This document shows, one piece after another, positions 1 to 57,867 of a DNA stretch of 57,867 nt. The translations under genes and the position numbers were made by a program. The stretch is from positions 1-57,867 of the forward strand of contig CALZGC010000103.1 in assembly GCA_945786985.1 (NCBI GenBank). Reading direction: 5' to 3'. Within the stretch, counting starts at the first letter, position 1. Every line of letters starts with the position of its first letter. A model generated the notes under the pieces. It saw nothing but the letters and a program-made list of their open reading frames with translations. It was not told where the DNA came from and did no database searches. The DNA comes from an uncultured Nitrospirota bacterium (GTDB lineage: Bacteria > CG2-30-53-67).

Positions 1-34
1 CTCTCATGACGATCACTCATGCAATATCCGGGCT
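1..34. mobile_element. MITE-like repeat, copy A (right end only, cut by window edge)
   Basis: CTCTCATGACGATCACTCATGCAATATCCGGGCT matches the right ends at 8074-8107 and 36774-36807; terminal inverted repeat (TIR) at 16-34. Confidence 0.8.
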
Positions 35-78
35 AGCCCGATAGATGCCCCCTGGAGAGTGTGCTGCGGAGAGTGGCA

Positions 79-1098
79 ATGACGACGCTTATTTCGGACA
101 TGCGCGAAGGTCAGAAGGTCAACGATATCTATCTGCTGAGAAACAGGACACTTGCCACCACCCGTGCCGGCAAGCCGTTCCTCACGCTGAAGCTCGGCGA
201 TCGCTCCGGAGAGATAGAAGGGAAGGTCTGGGATGGGGCCGAGGCCGTGGCCCGGGCGTGCGCCCGGGGCGATTTTGTCCGGGTGACTGGGCAGGTGACG
301 GAGTACAACGGCAAGTTGCAGCTCACCCTGAAGTCCGTCAACACCGTAGACGAAGGGCAGATCAACCCGGAGGACTTCCTGCCTGCCGCCAAGCGCCCGT
401 CCGCGGAGATGATGGCCGAGCTGATGGCTGCTATCCGGACCGTTGCGGATCCGCACCTGCGAAAGCTCCTGGAGTCGATGTTCAAGAGCCCCGATCTGCA
501 GTCCAAGTTTCAGAGGGCGCCTGCAGCGAAAGGAATGCATCATGCTTATCTGGGAGGGCTTCTCGAGCACACCCTGTCGCTCTTCCACCTATGCGAATGC
601 GTGGCCCCCCACTTCCCTGAGATCGATCGTGATCTTCTGCGGGCGGGCGCCTTGCTTCACGATGTGGGCAAAGTGGATGAGCTGAGCTATTCCCGGACCA
701 TTGACTACACGGACAGCGGTCGTCTCATGGGTCATATTGTGCTGGAGGTGGAACGGGTGTCCGAGGCGATCCGGGCTATCCGCGAGTTCCCCGAAGAGAA
801 AGCCGTTCTGCTCAAACACCTGCTGGTCTCCCACCACGGCCGCGAAGAGTTCGGCTCCCCGGTGAAACCCATGACGCTGGAGGCGCTGATTCTGCATGCT
901 CTGGATAACCTGGATGCCAAAGTGCAGGCCTTCCGGGGCCTCATGGAGGGAGAGCCGTCTTCCTACGGGTGGAGTGCATATCACTCGGTCCTGGGACAGT
1001 ATGTCTTCAAGGGATTCGCCGCGCGGTCGGAGCCGGAAGAGGTGGAAGAAACCTCCCCGCCTGAGGATGACAGTAAGGACACTCCCTCGCTCTTCTGA
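79..1098 (+). CDS. yhaM: 3'-5' exoribonuclease YhaM family (OB fold + HD domain)
   Basis: OB fold (KPFLTLKLGDRSGEIEGKVW), PAAKGMHHAYLGGLLEH, LLHDVGK, SHHG..EFGSP, DNLDAK; ATG at 79 after GGAG (GTG at 61 is the alternative). Confidence 0.9.
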   Translation: MTTLISDMREGQKVNDIYLLRNRTLATTRAGKPFLTLKLGDRSGEIEGKVWDGAEAVARACARGDFVRVTGQVTEYNGKLQLTLKSVNTVDEGQINPEDFLPAAKRPSAEMMAELMAAIRTVADPHLRKLLESMFKSPDLQSKFQRAPAAKGMHHAYLGGLLEHTLSLFHLCECVAPHFPEIDRDLLRAGALLHDVGKVDELSYSRTIDYTDSGRLMGHIVLEVERVSEAIRAIREFPEEKAVLLKHLLVSHHGREEFGSPVKPMTLEALILHALDNLDAKVQAFRGLMEGEPSSYGWSAYHSVLGQYVFKGFAARSEPEEVEETSPPEDDSKDTPSLF

Positions 1099-1149
1099 CC
1101 CTTGGCCGGAGGGCAGTGTGCCTCCTCGCCGATACCCATAGGATACATC

Positions 1150-4086
1150 ATGGCCGACAGGACCCGCCAGGAAACGGAGGGGCGCCTTCGTGCCCGGCTT
1201 CAACGGGCGGACTTCCTGGGCAATCATTACAAGAAAAACCTGCGGAACATCGAGGAGTACCTCCCGCAGCTGCTGCATCGGCTCGATGCAAGCGGAGAGC
1301 TCTCGCTGATCAACTTTGACGCTGTCTCGCCCTTCTGCTTCGAAGAGATGGATTTGATTCGGCATCTTGCGCAGGATCAGGCCGAAGCCTTCGACCTGCT
1401 CGGCTGTTATTACTCCCTCCTGCTGGTGACCATGAATCTGAACCTCATGGACACCCTGGAGGCGGATATCGAGCGCCATCCCAGCCACACCGCTGCCTAT
1501 CGGGCCATGCTCCTGGAATCGGAAGCGCGATTCACCCGGCTCTGCTCCTCCCTGATCCGGATCTTTCTCGAAATGTTGGCGGAGACCGAACCGAACCTCC
1601 CGGAGTTTGTGATCTGCCACGTCGGGGCGCGGCGGGACCAGGACGATATCGACGTGGGAATTCTTCACCGGGAAGGGGGAGATCTCAAGGCACTCAGCCG
1701 GGTCATTGGCCGCCTGAACCGGGAAATGTATCGTCGGGCCACCCCGATGGATTTCTATCTGTCCGAGCACTCCGGGGGCAAGTGGTTCTCCGCCTCCATC
1801 GAAGACTACGAGAAGTTGATGGATGTGGACATCAAGAATTTTGTGATCATCTCCCAGCTCTTCGGCTCCGTCCCGATCACGGGAAGTATCTCCCTCTTTG
1901 AGGCCTTCCAGGAGCGGGTGGTCATGCGCTATGCCTATCGTCTGGGAAAGGACAATCGGTATTACACGGGATTCGTGCGCGGCGTGGTGGAGGAGATCCG
2001 GGCTCTCATCGCCCACCGCCCTCAGCCCGGGGAGATCGTTCCCAAGGCGGACGGGCTGCGCATGGCGAAGATGATCGTGTCAGCGCTGCGGGCGACGCTG
2101 GGGATCATCGGGGGGCATTTCTGGAAGGCCTTTGACGCTGTGGTCCAGACGGACAAGCGATTCCCCGGGGAGTACCACTTCTTGCAGGATGCCATTGCCT
2201 TCATGGAATCGACCCGATTTCTCTATCAGCTAACGCTCGTTCAGGAGGAGGGCGTCCGGTATACGGACCCCTATTGCCGGCCGGCGCTGGAACGCGTGGC
2301 CTATCTGATGGGCTACGGGCGTGGTGTGGGAGGCCGGGGTACGACCGAATTTCTGCGGGACTACTACCATTATGCCCGCCGCCTCAAGGAAGTGGCGACG
2401 GTCTTCAAGGAGGAACTCAAGAAATACGTCGATTTCATCCGGGTCTTCAAGCGGCGAATGGACCGGGATGCCGTGGAGGCCGAGTGGGGGTTGCCTGGTC
2501 AATCGGCGGCCGATGTCATCGAAATTGTCGAGCGCTCAACACCCGCTGTGCCCTGGACCGAGTTTGTCGGCTTTCTGGAAGAGGAAGACGTTTACTGCCG
2601 GCTCCTTTTTGAGGCGATGGACCGGCTTCATGAAACCCCGAGACCCGAGGTACTCCGTCGCTACTTCCGTTCCATGGGCGGCGATGTGGAGAGCCTGGTC
2701 CGCTTCCTCCTTCTTTTCCTCCAAGGTCCCTGGCGGGGGGATATGGCCCAACTCGAAACTTGCTGGACGGCGATCTTCATTGAGCACTTCGCGCGCACTC
2801 CCTCTCAGGTCGAAAAACTGACCCAGCTTTTTTCCGTGGACGAAACCCTGTGCCGGAGATTCTTCAAATCCATAACGGCGTCCTTTGCCGTGGATCTCAT
2901 TCTGACAGTCCTCAAAAGCGGACGAACTTTCGGCGACCAACTCATCGGACAGGTCCTGGTCTATGTGTTTCTTTACCATTACCGGAATCCCCTTTTGAAG
3001 CGCAAGATCGGCCGACTCATTTCCCGCGGCCTGATACACGATGCGGAGGCCGCCGACGTGGTGCGGCTGGGAGTGCTCTCCAAACGGTCCCTCACAAGTC
3101 TCTACGGCTATCGGGACATCCAGGTGCGCTATCAGAAGCTGGCGGACTACCATGACCTGGAGTCGCTCCGTTTCTTCCTGAGGGGGATCCGCGAAGGGAG
3201 TTTTCCCCGAGCGGACTACCTGGACCGCTATGTGCGGCGGTTGGTGCGCTTCGCTCTACAGGAAGCCGGCCTGCACGAGGTTCTCTGGGACCGACAGGGT
3301 GTGGCTCTTTACGCTGCGGGCGGGAATGCCCGCGGGGAGGCCTGCAAGAACGATTACGACATGTTCGTGATCTTCGATCCCGAGCGTATCGACGCCGCAC
3401 GACTGAGCCGGGCAGTCTGCCGGATCCACAGCGAGCTGGCACGCCTCGGCACCATGCCCCATCATCAGATCGGTGGCCAGCTAGCGGGATTCGCTTTTTC
3501 GCTGGATGGCTTGTGCCGCTATCTGGATGAAAGGACGCCCGTTGATTTTGTCGAGCGGTGTCAGCTCCTCGGGGCGCGCCTGGTCTTCGGCGGCTCCGAG
3601 CTCCATGCACGGTTTGAGACGGAAATCATCCGGCAGAGGATCTTTGCGGGAAAAGAGACATTGATGGCGGACATCATCCGCGAGTATCGCGACATCGCTG
3701 CCTGCCGCACAGAGACATCGGAGGTGAGACTGAAGCAAGGGCCGGGCGGTCTGTTTGACATGACGCTCCTGCTCAGTCTGTTGCGGGCCGCCTGGGAGAT
3801 CTACGAGCCGGGAGACGCCCGGGCGCTTCAGATTCTCGGACGCAAGAATCCTGCGCGGGTCCCGGAGTTCAAAGCGCTTCACTGGGCCCGCAAATACCTC
3901 ACCGATGTCAGCGGCATTCTCAAGCTGACAGTCAATGCGGAGAGCATCAGCGACGCCGTGGACTTGCGTTACGCGGTCATTCTTTTGGGCTTGGAAAGCC
4001 CCCGCCTGCTGCGGGAGTCTGTGCTGTTTCAGATGAAGCGGGTCAGCGGGATCGCCGAGCGTCTGATACGGGATCTCGAAAGATGA
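1150..4086 (+). CDS. Divergent GlnE/GlnD-like protein with two tandem nucleotidyltransferase modules
   Basis: Module 1 VICHVGARRDQDDIDVGIL...PKADGLR...LERVAYLMGY...FLRDYYHYARR; module 2 ALYAAGGNARGEACKNDYDMFVIF...LKQGPGGLFDM; length similar to GlnE; start could be TTG 1102. Confidence 0.65.
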   Translation: MADRTRQETEGRLRARLQRADFLGNHYKKNLRNIEEYLPQLLHRLDASGELSLINFDAVSPFCFEEMDLIRHLAQDQAEAFDLLGCYYSLLLVTMNLNLMDTLEADIERHPSHTAAYRAMLLESEARFTRLCSSLIRIFLEMLAETEPNLPEFVICHVGARRDQDDIDVGILHREGGDLKALSRVIGRLNREMYRRATPMDFYLSEHSGGKWFSASIEDYEKLMDVDIKNFVIISQLFGSVPITGSISLFEAFQERVVMRYAYRLGKDNRYYTGFVRGVVEEIRALIAHRPQPGEIVPKADGLRMAKMIVSALRATLGIIGGHFWKAFDAVVQTDKRFPGEYHFLQDAIAFMESTRFLYQLTLVQEEGVRYTDPYCRPALERVAYLMGYGRGVGGRGTTEFLRDYYHYARRLKEVATVFKEELKKYVDFIRVFKRRMDRDAVEAEWGLPGQSAADVIEIVERSTPAVPWTEFVGFLEEEDVYCRLLFEAMDRLHETPRPEVLRRYFRSMGGDVESLVRFLLLFLQGPWRGDMAQLETCWTAIFIEHFARTPSQVEKLTQLFSVDETLCRRFFKSITASFAVDLILTVLKSGRTFGDQLIGQVLVYVFLYHYRNPLLKRKIGRLISRGLIHDAEAADVVRLGVLSKRSLTSLYGYRDIQVRYQKLADYHDLESLRFFLRGIREGSFPRADYLDRYVRRLVRFALQEAGLHEVLWDRQGVALYAAGGNARGEACKNDYDMFVIFDPERIDAARLSRAVCRIHSELARLGTMPHHQIGGQLAGFAFSLDGLCRYLDERTPVDFVERCQLLGARLVFGGSELHARFETEIIRQRIFAGKETLMADIIREYRDIAACRTETSEVRLKQGPGGLFDMTLLLSLLRAAWEIYEPGDARALQILGRKNPARVPEFKALHWARKYLTDVSGILKLTVNAESISDAVDLRYAVILLGLESPRLLRESVLFQMKRVSGIAERLIRDLER

Positions 4087-4099
4087 CGTCCGGGCTAAA

Positions 4100-5230
4100 C
4101 TAACACACATTTTCCTTTTTCAGACTTTCCATGATCCCCTTCAGGCGGGAGGTGACGAAGGCTTCTTCCGTGGTGCCCAGGGATTCCCGGATGGCAGCCA
4201 GTTCCGCGGCCAGCAGGCCTTTGAGACTGGCCAGTAGCTCCTGCTTACGGGTTTGCTCCCCGATGAGCTCGAAATTCTCCCGGAGCGCTTCGAGAGCCAG
4301 GGTGCCGTCGGGGAGGAGAAAGATCCCTTTGAACAGCACCGGGTGATCCTCTTTGATCTCTTCCAGATAGTGTGACAGATTCCGGTCCCCCAGTTTGCCC
4401 ACCTTGTCGGTCAGATAGCGGTAAGCGTAGGCAAAGAGAAGATTGTAGCAGCGGCTGGTCCTCTCGAAGAAATCCCAGGTCCGCTTCTCCTCGAGCAGGG
4501 CGATCTCGGTATCCTGCATCCGCCGGATCAAATTGGCACACAGGAGGGCCATCAGCGTGCGGCAGGTCTCGAAATCGTTGCCGCCCACCCGGGAGCAGAT
4601 CGCCGCGACCGAGTTGAGACCGTTGATGTGCGCAAGCACCGTCTTCTCCGGGTCGGTCAGCTCGATTTCGACCAGCTTCTTCTCCGACCCTGCGGCCATC
4701 TCGAAAACGGTGTCGATGCCCGAGAGGGTCTGCAGGATACGTTTCCAATCGCTCATCCGTTCCACGCCCCGGAGGATCAGCTCGGGGGTGTTGATGTCCA
4801 GGGTAATGACCTCTTTCAGCAGGTTCTCTTGCTCGTGGAAGGTGTAGTGCCCCTCCGGTTCGTCGAAGAGGTTGTACACGATGGTGCGAACCTGGTTCAT
4901 GACCCCCTCTTTGATCTCGTCTGTGCTCAGCGCCCCCATCTCAATGAGGATCTGACCGAGCCTCATCTTTTCGCTGACCTTTCCGGCGGCCTCGATGAAA
5001 TCGGGGGCCTTTATTCTCCCCTCTCGAAAGAGGATATCGCCGAGGCGATCGGTCCGGCTGTTGGACGAGGCAAAGACGATCCGGCCGCGATGGAGATAGA
5101 CCTTCTTTTCCCGTGAGAAGAAGGTCCATTCAAAGACACCGGTGGACCGGGAAACGGAGAGGGCGTGAAATATTTCCGGCACAGATGTGTCCGATAGATC
5201 GCCCGTCAGGTTGATGGCTTGGCCTGCCAT
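4100..5230 (-). CDS. DUF4388 domain protein
   Basis: LTGDLSDTSVPEIFHAL..SRSTG...VYLHRGRIVFASSN..DRLGDIL...RLGQILIEMG...LFDEPEGHYTFHE. Confidence 0.8.
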   Translation of the reverse strand: MAGQAINLTGDLSDTSVPEIFHALSVSRSTGVFEWTFFSREKKVYLHRGRIVFASSNSRTDRLGDILFREGRIKAPDFIEAAGKVSEKMRLGQILIEMGALSTDEIKEGVMNQVRTIVYNLFDEPEGHYTFHEQENLLKEVITLDINTPELILRGVERMSDWKRILQTLSGIDTVFEMAAGSEKKLVEIELTDPEKTVLAHINGLNSVAAICSRVGGNDFETCRTLMALLCANLIRRMQDTEIALLEEKRTWDFFERTSRCYNLLFAYAYRYLTDKVGKLGDRNLSHYLEEIKEDHPVLFKGIFLLPDGTLALEALRENFELIGEQTRKQELLASLKGLLAAELAAIRESLGTTEEAFVTSRLKGIMESLKKENVC

Positions 5231-5411
5231 GGGTATCGAGTTCTTCAGAGGTTGGTTATTTCGGAAACCGGCGGTGGCGGCCGGGTCAGGATGCATCGAA
5301 CAGTTTAAATCTATCATAGAACGGCGCCGCTGACAACAGAGCTCTCATCTGCCCGATCGCCGCAACGCTTCCGGAGAAATGGGCGTGGTGCCTCGGGAGC
5401 GCCGTCACTTC

Positions 5412-7124
5412 TCAGGGAGCCGGCGGGTCGCCGCCGGGGTTTCCCGTGTATCGCGCAAAGACGTGGTACAGCTCACGGGCGTTCTTGACGTCACGGAAGG
5501 GGAACCGAACCCCGCTGGGGTAGAGAATAAAGGGGGTGTTCTGCATGCCGCCGATACCGCCATGTCCGCCCATCTGTTCCTCGAAGTTAATGACCCGGGA
5601 GTCGCTGTAGGCACCGTAGAGGACCAGATCCCCCGCCTCGGGCATGGCCATTTGTGTGAGGATTTCCTGCTCGATATACTCGGCGTCCTCGAAGGGCTTC
5701 AGGGGGTCCTCGCCGTCGACCGTCTTGGCACCATTTCGGTAAAACACCCGGCCCTGCCTGGAGAGAATCAGCGGCTCTCCGTTGGAGCTGCAGACGATAA
5801 GTCCGATCCCTTCGTGCCGGACCAGGGCACCGACCAGTCCCGGATAGACCCGTTCGATCTCTTCCAGGTCGACCCGGTCCGGGGAGAAGTTGAAATAGAT
5901 ATTGGACATGGGGCTGGAGTTCAAGATGGAGATGCTCTCCTTGGAGGTTTTACGTTCCTCCTGACCGATATTGCGTTCGATGTAGCGGGCGAGGTTTTTG
6001 AACATCCGCCTCATGAAGAAGAGATTCTGGTCTGCAAAGCCTTGCAGCGTTGAGCTCAGGGCCAACATGAGGTAGTCCTTGACGTGTTCGCCCCCGCCGT
6101 ACTGGGTGATGCGCCCCTCTTCCACCTTGGAATAGATGAAGTTCTCCAACGATTCGCCGTACTGATACCGAAACGGAATAGAGGGATGCTGCCCGTGGTC
6201 GGAGAGAACGAATACATCGTAACGCATCCCCCGCTTCTTCTTCAGGGTCCGGTTGACGACTTTCCGGATCCCCTTGTCGATCACCCGCAGCGCTTTGAGG
6301 GCATACTTGGTCTCCGGTCCCCGCTGGTGAGCGGCTTCGTCGTAGCCGTTGTAGGTCAGGTAGATGGCGCGCTTTCCCCGGTTGATATCGATCAGGGCGC
6401 CCATGGTGGCCACTTCAAAAAAGAGTACGTTGGAGAAGATCCGAACGATCGGAAAGAACCCCTCGCTTTTCTGCGTCCGGCCCTTGAGGCGTATCTCCAG
6501 GTATTCGAAAAGCTCCCGGCTCAGCTCCAGCACCGAGGATGCGAGGGTGCGCAGCAGGGGGACGATGTTGAGAAAGATGAGCAGAAAAATGGCCAGGCCG
6601 GAGAGCCGTTTCTGCATGTCCTGTGTCAAAAAGGTGCTGAGCGTAAAGACCGATCGTGTCGCACCGCCGGAGATAAGATTCACATAACTGCTTCCCCCGT
6701 GCAGGATGCCCTGTCTGTCTTTGGAGATCCTTTTTTCCATCATTCGGGCCGACAGGGGGTTCTTGAAGGAAATGAGGGTATCGTCCTTTTTTCGCAACCA
6801 GCGGAACGCGGGGATCTCGCCGTTCTCTCCGTACATGATGCCGCTTTGCGTGGCCGGGGTATTGCCCGGAATGCCGCAGCGGTATCGGCTGACGTTGAAG
6901 TGCCCCGATGCCAGCAGACTCTGGAGATAGGGCATATGGCCTTCGGAAACGGCCTTCATCAGGATCTGATGGGGCAGGCCGTCGATCTGCATAATAATAA
7001 AGCCATCTCCCCGTGCTCCCTCTTTCCACTCCTTGGTCTTTTCCCGGAGCGACGAACGGAGGACGCGAAGCGTGCTTTGTTTTTCAAGGACGGGCGATGC
7101 ACCCGCCGGGACGGTTTGGTTCAT
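5412..7124 (-). CDS. Alkaline phosphatase superfamily (type I phosphodiesterase/nucleotide pyrophosphatase-like) protein with a central hydrophobic segment
   Basis: QIDGL, NTPATQSGIMYG, GYDEAAHQRGP, LSDHG, GGHGG metal-binding motifs. Confidence 0.8.
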   Translation of the reverse strand: MNQTVPAGASPVLEKQSTLRVLRSSLREKTKEWKEGARGDGFIIMQIDGLPHQILMKAVSEGHMPYLQSLLASGHFNVSRYRCGIPGNTPATQSGIMYGENGEIPAFRWLRKKDDTLISFKNPLSARMMEKRISKDRQGILHGGSSYVNLISGGATRSVFTLSTFLTQDMQKRLSGLAIFLLIFLNIVPLLRTLASSVLELSRELFEYLEIRLKGRTQKSEGFFPIVRIFSNVLFFEVATMGALIDINRGKRAIYLTYNGYDEAAHQRGPETKYALKALRVIDKGIRKVVNRTLKKKRGMRYDVFVLSDHGQHPSIPFRYQYGESLENFIYSKVEEGRITQYGGGEHVKDYLMLALSSTLQGFADQNLFFMRRMFKNLARYIERNIGQEERKTSKESISILNSSPMSNIYFNFSPDRVDLEEIERVYPGLVGALVRHEGIGLIVCSSNGEPLILSRQGRVFYRNGAKTVDGEDPLKPFEDAEYIEQEILTQMAMPEAGDLVLYGAYSDSRVINFEEQMGGHGGIGGMQNTPFILYPSGVRFPFRDVKNARELYHVFARYTGNPGGDPPAP

Positions 7125-7127
7125 GGC

Positions 7128-7901
7128 TCAGGCCGGGTCGTTGAGTTCGAGGACCTGGCCGTCGTAGGCCAGGGCCATGCCCGACGGCAGGTTCCGGTTA
7201 ACGTCATCGTGATCAAGTTGGTGGGCCATGTGGGTGAAGAGGGTCTGCTTTGGCCGGAGCTTCCGGGCTGCCGCCATGGCCTGATCGAGGGAGAAATGGG
7301 TCGGGTGCGGACGATCGCGCAGGGCGTCGAGCACCAGCACGTCGAGCCCCTGCAGGAGCGTTTCGCTTTCGGGGGGGATACTGTTGCAGTCGCCCAGATA
7401 GGCGAACCCGCCGATGCGGTACCCCAGGATGGTCTGCTTGCCGTGTCCGATGGGCACGGGCACGATTTCTCGCTCGAAGAGCCGAAAGGGCTCGCGGGTG
7501 ACATGGGTGGCGATCCGGGGGGCAAAGCTTTCACGCTCTTCCTCGGGGACGAATATGTAGGGAAATTGCCGGTGAATAGTGGCAATGGTCTCCTCGTTTC
7601 CGTAACAGGGTACCGGGGCTGCGTTGTGATAGCTGAAGATCCTGATTTCATCGATGCCGTGCACATGATCGGCATGGGCGTGGGTAAAAAGAACGGCGTC
7701 CACCCGCCCCACCCGGTACCTCAAAGCCTGCTCACGGAGATCCGTGGCGGTGTCGACGAGAATATTGCGACCGTCCAGTGTGACCAGAATGGAGGAGCGA
7801 AGCCGCTTGTTTTTCGGGTTGGACGAGCGGCACACCGGGCAGTCGCAGAGAATGGACGGCACCCCCGATGACGTTCCGGTTCCAAGAAAGAGGACCCTCA
7901 T
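7128..7901 (-). CDS. MBL-fold metallo-hydrolase, PhnP-like phosphodiesterase
   Basis: FLGTGTSSGVP..CDCPVC, THAHADHVHGIDE, HPTH, THMAH, AYDG. Confidence 0.9.
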   Translation of the reverse strand: MRVLFLGTGTSSGVPSILCDCPVCRSSNPKNKRLRSSILVTLDGRNILVDTATDLREQALRYRVGRVDAVLFTHAHADHVHGIDEIRIFSYHNAAPVPCYGNEETIATIHRQFPYIFVPEEERESFAPRIATHVTREPFRLFEREIVPVPIGHGKQTILGYRIGGFAYLGDCNSIPPESETLLQGLDVLVLDALRDRPHPTHFSLDQAMAAARKLRPKQTLFTHMAHQLDHDDVNRNLPSGMALAYDGQVLELNDPA

Positions 7902-7958
7902 GGCAGTTCTCCGGGATCGGCCCGCACCACCCCCAGGCGACTTGGCCGCGCTGGTCAC

Positions 7959-7988
7959 AATTTATCGCAAGGGGGGGCGGAAAGTCAA
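7959..7988 (-). promoter_or_regulatory. Putative sigma70 promoter for the MBL hydrolase operon
   Basis: Minus strand TTGACT-N18-TAAATT. Confidence 0.4.
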
Positions 7989-7994
7989 CGGCCC

Positions 7995-8107
7995 AGCCCG
8001 AATATTGCATGAGTCAGTCTATTACGAGGCCGAATAAGCGCCTTGCCTACGGCGCTTCTAATACCTCTGGGGCCTCTCATCACGATCACTCATGCAATAT
8101 TCGGACT
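7995..8107. mobile_element. MITE-like repeat, copy B (113 bp, complete)
   Basis: 19-bp TIRs AGCCCGAATATTGCATGAG / CTCATGCAATATTCGGACT (1 mismatch); intergenic; homologous to copies at 1, 36653 and 57573. Confidence 0.85.
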
Positions 8108-8118
8108 GGGGGTTGGCC

Positions 8119-8147
8119 TTGCAATGGCTGCGGGCTTCTTCTATAAT
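8119..8147 (+). promoter_or_regulatory. Sigma70 promoter for plsC
   Basis: TTGCAA-N17-TATAAT. Confidence 0.65.
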
Positions 8148-8168
8148 ACGGCCCGTCGGGAGGTGGCC

Positions 8169-8876
8169 ATGATACGGACTGCATGGGTTTGGTTGGTCGG
8201 CGTCTTTCTAACGCTGGTCGCGGGGAGTCTGCTGATCTTTCTTTCCTTTTTCGACCGGAGCGGAAAAAGCCTGCATTTCTTTGCAAGGCTCTGGGCGCGA
8301 GGCATTCTGGCCGCCGCGGGCGTCACGGTGCACGCCGCGGGTACCGAAAACGTCCTGGGTGACGGCTCGAAGATCCTGGTGTCGAATCACCAGGGATATT
8401 TTGATATCTTCGCGCTATTCGCCGAAGTCCCGCTGAGTTTTGGCTGGGTCGCCAAGAAGGAGCTCTACCGCATTCCCGTGTTCAGCCTTGCCATGAAGCG
8501 CTTCGGCAATGTCCTCATCGATCGATCCAATCGGGAAGAGGCACGGCGAAGCCTGGAGGCAGCGGCCGAACAGATCCGCCGGGGCCAGTCCATTCTCATC
8601 TTTGCGGAAGGAACCCGTTCACCCGACGGCAGCGTTCAGGCTTTCAAGAAGGGGTGCTATTATCTGGCCAAAGCCTCGGGTGCCCCCGTGGTCCCCATCA
8701 GCATCTCCGGAAGCTACCGTGTGATGCCCAAAGGAAGTTTTCGCCCGAAGCCCGGGACGATTCATCTGGTCATCGGGCGGCCCCTGCATTATGGGGAGGC
8801 GGCTGCGGGCGGCTCCAACGGCTTCCTTGGGCATCTTCGGCAGACGATCATCACCAACCAGGTTCCCGCGTCGTAA
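8169..8876 (+). CDS. plsC: 1-acyl-sn-glycerol-3-phosphate acyltransferase
   Basis: SNHQGYFD (HX4D), AKKEL, IDR, FAEGTRS motifs; RBS GGGAGG before ATG 8169. Confidence 0.9.
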   Translation: MIRTAWVWLVGVFLTLVAGSLLIFLSFFDRSGKSLHFFARLWARGILAAAGVTVHAAGTENVLGDGSKILVSNHQGYFDIFALFAEVPLSFGWVAKKELYRIPVFSLAMKRFGNVLIDRSNREEARRSLEAAAEQIRRGQSILIFAEGTRSPDGSVQAFKKGCYYLAKASGAPVVPISISGSYRVMPKGSFRPKPGTIHLVIGRPLHYGEAAAGGSNGFLGHLRQTIITNQVPAS

Positions 8877-8894
8877 CACACGGTGACCGGCCGG

Positions 8895-9146
8895 TCACGA
8901 TTTTGCTTTATCCCGGTAAGCCTGCAGACATTCCTTGCTGCAGAAATAGTGCGTCTCACCTCGAATCGTTTTGCGCAGTGCCCGGGTCTGGGGGATGAAG
9001 GTTTCGCAGTTGGGGTCCTGCACCATGGACTCAATCTGCTTCTCTGGATGGTTTCGGCCACCGAGCTTCGGCCGCGATGGGAAGAAAGTCTTCCAGAGCA
9101 GGTAGAACAGCACTCCCCAGAGAATGGCGATGACAAGGCGCCCCAC
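8895..9146 (-). CDS. Small membrane-anchored YHS/TRASH-like protein
   Basis: N-terminal TM; MVQDPNCETFIP...HYFCSKEC. Confidence 0.8.
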   Translation of the reverse strand: MGRLVIAILWGVLFYLLWKTFFPSRPKLGGRNHPEKQIESMVQDPNCETFIPQTRALRKTIRGETHYFCSKECLQAYRDKAKS

Positions 9147-9154
9147 GGCAACTC

Positions 9155-10189
9155 CTATCTGAACCCGGTCCCATCCGCGGCCTCTTCGGCTTCGACTTCC
9201 AGAACGTCCAGCGTGAGATGCTCCCGCCAGAGTAGGAAAAGCCCATAGAGGATGATTGGCACAATCAACAGAAAATGGGAGAGAATGGCAAAACTGAGCC
9301 CCGCCTCCTCAGGGATTTGAAAGGCTGCAAGGCCGGCCACCACGGCGGCGTGGTAGGTGCCCACGAAGCCCGGTGAGGCGGGAATGGCCACGGCCACGGC
9401 CTGAACGACCAGCAGATAGTAGGGGACGTAGCCCGGCAGGTCGATCCCGAAGGCTTTCAGCATGAGCCCGTTACCCAGTCCGTAAAGCCCCCACATGAGG
9501 GCAGAGTAGAAGAGGATCTGTACCAGATGCGCCCCGGGACGCACTGCGCCTAGGCCCGAAACAAAGGCGTCAAGGAGCGCGAGAATCTTCTCGCTCCACT
9601 TCTGCGGAAAGGCCTGCAAACACCATCGGACGGCGTCGAGGGTTCGCTCGGTCTTCATTCTCAGCAGCGTGAGAAAGCCCAGAATGCCGACAAAGGTGAG
9701 GCAGAGAACAACGCCCGCCGCCTGCAGGGCGGTGGCATACACGGCATCGAGTGCGCTGTCCGGGCCGGAAATCATGATGAGCACGCCCACCAGGATGACC
9801 AGAACAGTGAATATATCGAAGAGCCGCTCCACCACGATGGTGCCGAAGGCGCCGCTCTTGGAGACGGGCTCTTTCTGCCCGATGAGGTAGGCCCGGATCA
9901 GTTCACCCATCCGTGCAGGAAGCACGTAGTTGGCCATGAAACCGATCATGGTGGCCGAGAAGAGGTTGCGCATCGCTGCGCGATGCAGCGGCGCCATGAT
10001 GAAGCGCCATCGGTAGGCCCGAACGAACATGCCCAGCAGCACGAGGGCGAGCATGGGGACACAGTAAAGATAATTGGCCCGGCGGAAGGCCTCTGCCAGT
10101 TTGGTGAAATCGGTTCTGACCAGCAGGAGTGCGATCAGGGCGCTGCTGAGGACGAGCCCCGTCCAGAGGCTCCTACGGTATTTTTTCAT
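9155..10189 (-). CDS. Lysylphosphatidylglycerol synthase TM / flippase-like (UPF0104) membrane protein
   Basis: RAYRW, GFMANYVLPARMGELIR, ERLFD, PASPGFVGTYH; multiple TM segments. Confidence 0.85.
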   Translation of the reverse strand: MKKYRRSLWTGLVLSSALIALLLVRTDFTKLAEAFRRANYLYCVPMLALVLLGMFVRAYRWRFIMAPLHRAAMRNLFSATMIGFMANYVLPARMGELIRAYLIGQKEPVSKSGAFGTIVVERLFDIFTVLVILVGVLIMISGPDSALDAVYATALQAAGVVLCLTFVGILGFLTLLRMKTERTLDAVRWCLQAFPQKWSEKILALLDAFVSGLGAVRPGAHLVQILFYSALMWGLYGLGNGLMLKAFGIDLPGYVPYYLLVVQAVAVAIPASPGFVGTYHAAVVAGLAAFQIPEEAGLSFAILSHFLLIVPIILYGLFLLWREHLTLDVLEVEAEEAADGTGFR

Positions 10190-11132
10190 GGGGCGTCTCG
10201 CTGCGCCCCTGTTCCCGGAGGACGCGCTTGGCCTTTTCGACGTCCTTGTGGATCTGCCGGATCAGGGACTCCTTGCTGTCATAGGTGAGTTCATCGCGCA
10301 GGCGTTTCAGATAGAGAACTCGGACAAACTGGCCGTAAATGTCGGCGTCAAAATCGAAGATGTGTACTTCGATGGTCATCTTCCCCTCCCCGAAGGTTGG
10401 GTGGGTGCCGATACTGGCCACCCCGTCGAGCCGACGCCCGCCCGTCTCCACCTGCACCGCGTACACACCTCGTTTCGGAAAGGTCTGATTGTGGACGAGG
10501 AGATTGGCTGTCGGGAATCCGAGGGATTTGCCGCGATGGTCTCCGGGCACGACGGTCCCCTCGCTCGCATAGAAGCGGCCCAGCATCTCGGCCATCTTCT
10601 CGACTTCGCCTTCACGGACGAGCTCGCGCAGGCGAGTGGTACTGACGACCTCGCCTTTGAGTGCGTGGGCGGGGACCACCGTCACGGTGAACCCGTAAGT
10701 TTCCCCCAAACTCTGGAGGGCGTCGGTGGTTCCCTGCTTGCCTCGTCCGAAGGCAAAATCATATCCTACGAAGATCTCTTTGACGCCCACCTGGTCTACC
10801 AGAATCTGTTTGACGAAATCCGCCGGCGGGGTGGCGGCAAACTCCCGCGTAAAATCCGCACAGATCACCACGTCAATTCCGAAGGATTCGAAGAGTTCCA
10901 TCTTCCGCCGGAAGGTGTTGAGCAGAGGCGGGCAGGTCGACGGCGAAAGGACCATGAGGGGATGAGGCTCGAAGGTGAAGATGACGGCGGTCCCCGACTT
11001 TTCCCGCGCCCGCTCGATCACTCGGCCGTAGATCTTCTGGTGTCCGAGATGCACGCCGTCGTAGTTGCCTAGGGTCAGCACCGGATAGGGATAACGCCGC
11101 CTGATCGTTTCGGGATTCCGGACAATTTCCAT
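10173..11132 (-). CDS. ribF: Bifunctional riboflavin kinase / FAD synthetase
   Basis: GNYDGVHLGHQ, VGYDFAFGRG, GDHRGKSLGFPTAN, EVHIFDF. Confidence 0.95.
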   Translation of the reverse strand: MEIVRNPETIRRRYPYPVLTLGNYDGVHLGHQKIYGRVIERAREKSGTAVIFTFEPHPLMVLSPSTCPPLLNTFRRKMELFESFGIDVVICADFTREFAATPPADFVKQILVDQVGVKEIFVGYDFAFGRGKQGTTDALQSLGETYGFTVTVVPAHALKGEVVSTTRLRELVREGEVEKMAEMLGRFYASEGTVVPGDHRGKSLGFPTANLLVHNQTFPKRGVYAVQVETGGRRLDGVASIGTHPTFGEGKMTIEVHIFDFDADIYGQFVRVLYLKRLRDELTYDSKESLIRQIHKDVEKAKRVLREQGRSETPHEKIP

Positions 11133-11211
11133 GGGCACCTTTTCATTCGGAAGGGGGCGCTGCCGGTCCGCCGGGGGCCGGGTGGGAGCGGCTGCACCGC
11201 GACGGGGGTGT

Positions 11212-11631
11212 CTATCGCTTCTTCTCTCTCACCCGTTCCGACAGATAAGCGAAATCGGTCTGTTCCAGAACGGTCACGACATTGGTTTGAATCTGGTCCC
11301 AGACCTCGTGGAGGGCGCAGCAGTTCTGATGTTCGCAGATATCCTCACCTTCAAGACAACGGTTCAGGAGAATGGGGCCTTCCAGGGCTTCGATGACTTC
11401 CTTCATTCGAATCTCCTCCGGCGGTTTCGCCAGAGAGAAGCCGCCCTTCTTGCCGCGATGAGATCGAATGATGCCGGATTTCGCCAGGATCTGGAATATC
11501 CTAGCAAGGAATCCTTCTGGAATGCTCATTTCTTCTGCGATTTCGCTGACGACGCAAAGAGTATTCCGGGGCTGCATGGACAGGTACAAAATGCCGCGCA
11601 GGGCGTAATCGGCAGCCCGCGTCAGTTCCAT
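11212..11631 (-). CDS. Rrf2 family transcriptional regulator with Fe-S-type cysteines
   Basis: ADYALR, SHRGKKGGFSLAK, EALEG, C-x6-C-x4-CC-ALH. Confidence 0.92.
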   Translation of the reverse strand: MELTRAADYALRGILYLSMQPRNTLCVVSEIAEEMSIPEGFLARIFQILAKSGIIRSHRGKKGGFSLAKPPEEIRMKEVIEALEGPILLNRCLEGEDICEHQNCCALHEVWDQIQTNVVTVLEQTDFAYLSERVREKKR

Positions 11632-11773
11632 GGGCTCCTCCCGCGTAAATAGGACAAAGGAGATAAATTTTATTTTGTTTTGGAAGTTAGCCCGATCGGG
11701 ACGGTCCTGTCAAGGGAAAAGGGGGGACGGGGGCGTGCTCTTTCGCACCCGACCAAAGGGAAGGCCGGCCGGC

Positions 11774-12451
11774 TTATTCTTCAAGGAAATCCTCACTGGC
11801 TTCATTGAGATCGATGATTTTCTCACCGAGGAGATAATCCTTGGTCCTGTACTTTGTAATATTGCCGATTTTTCGGATGATATCGGTCATCTTCCCGATC
11901 GATTCGTAGATAATTTCCATCTCACGGCTCGGGGGTATCTGCTGTTTCTCCAGAGATTCCTCCAGGAGCTTGGCCTGGCAGTTGATCACGGTCAGGGGCT
12001 GGTTCAGCTCGTGCGCCGCGGCACCGGCCAGCTGCATGACCGCGATCTTCTTCTCCTGTTCCACCAGCCTGTCCTGCACCCTCTTCAGGCGCAGCGCTGC
12101 CTTCACCCGGGCCAGCAGTTCTACGATGACGAAAGGCTTCTTGACGTAGTCCACGGCCCCTGCTTCCAGGCCCTGCTGCAGGTTCTCGGGTTCATGCTTG
12201 GCGGTCAGCATGATGACCGGGATTCCCTTGGTCTGCTCCTCTCCCGTCAGCGCCCGGCAGGTCTCGATGCCATCCATGCCGGGCATGACCACGTCCATGA
12301 GAATCAGGTCCGGTGCCAGCTCCCGAGCGATGCGGATCCCCTCCTCGCCAGTGCACGCCGTCAACACCTCATAGGTGTTGTATTCCAGAACGGTTTTCAG
12401 CACTTCCACATTGTCTGTGGAGTCGTCTACGACAAGAATACGGGCCGGCAT
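11774..12451 (-). CDS. Response regulator receiver fused to a HisKA-like H-box, no ATPase domain
   Basis: VVDD...LILMDVVMPGMDG...T...K.PF; C-terminal AGAAAHELNQPL. Confidence 0.85.
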   Translation of the reverse strand: MPARILVVDDSTDNVEVLKTVLEYNTYEVLTACTGEEGIRIARELAPDLILMDVVMPGMDGIETCRALTGEEQTKGIPVIMLTAKHEPENLQQGLEAGAVDYVKKPFVIVELLARVKAALRLKRVQDRLVEQEKKIAVMQLAGAAAHELNQPLTVINCQAKLLEESLEKQQIPPSREMEIIYESIGKMTDIIRKIGNITKYRTKDYLLGEKIIDLNEASEDFLEE

Positions 12452-12538
12452 GGAATTCCTCTTGCGGGGATACGCCCCCTGTCCGTCTTTAATATCTCGA
12501 CTCCGGTCGCTCTGTCAACCGGATTCGGAGGGTTTCAC

Positions 12539-13666
12539 TCACTTGCGAACCAGGTCATAGGACTTGTTGCCGAGACCCAGTTCGCAGGCCGCATCGATAT
12601 GTTTCTGACCGTTGGCTTCGTGGAGCAGCAACATAACGTCTTCACCGCGTGTGATGCCCTTGTCTTCGGCCGCCGAGCCCGGCAGCGGTGGGCTTTCCCG
12701 CAGCAGGTCCAGGGACGCCTGATCGACGGCGACGATGTCGTCGGACACCAGAATGCCCAGGTCCTGAATCACCGGGACATCGGCCATCGGCATGCAGTCG
12801 CATTCGGGCTGGATTTCGAGTAGAAAATTGATGTACAGAATCCGCCCCTTCTTGAAGGTGGAGAGAACGGCCCCGGCCGACTCGGCCAGTCCCTGGTGAA
12901 ACCGGTCATCGTTCATCGGCATGTGGAGGGCCTCCTCGGGACAGACCCGGACACAGCGGCCGCAGCGCCAGCATCTTTTCTGGTTGTAATGGAACCGTTC
13001 ATTTTCAAAGGAGCAGACTTCCAGCGGGCAGACCTCGACACACTGGTCGCACCGGGTGCAAAGCGCCTCTTTCCATGAGATCTCGCCCTCCGTATGGTGG
13101 GCATGCATCCCCCCGCGGCCGTGCTTCCAGTCGTTGCTTCTGCTCGAGCCCGACAGTCCCCCCATGGCCAGGTTCTTGATGGCCCCGCCGATGCCGGCAT
13201 TGACATGTCCCTTGAAGTGGGAGAGGACAATCATGCTCGGCACGTCGTAGATAGCCGATGCCACGAGGACTTCCCCCTGCTCTTTGCCTGCCGGCACCAG
13301 AACATTGTCGTTCCCGAAAATCCCGTCGGCCATCACCAGGGGGGCGCCGCAGGAGAGGTGGTTGAGTCCGTTTTCATTGGCCACCTTCAGGTAGTCCAGG
13401 CCGCGAATGCGAACCGTGTCGGTGACGAAGGGTTTGCCCCCGGCCCGGATGACCCCGTCCACGACCTTTCGGATGAAGAGGGGGCGGACCACGCGATGGG
13501 CTCCTTCCGATCCAAAGTGAGTTTTCACGGCCACCGGTGCTTTCTTCTTCATGCAGCGCGACAGGGGCAGCTCTTTCAGGAGCGTTTCCAGGCGCCCCGC
13601 CAGGCTCTCCTTGTAGGACCACTTGGTGGCTCTGGCCGAAAGCCAGACAACTTGACTCTGTTCCAT
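12539..13666 (-). CDS. DUF362 family protein with 2x[4Fe-4S] ferredoxin domain
   Basis: VKTHFG, SHFKGH..AGIGGAIKNLAMG, CTRCDQCVEVCP, CWRCGRCVRVCP, ECDC. Confidence 0.88.
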   Translation of the reverse strand: MEQSQVVWLSARATKWSYKESLAGRLETLLKELPLSRCMKKKAPVAVKTHFGSEGAHRVVRPLFIRKVVDGVIRAGGKPFVTDTVRIRGLDYLKVANENGLNHLSCGAPLVMADGIFGNDNVLVPAGKEQGEVLVASAIYDVPSMIVLSHFKGHVNAGIGGAIKNLAMGGLSGSSRSNDWKHGRGGMHAHHTEGEISWKEALCTRCDQCVEVCPLEVCSFENERFHYNQKRCWRCGRCVRVCPEEALHMPMNDDRFHQGLAESAGAVLSTFKKGRILYINFLLEIQPECDCMPMADVPVIQDLGILVSDDIVAVDQASLDLLRESPPLPGSAAEDKGITRGEDVMLLLHEANGQKHIDAACELGLGNKSYDLVRK

Positions 13667-13745
13667 GGGCAGACTCCTATCCGCCGGCTCCTCGGCAGGT
13701 CCGCACCGGCCGCCGCTGTCAGGCCGGGCGGACGCGCGCGAAGGG

Positions 13746-14579
13746 CTATTTGCCGAGGCTTGCCCGGTAGACCTGGTTCTTCGGGATTCCGTAGGTCTCG
13801 GCCACGATCCGGACGGCATCTCTCCGGGTCACCTTCTGCTCCCGGATCACTCGGGCAATCTCTTCCGCAAGGTTCAGGTTCTCTCCCGCAGGGTTGTCCA
13901 AAGAGGCACCCGCCACCACCAGCGTGAATTCCCCGCGGACCCTGGGTTTGGACTGTAGATGGGTGACGGCGGCCTCGAGGGTGCCCCGAAAGATCTCTTC
14001 GTGCAGCTTGGTCATCTCCCGGACCACGGCAATGCGCCGGTTGCCGAAGGCCGCTGCCATCGCCTCCAGGGCGTCGAGAACGCGGTGCGGCGCCTCATGG
14101 ATGATGATCGTTTCGGAACGGGCGCTGAGGGCCTCCAGCCTTTCACTCCGGGCGCCCTTGCGGGTCGGCAGATACCCGGCAAAGTAGAAACGATCCGTGG
14201 GCAGCCCGGAGACCGAAAGCGCCGCGGTGACAACCGAAGGGCCCGGGACGGCCAGGACCGCGATCCCCTCGGACAGGGCGTCCGCCACGAGGCGGTACCC
14301 GGGATCGGAAATGCCCGGTGTCCCAGCGTCCGAGATGAGGGCGACATCCATGCCCTCCATGAGCCGGCCGAGGATCCGTTTTCGTTTTCGTTCGCTCGTG
14401 TAGTCGTGGTAGCTCGTCGCCGGCGTGGAGATCTGATAATGGTTCAACAGCCGCCGGGAACGACGGGTGTCTTCGGCGGCAACGAGCCCCACCGACTTGA
14501 GCACGCGAATCGCCCGCAGGGTGATGTCTTCCAGATTTCCAATGGGCGTGGCCACGATATAGAGTTTGCCTGTCTCCAT
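13746..14579 (-). CDS. rsmI: 16S rRNA (cytidine1402-2'-O)-methyltransferase
   Basis: LYIVATPIGNLEDITLRA, AEDTR, SDAGTPGISDPG, REMTKLHEE. Confidence 0.97.
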   Translation of the reverse strand: METGKLYIVATPIGNLEDITLRAIRVLKSVGLVAAEDTRRSRRLLNHYQISTPATSYHDYTSERKRKRILGRLMEGMDVALISDAGTPGISDPGYRLVADALSEGIAVLAVPGPSVVTAALSVSGLPTDRFYFAGYLPTRKGARSERLEALSARSETIIIHEAPHRVLDALEAMAAAFGNRRIAVVREMTKLHEEIFRGTLEAAVTHLQSKPRVRGEFTLVVAGASLDNPAGENLNLAEEIARVIREQKVTRRDAVRIVAETYGIPKNQVYRASLGK

Positions 14580-14594
14580 CCCGAAGCAATTCTT

Positions 14595-15203
14595 TCAGAA
14601 GAGCAGGAGCCAAGCCATCTGCACGAGACCGATGCAGAATCCGAGGACCGCTCCGACCGTTTCGATATAGGTGAGTTCCTTGGCAATGAGGGCCATCAGA
14701 ACGGCCTCGAGCTTTTCCATGTCGAAGCTGTCCACCCGCTCCGACACCACTTTCTTCAGCTGAATGGAGCCCTGGAATTTCTCCACCAGGCCTCCCTTGT
14801 GCTCATGAACCTTGGCGATGACGGCCCGGGAGACGATCCGTTTGACCTGCCGTACGACCTCCTGGCCGATTAACCCCACGATGGGGGTGTTGAGGATCCG
14901 ATGGATGCGGCTGTCCCGAAGCCGGGCTTCGACGGTCTGTGCCACCGCCCGTTCCACCTCTTCTTCCCACTCCACCTCATCGATGAACCGGCCGATGTCC
15001 TCGGCGGTCAGCAGATCCCGTTCCACCGTGCGCGCAATGCTCTGGGCGAACTCTTTTCTACGCTTGGGAAGGAGGCCCTGCAGCCTCCAAAAAAGAACAC
15101 GCACCGGCCGGTGGGGCCTGAAGAGCATCTTGATGGCAATGTAATTGGTGATCCATCCGATAACCGCACCGACGACCGGGAGCATCAGGTACCGCCAGTC
15201 CAA
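14595..15203 (-). CDS. DUF445 family membrane protein
   Basis: GAVIGWITNYIAIKMLFRP...QGLLPKRR...ELTYIETVGAVLGFCIG; TTG start after AGGAGA RBS. Confidence 0.85.
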   Translation of the reverse strand: MDWRYLMLPVVGAVIGWITNYIAIKMLFRPHRPVRVLFWRLQGLLPKRRKEFAQSIARTVERDLLTAEDIGRFIDEVEWEEEVERAVAQTVEARLRDSRIHRILNTPIVGLIGQEVVRQVKRIVSRAVIAKVHEHKGGLVEKFQGSIQLKKVVSERVDSFDMEKLEAVLMALIAKELTYIETVGAVLGFCIGLVQMAWLLLF

Positions 15204-15239
15204 TGGTCTCTCCTGTTTTGATTCGGCCCAACCGAGAGA

Positions 15240-15397
15240 GGCGCCCATTCGCAAATTCGGCGGCCTTCCCGCGCCGGCGAGTGTCCGCATCAAGGTGCGT
15301 GCCTGAGGCGTCCCTCCCGTGCGACATCACACGAAGCGGCGCGCACGGGAAACCGCGTCGCCATCTTCTCGATAGCTCACCCCGCTGACGAACGGGG
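15240..15397 (-). ncRNA. Structured non-coding RNA of unrecognised family (possible pseudoknot)
   Basis: Nested helices on the minus strand: CCCGTTCG/CGAATGGG, GGTGAG/CTCGCC, ATCGAG/CTTGAT, core TCCCGTGCG/CGCACGGGA; begins just after a sigma70 promoter. Confidence 0.55.
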
Positions 15398-15399
15398 CC

Positions 15400-15429
15400 A
15401 CTATAGCAACAAACCTTGCGAGGGCGCAA
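15400..15429 (-). promoter_or_regulatory. Sigma70 promoter upstream of the structured RNA and DUF445-rsmI genes
   Basis: TTGCGC-N18-TATAGT with extended -10 TG. Confidence 0.6.
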
Positions 15430-15501
15430 TCCCTATCCGTTTGGCACAGGGCTGGCGCCTCCCCGTCCGTCCGAGACTTCGAAACTGCCGGTGCCGGTGC
15501 G

Positions 15502-16509
15502 TCAAGTCCCCGGGCCCGGGGGAAGATGCCCTGTGCCATCGGGCGGCGGGAGAAGCGCCCACAGCGGGCCGCCAATGGTGACCCGTCCCTCCCGGGGCAG
15601 CGCGCCGGAACCTGGTTCGCCGTCCCACTCGTAGGGGACCCCCTTGGGTGCGTGCCAGGCGAGACGATCCGTCTGGGTGCTCTTGAGGCCCGCGGCCATC
15701 GAACGGAGAGGTCCGGCCCGTGCGAGGAGAATTCGCACGATGTCCAACAGGCTGCGGATCCAGGTGACTTCAAAGAGTCCGTCATCCATGCGCGCCGCGG
15801 GATCCAGCACAAAACCGCCGGCGTAGGTCCGCGTGTTGCTGATGACCACCGCCCGGAGTCGCTCGGAGGCGGTGGGCGGGCCACCGTCCCTTTCGGCCGG
15901 TATTTGAACCGTAAGCCCCACGGGCATCCGATAGAAAAGACGGCGCACCAGATGCAGGCCGTAGAGTGCGAACTTGAGGCCCGTGGAGCGGCGAACCGCC
16001 GTGAACCAGGGGGTGCCGGCTGAGCGCACATAGTCGGAGAGTACCTGCCCGTCAAGTCCGAGTCCGAAGTAGTTGCAGCAGCATCCCACCCCGGACACGT
16101 CCAGCACATCCACAGTCCGGGGCCAGCCCGACAGCACGACGGCGAGTGCGCGCTGAAGCGACACGAGGGATCGGGACATTCGGGGGTCGTAGAGTCCGAG
16201 ACTTCGGGCCAGGTCGTTTCCGGTCCCGAGGGGAATGAGCCCGAAGCGGGCCGATCCGCCGGCCTGCACAATGCCGCGGACCACCTGTGAGGCTGTTCCG
16301 TCCCCGCCGACGGCGACGAGCGTGCCGTAGTCGGTGCAGGCCGCCTGCGCCTGTTCTGTCAGGTTGTGCGGGTCGGTGAACATCAGATCACAGCGTGCGC
16401 GCGCTTCGGGCAAGGCCTCTGAAAGGAGCGTCTCCAGGCGGATTTTGGTGGAGGCTCCCGTCCCGCTTCCCGCTGCCGGGTTGACGAGAAAAAGAATTTC
16501 ATCGTTCAT
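15502..16509 (-). CDS. Diacylglycerol/lipid kinase family (YegS/DagK-like)
   Basis: NPAAGSG, GGDGT, PLGTGNDLAR, GLGLD, NTRTYAGG, DDG, DGE. Confidence 0.9.
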   Translation of the reverse strand: MNDEILFLVNPAAGSGTGASTKIRLETLLSEALPEARARCDLMFTDPHNLTEQAQAACTDYGTLVAVGGDGTASQVVRGIVQAGGSARFGLIPLGTGNDLARSLGLYDPRMSRSLVSLQRALAVVLSGWPRTVDVLDVSGVGCCCNYFGLGLDGQVLSDYVRSAGTPWFTAVRRSTGLKFALYGLHLVRRLFYRMPVGLTVQIPAERDGGPPTASERLRAVVISNTRTYAGGFVLDPAARMDDGLFEVTWIRSLLDIVRILLARAGPLRSMAAGLKSTQTDRLAWHAPKGVPYEWDGEPGSGALPREGRVTIGGPLWALLPPPDGTGHLPPGPGT

Positions 16510-17567
16510 GGAGACGGCCCCCTCGCTCCGATGACGAGCGAATCGCGCGGCTGCAGGACGCATCCTCCCTGCGGTGGTGTCAGTCGGGCCCGGAGCATCC
16601 GGGCAATCTGTTCGCCCCGGTTCCCCCGGCTCTTCCATAGAAGGAGACTCGCCGTTCGGTCATGGTATCTGAGGAGCAACCGGTCGAGGAGCCTGCGCTT
16701 TTCAAAGGCGACCGATGAGAGGCCGGTCAGGAGAATCTCCGAGCGGACCACCCGGAAACGCCGCCGGGTCACGAAGAAAAGGTGCCGCCCCGACAGGTAG
16801 ACCAGTCCGACATAATAGCGCCCCGGTGCCAGCCCTTCTCCGGAGACCGCCCGCACACAGAAGGTGTCATCCGTGTCGCTGAGATTGTCAGGGAGATGGG
16901 GCTTCAACGCCTCCGGGATTTTGTCAAAGAGAGTTTCCTCCGGCGCCGGGCCGCCTTTCGAAAAAACAGAGCGGACAAGCGCCGCCAGCGCCAGAAACTC
17001 GACGCGAAGCAGGCGGATCAGCGGAGGCAGGAGCAGCGCCGCAAGGGTTATGAAAAGAACGGTCCAGCCCAACATCACCACGGGGTGTTTCACGGCCAGC
17101 CATGTGCCGGCAACCACCATGGCATCCTCAGTCAGGCTGACGCCGGTATTGCTGAACGGCTCGGGGCTCTGATTGACGACGAGCCGGAGACCGGCCTTGG
17201 TTGCATGGGAGGTCAGGGCTACCCCGCCGCAGAGCAGAAAAACAGCCAGCTGGATTGCGGGATCGACGGTTCCCAGCGCCGAAGCGCCGAGGATTGCCGC
17301 CCCCAGCGGGCGAATTAGCGAGTGGCAGGCGTCCCAGAGGGTGTCGACCCACGGGATCTTGTCGGCGAAGAACTCCAAACAATAGGCCACTGCCGCCGCC
17401 GTGATCACCGCAGGGTGGGCCAGTATTTCCAGGTCGGCAAGATTCGGCGGCAGCGCGAGCAGCTCCATCCGGATCCCGAGACCGACGGTGAGAACCGTGG
17501 CGTAGAGGTTCAATCCGGACACGAAGGCAAGGCCCATGACTGAGCCGAGCAGCGAGAGAGCGTTCAT
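16506..17567 (-). CDS. DUF4126 membrane protein with C-terminal soluble extension
   Basis: SGLNLYATV, EFFADKIPWVDTLWD..H..IRP, SPEPFSN..S..ED; ATGA overlap with the kinase gene. Confidence 0.85.
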   Translation of the reverse strand: MNALSLLGSVMGLAFVSGLNLYATVLTVGLGIRMELLALPPNLADLEILAHPAVITAAAVAYCLEFFADKIPWVDTLWDACHSLIRPLGAAILGASALGTVDPAIQLAVFLLCGGVALTSHATKAGLRLVVNQSPEPFSNTGVSLTEDAMVVAGTWLAVKHPVVMLGWTVLFITLAALLLPPLIRLLRVEFLALAALVRSVFSKGGPAPEETLFDKIPEALKPHLPDNLSDTDDTFCVRAVSGEGLAPGRYYVGLVYLSGRHLFFVTRRRFRVVRSEILLTGLSSVAFEKRRLLDRLLLRYHDRTASLLLWKSRGNRGEQIARMLRARLTPPQGGCVLQPRDSLVIGARGPSP

Positions 17568-17788
17568 TTGGATCCTCTAAAATCGCCTTAGCCGTTTCGG
17601 ATGGTGCACAGCCGCTTGATTCGTCTCATTTGACGGATTGTGACGGCATGCTATTCGATTCCCCTAAAATACCGGAAACACCGGTCCGCAGCAACTGCTT
17701 CTGGCCGGCAGGACCGCTGAGCGGGCATTGTACCGCGACCGCGGCGTTTCCGCAGCGAACGGGTCCGCGTGCAGGAGAGGGGTGCTGT

Positions 17789-17817
17789 TTGACAGGGCCC
17801 GTCGGCTCTGCTACATT
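17789..17817 (+). promoter_or_regulatory. Sigma70 promoter of the thi operon
   Basis: TTGACA-N17-TACATT directly before the riboswitch. Confidence 0.7.
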
Positions 17818-17826
17818 ACAACCGCC

Positions 17827-17916
17827 AACCGTGGGGGAGTCGTATGCACTGAGAGTCCCGTTGCGACGGGAGACCCCTTGAACCTGATCTGGTTGATACC
17901 AGCGGAGGGAACGGTT
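17827..17916 (+). promoter_or_regulatory. TPP riboswitch (THI element)
   Basis: GGGGGAGT..CTGAGA...ACCCCTTGAACCTGATCTGGTTGATACCAGCGGAGGGA consensus; upstream of thiamine genes. Confidence 0.96.
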
Positions 17917-18027
17917 TGGAGGGGTCTTCCTTTCGGGTGTCCGTGTCACTCGCTCCAAATCCAACCGATCCTCATTCCCTGTCAGGTCCGAAAATGCTGC
18001 TCCACGAAAGGGTGCCGAAGGAGCTGC

Positions 18028-18519
18028 ATGAAAATCAAGGTCAACGAGACCGTGCGCGAGTGTGAGGAGACGGCGACCCTCCACGGCGTGTGCGAATGGT
18101 ACAAGCCCGAAGCCGACGTACTTATCCTCAACGGTTTTCCCGTGTCTGAGGACCACTCCCTGTGCAGCCGGGATGAGGCGGTGCTGCTCAAGAGCCGGAA
18201 CGTGCCTGCGATTTTTCAGGATGCCCGGATTATTGCGGAAGCCTTCGATGGCCCCGAGGCCAAGGCCATGCTCATCAACACCGTCCTGGAGAGGGTGCCC
18301 GAGGCCTTTGTCGTCGGTGTGTCGGGTCTGGCCGGCTATGGGCCTTGCGATGGTCTGGACATCCGGCGTTTCTCGGAACGTTGCTTCGTGGTCGGCGACG
18401 GCGTGAGCGCCGCGGGGCCGGGAGTGGGGCTCATGTCTCCCCGGGTGGGTGTGGCGGCGCATCATCAGGCCAATGTGGTGTTGCGGCTCCTCCTGGATGA
18501 GGAAGGGGTTCGGGGATGA
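18028..18519 (+). pseudogene. thiF: thiF (ThiS-like N-domain + ThiF) with in-frame internal deletion of the ATP-binding region
   Basis: ThiS-like N-domain (MKIKVNE...KPEADVLILNGFP) joins directly to the ThiF C-terminal half (EAFD..EAK, SGLAGYG, VGDG, LMSPRVGVAAHHQANVVLR); GxGGLG and DFD..EPSNLNRQ motifs absent; only 163 aa. Confidence 0.75.
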
Positions 18520-19901
18520 TTCCGACGAAAGAGATCTTTGCCATCGACGAGAAAGAGATCCACGCGCTCATCCGGGGCGGCCGGGCCGGGCGTCACGACG
18601 TGTCCCGGATCCTGGCGCGAGCGCGAGAGGGCAGGCGGCTCGGCCTGGCGGAAATTGCCGCTCTCTTAAGCGTCGAAGCGCCCCGAGATCTTGAAGCGAT
18701 CTTTCAGGGTGCCCGGGAGGTCAAAGAGCAGGTCTTCGGAAAGCGGATCATTCTGTTCGCTCCGCTCTACCTTTCAAACCGTTGCGCGAACAATTGTCTT
18801 TACTGCGGATTCCGCCGGGAAAATCGGGAGGCGGCCCGCAAAACCCTTTCCGTCCCGGACGTTGTCCGGGAGGCCGCCTTTCTCTTCGAACAGGGGTACC
18901 GCCGGCTCCTCCTGGTTGCGGGAGAGACGCAGGGGGATGCATCCCTCGCGTATCTGTGCGACGCGGTGGAGGCCATTTACCGCGAGACCCCCATGCGGAT
19001 GGTGCATGTCAACGCGGCGCCCCTTTCGGTGGAGGGCTTTCGGAGGCTCAAGGGTGGCGGCGCGGGTGTTTATCAGTGTTTTCAAGAGACCTACCATGTG
19101 GCCACCTATCGCCGCATGCACCCCTCGGGCCCCAAGCGGGATTATGCGTGGCGGCTGTCGGTGATGGACCGGGCCATGGAGGGAGGCTTCGGCGATGTGG
19201 GGATGGGGGTCCTCTTCGGACTTTATGACTACCGGTTTGAGGCCCTTTCGGTTGTCGCCCACGCCCTGTATCTGGAGCAGGCCTTCGGGGTCGGGCCCCA
19301 TACGGTTTCGGTTCCGAGACTCCAGCCTGCGCCGGGGGCAGCCCTGAGCCGTGCACCCCATCCCGTGTCGGACGCGGTCTTCAAAAAGATTGTCGCCGTC
19401 TTCCGCTTGGCCCTTCCCTATGCGGGGGTGGTGGTCTCCACACGGGAGGGGGCGACCCTTCGGGATGCAGTGATCCGCATCGGTGCGTCCCAGATCAGTG
19501 CAGGCTCCCGGACGGACATCGGCGGATACGCCGACGGAGCGGAGCGGGCGGGAACACCGCAGTTCTCGCTACGCGATTCGCGCTCCCTCGACGAGATGGT
19601 CCGGTCCGTACTCGAGGCGGAATTACTGCCGAGTCTTTGTACAGCCTGCTATCGCACCGGTCGGACCGGAGAGCATTTCCGTCGGGCCGCCGAATCGGGG
19701 GCGCTCCAGGAGCGTTGTCTGGCCAACGCCCTGCTCTCCCTGATGGAATACCTGCAGCGCCATGGGAGCGCCGGGAGCCGTGCGGCCGGTTTGCAGCGGA
19801 TCGAGGCGGTGCTGGAGGAAGTGCCAGATGAAGCGCTGAGGCGGCGATTGGCGGACCGGCTCGATCGGGTCCGGCGTGGGGAAGCAGATTTGCATCAGTG
19901 A
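18516..19901 (+). CDS. Radical SAM tyrosine lyase of HydG type in the ThiH position
   Basis: FAPLYLSNRCANNCLYCGF, FQETYH, GPHTVSVPRL, ISAGSRT, C-terminal CTAC-x22-C. Confidence 0.85.
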   Translation: MIPTKEIFAIDEKEIHALIRGGRAGRHDVSRILARAREGRRLGLAEIAALLSVEAPRDLEAIFQGAREVKEQVFGKRIILFAPLYLSNRCANNCLYCGFRRENREAARKTLSVPDVVREAAFLFEQGYRRLLLVAGETQGDASLAYLCDAVEAIYRETPMRMVHVNAAPLSVEGFRRLKGGGAGVYQCFQETYHVATYRRMHPSGPKRDYAWRLSVMDRAMEGGFGDVGMGVLFGLYDYRFEALSVVAHALYLEQAFGVGPHTVSVPRLQPAPGAALSRAPHPVSDAVFKKIVAVFRLALPYAGVVVSTREGATLRDAVIRIGASQISAGSRTDIGGYADGAERAGTPQFSLRDSRSLDEMVRSVLEAELLPSLCTACYRTGRTGEHFRRAAESGALQERCLANALLSLMEYLQRHGSAGSRAAGLQRIEAVLEEVPDEALRRRLADRLDRVRRGEADLHQ

Positions 19902-19905
19902 GGGG

Positions 19906-20142
19906 ATGATGAAAATCTATGTGACTCGTGAGGCGGGGGGTAGGGACGGAGGACGGAGGACAGAGGACGGAGGACAGAGGACAGAGGACGGAGGACAGAG
20001 GACAGAGGACGGAGGACAGAGGACAGAGGACAGAGGACGGAGGACGGAGGACGGAGGACGGAGGACAGAGGACAGAGGACAGAGGACAGAGGACAGACGG
20101 CTGAAGGCTGAAGGCCAATCACGCCTATAGGCGGTGCCATAA
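19906..20142 (+). pseudogene. thiS: Probable thiS remnant interrupted by tandem repeat
   Basis: RBS + MMKIYVTREA (two base changes from MKIYVNGEA); distal ATC ACG CCT ATA GGC GGT (ITPIGG) before thiG; expected thiS position. Confidence 0.5.
19944..20112 (+). repeat. Heptamer tandem repeat (GGACRGA)x22 followed by (GGCTGAA)x2
   Basis: 22 units at 19944-20097 (9 GGACGGA, 13 GGACAGA), then GGCTGAA twice at 20099-20112. Confidence 0.97.
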
Positions 20143-20177
20143 ATAAATCGGGATACAGAAACAGAAAGGGAAGAATC

Positions 20178-20954
20178 ATGGAAGACACGTTGGTCATTGC
20201 GGGCAATGCGTTTCGTTCACGCCTCTGGATCGGGACGGGTAAGTACAAGGATTTTGAAGAGACGCGCCTTGCCGTTGAGGCGTCGGGTGCGGACGTGGTG
20301 ACGGTGGCGGTGCGGCGGGTGAACATCACCGATCCGAGCAAGGAGAATCTGCTCGAGACTATCGACCCGAACCGGTACAAGATCCTTCCGAACACCGCCG
20401 GGTGTTTTACGGCGGAGGATGCGATCCGCACGGCCCGGCTCGCGCGGGCCGCGGGGGTCTCGGACATGGTAAAACTGGAAGTCATCGGCGACCCCAAGAC
20501 CCTCTTCCCCGATAACGAAGCGCTTTTGGAGGCCACGCGGGTGCTCGTGAAGGAGGGCTTCATTGTTTTCCCCTACACCAACGACGATCCGATCATGGCG
20601 AAGAAGCTGGAGGACGCCGGCGCCGCCGCGGTCATGCCCCTGGGGGCCCCCATCGGATCGGGGCTCGGGATCTGCAACCCGTACAACATGCGGATCATCC
20701 TGGAGACCGTTTCGGTCCCGGTCATTGTCGACGCCGGGGTCGGCACCGCGTCGGACGCCACCATCGCCATGGAATTGGGAGCCGATGCGGTTCTCATGAA
20801 TACGGGTATCGCCGAGGCCCGGGAGCCCATTGTCATGGCCGAAGCCATGAAGCATGCCGTGGCGGCGGGGCGGCTCGCCTTCAAGGCCGGGCGCATCGCC
20901 AAGAAGCTCTACGCGTCGGCCAGCAGTCCGCTGGAAGGACGGATCCAATCGTGA
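20178..20954 (+). CDS. thiG: Thiazole synthase
   Basis: [48 protein letters not shown]. Confidence 0.97.
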
Positions 20955-21598
20955 CGCACCCGGAGGCCTTCAGCGTTTATCTGATTACTGATCGGAAGCA
21001 GGGGCGGGCCGACGCGCTCGTTCCGGACGTGGCGGCGGCGCTTGCGGCGGGTATCCGGGCCGTGCAGCTCCGGGAGAAGGATCTGAGCGATCGGGAGCTC
21101 TTTGCCCTGGGTGTGGCGCTGCGGGACTGCACCCGGCAGGCCGGGGCCAGATTGCTGATCAACGACCGGGCAGACCTGGCCCTTGCGGTGGAGGCCGACG
21201 GGGTGCATCTGACCCGGACCAGCTATTCCGTGAGCGCCGCGCGCCGGCTCGTGGGAGAGTCCGGCATCATCGGCGTTTCAACCCATTCTGCGGACGAGGT
21301 GAGAGAGGCCGAAGCGGCGGGCGCCGACTTCGTGACGCTGGGGCCGATCTATGAAACGCCCTCGAAACGCCGCTATGGTCGCCCCCTGGGGATGGGCCCG
21401 CTGCGCGAAGCCGTGCAGTCGGTGCGAATACCCGTGCTCGCCATCGGGGGGATCAAACTGCCGGAGGCGGCGGCCGTGCTGCGTGCCGGCGCGGCCGGGG
21501 TGGCGGTGATCTCAGGGATTCTTGCGGCCCCGGACGTCAAAGCGGCAGCGGCGGGATTTGTGTCACGCTGCACAGCAGCACCATCGGAGAACCTGTGA
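20951..21598 (+). CDS. thiE: Thiamine phosphate synthase
   Basis: [44 protein letters not shown]. Confidence 0.95.
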
Positions 21599-21676
21599 CC
21601 CCATGGGGTCACCAGTCGGCCGATCCACTCAGGGCGGCAGAGGGGGACCGCAGGGTTATCAAGGAAAGGAAAAGCG

Positions 21677-22972
21677 ATGAACCAGATTTCTGCAGCACGT
21701 CAGGGGGAGATCACGGAGGCGGTCCGGCAGGTGGCCAAGCGCGAAGGGGTGGCGGCGGAGACACTGGTCGAGAGCGTCCGCCGGGGCCGTGCAGTGGTGC
21801 TCAAGAACCGGGTGCGCCTGCACGGGGAGCCTCTCGGCGTGGGGGAGGGGCTGCGCACCAAGATCAATGCCAACATCGGAACTTCCCGGGACCACGTGGA
21901 CATGGAGGAAGAGCTGGAGAAGGCTCGGGTCGCTGTGGAAGCGGGCGCAGATACCCTCATGGACCTGAGTACCGGCGGAGACCTGCCGGGGATCCGGGCC
22001 CGGATCCTCTCGGAAACCCGGGTGCCCCTCGGTACCGTGCCCATCTACGAGGCGGCCCTGTTCGCGGCGGAGCAGAAGGAGGGGATCGTGCGAATGGACC
22101 CGGAGGATCTCTTTGCCGTGATTGAACGCCAGGCCGAAGAGGGGGTGGATTTTGTGACGGTGCACTGCGGGGTGACCCAGGGGGCGGTGGAGCGGCTCGC
22201 AAAGCAGGGGCGGCTTCTGAACGTGGTCAGCAGGGGCGGCTCTTTCCTGGTGGAGTGGATGCTGCACAACGAAAAAGAGAACCCCCTGTATGCGTCCTAC
22301 GACCGCCTCCTCGACATCGCCCGGCGTTATGACCTCTGCCTCAGTCTGGGCGACGGAATGCGGCCGGGCTGTCTGGCCGATGCGACCGACCGGAGTCAGA
22401 TCCATGAGCTCATTGTGCTCGGTGAGCTGACGCAGCGGGCCCTGGAGGCGGACGTGCAGGTGATGATCGAAGGGCCGGGTCATGTGCCGATCCAGGAGGT
22501 GGAGACGAACGTTCGAATTCAGAAAGCGCTCTGCAGCGGGGCCCCCTTCTATGTCCTGGGGCCTCTGGTCACGGATATCGCACCGGGGTATGATCATATC
22601 ACCGCGGCCATCGGCGGCGCCGTCGCGGCGGCGGCGGGTGCCGATTTCCTCTGTTATGTAACGCCTTCCGAACACTTGCGGCTTCCCACTGTGGAGGATG
22701 TGCGGGACGGGGTGATGGCGTCGAGGATTGCCGCCCATGCCGGGGACATTGCCAAAGGCCTGCCCGGTGCCGTGCACCGGGACAGGGAAATGGCCCGGGC
22801 CCGCCGGTCCCTCAATTGGGAGGAGCAGATCCGGCTCTCCATCGACCCCGAACGGGCACGGCGTCTACGGGAGTCGTTGCCTCCCCAGGATGGGGAGGTC
22901 TGTTCCATGTGCGGCGAGTTCTGCGCCATCAAGGGGGTCAATGCTTATCTCGGGAAGAGCCCTTCTTCCTAA
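21677..22972 (+). CDS. thiC: Phosphomethylpyrimidine synthase
   Basis: TKINANIGTS, MDLSTGG, SRGGS, GDGMRPG, EGPGHVP, GYDHIT, CSMCGEFC. Confidence 0.97.
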   Translation: MNQISAARQGEITEAVRQVAKREGVAAETLVESVRRGRAVVLKNRVRLHGEPLGVGEGLRTKINANIGTSRDHVDMEEELEKARVAVEAGADTLMDLSTGGDLPGIRARILSETRVPLGTVPIYEAALFAAEQKEGIVRMDPEDLFAVIERQAEEGVDFVTVHCGVTQGAVERLAKQGRLLNVVSRGGSFLVEWMLHNEKENPLYASYDRLLDIARRYDLCLSLGDGMRPGCLADATDRSQIHELIVLGELTQRALEADVQVMIEGPGHVPIQEVETNVRIQKALCSGAPFYVLGPLVTDIAPGYDHITAAIGGAVAAAAGADFLCYVTPSEHLRLPTVEDVRDGVMASRIAAHAGDIAKGLPGAVHRDREMARARRSLNWEEQIRLSIDPERARRLRESLPPQDGEVCSMCGEFCAIKGVNAYLGKSPSS

Positions 22973-23064
22973 GACGTTCCACCGGGGGGGCTGCCCCGTC
23001 CCTGCGCCCCCACGAGCCGCAATTTCTGTTGCTCCGGTCGCCGCCTCGGTTTATGATGGAGACT

Positions 23065-24285
23065 ATGAAAGGGGTGACCACCGAAGCCGAGCTGATCCAC
23101 GCATTTCTCCAGATTGTCAAACAGGAAGGCGCCTACAAACTCATTCTGGAAGATGAGCGGAATAAGAAAGAGATCTACATCTCTGACCGGAACATCCTCT
23201 GCGCCTCCTCCAATCGCCTCCAGGACAAGCTTTCGGAGATTCTCTTCAGGGCAGGCAGGCTGACTCAGGATCAGTATATGCTCTCCACGGAGCTGAGCCT
23301 GGTGACCGGGAAAGCCATGGGTGAGATTCTCATGGGGGAAGGGTTGCTCTCCGAGCAGGCGGTGGCCGAGGCGCTGCGCTACCAGGTCCGGCTGGTCATG
23401 GCAAGCCTCTTCGACTACCCTGAATGGCAAATGCGGATTACCGCGGGTTCCCCGGACCAGGCGTTTCAGATTCTTCCGGATTACCCTCTCATGGATGCGC
23501 TCATGGCCGGGATCCGCAGCGTGGACAATCTGACCGTGCTCTATGAAGCGTTGCCCCCGAAGGACGCCGTTCTGGAAGTTGCCACCGAGGCTCAGGCCTC
23601 GATGCCCCGCGGCCGCTTCACGGCGGACGAGACCTTGTTGCTGAACCTGGTGGACGGTCAGCGGAGCCTTGCGCAGATCGAGTAGGCGTCCAAGATGTGG
23701 GAATACCGTTTTTTCAAGACGCTCTATCCCCTGGTGGCGCTGCGGCTGGTCCAGGTGCCGGACGCGTTGGCGGCGGAGAATGCCGTTTCGTCCTCCTTGG
23801 AAGCACTCTCTGCTGCGCCCCATATCGGTGAACGGTCGGGTCGGGTGGAGCCCAGCCGGCAGCGCGAGCCCGCCATCGACACGGACACGCTCCTGAAGGA
23901 GGCGAAATTCCTGATTTCAACCGAGAAATTCAGTGCCGCAGCCAACCGGCTCAAGCAGTTGATCCGGCTCGACAGCAAGAAGTCGGCTTACTACTACTAT
24001 CTCGGACTGGCGCTCGATCACATTCCCGGACAGAACAAGGAGGCCGAGAAGGTCCTGAAGATCGCCATCCGTCTCGAGAACTACAATCCCCGCTATTACC
24101 TCGCCCTGGGGTACCTGTACCTGAACCGCAATATGAAGCGCCAGGCCCGCCAGCAGTTCATGACGGCGCTCAAATGGGATCCGGAGGATCCCTATGTTGC
24201 GGAGGCCCTGCAGCGTCTCGATCAGGCAGACCGCAAAGGTGCGAGCTTCCTGACGGCACGGCTCTTTGCCAAGAGCGAATCCTAA
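23065..24285 (+). pseudogene. DUF4388 + TPR protein interrupted by one in-frame TAG (23683-23685)
   Basis: ORFs ending at 23685 and starting at 23695 share a frame (LVDGQRSLAQIE*ASKMWEY); DUF4388-like N-part, C-terminal TPRs. Confidence 0.65.
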
Positions 24286-24449
24286 AGTATTGTTCCGCGG
24301 CAACACCCCTTCGCAACGTACACGCATGCAACAGCCCGGCTCGCCCGGGATCCAGTCGAATACGCGACCCACTCCTTCATGTTGATTCGGTCCAACGGCC
24401 CGACAGGAACGCTCTCTAAAGGCCTGGTTCCGTGCCGCTGGGAGCGCGC

Positions 24450-25139
24450 TCAGGATTCGCTTTCCGCAGATTCTGCAGACGGCGTTGGGGTCTCCTGGGC
24501 ATAGGCTTTGCGGCAGAGCTGCCCGAATAGAGAAGCAAAGACGAGACTGGCATAGAAACCGAAAAGCGCGCCGAGAGGCGCCCCGAGGACGGGGATATGG
24601 CGGATGACGTAGAGCGCGACGATGGCGAGGGCGGACAAGAGGGTGATCTTGAAATAGTCGTCCCCAATGTTCATGATTTTGTCCCAGATTTCGCGCACGG
24701 CAAACGCCGAAGAGATTTGCTCGTGCCGTGTGTACTGGGCGATGCCCATGGGGAGAAAGAAAAGGGAGCCGACAAAAAGGAGCGCAGAGACGGCCAGAAA
24801 GACGAGACCCACAAGTTTGGCCAACAGTCCGCCCATGAGAATGGATTCGGAAAGGCTGAAACTGAACGCGGGGACGAGATAGTATCCGATGGTGATCAGA
24901 AGAAAGATCAGCCCTGTCACAAAGAGCTCTTTCCAGTCGTGCCACTCGGGGAGCTTCCCCTCTCCCTCCCCTTTGAACCGGGCGGCAAAGACCCGGTAGA
25001 CGTATCCCGCCGCGAAACAGGCCAGTGGAAAGAGATACCATTTCAGGATGGTCAGGCTGAAGACGGTCCCGATGGCTACCTTGACCATCCAGCCGGCGTC
25101 GTGTCTTGGGCGGTGCAGTTCCTGCGTCAGATCGAGCAT
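24450..25139 (-). CDS. DUF4013-like membrane protein
   Basis: GY.YR...LPEWHDWKELFVTG; multiple TM helices; RBS GGGAGGG. Confidence 0.75.
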   Translation of the reverse strand: MLDLTQELHRPRHDAGWMVKVAIGTVFSLTILKWYLFPLACFAAGYVYRVFAARFKGEGEGKLPEWHDWKELFVTGLIFLLITIGYYLVPAFSFSLSESILMGGLLAKLVGLVFLAVSALLFVGSLFFLPMGIAQYTRHEQISSAFAVREIWDKIMNIGDDYFKITLLSALAIVALYVIRHIPVLGAPLGALFGFYASLVFASLFGQLCRKAYAQETPTPSAESAESES

Positions 25140-25292
25140 GGTCCCCTCCCTGGCTGGGTGGCAGCTCCCGGAACGGGAGTTGTCGGCTTCGATCCTCCCT
25201 ATATCACTAAAGGGCGGTGCTTTTCAAGGGCGGATTGCAATCGGTGGAGCGGGGGCCCGGGCAGAGGCCCGCAACCGACCCCGGCGGGCAGG

Positions 25293-26612
25293 TTACGCTC
25301 GAAGGGTGTTCAGAACGAGACCCGTCAGGAGTTTGGGATAAAAATAGGTCGATTTCTGGGGCATCTTCTCCCCCTGGAGTGAAACGTCCCGAAGCTGGTC
25401 CACCCGGGTACCGTTCATGAGGAAGGCCAGCTGGGCATCCCGGTCGTTCACCGCATGGAACGCGTCTTCCGTCTCTTTCAGGTAGCGTACATGGGACTGG
25501 GCTGCCAGCTCCTTCTCTCCGATTCCCAGGAAATGCTCCAGCAGGACCGAATGGAGAAGGGTGACGTCAAGGCCCCGGAGTACGGGGGAGAGTGCCGTTT
25601 TCAGGAGCGGTTCGATGTGGACCCCCGGCTTCAGCGTCAGAAGGTAGAGGTCGTCGCTGTCGCAGCTGTAGAGGCCGAAAGCATGTGCGGTCTGCCCCAG
25701 GGTTTTGAGTTCCTGAAGAAACGCGCCTTTCTGGACAAAGGAAAAGACCCGGATTTCGAAATAGTCCGCAATCTGTCCCAGCAACCGGTTCAGATCAAAA
25801 GCGTGCAGGTGATCGACCAGACGGTGCGTGGGGAAGATGCTCAGCCCCGGATCGTCCATGTTGGAGAAATACATCAGGACATGGTCGAAGGGCTGCCGGC
25901 CGTCGCGCAGCCCCGTCTCCTCGCGCCGCAGGTTCCGATACGTGAGGGCCGTTTCGTAGCGGTGGTGTCCATCGGCAATGAAAAGGGGGCGCTCGGCCAT
26001 CACTTTCTGAATTCGGGCGATGGTGGAAACGTCGTCGATGTGCCAGACTCGGTGGCGGACACCGTCCGGATCGGACACATGGATGCACGGTTCCGTTCGG
26101 GCCGTGGCATCGAGGATGGCGACGATTTCCCGTTCGGGGTTCGAGTAGAGCGAAAAGATGGGCGAGAAATTGGCGTGGCAGCTCTGCATCAGGCGGAGGC
26201 GGTCGGCCTTCGGGCCTGACAGGGTGTTCTCGTGGGGCAGCACCACTCCCGAGTCGAGTTCTTCCAGATGGACCCGTGAGAGAAACCCCTTCAGCGTTTT
26301 CTCGTCCCTCTCGGGGGTCACGTAATCGAGAAAATAAACGTAGAGCATCGGTTGGGCGTCCTGCACCAGCACGTCCGCTTCGAGCCACTGCGCGAGATGG
26401 GCGGCCGCACGGGTGTACCGGTTGTCTCCGTCAGTGTCCCCGGGGATCTGGCGATTCAACTCGAGCCGCACCACATTGTGTGGGTGCTGGTCGTAGAGCT
26501 GTTTCTGGAGGCCCGGCGGGATGATGTCGTAGGGAGGGGCCATGACGAGGTCCAGGTTCTCCACTTTGTCAGGATTGTACCGGATTCCCCGGAAAGGTTC
26601 GATGCGCGCCAT
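25293..26612 (-). CDS. DUF1015 family protein
   Basis: PFRGIRY, PPYDII, PHENT, IADGHHRYETA, PTHR, MPQKSTYFYPK. Confidence 0.92.
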   Translation of the reverse strand: MARIEPFRGIRYNPDKVENLDLVMAPPYDIIPPGLQKQLYDQHPHNVVRLELNRQIPGDTDGDNRYTRAAAHLAQWLEADVLVQDAQPMLYVYFLDYVTPERDEKTLKGFLSRVHLEELDSGVVLPHENTLSGPKADRLRLMQSCHANFSPIFSLYSNPEREIVAILDATARTEPCIHVSDPDGVRHRVWHIDDVSTIARIQKVMAERPLFIADGHHRYETALTYRNLRREETGLRDGRQPFDHVLMYFSNMDDPGLSIFPTHRLVDHLHAFDLNRLLGQIADYFEIRVFSFVQKGAFLQELKTLGQTAHAFGLYSCDSDDLYLLTLKPGVHIEPLLKTALSPVLRGLDVTLLHSVLLEHFLGIGEKELAAQSHVRYLKETEDAFHAVNDRDAQLAFLMNGTRVDQLRDVSLQGEKMPQKSTYFYPKLLTGLVLNTLRA

Positions 26613-26912
26613 GTGTAGCTCCTGATTAAATAAGAATTTTTAATAGTACATGAAACCCGGACAAATTCAAACTTTTTTTGCCCCATGAACGAACTTTTTC
26701 AGCTATCAGAGCAGTTCCTATCTCGTAATGTTGAGCAGCGCTGGCGCGTTCCGTGGCGCTGGCGGGCGTCTCAGAGGGCGGCAGCGGTATCTCTCCAAAG
26801 AGCTTGACAGGAATCGCCTCTGTGATAGAGTTTGATCCGGGTCCGGCGCGACGTTGGACGTTCTGCGTCCGTTCCCCTTCCTGTTTTTTTTCATTCAGAC
26901 GAGGAGTTCACC

Positions 26913-27224
26913 ATGGCCCATCTGCCCGCACCGTACAAACGCTTCGTAAAGGATTATCCCGAAATCGACAAAGCCTACTCGGCCTTTGCCCGGGCCTGCC
27001 ACGAGCAAGGCCCCCTTGATGAGAAGACCCGCCGATTGGTCAAGCTGGGGGTTGCCCTGGGACTCAGATCCGAAGGGGCCGTCAAGTCCCATGCCCGGCG
27101 TGCCCTGCAGGTCGGCGCCTCCCGGGAAGAGATTGAGCACGCCGTGATGCTCGGGATGACCACCGCCGGATTTCCCGGAACCATTGCAGCCCTAGAGTGG
27201 GTACGGGAAGTGCTCAAGGCATAG
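26913..27224 (+). CDS. Carboxymuconolactone decarboxylase (AhpD-like) family protein
   Basis: GPLDEKTRRLVKLG...GAVKSHARRAL..GA..EEI; RBS GAGGAG; upstream TTGACA-N16-TAGAGT. Confidence 0.88.
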   Translation: MAHLPAPYKRFVKDYPEIDKAYSAFARACHEQGPLDEKTRRLVKLGVALGLRSEGAVKSHARRALQVGASREEIEHAVMLGMTTAGFPGTIAALEWVREVLKA

Positions 27225-27252
27225 TCCTGAGCCGACGCCTTCGGAACCCTCC

Positions 27253-28653
27253 ATGCCGCCTCAGCGCGACAACGCCCTCCTCCGGACGATCCAGGATGAC
27301 CCATGGCTCCGGCTGGTTTCCGAGGAAGCCGGACGGCAGCGGGTCCGGGTCTACCTGGTGGGCGGATGGATTCGGGACCGCCTTCTGGGACGGGTCTCCA
27401 GCGACTACGACTTCATTGTGGCGCGGGACCCCGTGCCCCTGGCCAGTGCCCTGGCGACAAAGCTTCCCGGCTCGTTTTTCGTGATGGGGCGGGGTGAGAG
27501 CACCACCCACCGGATCGTGGGAGGCGGGATCACCCTCGATCTGGTTCACCAGCATCCTGCAGGGCTTCGCGCGGAGCTGCTGCGCCGGGACTTCACGGTC
27601 AACACGATCGCCTGTCCACTGGCGGGGGCAGAGGTGCTGGACCCCCTGGGCGGTCTCTCCGATGTGAACCGGAGAGTCATCCGCAGCGCCTCGTCGGTCG
27701 CGTTTGCGGCGGACCCCTTGCGGATGCTGCGGGCGGTACGTTTCTGCACGACGCTGACAGGTTTTCGACTCTCGGGCGAGACCCTTTCTCAAATCCAGGC
27801 CGGTCCCGAGCGGCTTCAGGGGTCCGCCGCCGAGCGAATCCGGGACGAGATGGATCAGGTGATGATCTCCGGTCATGCCGCAACCGGCCTCTCTCTCCTT
27901 GCCGCGACGGGTCTGCTGCCGGTTTTGTTTCCGCAACTGCAGCGCCTGGCCGGTCTCGAACAGGGGCCGTATCATCATCTCGACGCCCTGGCGCATTCCC
28001 GGGCCGTCGTGGGTGAAGTGGACGCCCTGGAGGCCTTGTGCGGACACTTTGATTTCCCCTTTCGGCTCGATCCGGAGGATCGGCGGGTGCTCGCCTATGG
28101 GGCCCTGTTGCACGACATCGGTAAGGCCGACAGCGTGACGCGCGAGGGCGACGGCACGCCGCACTTCTACGGGCACGAGAAACGGAGTACGGCCGCGGCT
28201 GCAGCGATTCTGGCGCACTATGTCTTTCCCACCCGACGCTCGGAACGGATCCGGCGCCTGATCCGGTATCACACCCTGGGGCTTGGATTCCTCAAGTTCG
28301 GGTATACCGAGCGGGCCCTGCGGAGAATCATCCGGCGCCTCGCCGATGATCTGCCGCTGCATGTCCTGCTATCGCTTGCGGACCGGCGCGCGGCACGGGG
28401 AACCGAGTATGACGAAACGCTGCGGCGGACCCTTCGTCTGGGGCAGGCCCTGCTCGACACGTACCGCAAAGAGGGGGAACTGATCCTTGAGCCGCCGCCG
28501 CTGGTCACCGGTGCAGACGTGATGTCGGTGATCGGGATCGATCCGGGGCCGGCCGTGGGTGAGGTGCTCCGCCAGGTGCGGAATCTTCAGATCGACCAGA
28601 TCATCCGGACCCGGGCAGATGCGCTCGCCTATCTTCGAAAACGGAAAGGGTGA
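27253..28653 (+). CDS. Class II tRNA nucleotidyltransferase with HD domain (probably CC-adding type)
   Basis: VGGWIRD..DYD, RRDFTVN, DPLGG, DPLRMLRAVRF, ERIRDE, LLHDIGK, FYGHE. Confidence 0.88.
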   Translation: MPPQRDNALLRTIQDDPWLRLVSEEAGRQRVRVYLVGGWIRDRLLGRVSSDYDFIVARDPVPLASALATKLPGSFFVMGRGESTTHRIVGGGITLDLVHQHPAGLRAELLRRDFTVNTIACPLAGAEVLDPLGGLSDVNRRVIRSASSVAFAADPLRMLRAVRFCTTLTGFRLSGETLSQIQAGPERLQGSAAERIRDEMDQVMISGHAATGLSLLAATGLLPVLFPQLQRLAGLEQGPYHHLDALAHSRAVVGEVDALEALCGHFDFPFRLDPEDRRVLAYGALLHDIGKADSVTREGDGTPHFYGHEKRSTAAAAAILAHYVFPTRRSERIRRLIRYHTLGLGFLKFGYTERALRRIIRRLADDLPLHVLLSLADRRAARGTEYDETLRRTLRLGQALLDTYRKEGELILEPPPLVTGADVMSVIGIDPGPAVGEVLRQVRNLQIDQIIRTRADALAYLRKRKG

Positions 28654-28685
28654 GCCCGTCGCGTTCCACCGGAGCTACAAACTCC

Positions 28686-28714
28686 TTGACACCCCTTGTC
28701 CAGGGTGATACGAT
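28686..28714 (+). promoter_or_regulatory. Sigma70 promoter for pgpA-cinA-thpR-recA
   Basis: TTGACA-N17-TACGAT with TG extension. Confidence 0.65.
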
Positions 28715-28736
28715 TTCGCCGTTCTTGGGGGCCTGC

Positions 28737-29192
28737 TTGAATCGATTGGTTCTTTTCTTCGCATCCGGTTTTTACAGCGGGTATGCTCCCATTGCGTCCG
28801 GGACCGTGGGGACGCTGGTCGGGATTCCAGTCTTTATTCTGCTAAGTCAACTTCCTTTACTCCCATATGGCATTCTGACCGCGGGTCTTATTCTCGCCGG
28901 GGTCTGGCTCTCCTTTCGGGCCGAGGCCATTCTGGGCGTGCGCGACAGCGGCATCATCGTCATCGATGAGATCGCCGGTTATCTGGTGACCATGTTCGCC
29001 GTTACACCGGGTTGGGGCAACGTCCTCGGCGGCTTTGTGCTATTCCGGGTGTTCGATATCCTCAAACCCTTTCCCATCCGGAGGATCGACCGCGATCTGC
29101 CCGGCGGGTGGGGGGTCATGCTGGACGATGTGCTGGCCGGCGTCTATGCCAATCTGAGCCTGCAGCTGCTCAGACGGATGCTGGGGATATGA
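28737..29192 (+). CDS. pgpA: Phosphatidylglycerophosphatase A
   Basis: ASGTVGT, DSGIIVIDEIAG, FRVFDILKP, GVMLDDVLAG. Confidence 0.93.
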   Translation: MNRLVLFFASGFYSGYAPIASGTVGTLVGIPVFILLSQLPLLPYGILTAGLILAGVWLSFRAEAILGVRDSGIIVIDEIAGYLVTMFAVTPGWGNVLGGFVLFRVFDILKPFPIRRIDRDLPGGWGVMLDDVLAGVYANLSLQLLRRMLGI

Positions 29193-30430
29193 TTGCAGAG
29201 ATTGTAACCATCCTGTCGGAAGAGGAAATGCTCGATCCGGGCAGCACCGGCGGAGCGGAACTGCTGGAGCGTCGGATGGGCGCGCTTCTGGCGGAGGAGG
29301 GGATGCGGGTTCTCTCGAGCCGCCGTCTCTCGGGCCAAGGGTTAATGCTGGATCAGCTCCTCTTGGAGTCGGCGGCACGCTTTGACCTGGTGCTGGTGCT
29401 CCATCCCGTAAAGAGCGACAAAGCGATGCGGAAGGCCCTGGCGCAGGTGAGCGGCCGAAGCCTGGTGCTGAATGAGGAGCTGCTGAAAGCGCTGAAAGCC
29501 TGCTATGACGAGGCGGGCCGTGCGGTGCCGCGCGATGTTGAAAGCCGAGCCCTCATCCCCAAGGGGGCCCGCTGGATCCTCCCCGCTGGCGGGCTGCGGC
29601 CCGGTCTCGTGGTCGAGATCGCGGGAAAATACCTGGGAGCGCTTCCGTCCGAGCCTGAAGCGGCCGAGTCTCTCTGGGCCCAAACGGCTGGTTATGTGAA
29701 GGAATCGTTCCGGGGGGTTCCGCTCTACAGCCGCTGGCGGACGCTGCAGTTCATCGGGCGATCCCCCGGGCAGATCCACAACGCACTGAAGGCCCACGCC
29801 GAGGGTGCGCGCATTGCCTTTCGGCGCCACGGCAGCCTCTGTGCTGCCACGCTGGCGGTAGAAGGGATCGATCCGACCCGCCTGGATCGGGAACTCGACA
29901 GGATGACAGGCGGCATCCGGCGTGAACTCGGTGCGGATTTCCTCTGTGAGGGGGCGCAGGCCCTTCACGAAATTGTGGGAGGGCTTCTGCTGGAGAAGTC
30001 CCGAAGTATTGCCGTCGGTGAGTCGTGTACGGGGGGCATGGTGTGCTCCCTTCTGGTCGATGTGCCGGGCATCTCCGGGGTGCTCGATCGAGGCGTGGTG
30101 AGCTACAGCAATCGCTCCAAGGCCGATCTGCTCGGTGTGTCGCAGGATGTGTTCAAGACGCACGGTGCCGTCAGCCGGGTGACGGCGCGGCATATGGCCG
30201 CGGGCATCCGGGCACAGGCCGGAACGGATATCGGGGTCGCGGTCACCGGCATTGCGGGGCCCGGGGGAGGGACAAGAGAAAAGCCCGTGGGAACCGTTTT
30301 CATCGGGCTGTCCACGGATGAGGGCAGTGAGGTGACCGAGTATCATTTCCGGGGTAACCGCAGTGAGATTCGTCTCCAGAGCGCCCAAATGGCACTGGAT
30401 CGGGTCCGCAGATTTCTGCTGGGGCGTTGA
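29189..30430 (+). CDS. cinA: CinA family protein (degenerate N-domain + NMN deamidase PncC domain)
   Basis: GESCTGG, YSNRSK, GAVS, TGIAGPGGG..KPVG; pgpA-cinA-thpR-recA synteny. Confidence 0.88.
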   Translation: MIAEIVTILSEEEMLDPGSTGGAELLERRMGALLAEEGMRVLSSRRLSGQGLMLDQLLLESAARFDLVLVLHPVKSDKAMRKALAQVSGRSLVLNEELLKALKACYDEAGRAVPRDVESRALIPKGARWILPAGGLRPGLVVEIAGKYLGALPSEPEAAESLWAQTAGYVKESFRGVPLYSRWRTLQFIGRSPGQIHNALKAHAEGARIAFRRHGSLCAATLAVEGIDPTRLDRELDRMTGGIRRELGADFLCEGAQALHEIVGGLLLEKSRSIAVGESCTGGMVCSLLVDVPGISGVLDRGVVSYSNRSKADLLGVSQDVFKTHGAVSRVTARHMAAGIRAQAGTDIGVAVTGIAGPGGGTREKPVGTVFIGLSTDEGSEVTEYHFRGNRSEIRLQSAQMALDRVRRFLLGR

Positions 30431-31074
30431 AGATGGTTGCCGGTAGACCGGCCGGTGGGCGGAGCGGTTCCGGCGCGATCCGTGCGTTTATTGCACTGGA
30501 CATTCCGGTGGCACTGAAGGAAGCCCTTGGGACTGTCCAGGAGTCCTTCCGGGACTCCCGGGACCGGATTACCTGGACCCGGGCGGAGGGGATGCACATC
30601 ACCCTGAAGTTTCTGGGGGAGACACGGGAGGCTCAGATCCCGGACATCGAGGCGCGGATGCGGGAAGCCTGTGGGCGCAGCGAGCCCTTTTCTATTAGAC
30701 TGTCAGGTGCGGGGGTATTCCCCGATCTCCGGCGGCCCCGTGTGCTCTGGGTGGGGATCGGAGAGGGGGCGGAGGCGCTGACGGCGCTCTTTCGCGATCT
30801 GGATCCGCGATTGGCACGGCTCGGGTTCCTGCGGGAAAAGCGCCCGTACCACGGGCATGTCACCCTCGGGAGGATCAAGACCATCGGGGACCGGCGGCGC
30901 TTTGCGGGCCGGGTCGCCGAACACCGCACACTGGACGTCGGCCGCATGCCGGCCGACGCGGTGCACCTGATTGAAAGTTGCCTCCATCCGGCGGGCGCGC
31001 AATATACGACACGATTGACCGTTCCCCTCGGTTCGGGGGCGGTGTCAACGGCATCAACACCCCCGCAACCCTGA
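30427..31074 (+). CDS. thpR: RNA 2',3'-cyclic phosphodiesterase
   Basis: [27 protein letters not shown] (two HxT motifs). Confidence 0.93.
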
Positions 31075-31126
31075 GAGGATTCGAGCGGCGGGTTTCCTGA
31101 ATCGTCCATGTAAAAGGAGTGCAGAA

Positions 31127-32158
31127 ATGGCTGAGAACAACAATCATCGCAGCAAGGCCCTCGATCTGGCGGTGACCCAGATTGAAAAGCAGTTCGGCAA
31201 GGGTGCCATCATGCGCCTGGGATCGGAGGAGCTGGTAAAAGATATTCCATCCATATCATCCGGTTGTCTCTCCCTCGATACGGCTCTCGGAACCGGGGGA
31301 TACCCCCGGGGGCGCATCGTGGAGGTCTACGGGCCCGAGTCGTCGGGAAAAACGACCCTGACGCTCCATGCGATCGCAGAAGCGCAGAAGGCCGGCGGGA
31401 TTGCGGCCTTTATCGATGCAGAGCACGCGCTCGACGTGGCCTATGCCCGAAAGCTTGGGGTGAATACGGACGACCTGCTGGTCTCGCAGCCCGACACCGG
31501 AGAGCAGGCGCTGGAGATCACCGATCTGCTGGTCCGAAGCGGAGCTGTCGACCTCATCGTGGTCGACTCCGTGGCGGCCCTGGTGCCGCGCGCCGAAATC
31601 GAGGGGGACATGGGAGATTCCCATATGGGGTTGCAGGCCAGGCTCATGTCCCAGGCCCTTCGCAAGCTCACGGGAACCGTCTCGCGCTCCAAGACGACCC
31701 TCATTTTCATCAACCAGATCCGCATGAAAATCGGGGTCATGTTCGGCAACCCGGAAACCACCACCGGCGGCAATGCCTTGAAGTTCTATTGTTCGCTACG
31801 CCTGGATATCCGGCGGATCGGCCAGATCAAGGATGGCGACCAGGTTACCGGAAACCGCACCCGCGTGAAGGTGGTGAAGAACAAGGTGGCCCCACCCTTC
31901 CGGCAGGCCGAGTTCGACATCCTGTTCAACGAAGGCATCTCCCGGGAAGGGGATCTCGTCGATCTTGCGGTCGCCCACGGTCTCGTGAAAAAGAGCGGTG
32001 CCTGGTACTCTTACGGTGAGACGCGAATCGGACAGGGGCGGGAGAATGCCCGCACCTACCTGCGGGAGAACGGGGACGTCTACCAGGCGCTGGAGGAGGC
32101 GGTCTCCGAAAAGCTGGGCGTGGTGAGTCAGGTCCGGGAAGACGCGGTCAAGGCCTGA
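31127..32158 (+). CDS. recA: Recombinase RecA
   Basis: [35 protein letters not shown]. Confidence 0.99.
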
Positions 32159-32162
32159 TTTA

Positions 32163-32192
32163 TTGACAGATTTGGAACCTCCGTGTTAAGCT
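32163..32192 (+). promoter_or_regulatory. Putative sigma70 promoter for the pilT gene
   Basis: TTGACA-N18-TAAGCT with TG extension. Confidence 0.5.
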
Positions 32193-32278
32193 GATTTCAG
32201 AATCCAAACAGAGACTTGCCGGGATTGGCCGGAATCCGAGAGGATCTCCGGCCTCTTTCACACGGAAGGTGCCACGCC

Positions 32279-33454
32279 ATGAATCTCAATGATCTGCTGA
32301 AGACCGCCGTCGAACGCAAAGCCTCGGACATACACCTCAAGGCGGGAAGCCCCCCCGTGTTGCGGATCGATGGGGAACTGAGCCCCATGATTGAGCACAA
32401 GCGTCTTAACTCCGAAGACACCATCGCGATCGCCTTCTCCATCATGAGCAACTACCAGAAGCAGAAGTTAAAGGCGAACAGCGAAGTGGACATGGCCCAC
32501 AGCGTGCCCGGCCTCGGGCGTTTCCGGGTGAACATCTTTCAACAGCGCAACACGATCGCCATCGTGCTGCGCGTCATTCCCTTCCGGATTCAGGGGGTCA
32601 CCGAGCTCAATCTCCCACAGGTGGTCGAGAAGCTGGCCCTGCAGCAGAGAGGGCTCGTGCTGGTGACGGGGACCACCGGAAGCGGCAAGTCGACGACCCT
32701 TGCGTCCATCATCGATTACATAAATGCCAACCGAACGACCCACGTCATGACCATCGAAGACCCCATCGAGTTTCTCCACAAAGACAAGAAGAGCCTAGTC
32801 AACCAGCGGGAAATCGGCAACGACGTGAAGGCCTTTGACAGCGCGCTCCGCTCGGCGCTGCGTCAGGACCCCGACGTGATCCTGGTGGGCGAGATGCGGG
32901 ATTACGACACAATTTCTACCGCCCTGACGGCCTCGGAAACCGGTCATTTCGTGCTCAGCACCCTGCACACTATCGATGCCACCGAAACGGTGAACCGCAT
33001 TATCTCGGTCTTCCCGCCGCATCAGCAGAAGCAGGTTCGGATTCAGCTCGCGTCTGTCCTCAAAGGGATCATCTCCCAGCGCCTGGTGGTCCGTGCGGAC
33101 GGCAAGGGGCGTATACCGGCGGTGGAGGTCATGGTGACCACCAATTTGATCCGCGAATACATCACGGACAAGGACAAGACCCGCCTCATCCACGACGCGA
33201 TTGCCGCCGGCAAGACCCAGTACGGCATGCAGACCTTTGACCAGTCCCTCATGGAACTGTACAAGCGCGGCCTGGTCTCCTACGACGAAGCCCTGAAGCG
33301 AAGCTCCAACGCCGACGATTTCGCCCTGAAGGCCCGGGGCATTCAGTCGACCAGCGACCTCTCCTGGGAGGAACAGGAACAGGCTTCCGGCGTTTCGGAC
33401 CGCGCCACGCCGGAGGGAGGGGAAGAGTTCCAGGTCGACCGCTTCTCCTCCTGA
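32279..33454 (+). CDS. pilT: Type IV pilus retraction ATPase PilT/PilU family
   Basis: ASDIHL, GRFRVN, GTTGSGKSTT, TIEDPIE, LRQDPDVILVGEMRD, TGH..LSTLH, GMQTFDQ. Confidence 0.92.
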   Translation: MNLNDLLKTAVERKASDIHLKAGSPPVLRIDGELSPMIEHKRLNSEDTIAIAFSIMSNYQKQKLKANSEVDMAHSVPGLGRFRVNIFQQRNTIAIVLRVIPFRIQGVTELNLPQVVEKLALQQRGLVLVTGTTGSGKSTTLASIIDYINANRTTHVMTIEDPIEFLHKDKKSLVNQREIGNDVKAFDSALRSALRQDPDVILVGEMRDYDTISTALTASETGHFVLSTLHTIDATETVNRIISVFPPHQQKQVRIQLASVLKGIISQRLVVRADGKGRIPAVEVMVTTNLIREYITDKDKTRLIHDAIAAGKTQYGMQTFDQSLMELYKRGLVSYDEALKRSSNADDFALKARGIQSTSDLSWEEQEQASGVSDRATPEGGEEFQVDRFSS

Positions 33455-33573
33455 GCGGGCCTGTCTGTTCCAATCCAGACCCCCCCTTCAAACGGTCATT
33501 TTCGAGCCTATGGAACCCGCCGTCGCCCCTCTGCTCCCTTATTCTAGCCAATTTTCACCCCCGGGATCTCCTG

Positions 33574-33602
33574 TTGACAAGATGCCCTAAACCCTCTATT
33601 GT
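33574..33602 (+). promoter_or_regulatory. Sigma70 promoter for alaS
   Basis: TTGACA-N17-TATTGT. Confidence 0.65.
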
Positions 33603-33632
33603 TATGGGGTAATCGACCTTGAGGGCTGGATC

Positions 33633-36278
33633 ATGAAGGGTTCCCAAATCCGCAGAAAATTTCTCGAATTCTTCGAAAAGCATGGGCATACGGTCCTTCC
33701 GAGCTCATCGCTGATCCCCCGGAACGACCCCACCCTCCTGTTCACCAACGCCGGGATGGTGCAGTTCAAAGATATCTTCACCGGGGCCCAGGCGCGCAGC
33801 GTGGCGCGCGCGGCCACCTCTCAGAAATGTCTCCGGGCGGGCGGAAAGCACAACGATCTGGAGAATGTGGGCCGGACCGCCCGGCATCACACCTTCTTTG
33901 AGATGCTCGGAAACTTCTCCTTCGGCGACTACTTCAAGGAGGAAGCGATTCAGCTGGCTTGGGACTTCCTGGTGCGGGAACTGGGGCTTCCGAAGGAGCG
34001 CCTGTGGGTCAGCGTCTTCCACGATGACGACGAAGCTTTCCAGCTCTGGGAGGAGAAGATCCGGGTGCCCGCAGAGCGGATTCTGCGCCTCGGGGAGAAG
34101 GACAACTTCTGGGCGATGGGGGACACGGGGCCGTGCGGCCCCTGCTCGGAGATCCACATGGACCAGGGACCCCAGGTGGGGTGCGGCGGCCCCGAGTGCA
34201 GTCCCGAATGCGACTGCGACCGCTACCTGGAGATCTGGAACTTGGTGTTCATGCAGTTCAGCCGGGATGCATCGGGGCAGCTCACGCCCCTGCCGGCGCC
34301 CAGCATCGACACAGGCATGGGGCTGGAGCGGGTCACGGCTGTCGTGCAGGGGGTGGCGTCCAATTACGACACGGACCTCTTCCAGGGGGTGATCGCCGAG
34401 ATCGCCGATCTGACCGGTCAGGCATACGGTACATCCGCGGCGTCGGACACGTCGATCCGGGTGATTGCCGATCATGTCCGCGCGCTGACCTTTTTGTTTG
34501 CCGACGGGGTTCTTCCGGGCAACGAGGGACGCGGCTATGTGGCGCGGCGCATTCTGCGGCGGGCGGCCCGGCACGGGAAACTGCTCAATCTGGAAGGCGC
34601 CTTTCTCTACAGGCTTTCGGGCTCTGTGGTAGATGAAATGCAGGAGGCCTATCCCGAGTTGCGTGCGGCACGGGAGCATGTGGCCGCCGTCATTCAGAAC
34701 GAAGAGGAGCGTTTTCTGGCGACATTGGACCAGGGACTGACTCTGTTGAGTGACCTTATCGAAAAACTGAAGCAGCAGGGAGAGCGTGTTCTACCCGGTG
34801 CGGAGATCTTCAAGCTCTATGACACCTTCGGGTTTCCTGTTGATCTGACGGAGGACATTGCCCGGGAAAAGGATTTGGTGCTGGACACCGCGGGATTTGA
34901 GCGGGAGATGTCGCAGCAGAAACGCCGGGCCCGGGCCTCCTGGAAGGGATCGGACGAAAAGGGGGTAGCGCCCGTTTATCAGCAGCTGTCGAGCCAGTAC
35001 CGCACGACCTTCGTGGGGTACGAGCGGATTGAGAGCCGCGCAAAACTGGTGGCCGTCGTTCAGGACGGCCGCGTCGTCGATTCGGCCGGGGCCAACGGAG
35101 AGGTGGCTGTCGTGCTCGAGCCGACGCCCTTTTACGCCGAGGCCGGCGGGCAGGTTGGCGATCGCGGGCGGCTCGCCTGGGAGGGCGGCGCGGCGGAAGT
35201 GCTCGATGCCTTCAGCCCGGCGGGTGCGCTCGTGGTGCACAGGGTGCGTGTCCTCCAGGGCATATTGAGGGCGGGGCAGAGTCTGACGGCCCGTGTTTCG
35301 GAAAGCCGGCGGCGGCCCACGGCGCTGAATCACACGGCCACTCACATTCTTCATGCCGTCCTCCGCCAGGTGCTGGGGGATCACGTCAAACAGGCAGGCT
35401 CCCTGGTGGCACCGGACCGGTTGCGGTTCGACTTCACCCATTTTGCGGCGGTGAAACCGAGAGAGCTACAGCGGATCGAGCGGCTCGCCAATGAACGGGT
35501 GTGGCGGAACGCAACGGTGCAGACCGCCGTCAAGCCGCTGGAGGAAGCGCTGGCCGACGGGGCCATGGCCCTCTTCGGAGAGAAATACGGGGATGCCGTC
35601 CGACTCGTTTCCATTCCGGATCTGTCCAAAGAGCTGTGCGGCGGAACCCATGTTCACGCAACGGGGGAGATCGGATTGATCAAAGTGCTGCACGAGGGGG
35701 GGATTGCGGCCGGTGTCCGCAGGATCGAGGCGGTTACCGGAGAGGCGGCGTACGATTATTCCGCCGGGATCGAGGCGGAACTCAGCGATCTTTCGGAGCG
35801 GCTCAAGGGCGCCCCCGGTGAGCTGGCCGGCAAAGTAGAGAAGCTGTTGCAGGAACGCAAGGACCTGCTCCGGGAGGTTCGTGATTTGAAGCGTGAAATG
35901 GCGGAGCAGCAGGGTCAGGATCTTTCCGCTCAGATTCGCGACGTGGACGGCGTGAAAGTTCTGGCGCACCGCATGGATCGCCTCTCGCCGGAGGAACTCC
36001 GGGAGGTTGCGGACCGGCTGCGCGATCGGCTCGGTTCCGGTGTGGTCGTGGCGGGTTCGGAAAAAGAGGGCAAGGTGGCCCTGGTGGCCATGGTGAGTCG
36101 GGATCTCGACGGCAAGGTCCATGCCGGCCACCTGATCCGGGACGTGGCCCGGATGACCGGCGGTGGGGGCGGCGGGCGTTCCGACATGGCCCAGGCCGGC
36201 GGGAAAGATCCGTCGCGGCTGGATGACGCGCTGGAGAAGGTCGTCGAATTGGTGCGAGACCAGATGGCGGGCGGCTGA
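33633..36278 (+). CDS. alaS: Alanine--tRNA ligase
   Basis: LLFTNAGMVQFK, HHTFFEMLGNFSFGDYFK, DTGMGLER, HTATH, ELCGGTH, GGGGGR. Confidence 0.99.
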   Translation: MKGSQIRRKFLEFFEKHGHTVLPSSSLIPRNDPTLLFTNAGMVQFKDIFTGAQARSVARAATSQKCLRAGGKHNDLENVGRTARHHTFFEMLGNFSFGDYFKEEAIQLAWDFLVRELGLPKERLWVSVFHDDDEAFQLWEEKIRVPAERILRLGEKDNFWAMGDTGPCGPCSEIHMDQGPQVGCGGPECSPECDCDRYLEIWNLVFMQFSRDASGQLTPLPAPSIDTGMGLERVTAVVQGVASNYDTDLFQGVIAEIADLTGQAYGTSAASDTSIRVIADHVRALTFLFADGVLPGNEGRGYVARRILRRAARHGKLLNLEGAFLYRLSGSVVDEMQEAYPELRAAREHVAAVIQNEEERFLATLDQGLTLLSDLIEKLKQQGERVLPGAEIFKLYDTFGFPVDLTEDIAREKDLVLDTAGFEREMSQQKRRARASWKGSDEKGVAPVYQQLSSQYRTTFVGYERIESRAKLVAVVQDGRVVDSAGANGEVAVVLEPTPFYAEAGGQVGDRGRLAWEGGAAEVLDAFSPAGALVVHRVRVLQGILRAGQSLTARVSESRRRPTALNHTATHILHAVLRQVLGDHVKQAGSLVAPDRLRFDFTHFAAVKPRELQRIERLANERVWRNATVQTAVKPLEEALADGAMALFGEKYGDAVRLVSIPDLSKELCGGTHVHATGEIGLIKVLHEGGIAAGVRRIEAVTGEAAYDYSAGIEAELSDLSERLKGAPGELAGKVEKLLQERKDLLREVRDLKREMAEQQGQDLSAQIRDVDGVKVLAHRMDRLSPEELREVADRLRDRLGSGVVVAGSEKEGKVALVAMVSRDLDGKVHAGHLIRDVARMTGGGGGGRSDMAQAGGKDPSRLDDALEKVVELVRDQMAGG

Positions 36279-36348
36279 CGCACGGCTTGGCGGGAGCCTC
36301 CGCCCCGGTCAGAGCGGTCCGCGTTCTTTAACTGTAGGAGGGGATCTT

Positions 36349-36654
36349 ATGTTTGAGCCGGTGAAGAGGGCGTTGCTGGTGGGCCTTGGCATACAGGAGA
36401 GGCTCAAGGAATATGTGGACGAGCTGGTGAGCAAGGGGGAGGTCAGCAAGGAGCAGAGCGGCTCCATGCTTCGGGATCTGATGGGGGCCGCCGAAAAGAA
36501 TGTGGAGAGTCTGGAGAGCACGTGGCAGGACATGATCCAGTCTGCCATGGAGCGGATGAATCTTCCCACCCGGGAGGATCTGGCCAACCTGGAGAAGAAA
36601 ATCAATGCCCTGAGCAGGCGGCTCGCCAAGCTCGAGAAAGGTGACGACGTATAG
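36349..36654 (+). CDS. Phasin-like coiled-coil protein
   Basis: LLVGLG...VDELVSKGEV...MNLPTREDL..LEKKI; RBS AGGAGG. Confidence 0.75.
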   Translation: MFEPVKRALLVGLGIQERLKEYVDELVSKGEVSKEQSGSMLRDLMGAAEKNVESLESTWQDMIQSAMERMNLPTREDLANLEKKINALSRRLAKLEKGDDV

Positions 36655-36807
36655 CCAGAATATTGCATGAGTCAATCTATTGCGAGGCTGGACTTGTCAC
36701 GGCGTAGCATTCTGCGAAGACGGATAGTCTGCTACAGGCAAGGCGCCTCCAGGATCGTTGGGACCTCTGGGGCCTCTCGTGACGATCCCTCATGCAATAT
36801 CCGGTCT
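36653..36807. mobile_element. MITE-like repeat, copy C (155 bp) with nested 32-bp unit
   Basis: TIRs AGCCAGAATATTGCATGAG / CTCATGCAATATCCGGTCT; nested CTTGTCACGGCGTAGCATTCTGCGAAGACGGA at 36693-36724. Confidence 0.85.
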
Positions 36808-36906
36808 GGCCCGAGGGGTTGGTGGGATGGCGTATTGCCCGGACGATCTGCCCGTGGTCCCGCATGCCGCTGACCGCGACAACGGTCGCGCCCCCTCGGA
36901 CATTTT

Positions 36907-37335
36907 ATGAGAATTCTGGGAATCGATTTCGGAGAGAAAAACATCGGCGTAGCCGTGAGCGACGAGCTCGGTCTCACGGCCCAGGCGTTGAAGACAATCC
37001 ACCGTCGGGGAATCAGGAAGGATCTGGAGGCACTGGGGGCCGTGATCGAGGAATATTCTGTGGAACAGATGGTCATCGGGCTGCCCCGGAATATGGACGG
37101 CAGTCTTGGACCGTCTGCCGAGAAGGCGCTGGCCTTCGTGGACCGGCTGAAGGTGTTCAACCTGCCGGTGGCCACCGAAGATGAGCGGCTGACGACCGTG
37201 ATCGCGGAAAAGGCGTTGATCGAAGGGGATGTCCGGCGCGCCCGGCGTCGGCAGGTCATCAACCAGATAGCCGCAGCCCTGATCCTTCAGGGGTACCTGG
37301 ACCGGCTTTCCAGGGAGCGCGGGCATGAGAACTAG
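36907..37335 (+). CDS. ruvX: Putative pre-16S rRNA nuclease YqgF/RuvX
   Basis: GIDFGEKNIGVAVSD, GLPRNMDGS, DERLTT, AAALILQGYLD. Confidence 0.95.
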   Translation: MRILGIDFGEKNIGVAVSDELGLTAQALKTIHRRGIRKDLEALGAVIEEYSVEQMVIGLPRNMDGSLGPSAEKALAFVDRLKVFNLPVATEDERLTTVIAEKALIEGDVRRARRRQVINQIAAALILQGYLDRLSRERGHEN

Positions 37336-38332
37336 CTCTTACTTCGCACTGATAGCACTGATGGTGCTCGGCGGTGCCGTTCTGGCAGGCGCGCGCCTCC
37401 ATTCTCTTTTCAATTTGCCCCTCCGGTCGGAATCGCCGCCGGAGATCGTGGACATTCTCCCGGGAACCAGTGTCAGCGGGGTGGCCAGACTCCTGCACGA
37501 GCGAAACCTCATCTCGTCTCCCCGGGCCTTCAAGCTGCTTGTTCGCCTGACGGCCTCTGATGGCGACATCCTGGCCGGTGAATACGAGATCTCGGCGGCC
37601 CAGTCGTCCCGGGAAATCCTGACGCGCCTGCGCAAGGGCGGGACCGTCATGCATTGGGTCACCGTTCCGGAGGGACTGCGCGTCGAGGAGGTCGCGCCCA
37701 TTGTGGCCGAGAACCTGGACCTTTCGCAGGAGCGGTTCACCGCGCTCATGGCGAAGGCCGAGTTCATCGCTTCCCTGGGTGTCGACGCCCCGCATCTGGA
37801 GGGGTATCTCCTGCCCGAAACCTACGCCTTTTCCAAAGGGGTGACCGAAGAGCAGGTCATCGGTAAAATGGTCGGCGACATGCTGGCCCTTTTCGACGAG
37901 GAGAAGCGGGCAAGGATGAAAGCGCTGGGCATGAACCTTCACCAGCTGCTCACCCTGGCGTCCATCATTGAAAAGGAAGCCGGTGTCATGAGCGAGGCGC
38001 CGCTCATCGCTTCAGTTTATCACAACCGCCTCCAGAACAAGATGCGCCTCCAGAGCGACCCCACCGTGATTTACGGGATCGAAGATTTCGACGGCAACCT
38101 GCGGCGGCGCGACCTGACCCGGGACGGCCCCTACAACACCTATACGCGACGGGGATTGCCGCCGACACCCATTGCGAATCCCGGGCGAAGCTCCATTGAG
38201 GGCGCTCTCTATCCGGCGGCCACCCCGTACCTCTATTTTGTTTCCCGCAACGATCGGACCCATGTTTTTTCCGAAACCCTGGCGGAGCACAATCGCGCGG
38301 TCGATCGCTATCAGAGGCGCCGCTCCCCATAA
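37325..38332 (+). CDS. mltG: Endolytic transglycosylase MltG
   Basis: N-terminal TM, TVPEG, LEGYLLPETY, ASIIEKEA, LQSDPT, YNTY..GLPPTPIANPG. Confidence 0.95.
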   Translation: MRTSSYFALIALMVLGGAVLAGARLHSLFNLPLRSESPPEIVDILPGTSVSGVARLLHERNLISSPRAFKLLVRLTASDGDILAGEYEISAAQSSREILTRLRKGGTVMHWVTVPEGLRVEEVAPIVAENLDLSQERFTALMAKAEFIASLGVDAPHLEGYLLPETYAFSKGVTEEQVIGKMVGDMLALFDEEKRARMKALGMNLHQLLTLASIIEKEAGVMSEAPLIASVYHNRLQNKMRLQSDPTVIYGIEDFDGNLRRRDLTRDGPYNTYTRRGLPPTPIANPGRSSIEGALYPAATPYLYFVSRNDRTHVFSETLAEHNRAVDRYQRRRSP

Positions 38333-38423
38333 GCTTCGCTTGACAGAGTCGGCGGTTTTCTATTATAGAAGTGCATCGCAACTGCCAACCACCCACCAGC
38401 GGGTTGACTGCCAAAGGAAGAGG

Positions 38424-39017
38424 ATGAACATGCCGACGGAGTCTTTGAAGAAGCGACTGATTCAGATTGTGCTTCAGCGATCCTTTCAGTACCGGGATGC
38501 GCCGACCTTTCAGCTCGCCTCGGGACGGCTGAGCCAGTTTTATTTCAACTGCAAGACCACCGTTCTGCACCCCGAGGGGATGTATCTGGTCGGCACCCTC
38601 GGCTTCCGTCTGATGCGGAACCTGGATATTCAAGCGGTGGGGGGACTGACCCTGGGGGCGGACCCGGTGGCCTGTGCCATCAGTTATACTTCTTTTCGGG
38701 AGCACCAGCCGATTGAGGCTTTCATTGTCCGCAAGGAGCCGAAGAAGCACGGTACGCGGCTTCCCATTGAAGGGAACGTGGCCGACGGGGACCGTGTGGT
38801 GGTGGTGGATGACGTGATCACCACCGGGGGCTCCACGCTCAAAGCCATCGGCGCTGCCCGGGACAACGGCTTGGAGGTGGTCCAGGCCGTTGCGCTCATC
38901 GATCGTCAGGAGGGCGGTCGCGAAAACATTGAAGCCGCGGGGGTTCCCTTCCAGGCGATCCTCATCCGGGAAGAGGTCATGCGCGCGTTTCGTGAAGGAG
39001 AAGAGCCCGGCCTCTGA
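38424..39017 (+). CDS. pyrE: Orotate phosphoribosyltransferase
   Basis: FQLASG, GGLTLGADP, RKEPKKHG, VVVDDVITTGGS; start 38424 or 38430. Confidence 0.93.
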   Translation: MNMPTESLKKRLIQIVLQRSFQYRDAPTFQLASGRLSQFYFNCKTTVLHPEGMYLVGTLGFRLMRNLDIQAVGGLTLGADPVACAISYTSFREHQPIEAFIVRKEPKKHGTRLPIEGNVADGDRVVVVDDVITTGGSTLKAIGAARDNGLEVVQAVALIDRQEGGRENIEAAGVPFQAILIREEVMRAFREGEEPGL

Positions 39018-39031
39018 GGGTTTCGCGCACT

Positions 39032-39724
39032 ATGTCAAAGATTTTTCTTTTCTATATTCTGACGGTGATCACGCGCAACCCCTTCTTCTCCCTGCTCGTC
39101 ATCCTGGCGCTCTATTTTCTTATCGACCGGCGTTTCATCGGTCTGCTGCCCGATTTTTACCGCCCGCTACGCGTTCGAAGAGAGATGTCCCGGCTCCGGC
39201 GGGAGGTGATGCTCAACCCCCATAACGCCGAAGCCCTGAGCAACCTGGGCCGGGACCTGGTGGGTATGAAGCGGTACCGGGACGGTGTCGCGCACCTGGA
39301 GCGTGCGCTGGAGAAGATGTCCGAGATTGCAGAGACCCGCTATTATCTGGGCCTGGGCTATCTGCGCCTCCGGGAATTCGATCGCGCCGAAGCGCATCTG
39401 AAGGCCGCCATCTCGCTGGATCCCCGTTACGGCTATGGAGAGGCTTACCTGAGGCTGGGGGATCTGCATGCGCTGCGGGGCGAGGTGGATGCGGCCCTGC
39501 AGGCCTACGAGTCCTTCACCGGCATTCATACGTCCAGTTCGGAGGGGTTTTTCAAACTGGGAGAGTTGTGGCTGCAACGGGGGGACGCCCCGCGGGCCCG
39601 GACGTTCTACCAGGAGGCGCTGCAGGCTTTTCGGGGGTCGCCGCCGCACAAGAAGCGCATTGACCGGTCCTGGTTCTGGAAGGCCAGGATGGCCCTCCTG
39701 CGCCAGGGGCGTCAGGCGGGCTGA
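39032..39724 (+). CDS. Membrane-anchored tetratricopeptide repeat protein
   Basis: N-terminal hydrophobic segments then TPR-like repeats (ALSNLGR, YYLGLGY, AYLRLGD, FFKLGE). Confidence 0.8.
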   Translation: MSKIFLFYILTVITRNPFFSLLVILALYFLIDRRFIGLLPDFYRPLRVRREMSRLRREVMLNPHNAEALSNLGRDLVGMKRYRDGVAHLERALEKMSEIAETRYYLGLGYLRLREFDRAEAHLKAAISLDPRYGYGEAYLRLGDLHALRGEVDAALQAYESFTGIHTSSSEGFFKLGELWLQRGDAPRARTFYQEALQAFRGSPPHKKRIDRSWFWKARMALLRQGRQAG

Positions 39725-39804
39725 GGGGTCACAACAAGCCCGTCCGTCTCCGCCATCGGCCTGCTCGACAGCTTTCTCAGCAAGGATCCGGACCGCGTTC
39801 CGTG

Positions 39805-39984
39805 TCAGGCCGCCGCCTGGCCCAGTTTATTCAGGATCTCCATGAGCACCTTCTTGCGTCGCTTCAACGTTTCCCGGAAATCCTTCCGGTCGGTGTCCGC
39901 GATCTCCATGCCGAGGTCTGAAACGTCGCCGGACAAGGTCTCACGAAGAATGGCGGCCTCTTCCGAGTTCAGCCTGATTTCCAT
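39805..39984 (-). CDS. Small hypothetical protein (59 aa, helical)
   Basis: RBS GGGGAGG before ATG; MEIRLNSEEAAILRETL..SDL.MEIADTD..DFRE.LK. Confidence 0.7.
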   Translation of the reverse strand: MEIRLNSEEAAILRETLSGDVSDLGMEIADTDRKDFRETLKRRKKVLMEILNKLGQAAA

Positions 39985-40096
39985 GACAGCCTCCTCCCCT
40001 GCGCAACGGCGCGCAGTTTTCCAGTATTCTATCCATACCACCGGCTGAGGGTTTTGTCCAGGACCGCTGCGCATTGCGTTCTGCGCAGACGTAGCG

Positions 40097-41287
40097 TCAG
40101 GCTTCTGCGTCTGAAACGAGTGTTAGAATGCCCGACAAGGTGTGAAAGGAGTTGATGCCGCGGATGGGTGCCAGTTCCCCGAAGCTGGAAAGCCCCAGGA
40201 GCGGCATCTCGGGGAAGTATTGCCGGATGACCTGAATGTCCTTGTTCATGGATCGTGCGAAGAGTTCCCGTCGGGAGGCGGAATTGAAATAGAAACCGAA
40301 GCGGGGCGGTCTTTCCGTGAGGGAGACCGAGAGGGCCTGCACCATCTCTTCGAACTCCGCCAGCGCCTTTTTCGGATCGACCACCACGAACGAAAGGGGC
40401 TGCCCTTCCAGGATGGGTTCGTTTGTGGACAGGCTGCCGTCCGCGCCGCTCACCTCGGTGATCGGACGCACCACGTAATTGCCCGAACGCAGTTCGGTGC
40501 TCGCCGGGTCCGCAGTGAGGCCGAGCTTGATAAAATCCACGGCATGGGAAATGACATTGGAGACGGGGCCTTTGATGATCTGGGCTAGATGCTCCATGGG
40601 CGGGCGTCCCCGGAGTTCCAGGACCCGGTTGCCTTCGGCTTTGGTTACGATTAGCGGTCCGCTGACGGGATGACAGGTCTGACAGATGCCGCTGGTGTGC
40701 ATAAACTCCCCCGTGAGGTAGAGGCCGGAGACGGCGCCCGAACTGGCACCCTTTTCGCTGAACTGGACGGGCGGATTCTCGTGATCCCTCCCCGAGGCGC
40801 AACCGCCGATGATGGTGATGGGCCCGGTGCTTTCTTCTTCAATGCTCGTCAGGAGCCGGGCCGCGTGAAAGGAGCCATGGTCGGGGAGTAGGGTCAGCAG
40901 GTCGACCCCTCTGTTCAGTTCCCGGGTAAACTCGCCGATGGCATGCCCCACGGTTTCTTCGCGCGCGTTCAGGTCCCGGAAGAGAAAGGTATAGCCGTGG
41001 AGGACGTCCGAGTCCACGGCCATGACGGCAATACCGGGTCCCCGATCGACCTCATCCTGGTGGGTCTGGACCCCGACGCCGCTGCACCCGGACAGATGGG
41101 GGGCGCCGGTTGTCTCCCCCACGGTCTCAATGAGGCCCGTGTAATCGGTTCTGTGATGGGGCGTTGTGAAAACGATCGCGAAATCCGCGCGCACAATCCC
41201 CGCGCTGGCCATCGCCAGACGGGAAGCTTCAGCAGCCGCCTCCATCGTATTGTCTTCGGTTGAGCAACCGACACCGACCTGAATCAT
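40097..41287 (-). CDS. FIST N/C domain sensory protein
   Basis: GCSGVG, IGGCASG, VTKAEGNRVLELRGRP, YVVR, GLSSFGELAP. Confidence 0.88.
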   Translation of the reverse strand: MIQVGVGCSTEDNTMEAAAEASRLAMASAGIVRADFAIVFTTPHHRTDYTGLIETVGETTGAPHLSGCSGVGVQTHQDEVDRGPGIAVMAVDSDVLHGYTFLFRDLNAREETVGHAIGEFTRELNRGVDLLTLLPDHGSFHAARLLTSIEEESTGPITIIGGCASGRDHENPPVQFSEKGASSGAVSGLYLTGEFMHTSGICQTCHPVSGPLIVTKAEGNRVLELRGRPPMEHLAQIIKGPVSNVISHAVDFIKLGLTADPASTELRSGNYVVRPITEVSGADGSLSTNEPILEGQPLSFVVVDPKKALAEFEEMVQALSVSLTERPPRFGFYFNSASRRELFARSMNKDIQVIRQYFPEMPLLGLSSFGELAPIRGINSFHTLSGILTLVSDAEA

Positions 41288-41511
41288 AAATGGATTATTC
41301 CCCAGGAAACGGGCTTATTACAGCATGATTCCGGGTGGCTGTCAATTTCTAATAAACCGTTTCTCGTGCGGTGTTTCGGGGTAAGGCACTGGGCCATCGT
41401 CCTGAGGCGCGATCTCGGTAGATCGCAGCGGAAGCTGTTGTCACGGCGTCCATTCTGTGCTAACGTGGGGCATCTTTTCGAGCCATACCGGCAGTCAGGA
41501 GAGAGACGATC

Positions 41512-42309
41512 GTGATCCGCTCCAGTGCTGTGGCAGGAACGTTCTACAGCGCCGATGCTGAGACGCTGCGGCGCTCCGTGCAAGGTTTTCTGAGCGATGC
41601 CCCTCAGTGCACAGCCGTTGGTGTGGTGGTTCCCCATGCCGGATATCTCTACTCGGGAGCGGTGGCCGGAGAGGTCTATTCGCATATCAGGGTCCCCGAG
41701 GTCGGTGTCATCCTGAGCCCGAATCATACGGGCCGGGGCGCGGAGGCGTCCATCATGTGCGCCGGCAGCTGGGAGACGCCGCTGGGCAAGATGGCTGTGG
41801 ACGAGGCGCTGGCCTTGGCCATTCTCGAGCGTTCGCAGCTAATGCAGGAAGACTCGGCCGCGCACCTCCAAGAGCATTCCGTTGAGGTGCAGCTTCCCTT
41901 TCTGCAAGTCCTCGGTACAACGGTTTTTGTGCCGATCACCTTGAGGGCAATCGGTTTTGAACAGTGCACGGCCGTGGCGGAGGCCATCGCGGGGGCCGTA
42001 CGGGAGAGCGGCCGGTCGGTGGTCCTGATCGCCAGTTCCGACATGACTCATTATGAGAGCCGCGACGCGGCGACCCGCAAGGATCGGCTGGCGCTCGATC
42101 GGGTGGAGGCCCTGGATCCCCAAGGGCTCTATGAGACGGTGCGGCAGCAGTGCATCTCCATGTGCGGGGTCATTCCGACGGCCATCATGCTGCTGGCGGC
42201 AAAGGCCCTGGGTGCCACCCGGGCCCGGACCGTGCGTTACGCGACCTCCGGCGAGGTCTCGGGCGATTTCGCGCAGGTAGTGGGATATGCAGGCGTGATC
42301 GTAGAATGA
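41512..42309 (+). CDS. AmmeMemoRadiSam system protein B (MEMO1 family)
   Basis: AVAGTFY, PHAGYLYSG, PNHTG, EHSVEVQLPFLQ, SSDMTHY, SMCG, VGYAG. Confidence 0.93.
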   Translation: MIRSSAVAGTFYSADAETLRRSVQGFLSDAPQCTAVGVVVPHAGYLYSGAVAGEVYSHIRVPEVGVILSPNHTGRGAEASIMCAGSWETPLGKMAVDEALALAILERSQLMQEDSAAHLQEHSVEVQLPFLQVLGTTVFVPITLRAIGFEQCTAVAEAIAGAVRESGRSVVLIASSDMTHYESRDAATRKDRLALDRVEALDPQGLYETVRQQCISMCGVIPTAIMLLAAKALGATRARTVRYATSGEVSGDFAQVVGYAGVIVE

Positions 42310-42361
42310 CACGAGAGCCCCCCGGCGGGGGGTCCCGCTCTTGTCAGAGGAAAGGGTGGCA

Positions 42362-43183
42362 GTGAGGTTTTCGGTCCTTGCGAGCGGAAGCTCCGGCAAC
42401 GCGGTTTACCTGGAATCGGGGCGGACGAAGCTGCTCATAGACGGCGGGCTGAGCGGCCGGGAGCTGACGAGGCGACTGGCCTGTCTCGGCGTCGACCCCG
42501 CTTCCCTGCATGGCATTCTGGTCACCCATGAGCACCGTGACCATATCCTGGGCGTCGGGGTCCTTGCCCGACGCTTTGGTTTGTCGGTGTACATTCATCC
42601 CGCAACCCGGGCTGCCGCGGCAGCCCTGCTCGGGCCCGTCTCCGCAACCATTCCCTTTCAGACAAGCAGCGTTTTTTCGGTGGGGGAGATTGAAGTGACC
42701 CCCTTTCCCGTCCCCCACGATGCGGCCAATCCGGTGGGGTTCACCTTCTGTTCGAACGGAAAGAAACTGGGCCTGGCCACCGATATGGGGTATGCGCCCC
42801 TGGTCGTGCGGGAGCGGCTCAAAGGCTCCCATACGCTGATCCTGGAATCGAACCACGATCTGACCATGCTCCAGGAGGGGCCCTACGCCTGGCCGCTGAA
42901 GCAGCGGATCATGAGCCGGCGGGGACATTTGTCGAACGACGCCTCCCGATCGCTCCTGCAGGACCTGGTGCACCGTCACCTGGACAGTGTGGTCCTGGCC
43001 CATCTCAGCGACGTCAACAACCAGCATGCCCTTGCGTACAACGCGGCCCGGGACGTGGTCGTTCGTTCGGGCTGGCCCATCCGTCTGGTAACGGCCCGGC
43101 AGGACGACGTGGGCGCGCTCATGGAGGTCCGCGATGGCGGGGGTGTCTTGGAACCCCCCGGGGAAATGAAGCCGATCCCATGA
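42362..43183 (+). CDS. MBL-fold metallo-hydrolase, YycJ/WalJ family
   Basis: LASGSSGN, THEHRDH, PHDA, TDMG, ESNHD, GHLSN, AHLS..N; start 42362 (alternative 42341). Confidence 0.9.
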   Translation: MRFSVLASGSSGNAVYLESGRTKLLIDGGLSGRELTRRLACLGVDPASLHGILVTHEHRDHILGVGVLARRFGLSVYIHPATRAAAAALLGPVSATIPFQTSSVFSVGEIEVTPFPVPHDAANPVGFTFCSNGKKLGLATDMGYAPLVVRERLKGSHTLILESNHDLTMLQEGPYAWPLKQRIMSRRGHLSNDASRSLLQDLVHRHLDSVVLAHLSDVNNQHALAYNAARDVVVRSGWPIRLVTARQDDVGALMEVRDGGGVLEPPGEMKPIP

Positions 43184-45192
43184 ACCGACAGGAAGGTGCC
43201 AGGCGAGCGGCCGTGCTCCGGCACGAAATCGCGCGACATGATCGGCTCTACTACGTGGAGCATCGGCCGGAGATCACCGATGACGCGTACGACCGCCTGA
43301 TGCAGACGCTCGTCGAGATCGAAACCCGCTTCCCCGGACTGATTGTTCCCGATTCACCGACCCAGCGTGTCGGCGGGGCCCCGCTGGAAGGGTTTCCCAC
43401 GGTCCGGCATGCGGTTCCCATGATGAGCCTGGGGAATACCTATTCCCGGGAAGAATTGCAGGCCTTTGCCGAGCGGGTGCAGCGTTTCCTCGAGGGGGAG
43501 ACGCCCGAGTTTGTGGCGGAGCTCAAGATCGACGGCGTGGCCGTTTCGCTGCGGTACGAGGACGGGTTTTTCGTCCGGGGGGCGACCCGGGGCGACGGGT
43601 CCTCCGGGGATGACGTGACGGCCAATCTTCGGACGATCCGGAGCATCCCCCTGCGGGTTGCCCAATCGGAACGACCCATTGAAGTGCGGGGCGAGGTGTA
43701 CCTCTCCCGCACGGGCTTCGAGCGTCTGAATCACGAGCGTCTTGCGCAGAACGAAGAGCCCTTTGCCAATCCGCGAAATGCAGCGGCCGGGTCCCTGAAG
43801 CTTCTGGACCCCCGGATGACGGCCGAGCGTCCGCTGGAGATCTTCATCTACGATCTCATCGATACCCGAAGCGCCCTGACCTACCAGCATGAGAAGCTGG
43901 AGACTCTCTCCCAATTGGGCTTCCGGGTGAATCTGGATTACCGGCGGTGTCCCGGTCTGGAGGAGGTGAACCGGTTTTGCGACGAGTGGGCGGAAAAGCG
44001 GGAGAGCCTCGATTACGACATCGACGGTGTCGTGGTGAAGGTCAACGATGTTCGGCAGCAGATGCGCCTGGGTGCCACCGCCAAGAGCCCCCGATGGGCA
44101 ATTGCCTACAAGTATGCCGCCCGTCAGGCCACGACCCTCATCGAGGCTGTTGACGTGCAGGTAGGGCGCACCGGCACCCTCACGCCCGTGGCTCAACTGC
44201 GGCCCGTCAAGCTGGCAGGCTCGACCATCAGTCGGGCCACTCTGCACAATGAAGACGAAATTCGCCGGAAGGATATTCGCGTCGGTGATACCGTCCTGAT
44301 CGAGAAGGGCGGAGACATTATCCCCAAGGTGGTCAAGGTCCTTCTTCACCCCGAGGCCCGCCGCAGTGAGCCGTTCCAGATGCCCAAAACCTGTCCGGAC
44401 TGCGGCGGTGCGATCGAACGCCCCGAGGACGAAGTGGCCTGGCGTTGTGTGAATCCTTTCTGTCCGGCCCAGCTGCAACGCACGGTAGCGCATTTCGTGT
44501 CGCGAACGGCCATGGACATCGAGGGGATGGGGAAGGCTCTGATCGAGCAGCTCGTTTCCCGGGAGCTTATTAGAGACTACGCCGACATCTACACCCTGGA
44601 GGCCGGCCCCCTGGCCGCGCTGGAGCGGATGGGGAAGAAATCAGCGGATACTCTTACAGCCGCCATTGTACAGAGCAAGCGCCGGCCCCTGGCTCGGCTG
44701 ATATACGCCCTGGGGATCCGCCACGTGGGGAGCAAGACAGCCGAGATCCTGGCGAAGCGCTACGGAACACTCGACGAGCTCGAGCAGGCGTCCGCGGCGG
44801 AACTGGAAGCGATCGAGGAGGTGGGTCCGACGATTGCCGCCAGCATCGAGAGCTTCTTCGCCACGGAGCGTAATCGCCGGGTCCTGGCGAAGCTGCGGCG
44901 TGCGGGCGTACAGACGGAGCAGCCACACCCGAAGGCAGACCGGGTCGGCCCGTTTCAGGGCAAGCGGTTCGTCTTTACAGGAGCCCTCTCGCTGCCCCGG
45001 CACGAGGCTGAACAGAGGGTGAAGGCCCTGGGGGGGCAGGCGTCGCGGTCGGTCAGCGGGAGGACAGACTACGTGGTCTTCGGGGATGCCCCGGGTTCGA
45101 AATTGCAGAAAGCACAGCAACTCGGTGTCACCTGCCTGGAGGAGAAGGAGTTCCTGGAACTCCTGGAGAGGTACGGTCCGAAGGCGTTATGA
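43180..45192 (+). CDS. ligA: NAD-dependent DNA ligase
   Basis: KIDG, TRGDG, EVRGE, NPRNAAAGS, DGVVVK, zinc finger CPDC...C..C, BRCT. Confidence 0.98.
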   Translation: MNRQEGARRAAVLRHEIARHDRLYYVEHRPEITDDAYDRLMQTLVEIETRFPGLIVPDSPTQRVGGAPLEGFPTVRHAVPMMSLGNTYSREELQAFAERVQRFLEGETPEFVAELKIDGVAVSLRYEDGFFVRGATRGDGSSGDDVTANLRTIRSIPLRVAQSERPIEVRGEVYLSRTGFERLNHERLAQNEEPFANPRNAAAGSLKLLDPRMTAERPLEIFIYDLIDTRSALTYQHEKLETLSQLGFRVNLDYRRCPGLEEVNRFCDEWAEKRESLDYDIDGVVVKVNDVRQQMRLGATAKSPRWAIAYKYAARQATTLIEAVDVQVGRTGTLTPVAQLRPVKLAGSTISRATLHNEDEIRRKDIRVGDTVLIEKGGDIIPKVVKVLLHPEARRSEPFQMPKTCPDCGGAIERPEDEVAWRCVNPFCPAQLQRTVAHFVSRTAMDIEGMGKALIEQLVSRELIRDYADIYTLEAGPLAALERMGKKSADTLTAAIVQSKRRPLARLIYALGIRHVGSKTAEILAKRYGTLDELEQASAAELEAIEEVGPTIAASIESFFATERNRRVLAKLRRAGVQTEQPHPKADRVGPFQGKRFVFTGALSLPRHEAEQRVKALGGQASRSVSGRTDYVVFGDAPGSKLQKAQQLGVTCLEEKEFLELLERYGPKAL

Positions 45193-45215
45193 CGGCCCAG
45201 GAGGTGTGAGGCGCG

Positions 45216-46472
45216 ATGTTGGCGTTGATTCTTGTATGTTATCTGGTGGTTGTGCTCTGCGGGTATTTCCTGAAAAGCATCAACCTGCGGCATCTCCAAG
45301 CGCATGGTGCCGAGATCCCTCCCGAATTCTCGGGGATCATCGACGGGGAGCTGCTGGCCAGAACCCGGGACTATACGGTGACCCACACCCGTTTCGGATT
45401 CGCGGCGTCGGCCTTTCGTCATCTGCTGACCCTGATCTTTCTATTCGGTGGCCTGCTCCCCTGGTACAACGGGTTCATTCTCTCCTGGGATCGCTCGTTC
45501 GTCGTGTCAGGGGTCCTTTTCTTTTTGCTGCTGATCTATGCCGGCACGCTTTTGTCGATTCCCTTCGATCTTTATGCCACCTTCGGGATTGAGAACCGAT
45601 ATGGCTTCAACACGGTAACCCCCAGGTTATGGGTGGCCGACCAGGTGAAGGCGCTGCTGATCTCGTCTTTGGTGCTGGCCGTTGTCCTGTGCGCGGGGCT
45701 CTGGCTGGTGCAGGTGAGCCCCCAGGGTTGGTGGTTCTGGGTCTGGAGCTTCTATCTCCTCTTTGGACTGTTCATGATGTACATTTCACCCTACGTGATC
45801 GAACCGCTGTTCAACAAATACACCGCTGTGGACGATCCGGAACTGGAGGGGGAGATACGAGGGCTGATGGAGAAAGTCGGCATCCGGGTGAGCCGGGTCT
45901 TCAAGATGGATGCGTCCAGGAGAAGTACCCACACCAATGCGTACTTCACCGGCATTGGTCGGGTCAAAAGGATCGTGTTATTCGACACGCTGCTGGAAAA
46001 GCTCGACCGGGCGGAGATCATGGCCGTGTTGGCCCATGAAGGGGGCCACTGGAAGAAGAAGCATCTGCTCAAGGGGATCGTGCTGTCCCAGTTGCTGGCG
46101 CTGGTGGGGTGCTATATGGCCTTCCGGTTTACCCGTTCGGATCTCCTGACCGGGCTCTTCGGGGTCACGCCCCCCTCCTTCTTTGCCAAGGTGGTTATTC
46201 TGGGTTTTCTCTTCGGCATCGTCTCGTTTCCGCTGACCCCGCTGCTGAGCGCGCTGACTCGCCACTATGAGCGGGAGGCCGATGCCTTTGCGGTCCGGGT
46301 GACCGGCGATGCCGAATCGCTGGCGTCTTCTCTGACCAAGCTGGCCAGAGACAACCTTTCCAATCTACACCCCCATCCGTGGTACGCCGCCTTCTATTAC
46401 TCCCATCCTCCCGTTGTAGAACGGGTCCGCCGCATTCGCACTCTCCGGTTCCCGAAAGGCAGGCCGGATTGA
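45216..46472 (+). CDS. M48 (Ste24-like) membrane metallopeptidase
   Basis: NAYFTG, RIVLFDTL, AHEGGH, EREAD, YSHPP. Confidence 0.93.
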   Translation: MLALILVCYLVVVLCGYFLKSINLRHLQAHGAEIPPEFSGIIDGELLARTRDYTVTHTRFGFAASAFRHLLTLIFLFGGLLPWYNGFILSWDRSFVVSGVLFFLLLIYAGTLLSIPFDLYATFGIENRYGFNTVTPRLWVADQVKALLISSLVLAVVLCAGLWLVQVSPQGWWFWVWSFYLLFGLFMMYISPYVIEPLFNKYTAVDDPELEGEIRGLMEKVGIRVSRVFKMDASRRSTHTNAYFTGIGRVKRIVLFDTLLEKLDRAEIMAVLAHEGGHWKKKHLLKGIVLSQLLALVGCYMAFRFTRSDLLTGLFGVTPPSFFAKVVILGFLFGIVSFPLTPLLSALTRHYEREADAFAVRVTGDAESLASSLTKLARDNLSNLHPHPWYAAFYYSHPPVVERVRRIRTLRFPKGRPD

Positions 46473-46540
46473 TCCTCGCGCTCGTCCGGTCAACTTTCGG
46501 AAAGTTGCGGCGGGCCGTGAACGGTCGGTGCCGGCCGGGC

Positions 46541-46585
46541 AAAAAAAGGGGCTGCCGCTGCGATCTGTCCGCTGCCGACAACCCC
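46541..46585 (-). terminator. Rho-independent terminator downstream of the 6S-like RNA
   Basis: Minus strand GGGGTTGTCG...CGGCAGCCCC followed by T7. Confidence 0.7.
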
Positions 46586-46593
46586 TAGAATAA

Positions 46594-46776
46594 AATTGCC
46601 ACACCCCAGAGCGGGGGGCCCCAAAGCTTTTCCACTAAGTGGGTGCCTTGATCGATGCTTCAGGCTTCCTCCTCACTGCCTGGAGGCTTGCACACCGCAT
46701 CCGATATGCCCGGCTCCCCTCGTCATTCTTAGTTCTCCGGGTCGACCCGCTCTGGGCTGTGGCAATCCCATATCGT
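46594..46776 (-). ncRNA. ssrS: 6S RNA (SsrS)-like
   Basis: 21-bp closing stem (46595-46615 with 46746-46766, 1 mismatch); internal GGGAGCC...GTGTGCAAG...GAAGCCTGAA...GGCACCCAC typical of 6S apical region; ~180 nt; own promoter and terminator. Confidence 0.75.
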
Positions 46777-46782
46777 GGCCCA

Positions 46783-46811
46783 ACTATACCCCCCATTGCC
46801 GGAAACGTCAA
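46783..46811 (-). promoter_or_regulatory. Sigma70 promoter of the 6S-like RNA
   Basis: TTGACG-N17-TATAGT. Confidence 0.75.
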
Positions 46812-47071
46812 GGGGTCTATACGAAAAAGTGAAGTGAATATATATGGCGCTAAGCGTCATTTTTTCCGGCTTGAAGCGCGCAATATGAGTTTATTTGTTA
46901 GAATATGGAAAATAATGCTGAATAATGGAAAATTTTTGCCCAAAATATGTAATATGTTTCTCTCATAATTTTGCCCGTTCTGCCCCCGTCGAGTCAGAGG
47001 AATGCCCCCCGAAGTGTGGAATCCCAACCTTTACAATCGATTATGCACCCTCTTAACGTTCGTTCGTGATT

Positions 47072-47087
47072 TGGCAAACTTCTTGCT
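47072..47087 (+). promoter_or_regulatory. Sigma54 (-24/-12) promoter
   Basis: TGGCAA-N5-TTGCT; AT-rich tract upstream (46820-46970). Confidence 0.6.
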
Positions 47088-47175
47088 AGCCTAGAGACAC
47101 AAACCTGATGTATCCGCCCTGTCGAGGGGTGTCACAATCTTTCAACCCCAAGGTCCTAATGAGGTGCCGGACAAT

Positions 47176-47646
47176 ATGTTCTCCTTTTGCTCTCGAAAGA
47201 TGATCCTGTGGCTGATTCCTCTCTTCTTCTGGGGAGCGGCGGCCGGGTTCGCGGCCGGTCCCGGAACGGAGGGTTGCGGGCCGCAGCTTTCCGAAGAAGG
47301 TTGCCCGTCGGAAGAGAGCGTGGATAGTTGTGAAACTGCAGTCTCCGGGGATAGCTGTGATGCCACTGAGGAGCGGAGCCCGGAGCTCTCCACCGGCGGC
47401 GAAGAGGCGGACGTGTCGTCCGAATCGATGCCGGTGACGCCGGACCCCGGCGCTGCGAGGCGGTCCTTTCTGATTCGCGAGGCTGATGCCGGGGGGGTGA
47501 ACGATTCCGGGAAGACCGAGTCCGGCCGGAGCGCCGAATCCTACCGTGTTGCTGCCGTGGTTCTGGAGTGCGCAGCACTTGCGCTGATGGGCACCGGGTT
47601 GGTGGGGATTGCCGTCCGGGCCCGGCGGCACAGTTCGAAGAAATGA
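47176..47646 (+). CDS. Exported acidic protein with variant PEP-CTERM-like C-terminal anchor
   Basis: Signal peptide (..WLIPLFFWGAAAGFA), low-complexity acidic body, tail VLECAALALMGTGLVGIAVRARR. Confidence 0.6.
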   Translation: MFSFCSRKMILWLIPLFFWGAAAGFAAGPGTEGCGPQLSEEGCPSEESVDSCETAVSGDSCDATEERSPELSTGGEEADVSSESMPVTPDPGAARRSFLIREADAGGVNDSGKTESGRSAESYRVAAVVLECAALALMGTGLVGIAVRARRHSSKK

Positions 47647-47765
47647 CAGCCCTGGGCTCCGGATGACTCCGGGGCGTTGGCGCCACCCGACTCCGGCGAA
47701 CCATTCGGGTTTGCCGAGCGGCTATACATAGAGGTCCTCTCCATTGGGTGTAAAGCGGGGAGGAG

Positions 47766-47800
47766 ACGCCCCGTCGGAAAACAGGCGGGGCGTTTTTTTT
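47766..47800 (+). terminator. Rho-independent terminator
   Basis: ACGCCCCGTC...GGCGGGGCGT followed by T run. Confidence 0.8.
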
Positions 47801-48182
47801 GCCCGCGGTTTTGATGGAGACTTCCGCCTATGTCACCGCCGCGGGTTCTATCACCTGTCGCGGGGATCTCCTGTGCTGGGAGCCGGTGAAGTTCTTTCAT
47901 CACGGGGTTGAGCCGCTCGTCCGGGGAAAACAGGTCCGGGTCGTGGGGCTTCCCATGTGGCAGACACCCCGTGCTTTGCGCAATACGACGCTGCAGGTTC
48001 TTGTGAGATGGGCGCCCGGGTGTTTCGGGTTCTTCCGGGGGGTGACGACGCCCTGGGGCTCCACGGAACACGGCCTTCGGTGGTGCCGACGGGTTCTGTT
48101 GCAATCTAACAATTCGGCGGGTATAGTGGCTAGCAGTGTCTCGCTGTATCGTTGCCGCTTTATGTATATGCGAGGAGATGCC

Positions 48183-48620
48183 ATGGACAAAAGAGGTCAG
48201 CCCCCCGCACCGCGAAGGGAGCCGAAAAAAAGAGCCCGCCCCGAGCTCTTCTTCATGCTCGCTCTCATGTCGGTGATCGGCTTTCTCATTCTGAAGGAGG
48301 AAGTGCCACAGGTGGAAAGTTGGTATCTGCGTCTCGTGGACAAAGACCAATGGCTTGCCGGGGAGAACTGTGGCCGCGCCGCCATTGCGGCGGCGGCCAA
48401 TTCGGATTTCGCCCGGGTCGTTGAAAACGGGACCGTGCATCCAACGGAGAACGGCTACTACGTGGAGGGTGTCATCATCGGCGAGATGGGCGACACCGGC
48501 TCGGAAGTGCGCTTCGAATTCTCCTGCTACACGCAGCGGGACGGTACGATCGTCAAGAGCCAGCGATCCGCCGCCGCCGTTAAACCCCCGAGACCGCGCG
48601 GTGCAATGCAGCAAGAGTGA
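48183..48620 (+). CDS. Hypothetical single-pass membrane protein
   Basis: RBS GAGGAG; TM LFFMLALMSVIGFLIL; soluble domain with two Cys. Confidence 0.65.
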   Translation: MDKRGQPPAPRREPKKRARPELFFMLALMSVIGFLILKEEVPQVESWYLRLVDKDQWLAGENCGRAAIAAAANSDFARVVENGTVHPTENGYYVEGVIIGEMGDTGSEVRFEFSCYTQRDGTIVKSQRSAAAVKPPRPRGAMQQE

Positions 48621-48703
48621 CGCCCGCCGATGTGCAATGTGTGCCCGCCTTTGCGCGCGCCGTTGTGCGGTGACGTGGCCGCTAGCCGAGAAGCACCGCC
48701 TGC

Positions 48704-48907
48704 CTACAGGTTGACCGGATCGCAAAGATTCTTGTCACTCTTGGCGGCCCGACCGCACAGATAGCACATGTACTGGGCGTCCTTGGACAGTTTCGCCGCG
48801 GATTTCATGTTGCGAATATTGACGATGTGGCAAAGATGCTGGTCGTGGTGCGGGTGGGCATCTTCCAGCTGCAATTCATCACGTTTTTCGGGATTCTTCT
48901 CAGCCAT
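48704..48907 (-). CDS. Small Cys/His-rich putative metal-binding protein
   Basis: RBS AAGGAG; H..HLC...CYLCGR...LC.P; promoter TTGACA-N17-TACACT at 49022-48994. Confidence 0.75.
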   Translation of the reverse strand: MAEKNPEKRDELQLEDAHPHHDQHLCHIVNIRNMKSAAKLSKDAQYMCYLCGRAAKSDKNLCDPVNL

Positions 48908-49401
48908 TTTCTTCTCCTTTGCTGTGTCACGGGCGCTGAACCCAGTCGCTGCCGTGGACTGCGCCAGGCGCCGCGCCGTATCTATGTTTGGGGAGTGTAT
49001 CCCCGGGATGAAGGGCTGTCAAGTTGACGCACAGGAAGGTCCGTATACAGCCACCGAACAGAGAAGTGGGGACCGAGGCATCCAGAAATGCCGTTGGCGC
49101 GCCACCCACGGGAAACAGACAGATTGTCTTGACAAAATTTTTGGTTTCGGGTGTGACGGGGAACCCCGCCGTACGCTCGGAGGGGATGGACTCCTTCGTC
49201 GAAAGGGGCTCCGGCGGAATGGGGCGCGCCGGGAAACTGCCCGATTTCACCGGAGCGCGCACGGCAGGTTTCCGTACGGTTGCATTTCCAGCAGCTTCGC
49301 ATTATCATGGGCATCAGGTCGAAGTGCCCTGCTGCAGCGGGCGGCCTCGCACGGAAAAGGATGAGAACAGCCCCAGAGAACAATCATGGAGAGGCGACAT
49401 C

Positions 49402-49785
49402 ATGGGACTTCGGGAATACTTTGAGAACACCAAAGGGCTTGGTGTGCTGTCCACGGCCGACAGCGAGGGGCGCGTAGACGCGGCGGTTTACGGCCGGCCC
49501 CACATACTGGAGGACGGGAGCATTGCTTTCATCGCGCGGGGTCGCCTGACCCATCACAATCTTCAATCCAATCCCCATGCGGCCTACCTCTTTGCAGAGG
49601 AGGGGCCGGGCCACAAGGGCAAACGGCTTTTCCTGACCAAAATTGCCGAGGAAGAGGAGACGGAGCGCCTCTACGCCCTTCGCCGCCGGAGTTATCCCAG
49701 TGAGCAGGAGACGAAGAAGGGGCCCAAATTCCTGGTGATTTTCCGGCTGGACAAAGAACTTCCCCTCATCGGGACCGGGGAGTGA
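49402..49785 (+). CDS. Pyridoxamine 5'-phosphate oxidase-like FMN-binding protein
   Basis: GVLSTADSEGRVDAA, THHNLQSNPHAAYLF; promoter TTGCAT-N17-TATCAT at 49280-49308. Confidence 0.85.
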   Translation: MGLREYFENTKGLGVLSTADSEGRVDAAVYGRPHILEDGSIAFIARGRLTHHNLQSNPHAAYLFAEEGPGHKGKRLFLTKIAEEEETERLYALRRRSYPSEQETKKGPKFLVIFRLDKELPLIGTGE

Positions 49786-49997
49786 CGTCGCCGCACCCAG
49801 ATCCATCCCGGCCAAGAGGCCGATTCGGACGCGACCAGCCGCCGGCATTCCCGCCCGCAGCCGCGACAGTTTATCGAAGAGCCGTTACACGCTTTTCGAT
49901 TCTTCACGCCTTTAGATTCTTCATTGACTCCACCGCTGCTGATGTTTTATGATAACGGCTCCAATTTTGCGGTCAAGAGACGGAAAGGAGTTGTGGG

Positions 49998-50936
49998 ATG
50001 TACCGGCCCGAGATCAAGGTGGTGGACTGCACCGTTCGTGACGGTGGTCTGATGAACAAGTGGCAGTTTGACGATGCCTTTGTTACCCAGGTGTACCAGG
50101 CGTTGAGCAAGGCCGGCGTTGATTACATGGAGATCGGCTACCTCAGTTCGGAGAGCGCCTTTTCCAGAGATGAAGTCGGCCCCTGGAAGTTCTGCGCCGA
50201 GGAGGACATCCAGCGGGTGACGGGGGGCGAGAAGAGCCTGAAGCTGTCGGCCATGGCCGACATCGGGCGGATCGAATACGAGGACATTCCCGGCAAGTCC
50301 GATAGTTCGCTCGACTTGGTCCGGGTAGCCTGCTATGTGCATCAGATCGACGCGGCCATCGAACTCGCACACCACTGTATGGACAAGGGCTATGAGGTGA
50401 CGATCAATCTCATGGCGGTGTCGACGGTGGGGCTCCGGGATCTGAACGAAGGCCTGGAGGACCTGGCGAAGAGCCGGGTGCCCATCATCTATCTGGTGGA
50501 CAGCTTCGGGGCCTTCTATTCGGAAGACATTGACCTGCTCGCCAGGAAGTATGTGGAGCGCCTGCCCGGCAAAATCATTGGCTTCCACGGTCACAACAAT
50601 CAGCAGCTGGCCTTTGCCAACACCATCGCAGCCATCATCGCCGGCGTAAACTATCTGGACGGGACCCTCTACGGCATCGGGCGGGGCGCCGGGAACTGTC
50701 CGCTGGAGCTGCTCGTCTCGTTCCTCAAGAACCCCAAGTTCAGGGTCCGGCCCCTGATTCAGGCCATCGAGGCCCAGATCCTGCCGTGGCGCAAGAAGAT
50801 CGACTGGGGATACTTTGTCCCCTATATGGTGACGGGTATCATGAATCAGCACCCCCGATCAGCCATGGCCCACATGGAATCGGACAACAAGGATCAAGTC
50901 GCCGAGTTCTACGACCAGCTCACCCGACCGACCTGA
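49998..50936 (+). CDS. DRE-TIM (HMGL-like) aldolase, 4-hydroxy-2-oxovalerate aldolase-like
   Basis: DCTVRDGG, EIGY, VDSFG, GFHGHNN..LAFAN, GRGAGN. Confidence 0.85.
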   Translation: MYRPEIKVVDCTVRDGGLMNKWQFDDAFVTQVYQALSKAGVDYMEIGYLSSESAFSRDEVGPWKFCAEEDIQRVTGGEKSLKLSAMADIGRIEYEDIPGKSDSSLDLVRVACYVHQIDAAIELAHHCMDKGYEVTINLMAVSTVGLRDLNEGLEDLAKSRVPIIYLVDSFGAFYSEDIDLLARKYVERLPGKIIGFHGHNNQQLAFANTIAAIIAGVNYLDGTLYGIGRGAGNCPLELLVSFLKNPKFRVRPLIQAIEAQILPWRKKIDWGYFVPYMVTGIMNQHPRSAMAHMESDNKDQVAEFYDQLTRPT

Positions 50937-50973
50937 TGAACCCCCGTTTTGATCGGACCAAAGGGCACACACC

Positions 50974-51465
50974 ATGTCTTCATTTGATATCGTCAACCGG
51001 ATCGATCTGCAGGAGGTGGACAATGCTGTCAACCTCACCAAGAAGGTGATTGCCACGCGCTACGACTTTCGCAAGTCCAAGACAGCGCTGAGCCTGAACA
51101 AGAAGGAGAAGCGGATCGAGATTCTCACTGAAGACGAGATGAAATTAAAAGCCGTGGAAGACGAGCTGATCGGTCATCTGGTCCGGCGTAAGACGGATCC
51201 CAAGGCACTCGCGTTCCCCGATGTGGAGCAGGCCTCCCAAGGGATGATCCGGCGGCGCATTCCGATCCGCGAGGGGATTGACACCGACACCGCACGAAAG
51301 ATCGTCAAACTGATCAAGGGGCTCAAGCTGAAGGTGCAGGCCCAGATCCAGGATCAGCAGCTGCGGGTTTCGGGCAAGAAGATCGATGACCTGCAGACCA
51401 TCATCGCCATGCTCAAACAGAAAGACATCGATATTCCGCTGCAGTTTGTGAACCTCAAATCGTGA
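50974..51465 (+). CDS. yajQ: YajQ family nucleotide-binding protein
   Basis: SFDIV..DLQEVDNAV, RYDF, KVQAQIQ, RVSGKKIDDLQ, PLQFVN. Confidence 0.95.
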   Translation: MSSFDIVNRIDLQEVDNAVNLTKKVIATRYDFRKSKTALSLNKKEKRIEILTEDEMKLKAVEDELIGHLVRRKTDPKALAFPDVEQASQGMIRRRIPIREGIDTDTARKIVKLIKGLKLKVQAQIQDQQLRVSGKKIDDLQTIIAMLKQKDIDIPLQFVNLKS

Positions 51466-51640
51466 GGCCCGCCTTGCCGGGACGAAACAGTGGTGGGCCC
51501 CGGCGCCGGGCAGAGCCCCGCCGATTCCTGGGGGACACGGCTGTTCCCCTATCCTTCGGAAAAGATTCAGAAAGTCTTTATCTCTCCTTCTAAATGTGGT
51601 ATTTTATTAGCAGTTGCGCCACCCCCCATGAAAGGTTTCT

Positions 51641-52882
51641 ATGTCGACGGCATCAGCCAGTTCCGAAAGGGACGGACACAGGCAGCGCGTCTTTCGGTAC
51701 GGGCGGATTTGCACCCCCGAGCGCGAGATTGTCGATGGGGCCCTGGTCATTCGGGGCCCAAAGATCGAGACCGTCGGGGAGGCCTCAGAGGTGGCAGTGC
51801 CGGCGGGCGCCGAAGTGATCGATTGCCGGGGGATGATCCTGATCCCCGGGTTGATTGATCTGCATCTTCACGGGGGCGGCGGATTCGATATGGCGGTTCG
51901 GGGCGGTCTCGACGGTGCGGCCCGCTTTCACGGGGTGCACGGCACGACGTCCATGGTACCGACGCTAGGGCCGGACACGGTGCCCGTACTTAAGGAGAAG
52001 CTGGCGGCCCTGGCTGCGGGTTACCGGGGAGTCGATCCGGAACCGCGGCCCGAGATTCTGGGGTTGAACCTGGAGGGCCCCTTTCTGAATGCAAAGCGCG
52101 GCGGCGCCTTCGAAACCGGCGCCCTGATCGGCCCGGATCCGGCCCTGATACCGCCTTTGTGCGAGGCGGCCGGGGGGACCCTGAGGCTCATGACGCTGGC
52201 GCCGGAGCTTCCCGGGGGACAGGCCTGCATCGCCGCGCTGCTGGCGCGGGGTATCCTGCCGGCCCTGGGCCATTCGGATGCCGGCTACGGGGAAGCACAG
52301 GCAGCCTTTTCGGCGGGGGTTCGCCATGTCACCCATGTCTTCAACGCCATGCGGGGGATGCACCACCGGGAGCCGGGGTGTGCGGCGGCGGCGCTGCTCC
52401 ATCGGGAGGTCACCGTCGAAGTGGTGGCCGACGGGCACCACTTGCACGATGCGACGGTGGAGATGATTTACCGGCTCAAGGGGGCTGAGCGGATGGTCCT
52501 GGTCTCCGACGCCGTGCCGCTGGCCGGCGCACCGCACGGCTCTTTTGTCATGGGGGGAGAGCGCGTGACCGTCCGGGATGGAAAGACAACCAACGAGTCG
52601 GGCCGGCTGGCCGGCAGTTTGTTGACCCTGGCGGCCGCCCTCCGGCGTGTTGTGCGGCACGGTGCGATCCCTTTTGCGGAGGCGCTGCGTATGGTGACCA
52701 TCAATCCGGCCCGTCTGCTGGGGGTATCAGAACGCAAAGGTGTGTTGCGGGCGGGTGCGGATGCAGATGTGTTGATTGTGACCCCGTCGCTCGACCTCCA
52801 CGCCGTTTACATCGGCGGGCGGGCTGCTTCCGACCCGGCGGTGGGGGCGGACTCCGTGGAGAAAGGAAGGCAAACCGGGTGA
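51641..52882 (+). CDS. nagA: N-acetylglucosamine-6-phosphate deacetylase
   Basis: DLHLHG, LEGPFL, TLAPE, GHSDA, THVFNAM, DGHH, VSDA, LAGS. Confidence 0.92.
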   Translation: MSTASASSERDGHRQRVFRYGRICTPEREIVDGALVIRGPKIETVGEASEVAVPAGAEVIDCRGMILIPGLIDLHLHGGGGFDMAVRGGLDGAARFHGVHGTTSMVPTLGPDTVPVLKEKLAALAAGYRGVDPEPRPEILGLNLEGPFLNAKRGGAFETGALIGPDPALIPPLCEAAGGTLRLMTLAPELPGGQACIAALLARGILPALGHSDAGYGEAQAAFSAGVRHVTHVFNAMRGMHHREPGCAAAALLHREVTVEVVADGHHLHDATVEMIYRLKGAERMVLVSDAVPLAGAPHGSFVMGGERVTVRDGKTTNESGRLAGSLLTLAAALRRVVRHGAIPFAEALRMVTINPARLLGVSERKGVLRAGADADVLIVTPSLDLHAVYIGGRAASDPAVGADSVEKGRQTG

Positions 52883-55104
52883 AAGGCATTCATCGGTTTT
52901 TTCCGGTACTCTCCCTGACGTTCCTGTTCACGCTATGCGGCGGTAGCTCCGTGGAAGGGGCCTGGTCCGGGAAGCTTGCCCAGATGCAGGCTTCGCCGCC
53001 CGGTCTGCCAAGGCCGCCCGCTTCGCAGCAAGACCCTGCCCGCTTGCGCGAAACGCTCACGGAGGGGGTGGCCGCTCTGCAAAAGGGGAACCCCCTCATG
53101 GCATGGCTGCTGCTGGACGGGCTGGACGAACACTATCCTGTCGTGGGTGACTACATTCTCTACTACCGGATTCAGGCGATCGCCGAAACGGACGATCATA
53201 CAGTGGCCCTCTCTTATGTCACCTATTTTCTGCAGCGGTATCCGGACAGTGTACTGGTTCCGCGCGTGCGCGTGGAAGGGGTCAAGGCCCGTGTGGCTCT
53301 GGGGCTCTTCTCCGCGGCCAGGGAAGAAGCCGAAACTCTGCTGGCCGAGGAGGTGCCGAACGGGTTGAAGCGAGAGCTCACGCTGCTGGCCGGCTTGACG
53401 CACGAAAGGGAGGAGAGCTGGAAGGCCGCGCAGGAGCTTTATCAGCGGCTGGCCTACAGCGAGCCGACGTCGCCGGAGGGGGAAGAGGCCGAGCAGCGGA
53501 GCCTGCGCATTGCTCGCGAGAGCGGGGTAAGCGCCGGGGTCCCGGATGCGTCGCTTTTTCTGAGCAAGGTGAAAGCCCTGAACCGGGGGCTTCGATTCGG
53601 GCAAATGATCGAGGCTTGCGAAGACCTGGAGAAAGTCCAGCCCAAGGGGGAGACGACTGACGAGGCCCGTCTGCTCAAGGCCAGGGGCCTGATCAAGAAG
53701 GGCCGCGCGGAGGCCGGCGTTCGGCTGTACAAGCAGTTGATGCGCAAAGGAGCGTCCCATGGAATTCGCGCCGAGGCAGCCTACCGGCTCGGCAGCCATT
53801 ACTGGAACGGTCACGGCAATGCCCTTGCCAAGCGCGAGTTCAAACGTCTGGTCCGGAAATATCCCCGCAGTTCGTGGAGCCTGCACGCGCATTACGCTCT
53901 GGGGCGGATCCATGAGAGTGACGAAGATGCGGGGCGAGCCCGGGACCACTATCTCAAGGTCGGCAAGCTGAACCCGGGGCACGATCTGGCGGTCAAGGGA
54001 GCCTGGCGCATCGGTTGGGTCGAGTACCGGGCCGGGCGGTACGAGAAGGCCCTCAAGGCTTTTGACCACTGTCTGAAAAGATATCGCAACGCCGATATTT
54101 ATTCCGACGCGCTCTACTGGAAGGGGCGGTCCGCAGAGCGGCTGAAGCGCACGGAGCAAGCCGAGCGGATCTTTCGGGAACTGGCGAATGACTTCAGCTG
54201 GAGCTTCTACGGGGTGATGGCCCGCAAACGGCTGGAGGCCTCCGGAAGAACACTCGCGGCGTCAGAGGAAACAGGCGAAGTCGTGTTGCCCTGCGGGTCC
54301 GATGGTATTGCGGTGAAGAACGGAACACCCATGGCCTATCATCTTCCCCGCGCGGAGGAGCTGATTGAGATCGGTTTTTACGGGGAAGCCCGAGAGGAAG
54401 TGGACGCACTGCGCAGAGACGCCTCCGGGAATCCCGAAGTGGAGTGCTATGTCGGGGAGCTCTATGAAAAGAGCCGAAGCTTCTATGATTCGGTGCGGTG
54501 GATGTACCGGGTCGGCCTGAATAACGGTCTCGCGAAAGGGGAAGGGTCCCATTTTCTGAACCGTTACCTCTATCCCCTCGCTTTCTGGGACACCGTCCGG
54601 GACGAGTCCGGAAGGAATGACGTCGATCCCTATCTGGTCCTGGCCGTCATGCGCCAGGAAAGTCTTTTCCAGGATGATGTGGTCTCCTTCGCCGATGCCC
54701 GCGGCCTCATGCAGATCATTCCGCCCACGGGACGCAGCATTGCCCGGCAACTGGGTGTGTCGGACTTTAACCCGGAAATGCTCTTTGATCCAAAGCAAAA
54801 TATCGCCTTCGGTGTCTGGTACCTCAAGCAGCTGATGAAGCGCTCCGAGGGGGATCTGGTCCGCGTGCTGGCCAGCTACAATGCCGGGGAGAGCCGTTCC
54901 GACATGTGGTGGAACCGTCACAAGCATCTGGAGATGGATGAGCGGATCGAGTCGATTACCTTCCGCGAGACCCGGGGTTATGTGAAAAAGGTCCTGCGAA
55001 ACCTGGAGAACTACCGACGGCTCTATCCGGGAACGGGACACTCCGATGACTCCTCGGCCATGGTGTCGGGCGTCGGGGTTGGCGGCGGCGGGGCCGACCG
55101 GTAA
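52879..55104 (+). CDS. slt: Soluble lytic murein transglycosylase (TPR superhelix + SLT domain)
   Basis: Signal peptide, TPR-like repeats, RQES, ARGLMQI, ASYNAG, ETRGYVKKV. Confidence 0.9.
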   Translation: MKGIHRFFPVLSLTFLFTLCGGSSVEGAWSGKLAQMQASPPGLPRPPASQQDPARLRETLTEGVAALQKGNPLMAWLLLDGLDEHYPVVGDYILYYRIQAIAETDDHTVALSYVTYFLQRYPDSVLVPRVRVEGVKARVALGLFSAAREEAETLLAEEVPNGLKRELTLLAGLTHEREESWKAAQELYQRLAYSEPTSPEGEEAEQRSLRIARESGVSAGVPDASLFLSKVKALNRGLRFGQMIEACEDLEKVQPKGETTDEARLLKARGLIKKGRAEAGVRLYKQLMRKGASHGIRAEAAYRLGSHYWNGHGNALAKREFKRLVRKYPRSSWSLHAHYALGRIHESDEDAGRARDHYLKVGKLNPGHDLAVKGAWRIGWVEYRAGRYEKALKAFDHCLKRYRNADIYSDALYWKGRSAERLKRTEQAERIFRELANDFSWSFYGVMARKRLEASGRTLAASEETGEVVLPCGSDGIAVKNGTPMAYHLPRAEELIEIGFYGEAREEVDALRRDASGNPEVECYVGELYEKSRSFYDSVRWMYRVGLNNGLAKGEGSHFLNRYLYPLAFWDTVRDESGRNDVDPYLVLAVMRQESLFQDDVVSFADARGLMQIIPPTGRSIARQLGVSDFNPEMLFDPKQNIAFGVWYLKQLMKRSEGDLVRVLASYNAGESRSDMWWNRHKHLEMDERIESITFRETRGYVKKVLRNLENYRRLYPGTGHSDDSSAMVSGVGVGGGGADR

Positions 55105-55116
55105 AGCGGAGGTTCT

Positions 55117-56763
55117 TTGGCGAAGCCATACGATCTGATTATCCGATCGGCCCGAGTGGTCGACGGCTCGGGGGCGGCCGGATTTCAGGGCGACGTCGCG
55201 GTCCATGGGGGGCGGTTTGCATACGTGGGGCCCACCTGTCCGGGCCGGGGGCGCCTGGAAATTGACGGCGCCGACCGGGTGGCCGCGCCGGGCTTTGTCG
55301 ATATTCACTCCCACTCCGATTATTATCTGCTGGTCAACCCCCGTGCGGAGAGTAAGATCCGCCAGGGGGTAACCACGGAGATCGGCGGCAATTGCGGCTA
55401 CTCGGCCGCCCCCGTCTTCGGGCAGGTCCGGGAGGAGCGGATTCGGACTTACGCCGACCTCTTCGGACTCGATCTTCCCTGGGACGGCGTCGCAGGATAC
55501 CTGAAGCATCTGGCCAGCCGGGGTTCGTCGGTTAACTTCGCGCTGCTCATCGGACACAACACGGTTCGGGCGTCGGTGATGTACGGCAGTAATCAGACGC
55601 CCTCTTCCCGACAGCTGGCCGAGATGATGCGGATGGTGGAGGCGGGCATGGCGGCCGGTGCCGTGGGACTCTCGGCGGGCCTGATCTATCCGCCCGGCTG
55701 TTTCTCCAGGCCCACCGAACTGGTTGCCCTCTGTGAGGTGGTTCGGGACCTGGGCGGCATCTTCTCCGTCCACATGCGAAGCGAGGGCAACCGCCTCCTG
55801 GAGGCCATCGACGAGGCCATCACCGTGGCCGAGCAGGCCCGGATTCCCCTGCAGATTTCTCACTTGAAGACCTCAGGCCGGCGCAACTGGGAAAAGCTGG
55901 ATGCCGCCTTCGTGCGAATCGAATCCGCCCGGGCCCGGGGCGTCGACATTACCTGCGACCGATATCCGTATACTGCGTCCAACACCGGCCTTTCCGCAGT
56001 GCTGCCGGACTGGGTGTTCGAAGGGGGGACAGAGCGGATGCTGGCCCGGCTCTCGAAGAAGGATGTTCGGGCTGCCCTGCGCGATGAGATTGCGGCAGAG
56101 CACCCCGAGGCCGACTACTACGACAATATTATGATTGCCGCGGTGACCCGTCCCGAAAATATCGCCTACGTAGGCCGACGGGTGTCGGAGTGTGCCGGCA
56201 CCGCCGGGATGGAGACGCTCGATTTTATTGCCGAGCTTCTCATCCGTGAAAAGGGAATGGTCGATGCCATCTACTTCACCATGAGTGATGAGAACCTGCG
56301 CCGCATCCTCCACAAGCCCTACGTCATGATTGGCTCCGACAGCGGGGCCAAGGCTGTCGACGGCCCCCTGGGGGAGGGGAGTCCCCACCCCCGCGCCTTT
56401 GGAACCTTTCCCCGGGTGCTGCAGCAGTTTGTGCTTGATGAGGGGCTCTTGAGCCTGGAGGCTGCGGTGCGCAAGATGACGTGGGATCCGTTGCAGCGCA
56501 TCGGGGTGCAGGACCGGGGCCTCATCCGGGAAGGGTTCGCTGCCGATCTCGTGCTCTTTGATCCCGAGACCATCGCGGATGTGGCGAGCTATGAATCTCC
56601 CAAGCAGTACCCCCGGGGCATCGAACTGGTTCTGGTCAACGGAGAGGTGGTCCTGCGCAACGGGGAGCATACTGGAAAGACACCCGGCCACGTTGTCACC
56701 GTCGCGCGACGGGAGCCCGGGCGGGCCGAAGCACCCGCCCAGCATCGAACCGGGGGGCGATGA
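55117..56763 (+). CDS. N-acyl-D-amino-acid deacylase (D-aminoacylase)
   Basis: PGFVDIHSHSD, QGVTT..GNCG, HMRSE, SHLK, IGSD, HPRAFGTFPR. Confidence 0.92.
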   Translation: MAKPYDLIIRSARVVDGSGAAGFQGDVAVHGGRFAYVGPTCPGRGRLEIDGADRVAAPGFVDIHSHSDYYLLVNPRAESKIRQGVTTEIGGNCGYSAAPVFGQVREERIRTYADLFGLDLPWDGVAGYLKHLASRGSSVNFALLIGHNTVRASVMYGSNQTPSSRQLAEMMRMVEAGMAAGAVGLSAGLIYPPGCFSRPTELVALCEVVRDLGGIFSVHMRSEGNRLLEAIDEAITVAEQARIPLQISHLKTSGRRNWEKLDAAFVRIESARARGVDITCDRYPYTASNTGLSAVLPDWVFEGGTERMLARLSKKDVRAALRDEIAAEHPEADYYDNIMIAAVTRPENIAYVGRRVSECAGTAGMETLDFIAELLIREKGMVDAIYFTMSDENLRRILHKPYVMIGSDSGAKAVDGPLGEGSPHPRAFGTFPRVLQQFVLDEGLLSLEAAVRKMTWDPLQRIGVQDRGLIREGFAADLVLFDPETIADVASYESPKQYPRGIELVLVNGEVVLRNGEHTGKTPGHVVTVARREPGRAEAPAQHRTGGR

Positions 56764-57491
56764 TGCTGCCGGTGATCGGTGTGACAGCGGATTTCGATGC
56801 AGCCGGCGGCGCAGCGCAGGATCCCCATTATTTCCTGCGGGAGCGCTACGCGGCCGCGGTCGAGGGGGCGGGCGGCATTCCGATCATCCTCCCCTACGTC
56901 GATGCAGCAGAGGCTGTTGGACAACTCCTTGAGCGGTTGAGCGGGGTAATGGTGACGGGCGGCAACTTCGATATCGACCCGTCCTATTATGGTGAGCGCT
57001 GCCAGGTGGCGCCGAGCACGGTTAAGGCGCGCCGCACCCACTTCGAAATGGAGATCACCCGCCAAGCCCTGGCACGGAACACCGCGCTTCTGGGGGTCTG
57101 CGGCGGAGAGCAAAATCTCAATGTCCTGCTGGGGGGTACCCTCTACCAGGATATCCGGGAACAGGTGCCGGGCGCCATGAATCACGAACGAAAGCAAGAA
57201 GCGGAGCCGCTGCACCGGGTGACGGTGGAGCCCGACACCCTGCTTTACCGAATCGTCGGGGCCGGGGTGCTTCGCGTCAACAGTTCCCACCACCAGGCAG
57301 TGAAGCGACTGGGCTCCGGCCTTCGCATCAATGCCCGCTCAGACGATGGCGTCATCGAAGGGATCGAAAGCGTGAAGCACCGCTTTGTCCTCGGTGTTCA
57401 GTGGCATCCCGAGTCCACTTTCGAAACCTCCCCCGACGGCCAACGGATCTTTGAGGCCTTCATCGATGCCGCGTCCCGAACCGTAAGCTGA
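56760..57491 (+). CDS. Gamma-glutamyl hydrolase, peptidase C26 (PuuD-like)
   Basis: GGNFDIDP..YG, LGVCGGEQ (nucleophile Cys), VNSSHHQ, VQWHPE. Confidence 0.9.
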   Translation: MMLPVIGVTADFDAAGGAAQDPHYFLRERYAAAVEGAGGIPIILPYVDAAEAVGQLLERLSGVMVTGGNFDIDPSYYGERCQVAPSTVKARRTHFEMEITRQALARNTALLGVCGGEQNLNVLLGGTLYQDIREQVPGAMNHERKQEAEPLHRVTVEPDTLLYRIVGAGVLRVNSSHHQAVKRLGSGLRINARSDDGVIEGIESVKHRFVLGVQWHPESTFETSPDGQRIFEAFIDAASRTVS

Positions 57492-57572
57492 CCTGGCACC
57501 CGCAAGGCAATCCCGCAAGTCCTTATCTTCTTGCGCCCCGGGACCGTTCCCCTGCCACGCCGTCTTTACATA

Positions 57573-57656
57573 AACCCGGATATTGCATGACTCAATCTAT
57601 TACGAGGCCGGACTTGTCACGGCGTAGCATTCTGCGAAGACGGATAGTCTGCCACA
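57573..57656. mobile_element. MITE-like repeat, copy D (left part with nested 32-bp unit; no right TIR in window)
   Basis: AACCCGGATATTGCATGACTCAATCTATTACGAGGCCGGA + the same 32-mer (57613-57644) + TAGTCTGCCACA, near-identical to copy C. Confidence 0.82.
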
Positions 57657-57867
57657 AGCGGCGTTACAGAAAATTTTCGGACTTGGTGGCCCTATTCGTA
57701 AATACGGTGGCACTCGAGTGCCGTAGCGCGCCCTCCTCTGCATTGTCTTTTCCCCGGCGAAGGACTTCCTTCACCGGGCCATTCTCCCGCTTCACTCTGA
57801 TTCATGCCGCCAGCGGCGGCGTATACATTAAGGTATCTTGGGATGCGCTCCCTGCGACGTACCGCAG

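Follow-up and report, generated by a model that had tools for sequence, protein, structure and literature searches.

Both genes of the sulfur relay dedicated to thiamine thiazole synthesis, thiS and thiF, are broken in the window (the whole stretch of DNA analyzed, 57,867 nucleotides), and the genes for the thiazole synthase ThiG and a HydG-type tyrosine lyase, encoded in the same operon, are under normal rather than relaxed purifying selection. From the lesions, the selection and the absence of replacement genes in two assemblies, we infer, at somewhat less than even confidence, that thiazole is still made and that its sulfur comes from free sulfide or from a remaining MoaD/SAMP-type carrier with a MoeB-type activator. 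All of the evidence comes from two metagenome-assembled genomes, namely, the assembly that holds the window (G000; 93.9% complete, 231 contigs) and the sole genome of the same genus (G001; 89% complete, 90 contigs). The features of the operon, all on the + strand, are as follows.

17789 to 17817, +, promoter-like site (TTGACA, 17 nt, TACATT, extended TG) directly 5' of the riboswitch; consensus match only
17823 to 17927, +, TPP riboswitch aptamer; RF00059, 66.7 bits versus a gathering score of 54.3
18028 to 18519, +, thiF remnant (ThiS-like/ThiF family 2 fusion); PF14453 and partial TIGR02354
18516 to 19901, +, HydG-type radical SAM tyrosine lyase, 461 aa; TIGR03955, 441.5 bits (cut-off 312)
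19906 to 19943, +, thiS remnant; sequence comparison with intact thiS of G004, G005, G006 and G007
19944 to 20097, +, tandem repeat, 22 copies of 7 bp (GGACAGA/GGACGGA); period 7, 93% matches
20178 to 20954, +, thiG, thiazole synthase, intact; PF05690, 369 bits, positions 2 to 247 of 247
20951 to 21598, +, thiE, thiamine phosphate synthase, intact; TIGR00693, 193 bits (cut-off 145)
21677 to 22972, +, thiC, phosphomethylpyrimidine synthase, intact; NF009895, 649 bits (cut-off 410)

The operon thus runs from the TPP riboswitch through the thiF remnant, the lyase, the thiS remnant, thiG and thiE to thiC. The aptamer is complete (covariance model positions 1 to 105 of 105) and 94% identical to that of G001 (99/105); each of the five genomes searched contains one TPP riboswitch, that of the window being the only one in G000. 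The promoter-like site matches the consensus at 10 of 12 positions, and three such sites occur in the region, versus 0.9 expected from shuffles.

The thiF remnant is an ORF of 163 aa that begins with the PF14453 ThiS-like ubiquitin domain (residues 1 to 55) and then matches the family-2 ThiF model TIGR02354 only at profile positions 100 to 200 of 200. Its score of 103 bits falls below the cut-off of 152 for family-2 ThiF (TIGR02354/NF006395). Alignment with nine full-length relatives reveals an in-frame gap of ∼107 codons, by which the nucleotide-binding half was lost, with its glycine-rich nucleotide loop and adenylation motifs; near 18187 to 18195, the ubiquitin-like domain runs in frame into the C-terminal ThiF half, and the stop codon of the remnant overlaps the start codon of the lyase gene (ATGA). 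The closest full-length ThiF, P0002 (88% identity), has similar residues on either side of the gap, which suggests that the deletion arose between short repeats. P0002 itself contains a Gly-to-Arg replacement in the nucleotide loop and differs at four of 76 conserved columns; among 115 other proteins, only 3 reach four or more changes. The thiF remnant of G001 carries a frameshift, the remainder of the gene is deleted, and thiS is lost as well. Intact thiF is kept in seven other genomes of the family, whereas G001 has neither an intact thiF nor an intact thiS.

Six family genomes encode a 66-aa ThiS ending in GGG between the lyase gene and thiG. In the window, only the first five or six codons (19906 to 19924) and, at about 19932 to 19943, a few bases of its 3' end, former stop codon included, are left of this gene. 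The internal deletion of ∼165 bp lies inside unique sequence, and the ORF that reads from the thiS start on into the repeat (19906 to 20130) matched no family in profile searches, ThiS included. The original prediction, that both relay genes are broken while the riboswitch, the HydG-like gene, thiG, thiE and thiC are intact, thus holds, all of the latter passing model cut-offs or matching at full length; its description of thiS as overwritten by repeats, however, has to give way to an internal deletion next to which a spacer motif expanded. Copies of the 7-bp motif are found in the thiS-thiG spacer of G006 (2 copies) and G001 (10 copies) as well as in the window (22 copies), and, by this comparison, the array is an expansion of a motif that already existed there. 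It is the largest of the 11 arrays of at least three copies in the genome. G000 and G001 retain different thiS remnants, and thiS may have been lost once in the ancestor of the genus or twice.

The genes downstream of the lesions are well conserved. Of 96 highly conserved columns, ThiG is altered at one, conservatively (L131F); ThiC has no change at 150, and the lyase has 1 at 106. In comparison with G001, dN/dS is 0.102 for thiG, 0.157 for the lyase gene, 0.17 for thiE and 0.086 for thiC, against a local background of 0.10 to 0.24 in six flanking genes; the thiF remnant of G001, which serves as a positive control for loss of function, has a dN/dS of 0.47 across 53 codons. The lesions are confined to the relay genes in both G000 and G001, which argues that thiazole is still made without ThiS. 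The retention of a constrained ThiE argues in the same direction because this enzyme is useless without thiazole phosphate.

The strongest rival explanation, although unlikely, is that the thiazole branch is in recent, ongoing decay in which thiS and thiF were struck first, and that the host is becoming, or already is, an auxotroph for thiazole or thiamine fed by its community. The thiF remnant appears fresh: besides its high identity to P0002, it is unaltered at all 37 conserved columns and has no stop codon, which implies that selection still acted on ThiF in this lineage not long ago. The breaks in the window may therefore be young, and an intact thiG would then say little. The differing thiS remnants could likewise reflect independent, late losses, and G001 shows an apparent 2-nt frameshift in thiG and two changes at the 106 conserved lyase columns, including R161P. 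However, the thiG frameshift borders a patch of ∼200 bp that is only 52 to 70% identical, between flanks of 78 to 93%, and looks like a chimeric assembly. Moreover, the contrast in G001 between the dN/dS of the thiF remnant and that of the lyase gene indicates that the lyase outlived thiF by a long time, and the relay genes were hit in two lineages even though they make up the smaller share of the target (∼31% of the coding length of the thiazole branch, computed from ORF lengths). In addition, thiC and thiE are retained, as are thiD and thiL, which are encoded outside the operon, whereas ThiM was not found in G000, and TPK, ThiB, ThiT and a Pnu-type transporter were found in neither genus genome. 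A true Thi4 was likewise not found in the genus genomes, the matches that turned up being short, in long frames and limited to the N-terminal end of the model; nor was a second TPP riboswitch detected. Of the checks that had been proposed, those on relaxed selection of thiG and the lyase gene and on known salvage or uptake genes found neither; what stands of the early-decay alternative is the apparently fresh break in thiF and the possible recency of the lesions.

Improbably, a functional thiS, possibly served by a different activating enzyme, could reside in unassembled or unbinned DNA, the copies in the operon having decayed as redundant. Both assemblies are incomplete, and a second thiS would account for constrained thiG and lyase genes alongside lost relay genes; a MoeB-type enzyme that could in principle activate ThiS exists as well. 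Nevertheless, such a gene would have to be missed in two independent assemblies, which, from their completeness, has a chance of <1% for independent misses. Sensitive HMM searches across all six frames of G000 for a second ThiS returned only a MoaD-like gene (E = 0.17), and TIGR01683 recovered ThiS in 7/7 other family genomes, compared to 0/2 genus genomes. Neither the G000 nor the G001 assembly yielded another thiS or family-2 thiF, and no additional ThiS-like domain was found. Of the suggestion that intact relay genes exist elsewhere, what remains is the MoeB-type enzyme and a MoaD-family carrier, both encoded on contig C47.

It is very unlikely that thiG and the lyase gene are retained for a product other than the thiazole of thiamine. 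The constraint on both genes despite the missing sulfur donor is all that points this way; against it, they remain in a TPP riboswitch operon together with thiE and thiC, their orthologues lie in the operons of thiS-bearing relatives, and nothing else turned up that could provide ThiE with thiazole phosphate. Even less probable is an intact operon disguised by assembly errors. Tandem repeats are hard to assemble, and the stretch was found in no public sequencing run, but the break points in thiF and thiS both lie in unique sequence outside the array, and the independently assembled G001 shows lesions of the same kind in the same places, which makes an artifact of a single assembly unlikely.

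The lyase, around which the original prediction had built the pathway, is, judging from sequence, the predicted ThiH-equivalent of the operon and ordinary both in the whole family and in many metagenome operons. It scores below the cut-off of the ThiH model TIGR02351 (313 versus 380 bits), contains the CX3CX2C motif and the C-terminal CX2CX22C motif, and among solved structures best matches 4WCX (433 bits, versus 211 bits for ThiH 7PD1). It is the only ThiH/HydG homologue in each of five genomes, holds the same operon position across the family, and belongs with the thiamine-linked homologues that cluster apart from the others in a tree. Because thiS accompanies the HydG-type enzyme in 36 of the 37 metagenome loci with thiG, the enzyme does not explain the loss of thiS. 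The auxiliary cluster of true HydG binds cysteine. That this C-terminal iron-sulfur cluster supplies the sulfur, as one variant of the original prediction had it, is scarcely credible: the lyase shares CX2CX22C with all 91 homologues examined, but the enzyme stands beside thiS in these metagenome loci and in six other family genomes, so that its C-terminal domain is not a general replacement of ThiS, and the genus lyase has no special change, with a single altered conserved column and an ordinary branch length.

The broader proposal of sulfur arriving by another route is the leading live reading, given the lesions, the lack of a replacement and the constraint. If thiazole is still made, the lyase would convert tyrosine to dehydroglycine, from which, together with deoxyxylulose phosphate and sulfur, ThiG would build thiazole phosphate; ThiE would couple this product to the pyrimidine from ThiC and ThiD, and ThiL would complete TPP. 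The sulfur could come directly from sulfide, possibly produced by the host, an uncultured bacterium with dissimilatory sulfite reductase genes: dsrA exceeds the cut-off twice in G000. Alternatively, the sole remaining MoaD/SAMP-type carrier could be activated by the MoeB-type enzyme. Carriers of the MoaD/CysO/SAMP type with activators of the MoeB/MoeZ/UbaA type serve several pathways, and C47 encodes such a pair: an intact 91-aa MoaD/SAMP1-family protein ending in GG (NF041918, SAMP1, 60.9 versus a cut-off of 60; TIGR01687, 53.4 versus 49.5) and a full-length MoeB-type E1 (PF00899, 283 bits, positions 1 to 238 of 238). This pair may be a stand-in that delivers sulfur to ThiG; unlike a thiamine-specific relay, however, it does not lie among thiamine genes, its neighbors being a ThrC-like PLP enzyme, two NIL-domain proteins and an Rrf2 regulator, and the link to ThiG is a candidate one. 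The cluster is an amino-acid-type sulfur cluster that is also present in relatives retaining thiS and thiF. Since all relatives likewise have dsrA (5/5) and the MoaD-like/MoeB cluster yet retain the relay, neither source alone explains its loss.

We are aware of no ThiG that functions in the absence of ThiS, nor did a full-text literature search turn one up. Our proposal that in nature a ThiG-type synthase functions without any ThiS, by means of sulfide or a general MoaD/SAMP-type carrier, in an anaerobe with dissimilatory sulfite reductase is accordingly tentative and, in our judgment, somewhat more likely to fail than to hold. If true, it would mean that the dedicated ThiS/ThiF relay is dispensable under such conditions and that sulfur may enter the thiazole ring by an undescribed route. 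The apparent thiG frameshift and the two lyase changes in G001 are counted against the preferred reading, as is the incompleteness of the metagenome assemblies. As for thiF, no ThiF fusion was present upstream in 24 metagenome loci with thiG and at least 1.5 kb of sequence 5' of the lyase gene, so an operon-encoded ThiF appears dispensable elsewhere too.

The E. coli thiCEFSGH operon exemplifies the canonical pathway. As in that anaerobic ThiF-ThiS-ThiG-ThiH route (PMC9046217), ThiG, a tyrosine lyase, ThiE and ThiC are encoded here in one TPP riboswitch operon, with ThiD and ThiL elsewhere; in contrast to it, the window has neither ThiS nor a working dedicated ThiF, and its lyase is a HydG-type enzyme carrying a C-terminal cluster domain instead of one of the short ThiH type. 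Operons that combine a ubiquitin-like domain/ThiF fusion with a separate ThiS are described by Iyer, Burroughs and Aravind 2006 (PMC1779556). Their layout is that of relatives G002 to G008, whereas the window retains the fused ubiquitin-like domain but has lost the adenylating half and the separate ThiS. A functional analogy would be offered by the sulfide-dependent non-Cys Thi4 thiazole synthases of anaerobes (PMC8454699, PMC10127261), which make thiazole from free sulfide with no carrier; they belong, however, to an unrelated enzyme family with different chemistry, and no true Thi4 is encoded here. Unlike HydG (TIGR03955; PDB 4WCX, 4RTB), the lyase is encoded in a thiamine operon, and neither an [FeFe] hydrogenase (PF02906) nor a HydF above the cut-off was detected in any of the five genomes, only GTPase-domain matches being seen for the latter. 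The likeness to HydG extends from the above-cut-off score, the CX2CX22C motif and the best structural match to two channel positions, described as Phe/Phe in HydG (PMC9046217), which are predicted to be Phe/Phe in the window lyase as well, by a mapping read from the structure-match alignment.

The thiazole operon lies on a contig (C103) of a metagenome-assembled genome, G000 (3.11 Mb in 231 contigs, 93.9% complete), and comprises six co-oriented units downstream of a TPP riboswitch, the only one found per genome among the genomes searched. Both genes of its dedicated sulfur relay, the carrier ThiS and the family-2 activating enzyme ThiF, survive as remnants. Tentatively, and at slightly less than even confidence, we read the thiazole branch as working without them, with sulfur supplied by sulfide or by a MoaD/SAMP-type carrier and a MoeB-type activator. 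The features are as follows.

17789-17817, promoter-like site upstream of the TPP riboswitch
17823-17927, TPP riboswitch (66.7 bits)
18028-18519, plus strand, 163-aa open reading frame (ORF), the thiF remnant
18516-19901, plus strand, 461-aa radical SAM gene of the HydG type
19906-20130, plus strand, short ORF containing the thiS remnant and running into a 7-bp tandem array
19944-20097, 7-bp tandem array, 22 copies
20178-20954, plus strand, thiG
20951-21598, plus strand, thiE
21677-22972, plus strand, thiC

The thiF remnant begins with a ThiS-like ubiquitin domain (PF14453, residues 1-55), past which only the C-terminal half of a family-2 ThiF (profile positions 100-200 of 200) is recognizable, below the cut-off. 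Alignment against nine full-length sequences shows that about 107 columns are absent in frame, including the glycine-rich loop and the adenylation motifs. Seven further family genomes (G002 to G008) have the fusion gene: in G002 to G007 it is full length, at about 262-270 aa, and in G008 contig ends interrupt it. The closest full-length protein among the matches listed from a large protein collection, P0002 (270 aa; its genome is not one of the nine family genomes), is 88% identical to the remnant in the C-terminal part and 80% in the N-terminal domain. Because similar residues flank the position of the gap in P0002, the deletion seems to have arisen between short direct repeats; no other truncated form of the fusion protein occurs among the 120 matches listed. 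Stop and start codons overlap where the remnant runs into the lyase gene (ATGA, 18516-18519), and the remnant may have been kept open partly as a leader ORF that relays riboswitch control to the downstream genes.

Between the radical SAM gene and thiG, six genomes of the family (G003 to G008) carry a thiS encoding 66 aa with GGG at the end, and in G002, thiS adjoins thiG on another contig. Of thiS, the window retains five or six codons at the start and the final bases, including the former stop codon. The original prediction had thiS overwritten by repeats; the loss itself stands, but it is an internal deletion in unique sequence, and the array arose by expansion of a motif that pre-existed in the thiS-thiG spacer, where G006 has two copies. 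This purine-rich repeat (RGACRGA) forms arrays at 11 places in G000 (among them C47:7644-7706 and C203:3461-3523), that in the window being the largest, and very deep matches to it occur in four sediment metagenomes. The array places many GGAGG-like words directly upstream of thiG and might affect thiG translation now that the coupling to thiS is gone.

The sole genome of the same genus available for comparison, G001, carries the same operon, with a riboswitch aptamer that is 94% identical. One extra base shifts the frame of its ThiS-like domain, and the remainder of thiF is deleted; thiS is absent, with a 10-copy 7-bp array at the same place. Bits of the thiS 5' end persist in both genus genomes, those of the 3' end only in G000. 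The G001 thiG (locus L021, contig C5) has an apparent 2-nt frameshift near codon 48, at the left edge of a patch of about 200 bp (window 20320-20500) that is only 52-70% identical to the window, compared with 78-93% in the flanks. Either recombination with another lineage or chimeric assembly produced the patch, and the frameshift is possibly a product of the latter; because of this position, it was not counted as decay.

Selection was estimated as dN/dS (Nei-Gojobori) between G000 and G001 and, from a sister genus, between G005 and G007, both of which have thiS and thiF. The values for the two pairs were 0.157 and 0.103 for the HydG-type lyase, 0.102 and 0.044 for thiG (202 codons), 0.167 and 0.185 for thiE, and 0.086 and 0.114 for thiC; dS between G000 and G001 was 0.53-0.78 for these four genes. 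The comparison for thiG and the HydG-like gene, called for by the original prediction, thus placed both within or at the range of six flanking genes (0.10-0.24). The ThiS-like domain of the thiF remnant (53 codons, read across the G001 frameshift) gave 0.47; therefore, loss of function is visible at this divergence. Across columns with at least 95% conservation among the remaining sequences, G000 differs at one of 96 columns for ThiG, one of 106 for the lyase, two of 41 for ThiE and none of 150 for ThiC; for the G001 lyase, the count is two of 106.

The relay seems to have disappeared or deteriorated at a different time in each of three lineages, given the different states of thiF in G000, in G001 and in P0002, which has Arg in place of Gly in the nucleotide loop and departs from 4 of 76 conserved columns, a number reached by only 3 of 115 other proteins. 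ThiF was under constraint in the G000 lineage until recently, because the remnant has no stop codon and no change at 37 conserved columns. The G001 copy has been adrift for much of the time since the split. The same features of the remnant, with lesions that may be young, favor recent decay of the thiazole branch as a whole, an explanation that we consider unlikely but by no means negligible. If the G000 lesions are young, its intact thiG proves little by itself, and the stronger argument is the pattern across genomes. In each lineage, the damage falls on the relay genes; the G001 lyase stayed constrained long after its thiF died; and ThiE, ThiC, ThiD and ThiL have been retained, with the searches revealing neither another thiazole phosphate source nor any known uptake route. 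These observations all speak against decay.

Intact relay genes elsewhere in the genome had been a simpler alternative from the start. A six-frame search of G000 with an HMM built from 37 operon ThiS sequences found no second ThiS, and the genome search yielded no second ThiS-like domain or family-2 ThiF. Across 14 genomes of the class, TIGR01683 finds thiS in 7/7 other family genomes and 0/2 genus genomes, which makes it improbable that thiS simply lies in unassembled DNA. Two class-level genomes with thiG but not thiS (G010 and G012) were not accepted as further cases, as thiG touches a contig end in both. The searches for a bypass likewise came back empty: no true Thi4 was found (the matches are short, falling in the N-terminal portion of the model and within long frames), nor ThiM in G000, nor TPK, ThiB, ThiT or a Pnu-type transporter in either genus genome; ThiD and ThiL are present. 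A 29-bit ThiM match in G001, covering part of the model inside a 540-aa frame, was rejected and is presumably another kinase.

A candidate substitute relay was found, in line with the suggestion that another carrier might serve. The only match over the cut-off to PF02597 (ThiS/MoaD family) in G000 is a 91-aa MoaD/SAMP1-type carrier ending in GG, encoded in a conserved cluster (C47:9763-13200; locus L005, 5761-9193) with an Rrf2 regulator, a ThrC-like PLP enzyme, two NIL-domain proteins and a full-length MoeB-type E1. The cluster appears to encode carrier-dependent synthesis of a sulfur amino acid. The carrier gene is present in 5/5 family genomes searched, with little divergence within the family, and MoaE (PF02391) was not found in any of the five genomes searched (G000, G001, G004, G005 and G006); therefore, the carrier could not be linked to molybdopterin synthesis. 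Complex prediction for ThiG with this carrier (score 0.00, mark 0.32) counts neither for nor against. A second MoaD-like gene in G001, with no counterpart in G000, adjoins an aldehyde ferredoxin oxidoreductase gene and a radical SAM gene (locus L042). Two dsrA-type genes exceed the curated cut-off in G000 (C88:20816-21970 and C53:1188-2333), and likewise in G004, G005 and G006, suggesting two dissimilatory sulfite reductase loci per genome.

To our knowledge, every ThiG-type thiazole synthase is taken to require ThiS-thiocarboxylate as sulfur donor. If the branch works without the dedicated relay, sulfur would pass to ThiG from sulfide, or alternatively from the MoaD/SAMP-type carrier after activation by the MoeB-type enzyme. 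A lineage that has lost ThiS and ThiF, but in which selection still maintains ThiG and the tyrosine lyase, would be a natural test of the rule. Were thiazole still made, this would be a carrier-free or shared-carrier route in bacteria, parallel to the sulfide-dependent Thi4 enzymes of anaerobes; it would also offer a smaller gene set for engineering thiazole synthesis and change genome-based calls of thiamine auxotrophy. An operon that is merely decaying would still reveal in what sequence a cofactor pathway is taken apart. The question is open to direct test by complementation and in vitro reconstitution. Two metagenome assemblies and one protein record carry the whole case, which is a good lead, not a demonstrated system. 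Among the freely accessible main texts searched, no paper was found that describes a ThiG without ThiS or an operon of this type.

Retention of thiG and the lyase for another product is very improbable. Assembly error is still less credible, as the thiS deletion lies in unique sequence and G001 has lesions in the same genes. None of the public sequencing runs contains the stretch; four share 5-6% of its sampled words, and their contigs, aligned at 82% likeness, are short pieces of relatives, none spanning either lesion. One contig (run X4, about 82% identical) has 312 letters between the lyase gene and thiG, compared with 223 in the window, a gap whose size alone suggests room for a thiS. An attempt to link P0002 to a ThiS by matching assembly-record values was abandoned: six ThiF/ThiS pairs matched, but four ThiF records (P0002, P0003, P0005 and P0009) did not, and misses were too frequent.

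The radical SAM protein scores above the HydG cut-off and under that of ThiH, contains the CX2CX22C motif, and has HydG 4WCX as its best solved match (433 bits, versus 211 for ThiH 7PD1). Among five family genomes searched, none has an [FeFe] hydrogenase or a HydF over its cut-off, and each has this one ThiH/HydG homologue only. In a survey of 80 metagenome loci (L049-L128) with lyase homologues at 43-64% identity, 45 carry thiamine genes and 37 carry thiG, with thiS also present in 36 of these 37. Thus, the HydG-type enzyme serves as the usual ThiH-equivalent in a large group of thiamine operons. As it normally acts together with ThiS, it does not explain the loss of ThiS, and a pathway built around it is not supported; sulfur donation by its auxiliary cluster is the least probable explanation of all. 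The survey turned up a single thiG locus lacking thiS (L092), in a clade without a thiamine-gene link. In a quick tree of 90 rows with modest branch support, thiamine-linked rows cluster (4 label changes versus 28.8 in shuffles). The motif is kept in 91/91 homologues examined, and the spacer inside it contains "FR" or "FT" in nearly all thiamine-linked genes and "FM...LAK" in most others. NCBIfam naming would call these thiamine-operon genes, with their full CX2CX22C, HydG.
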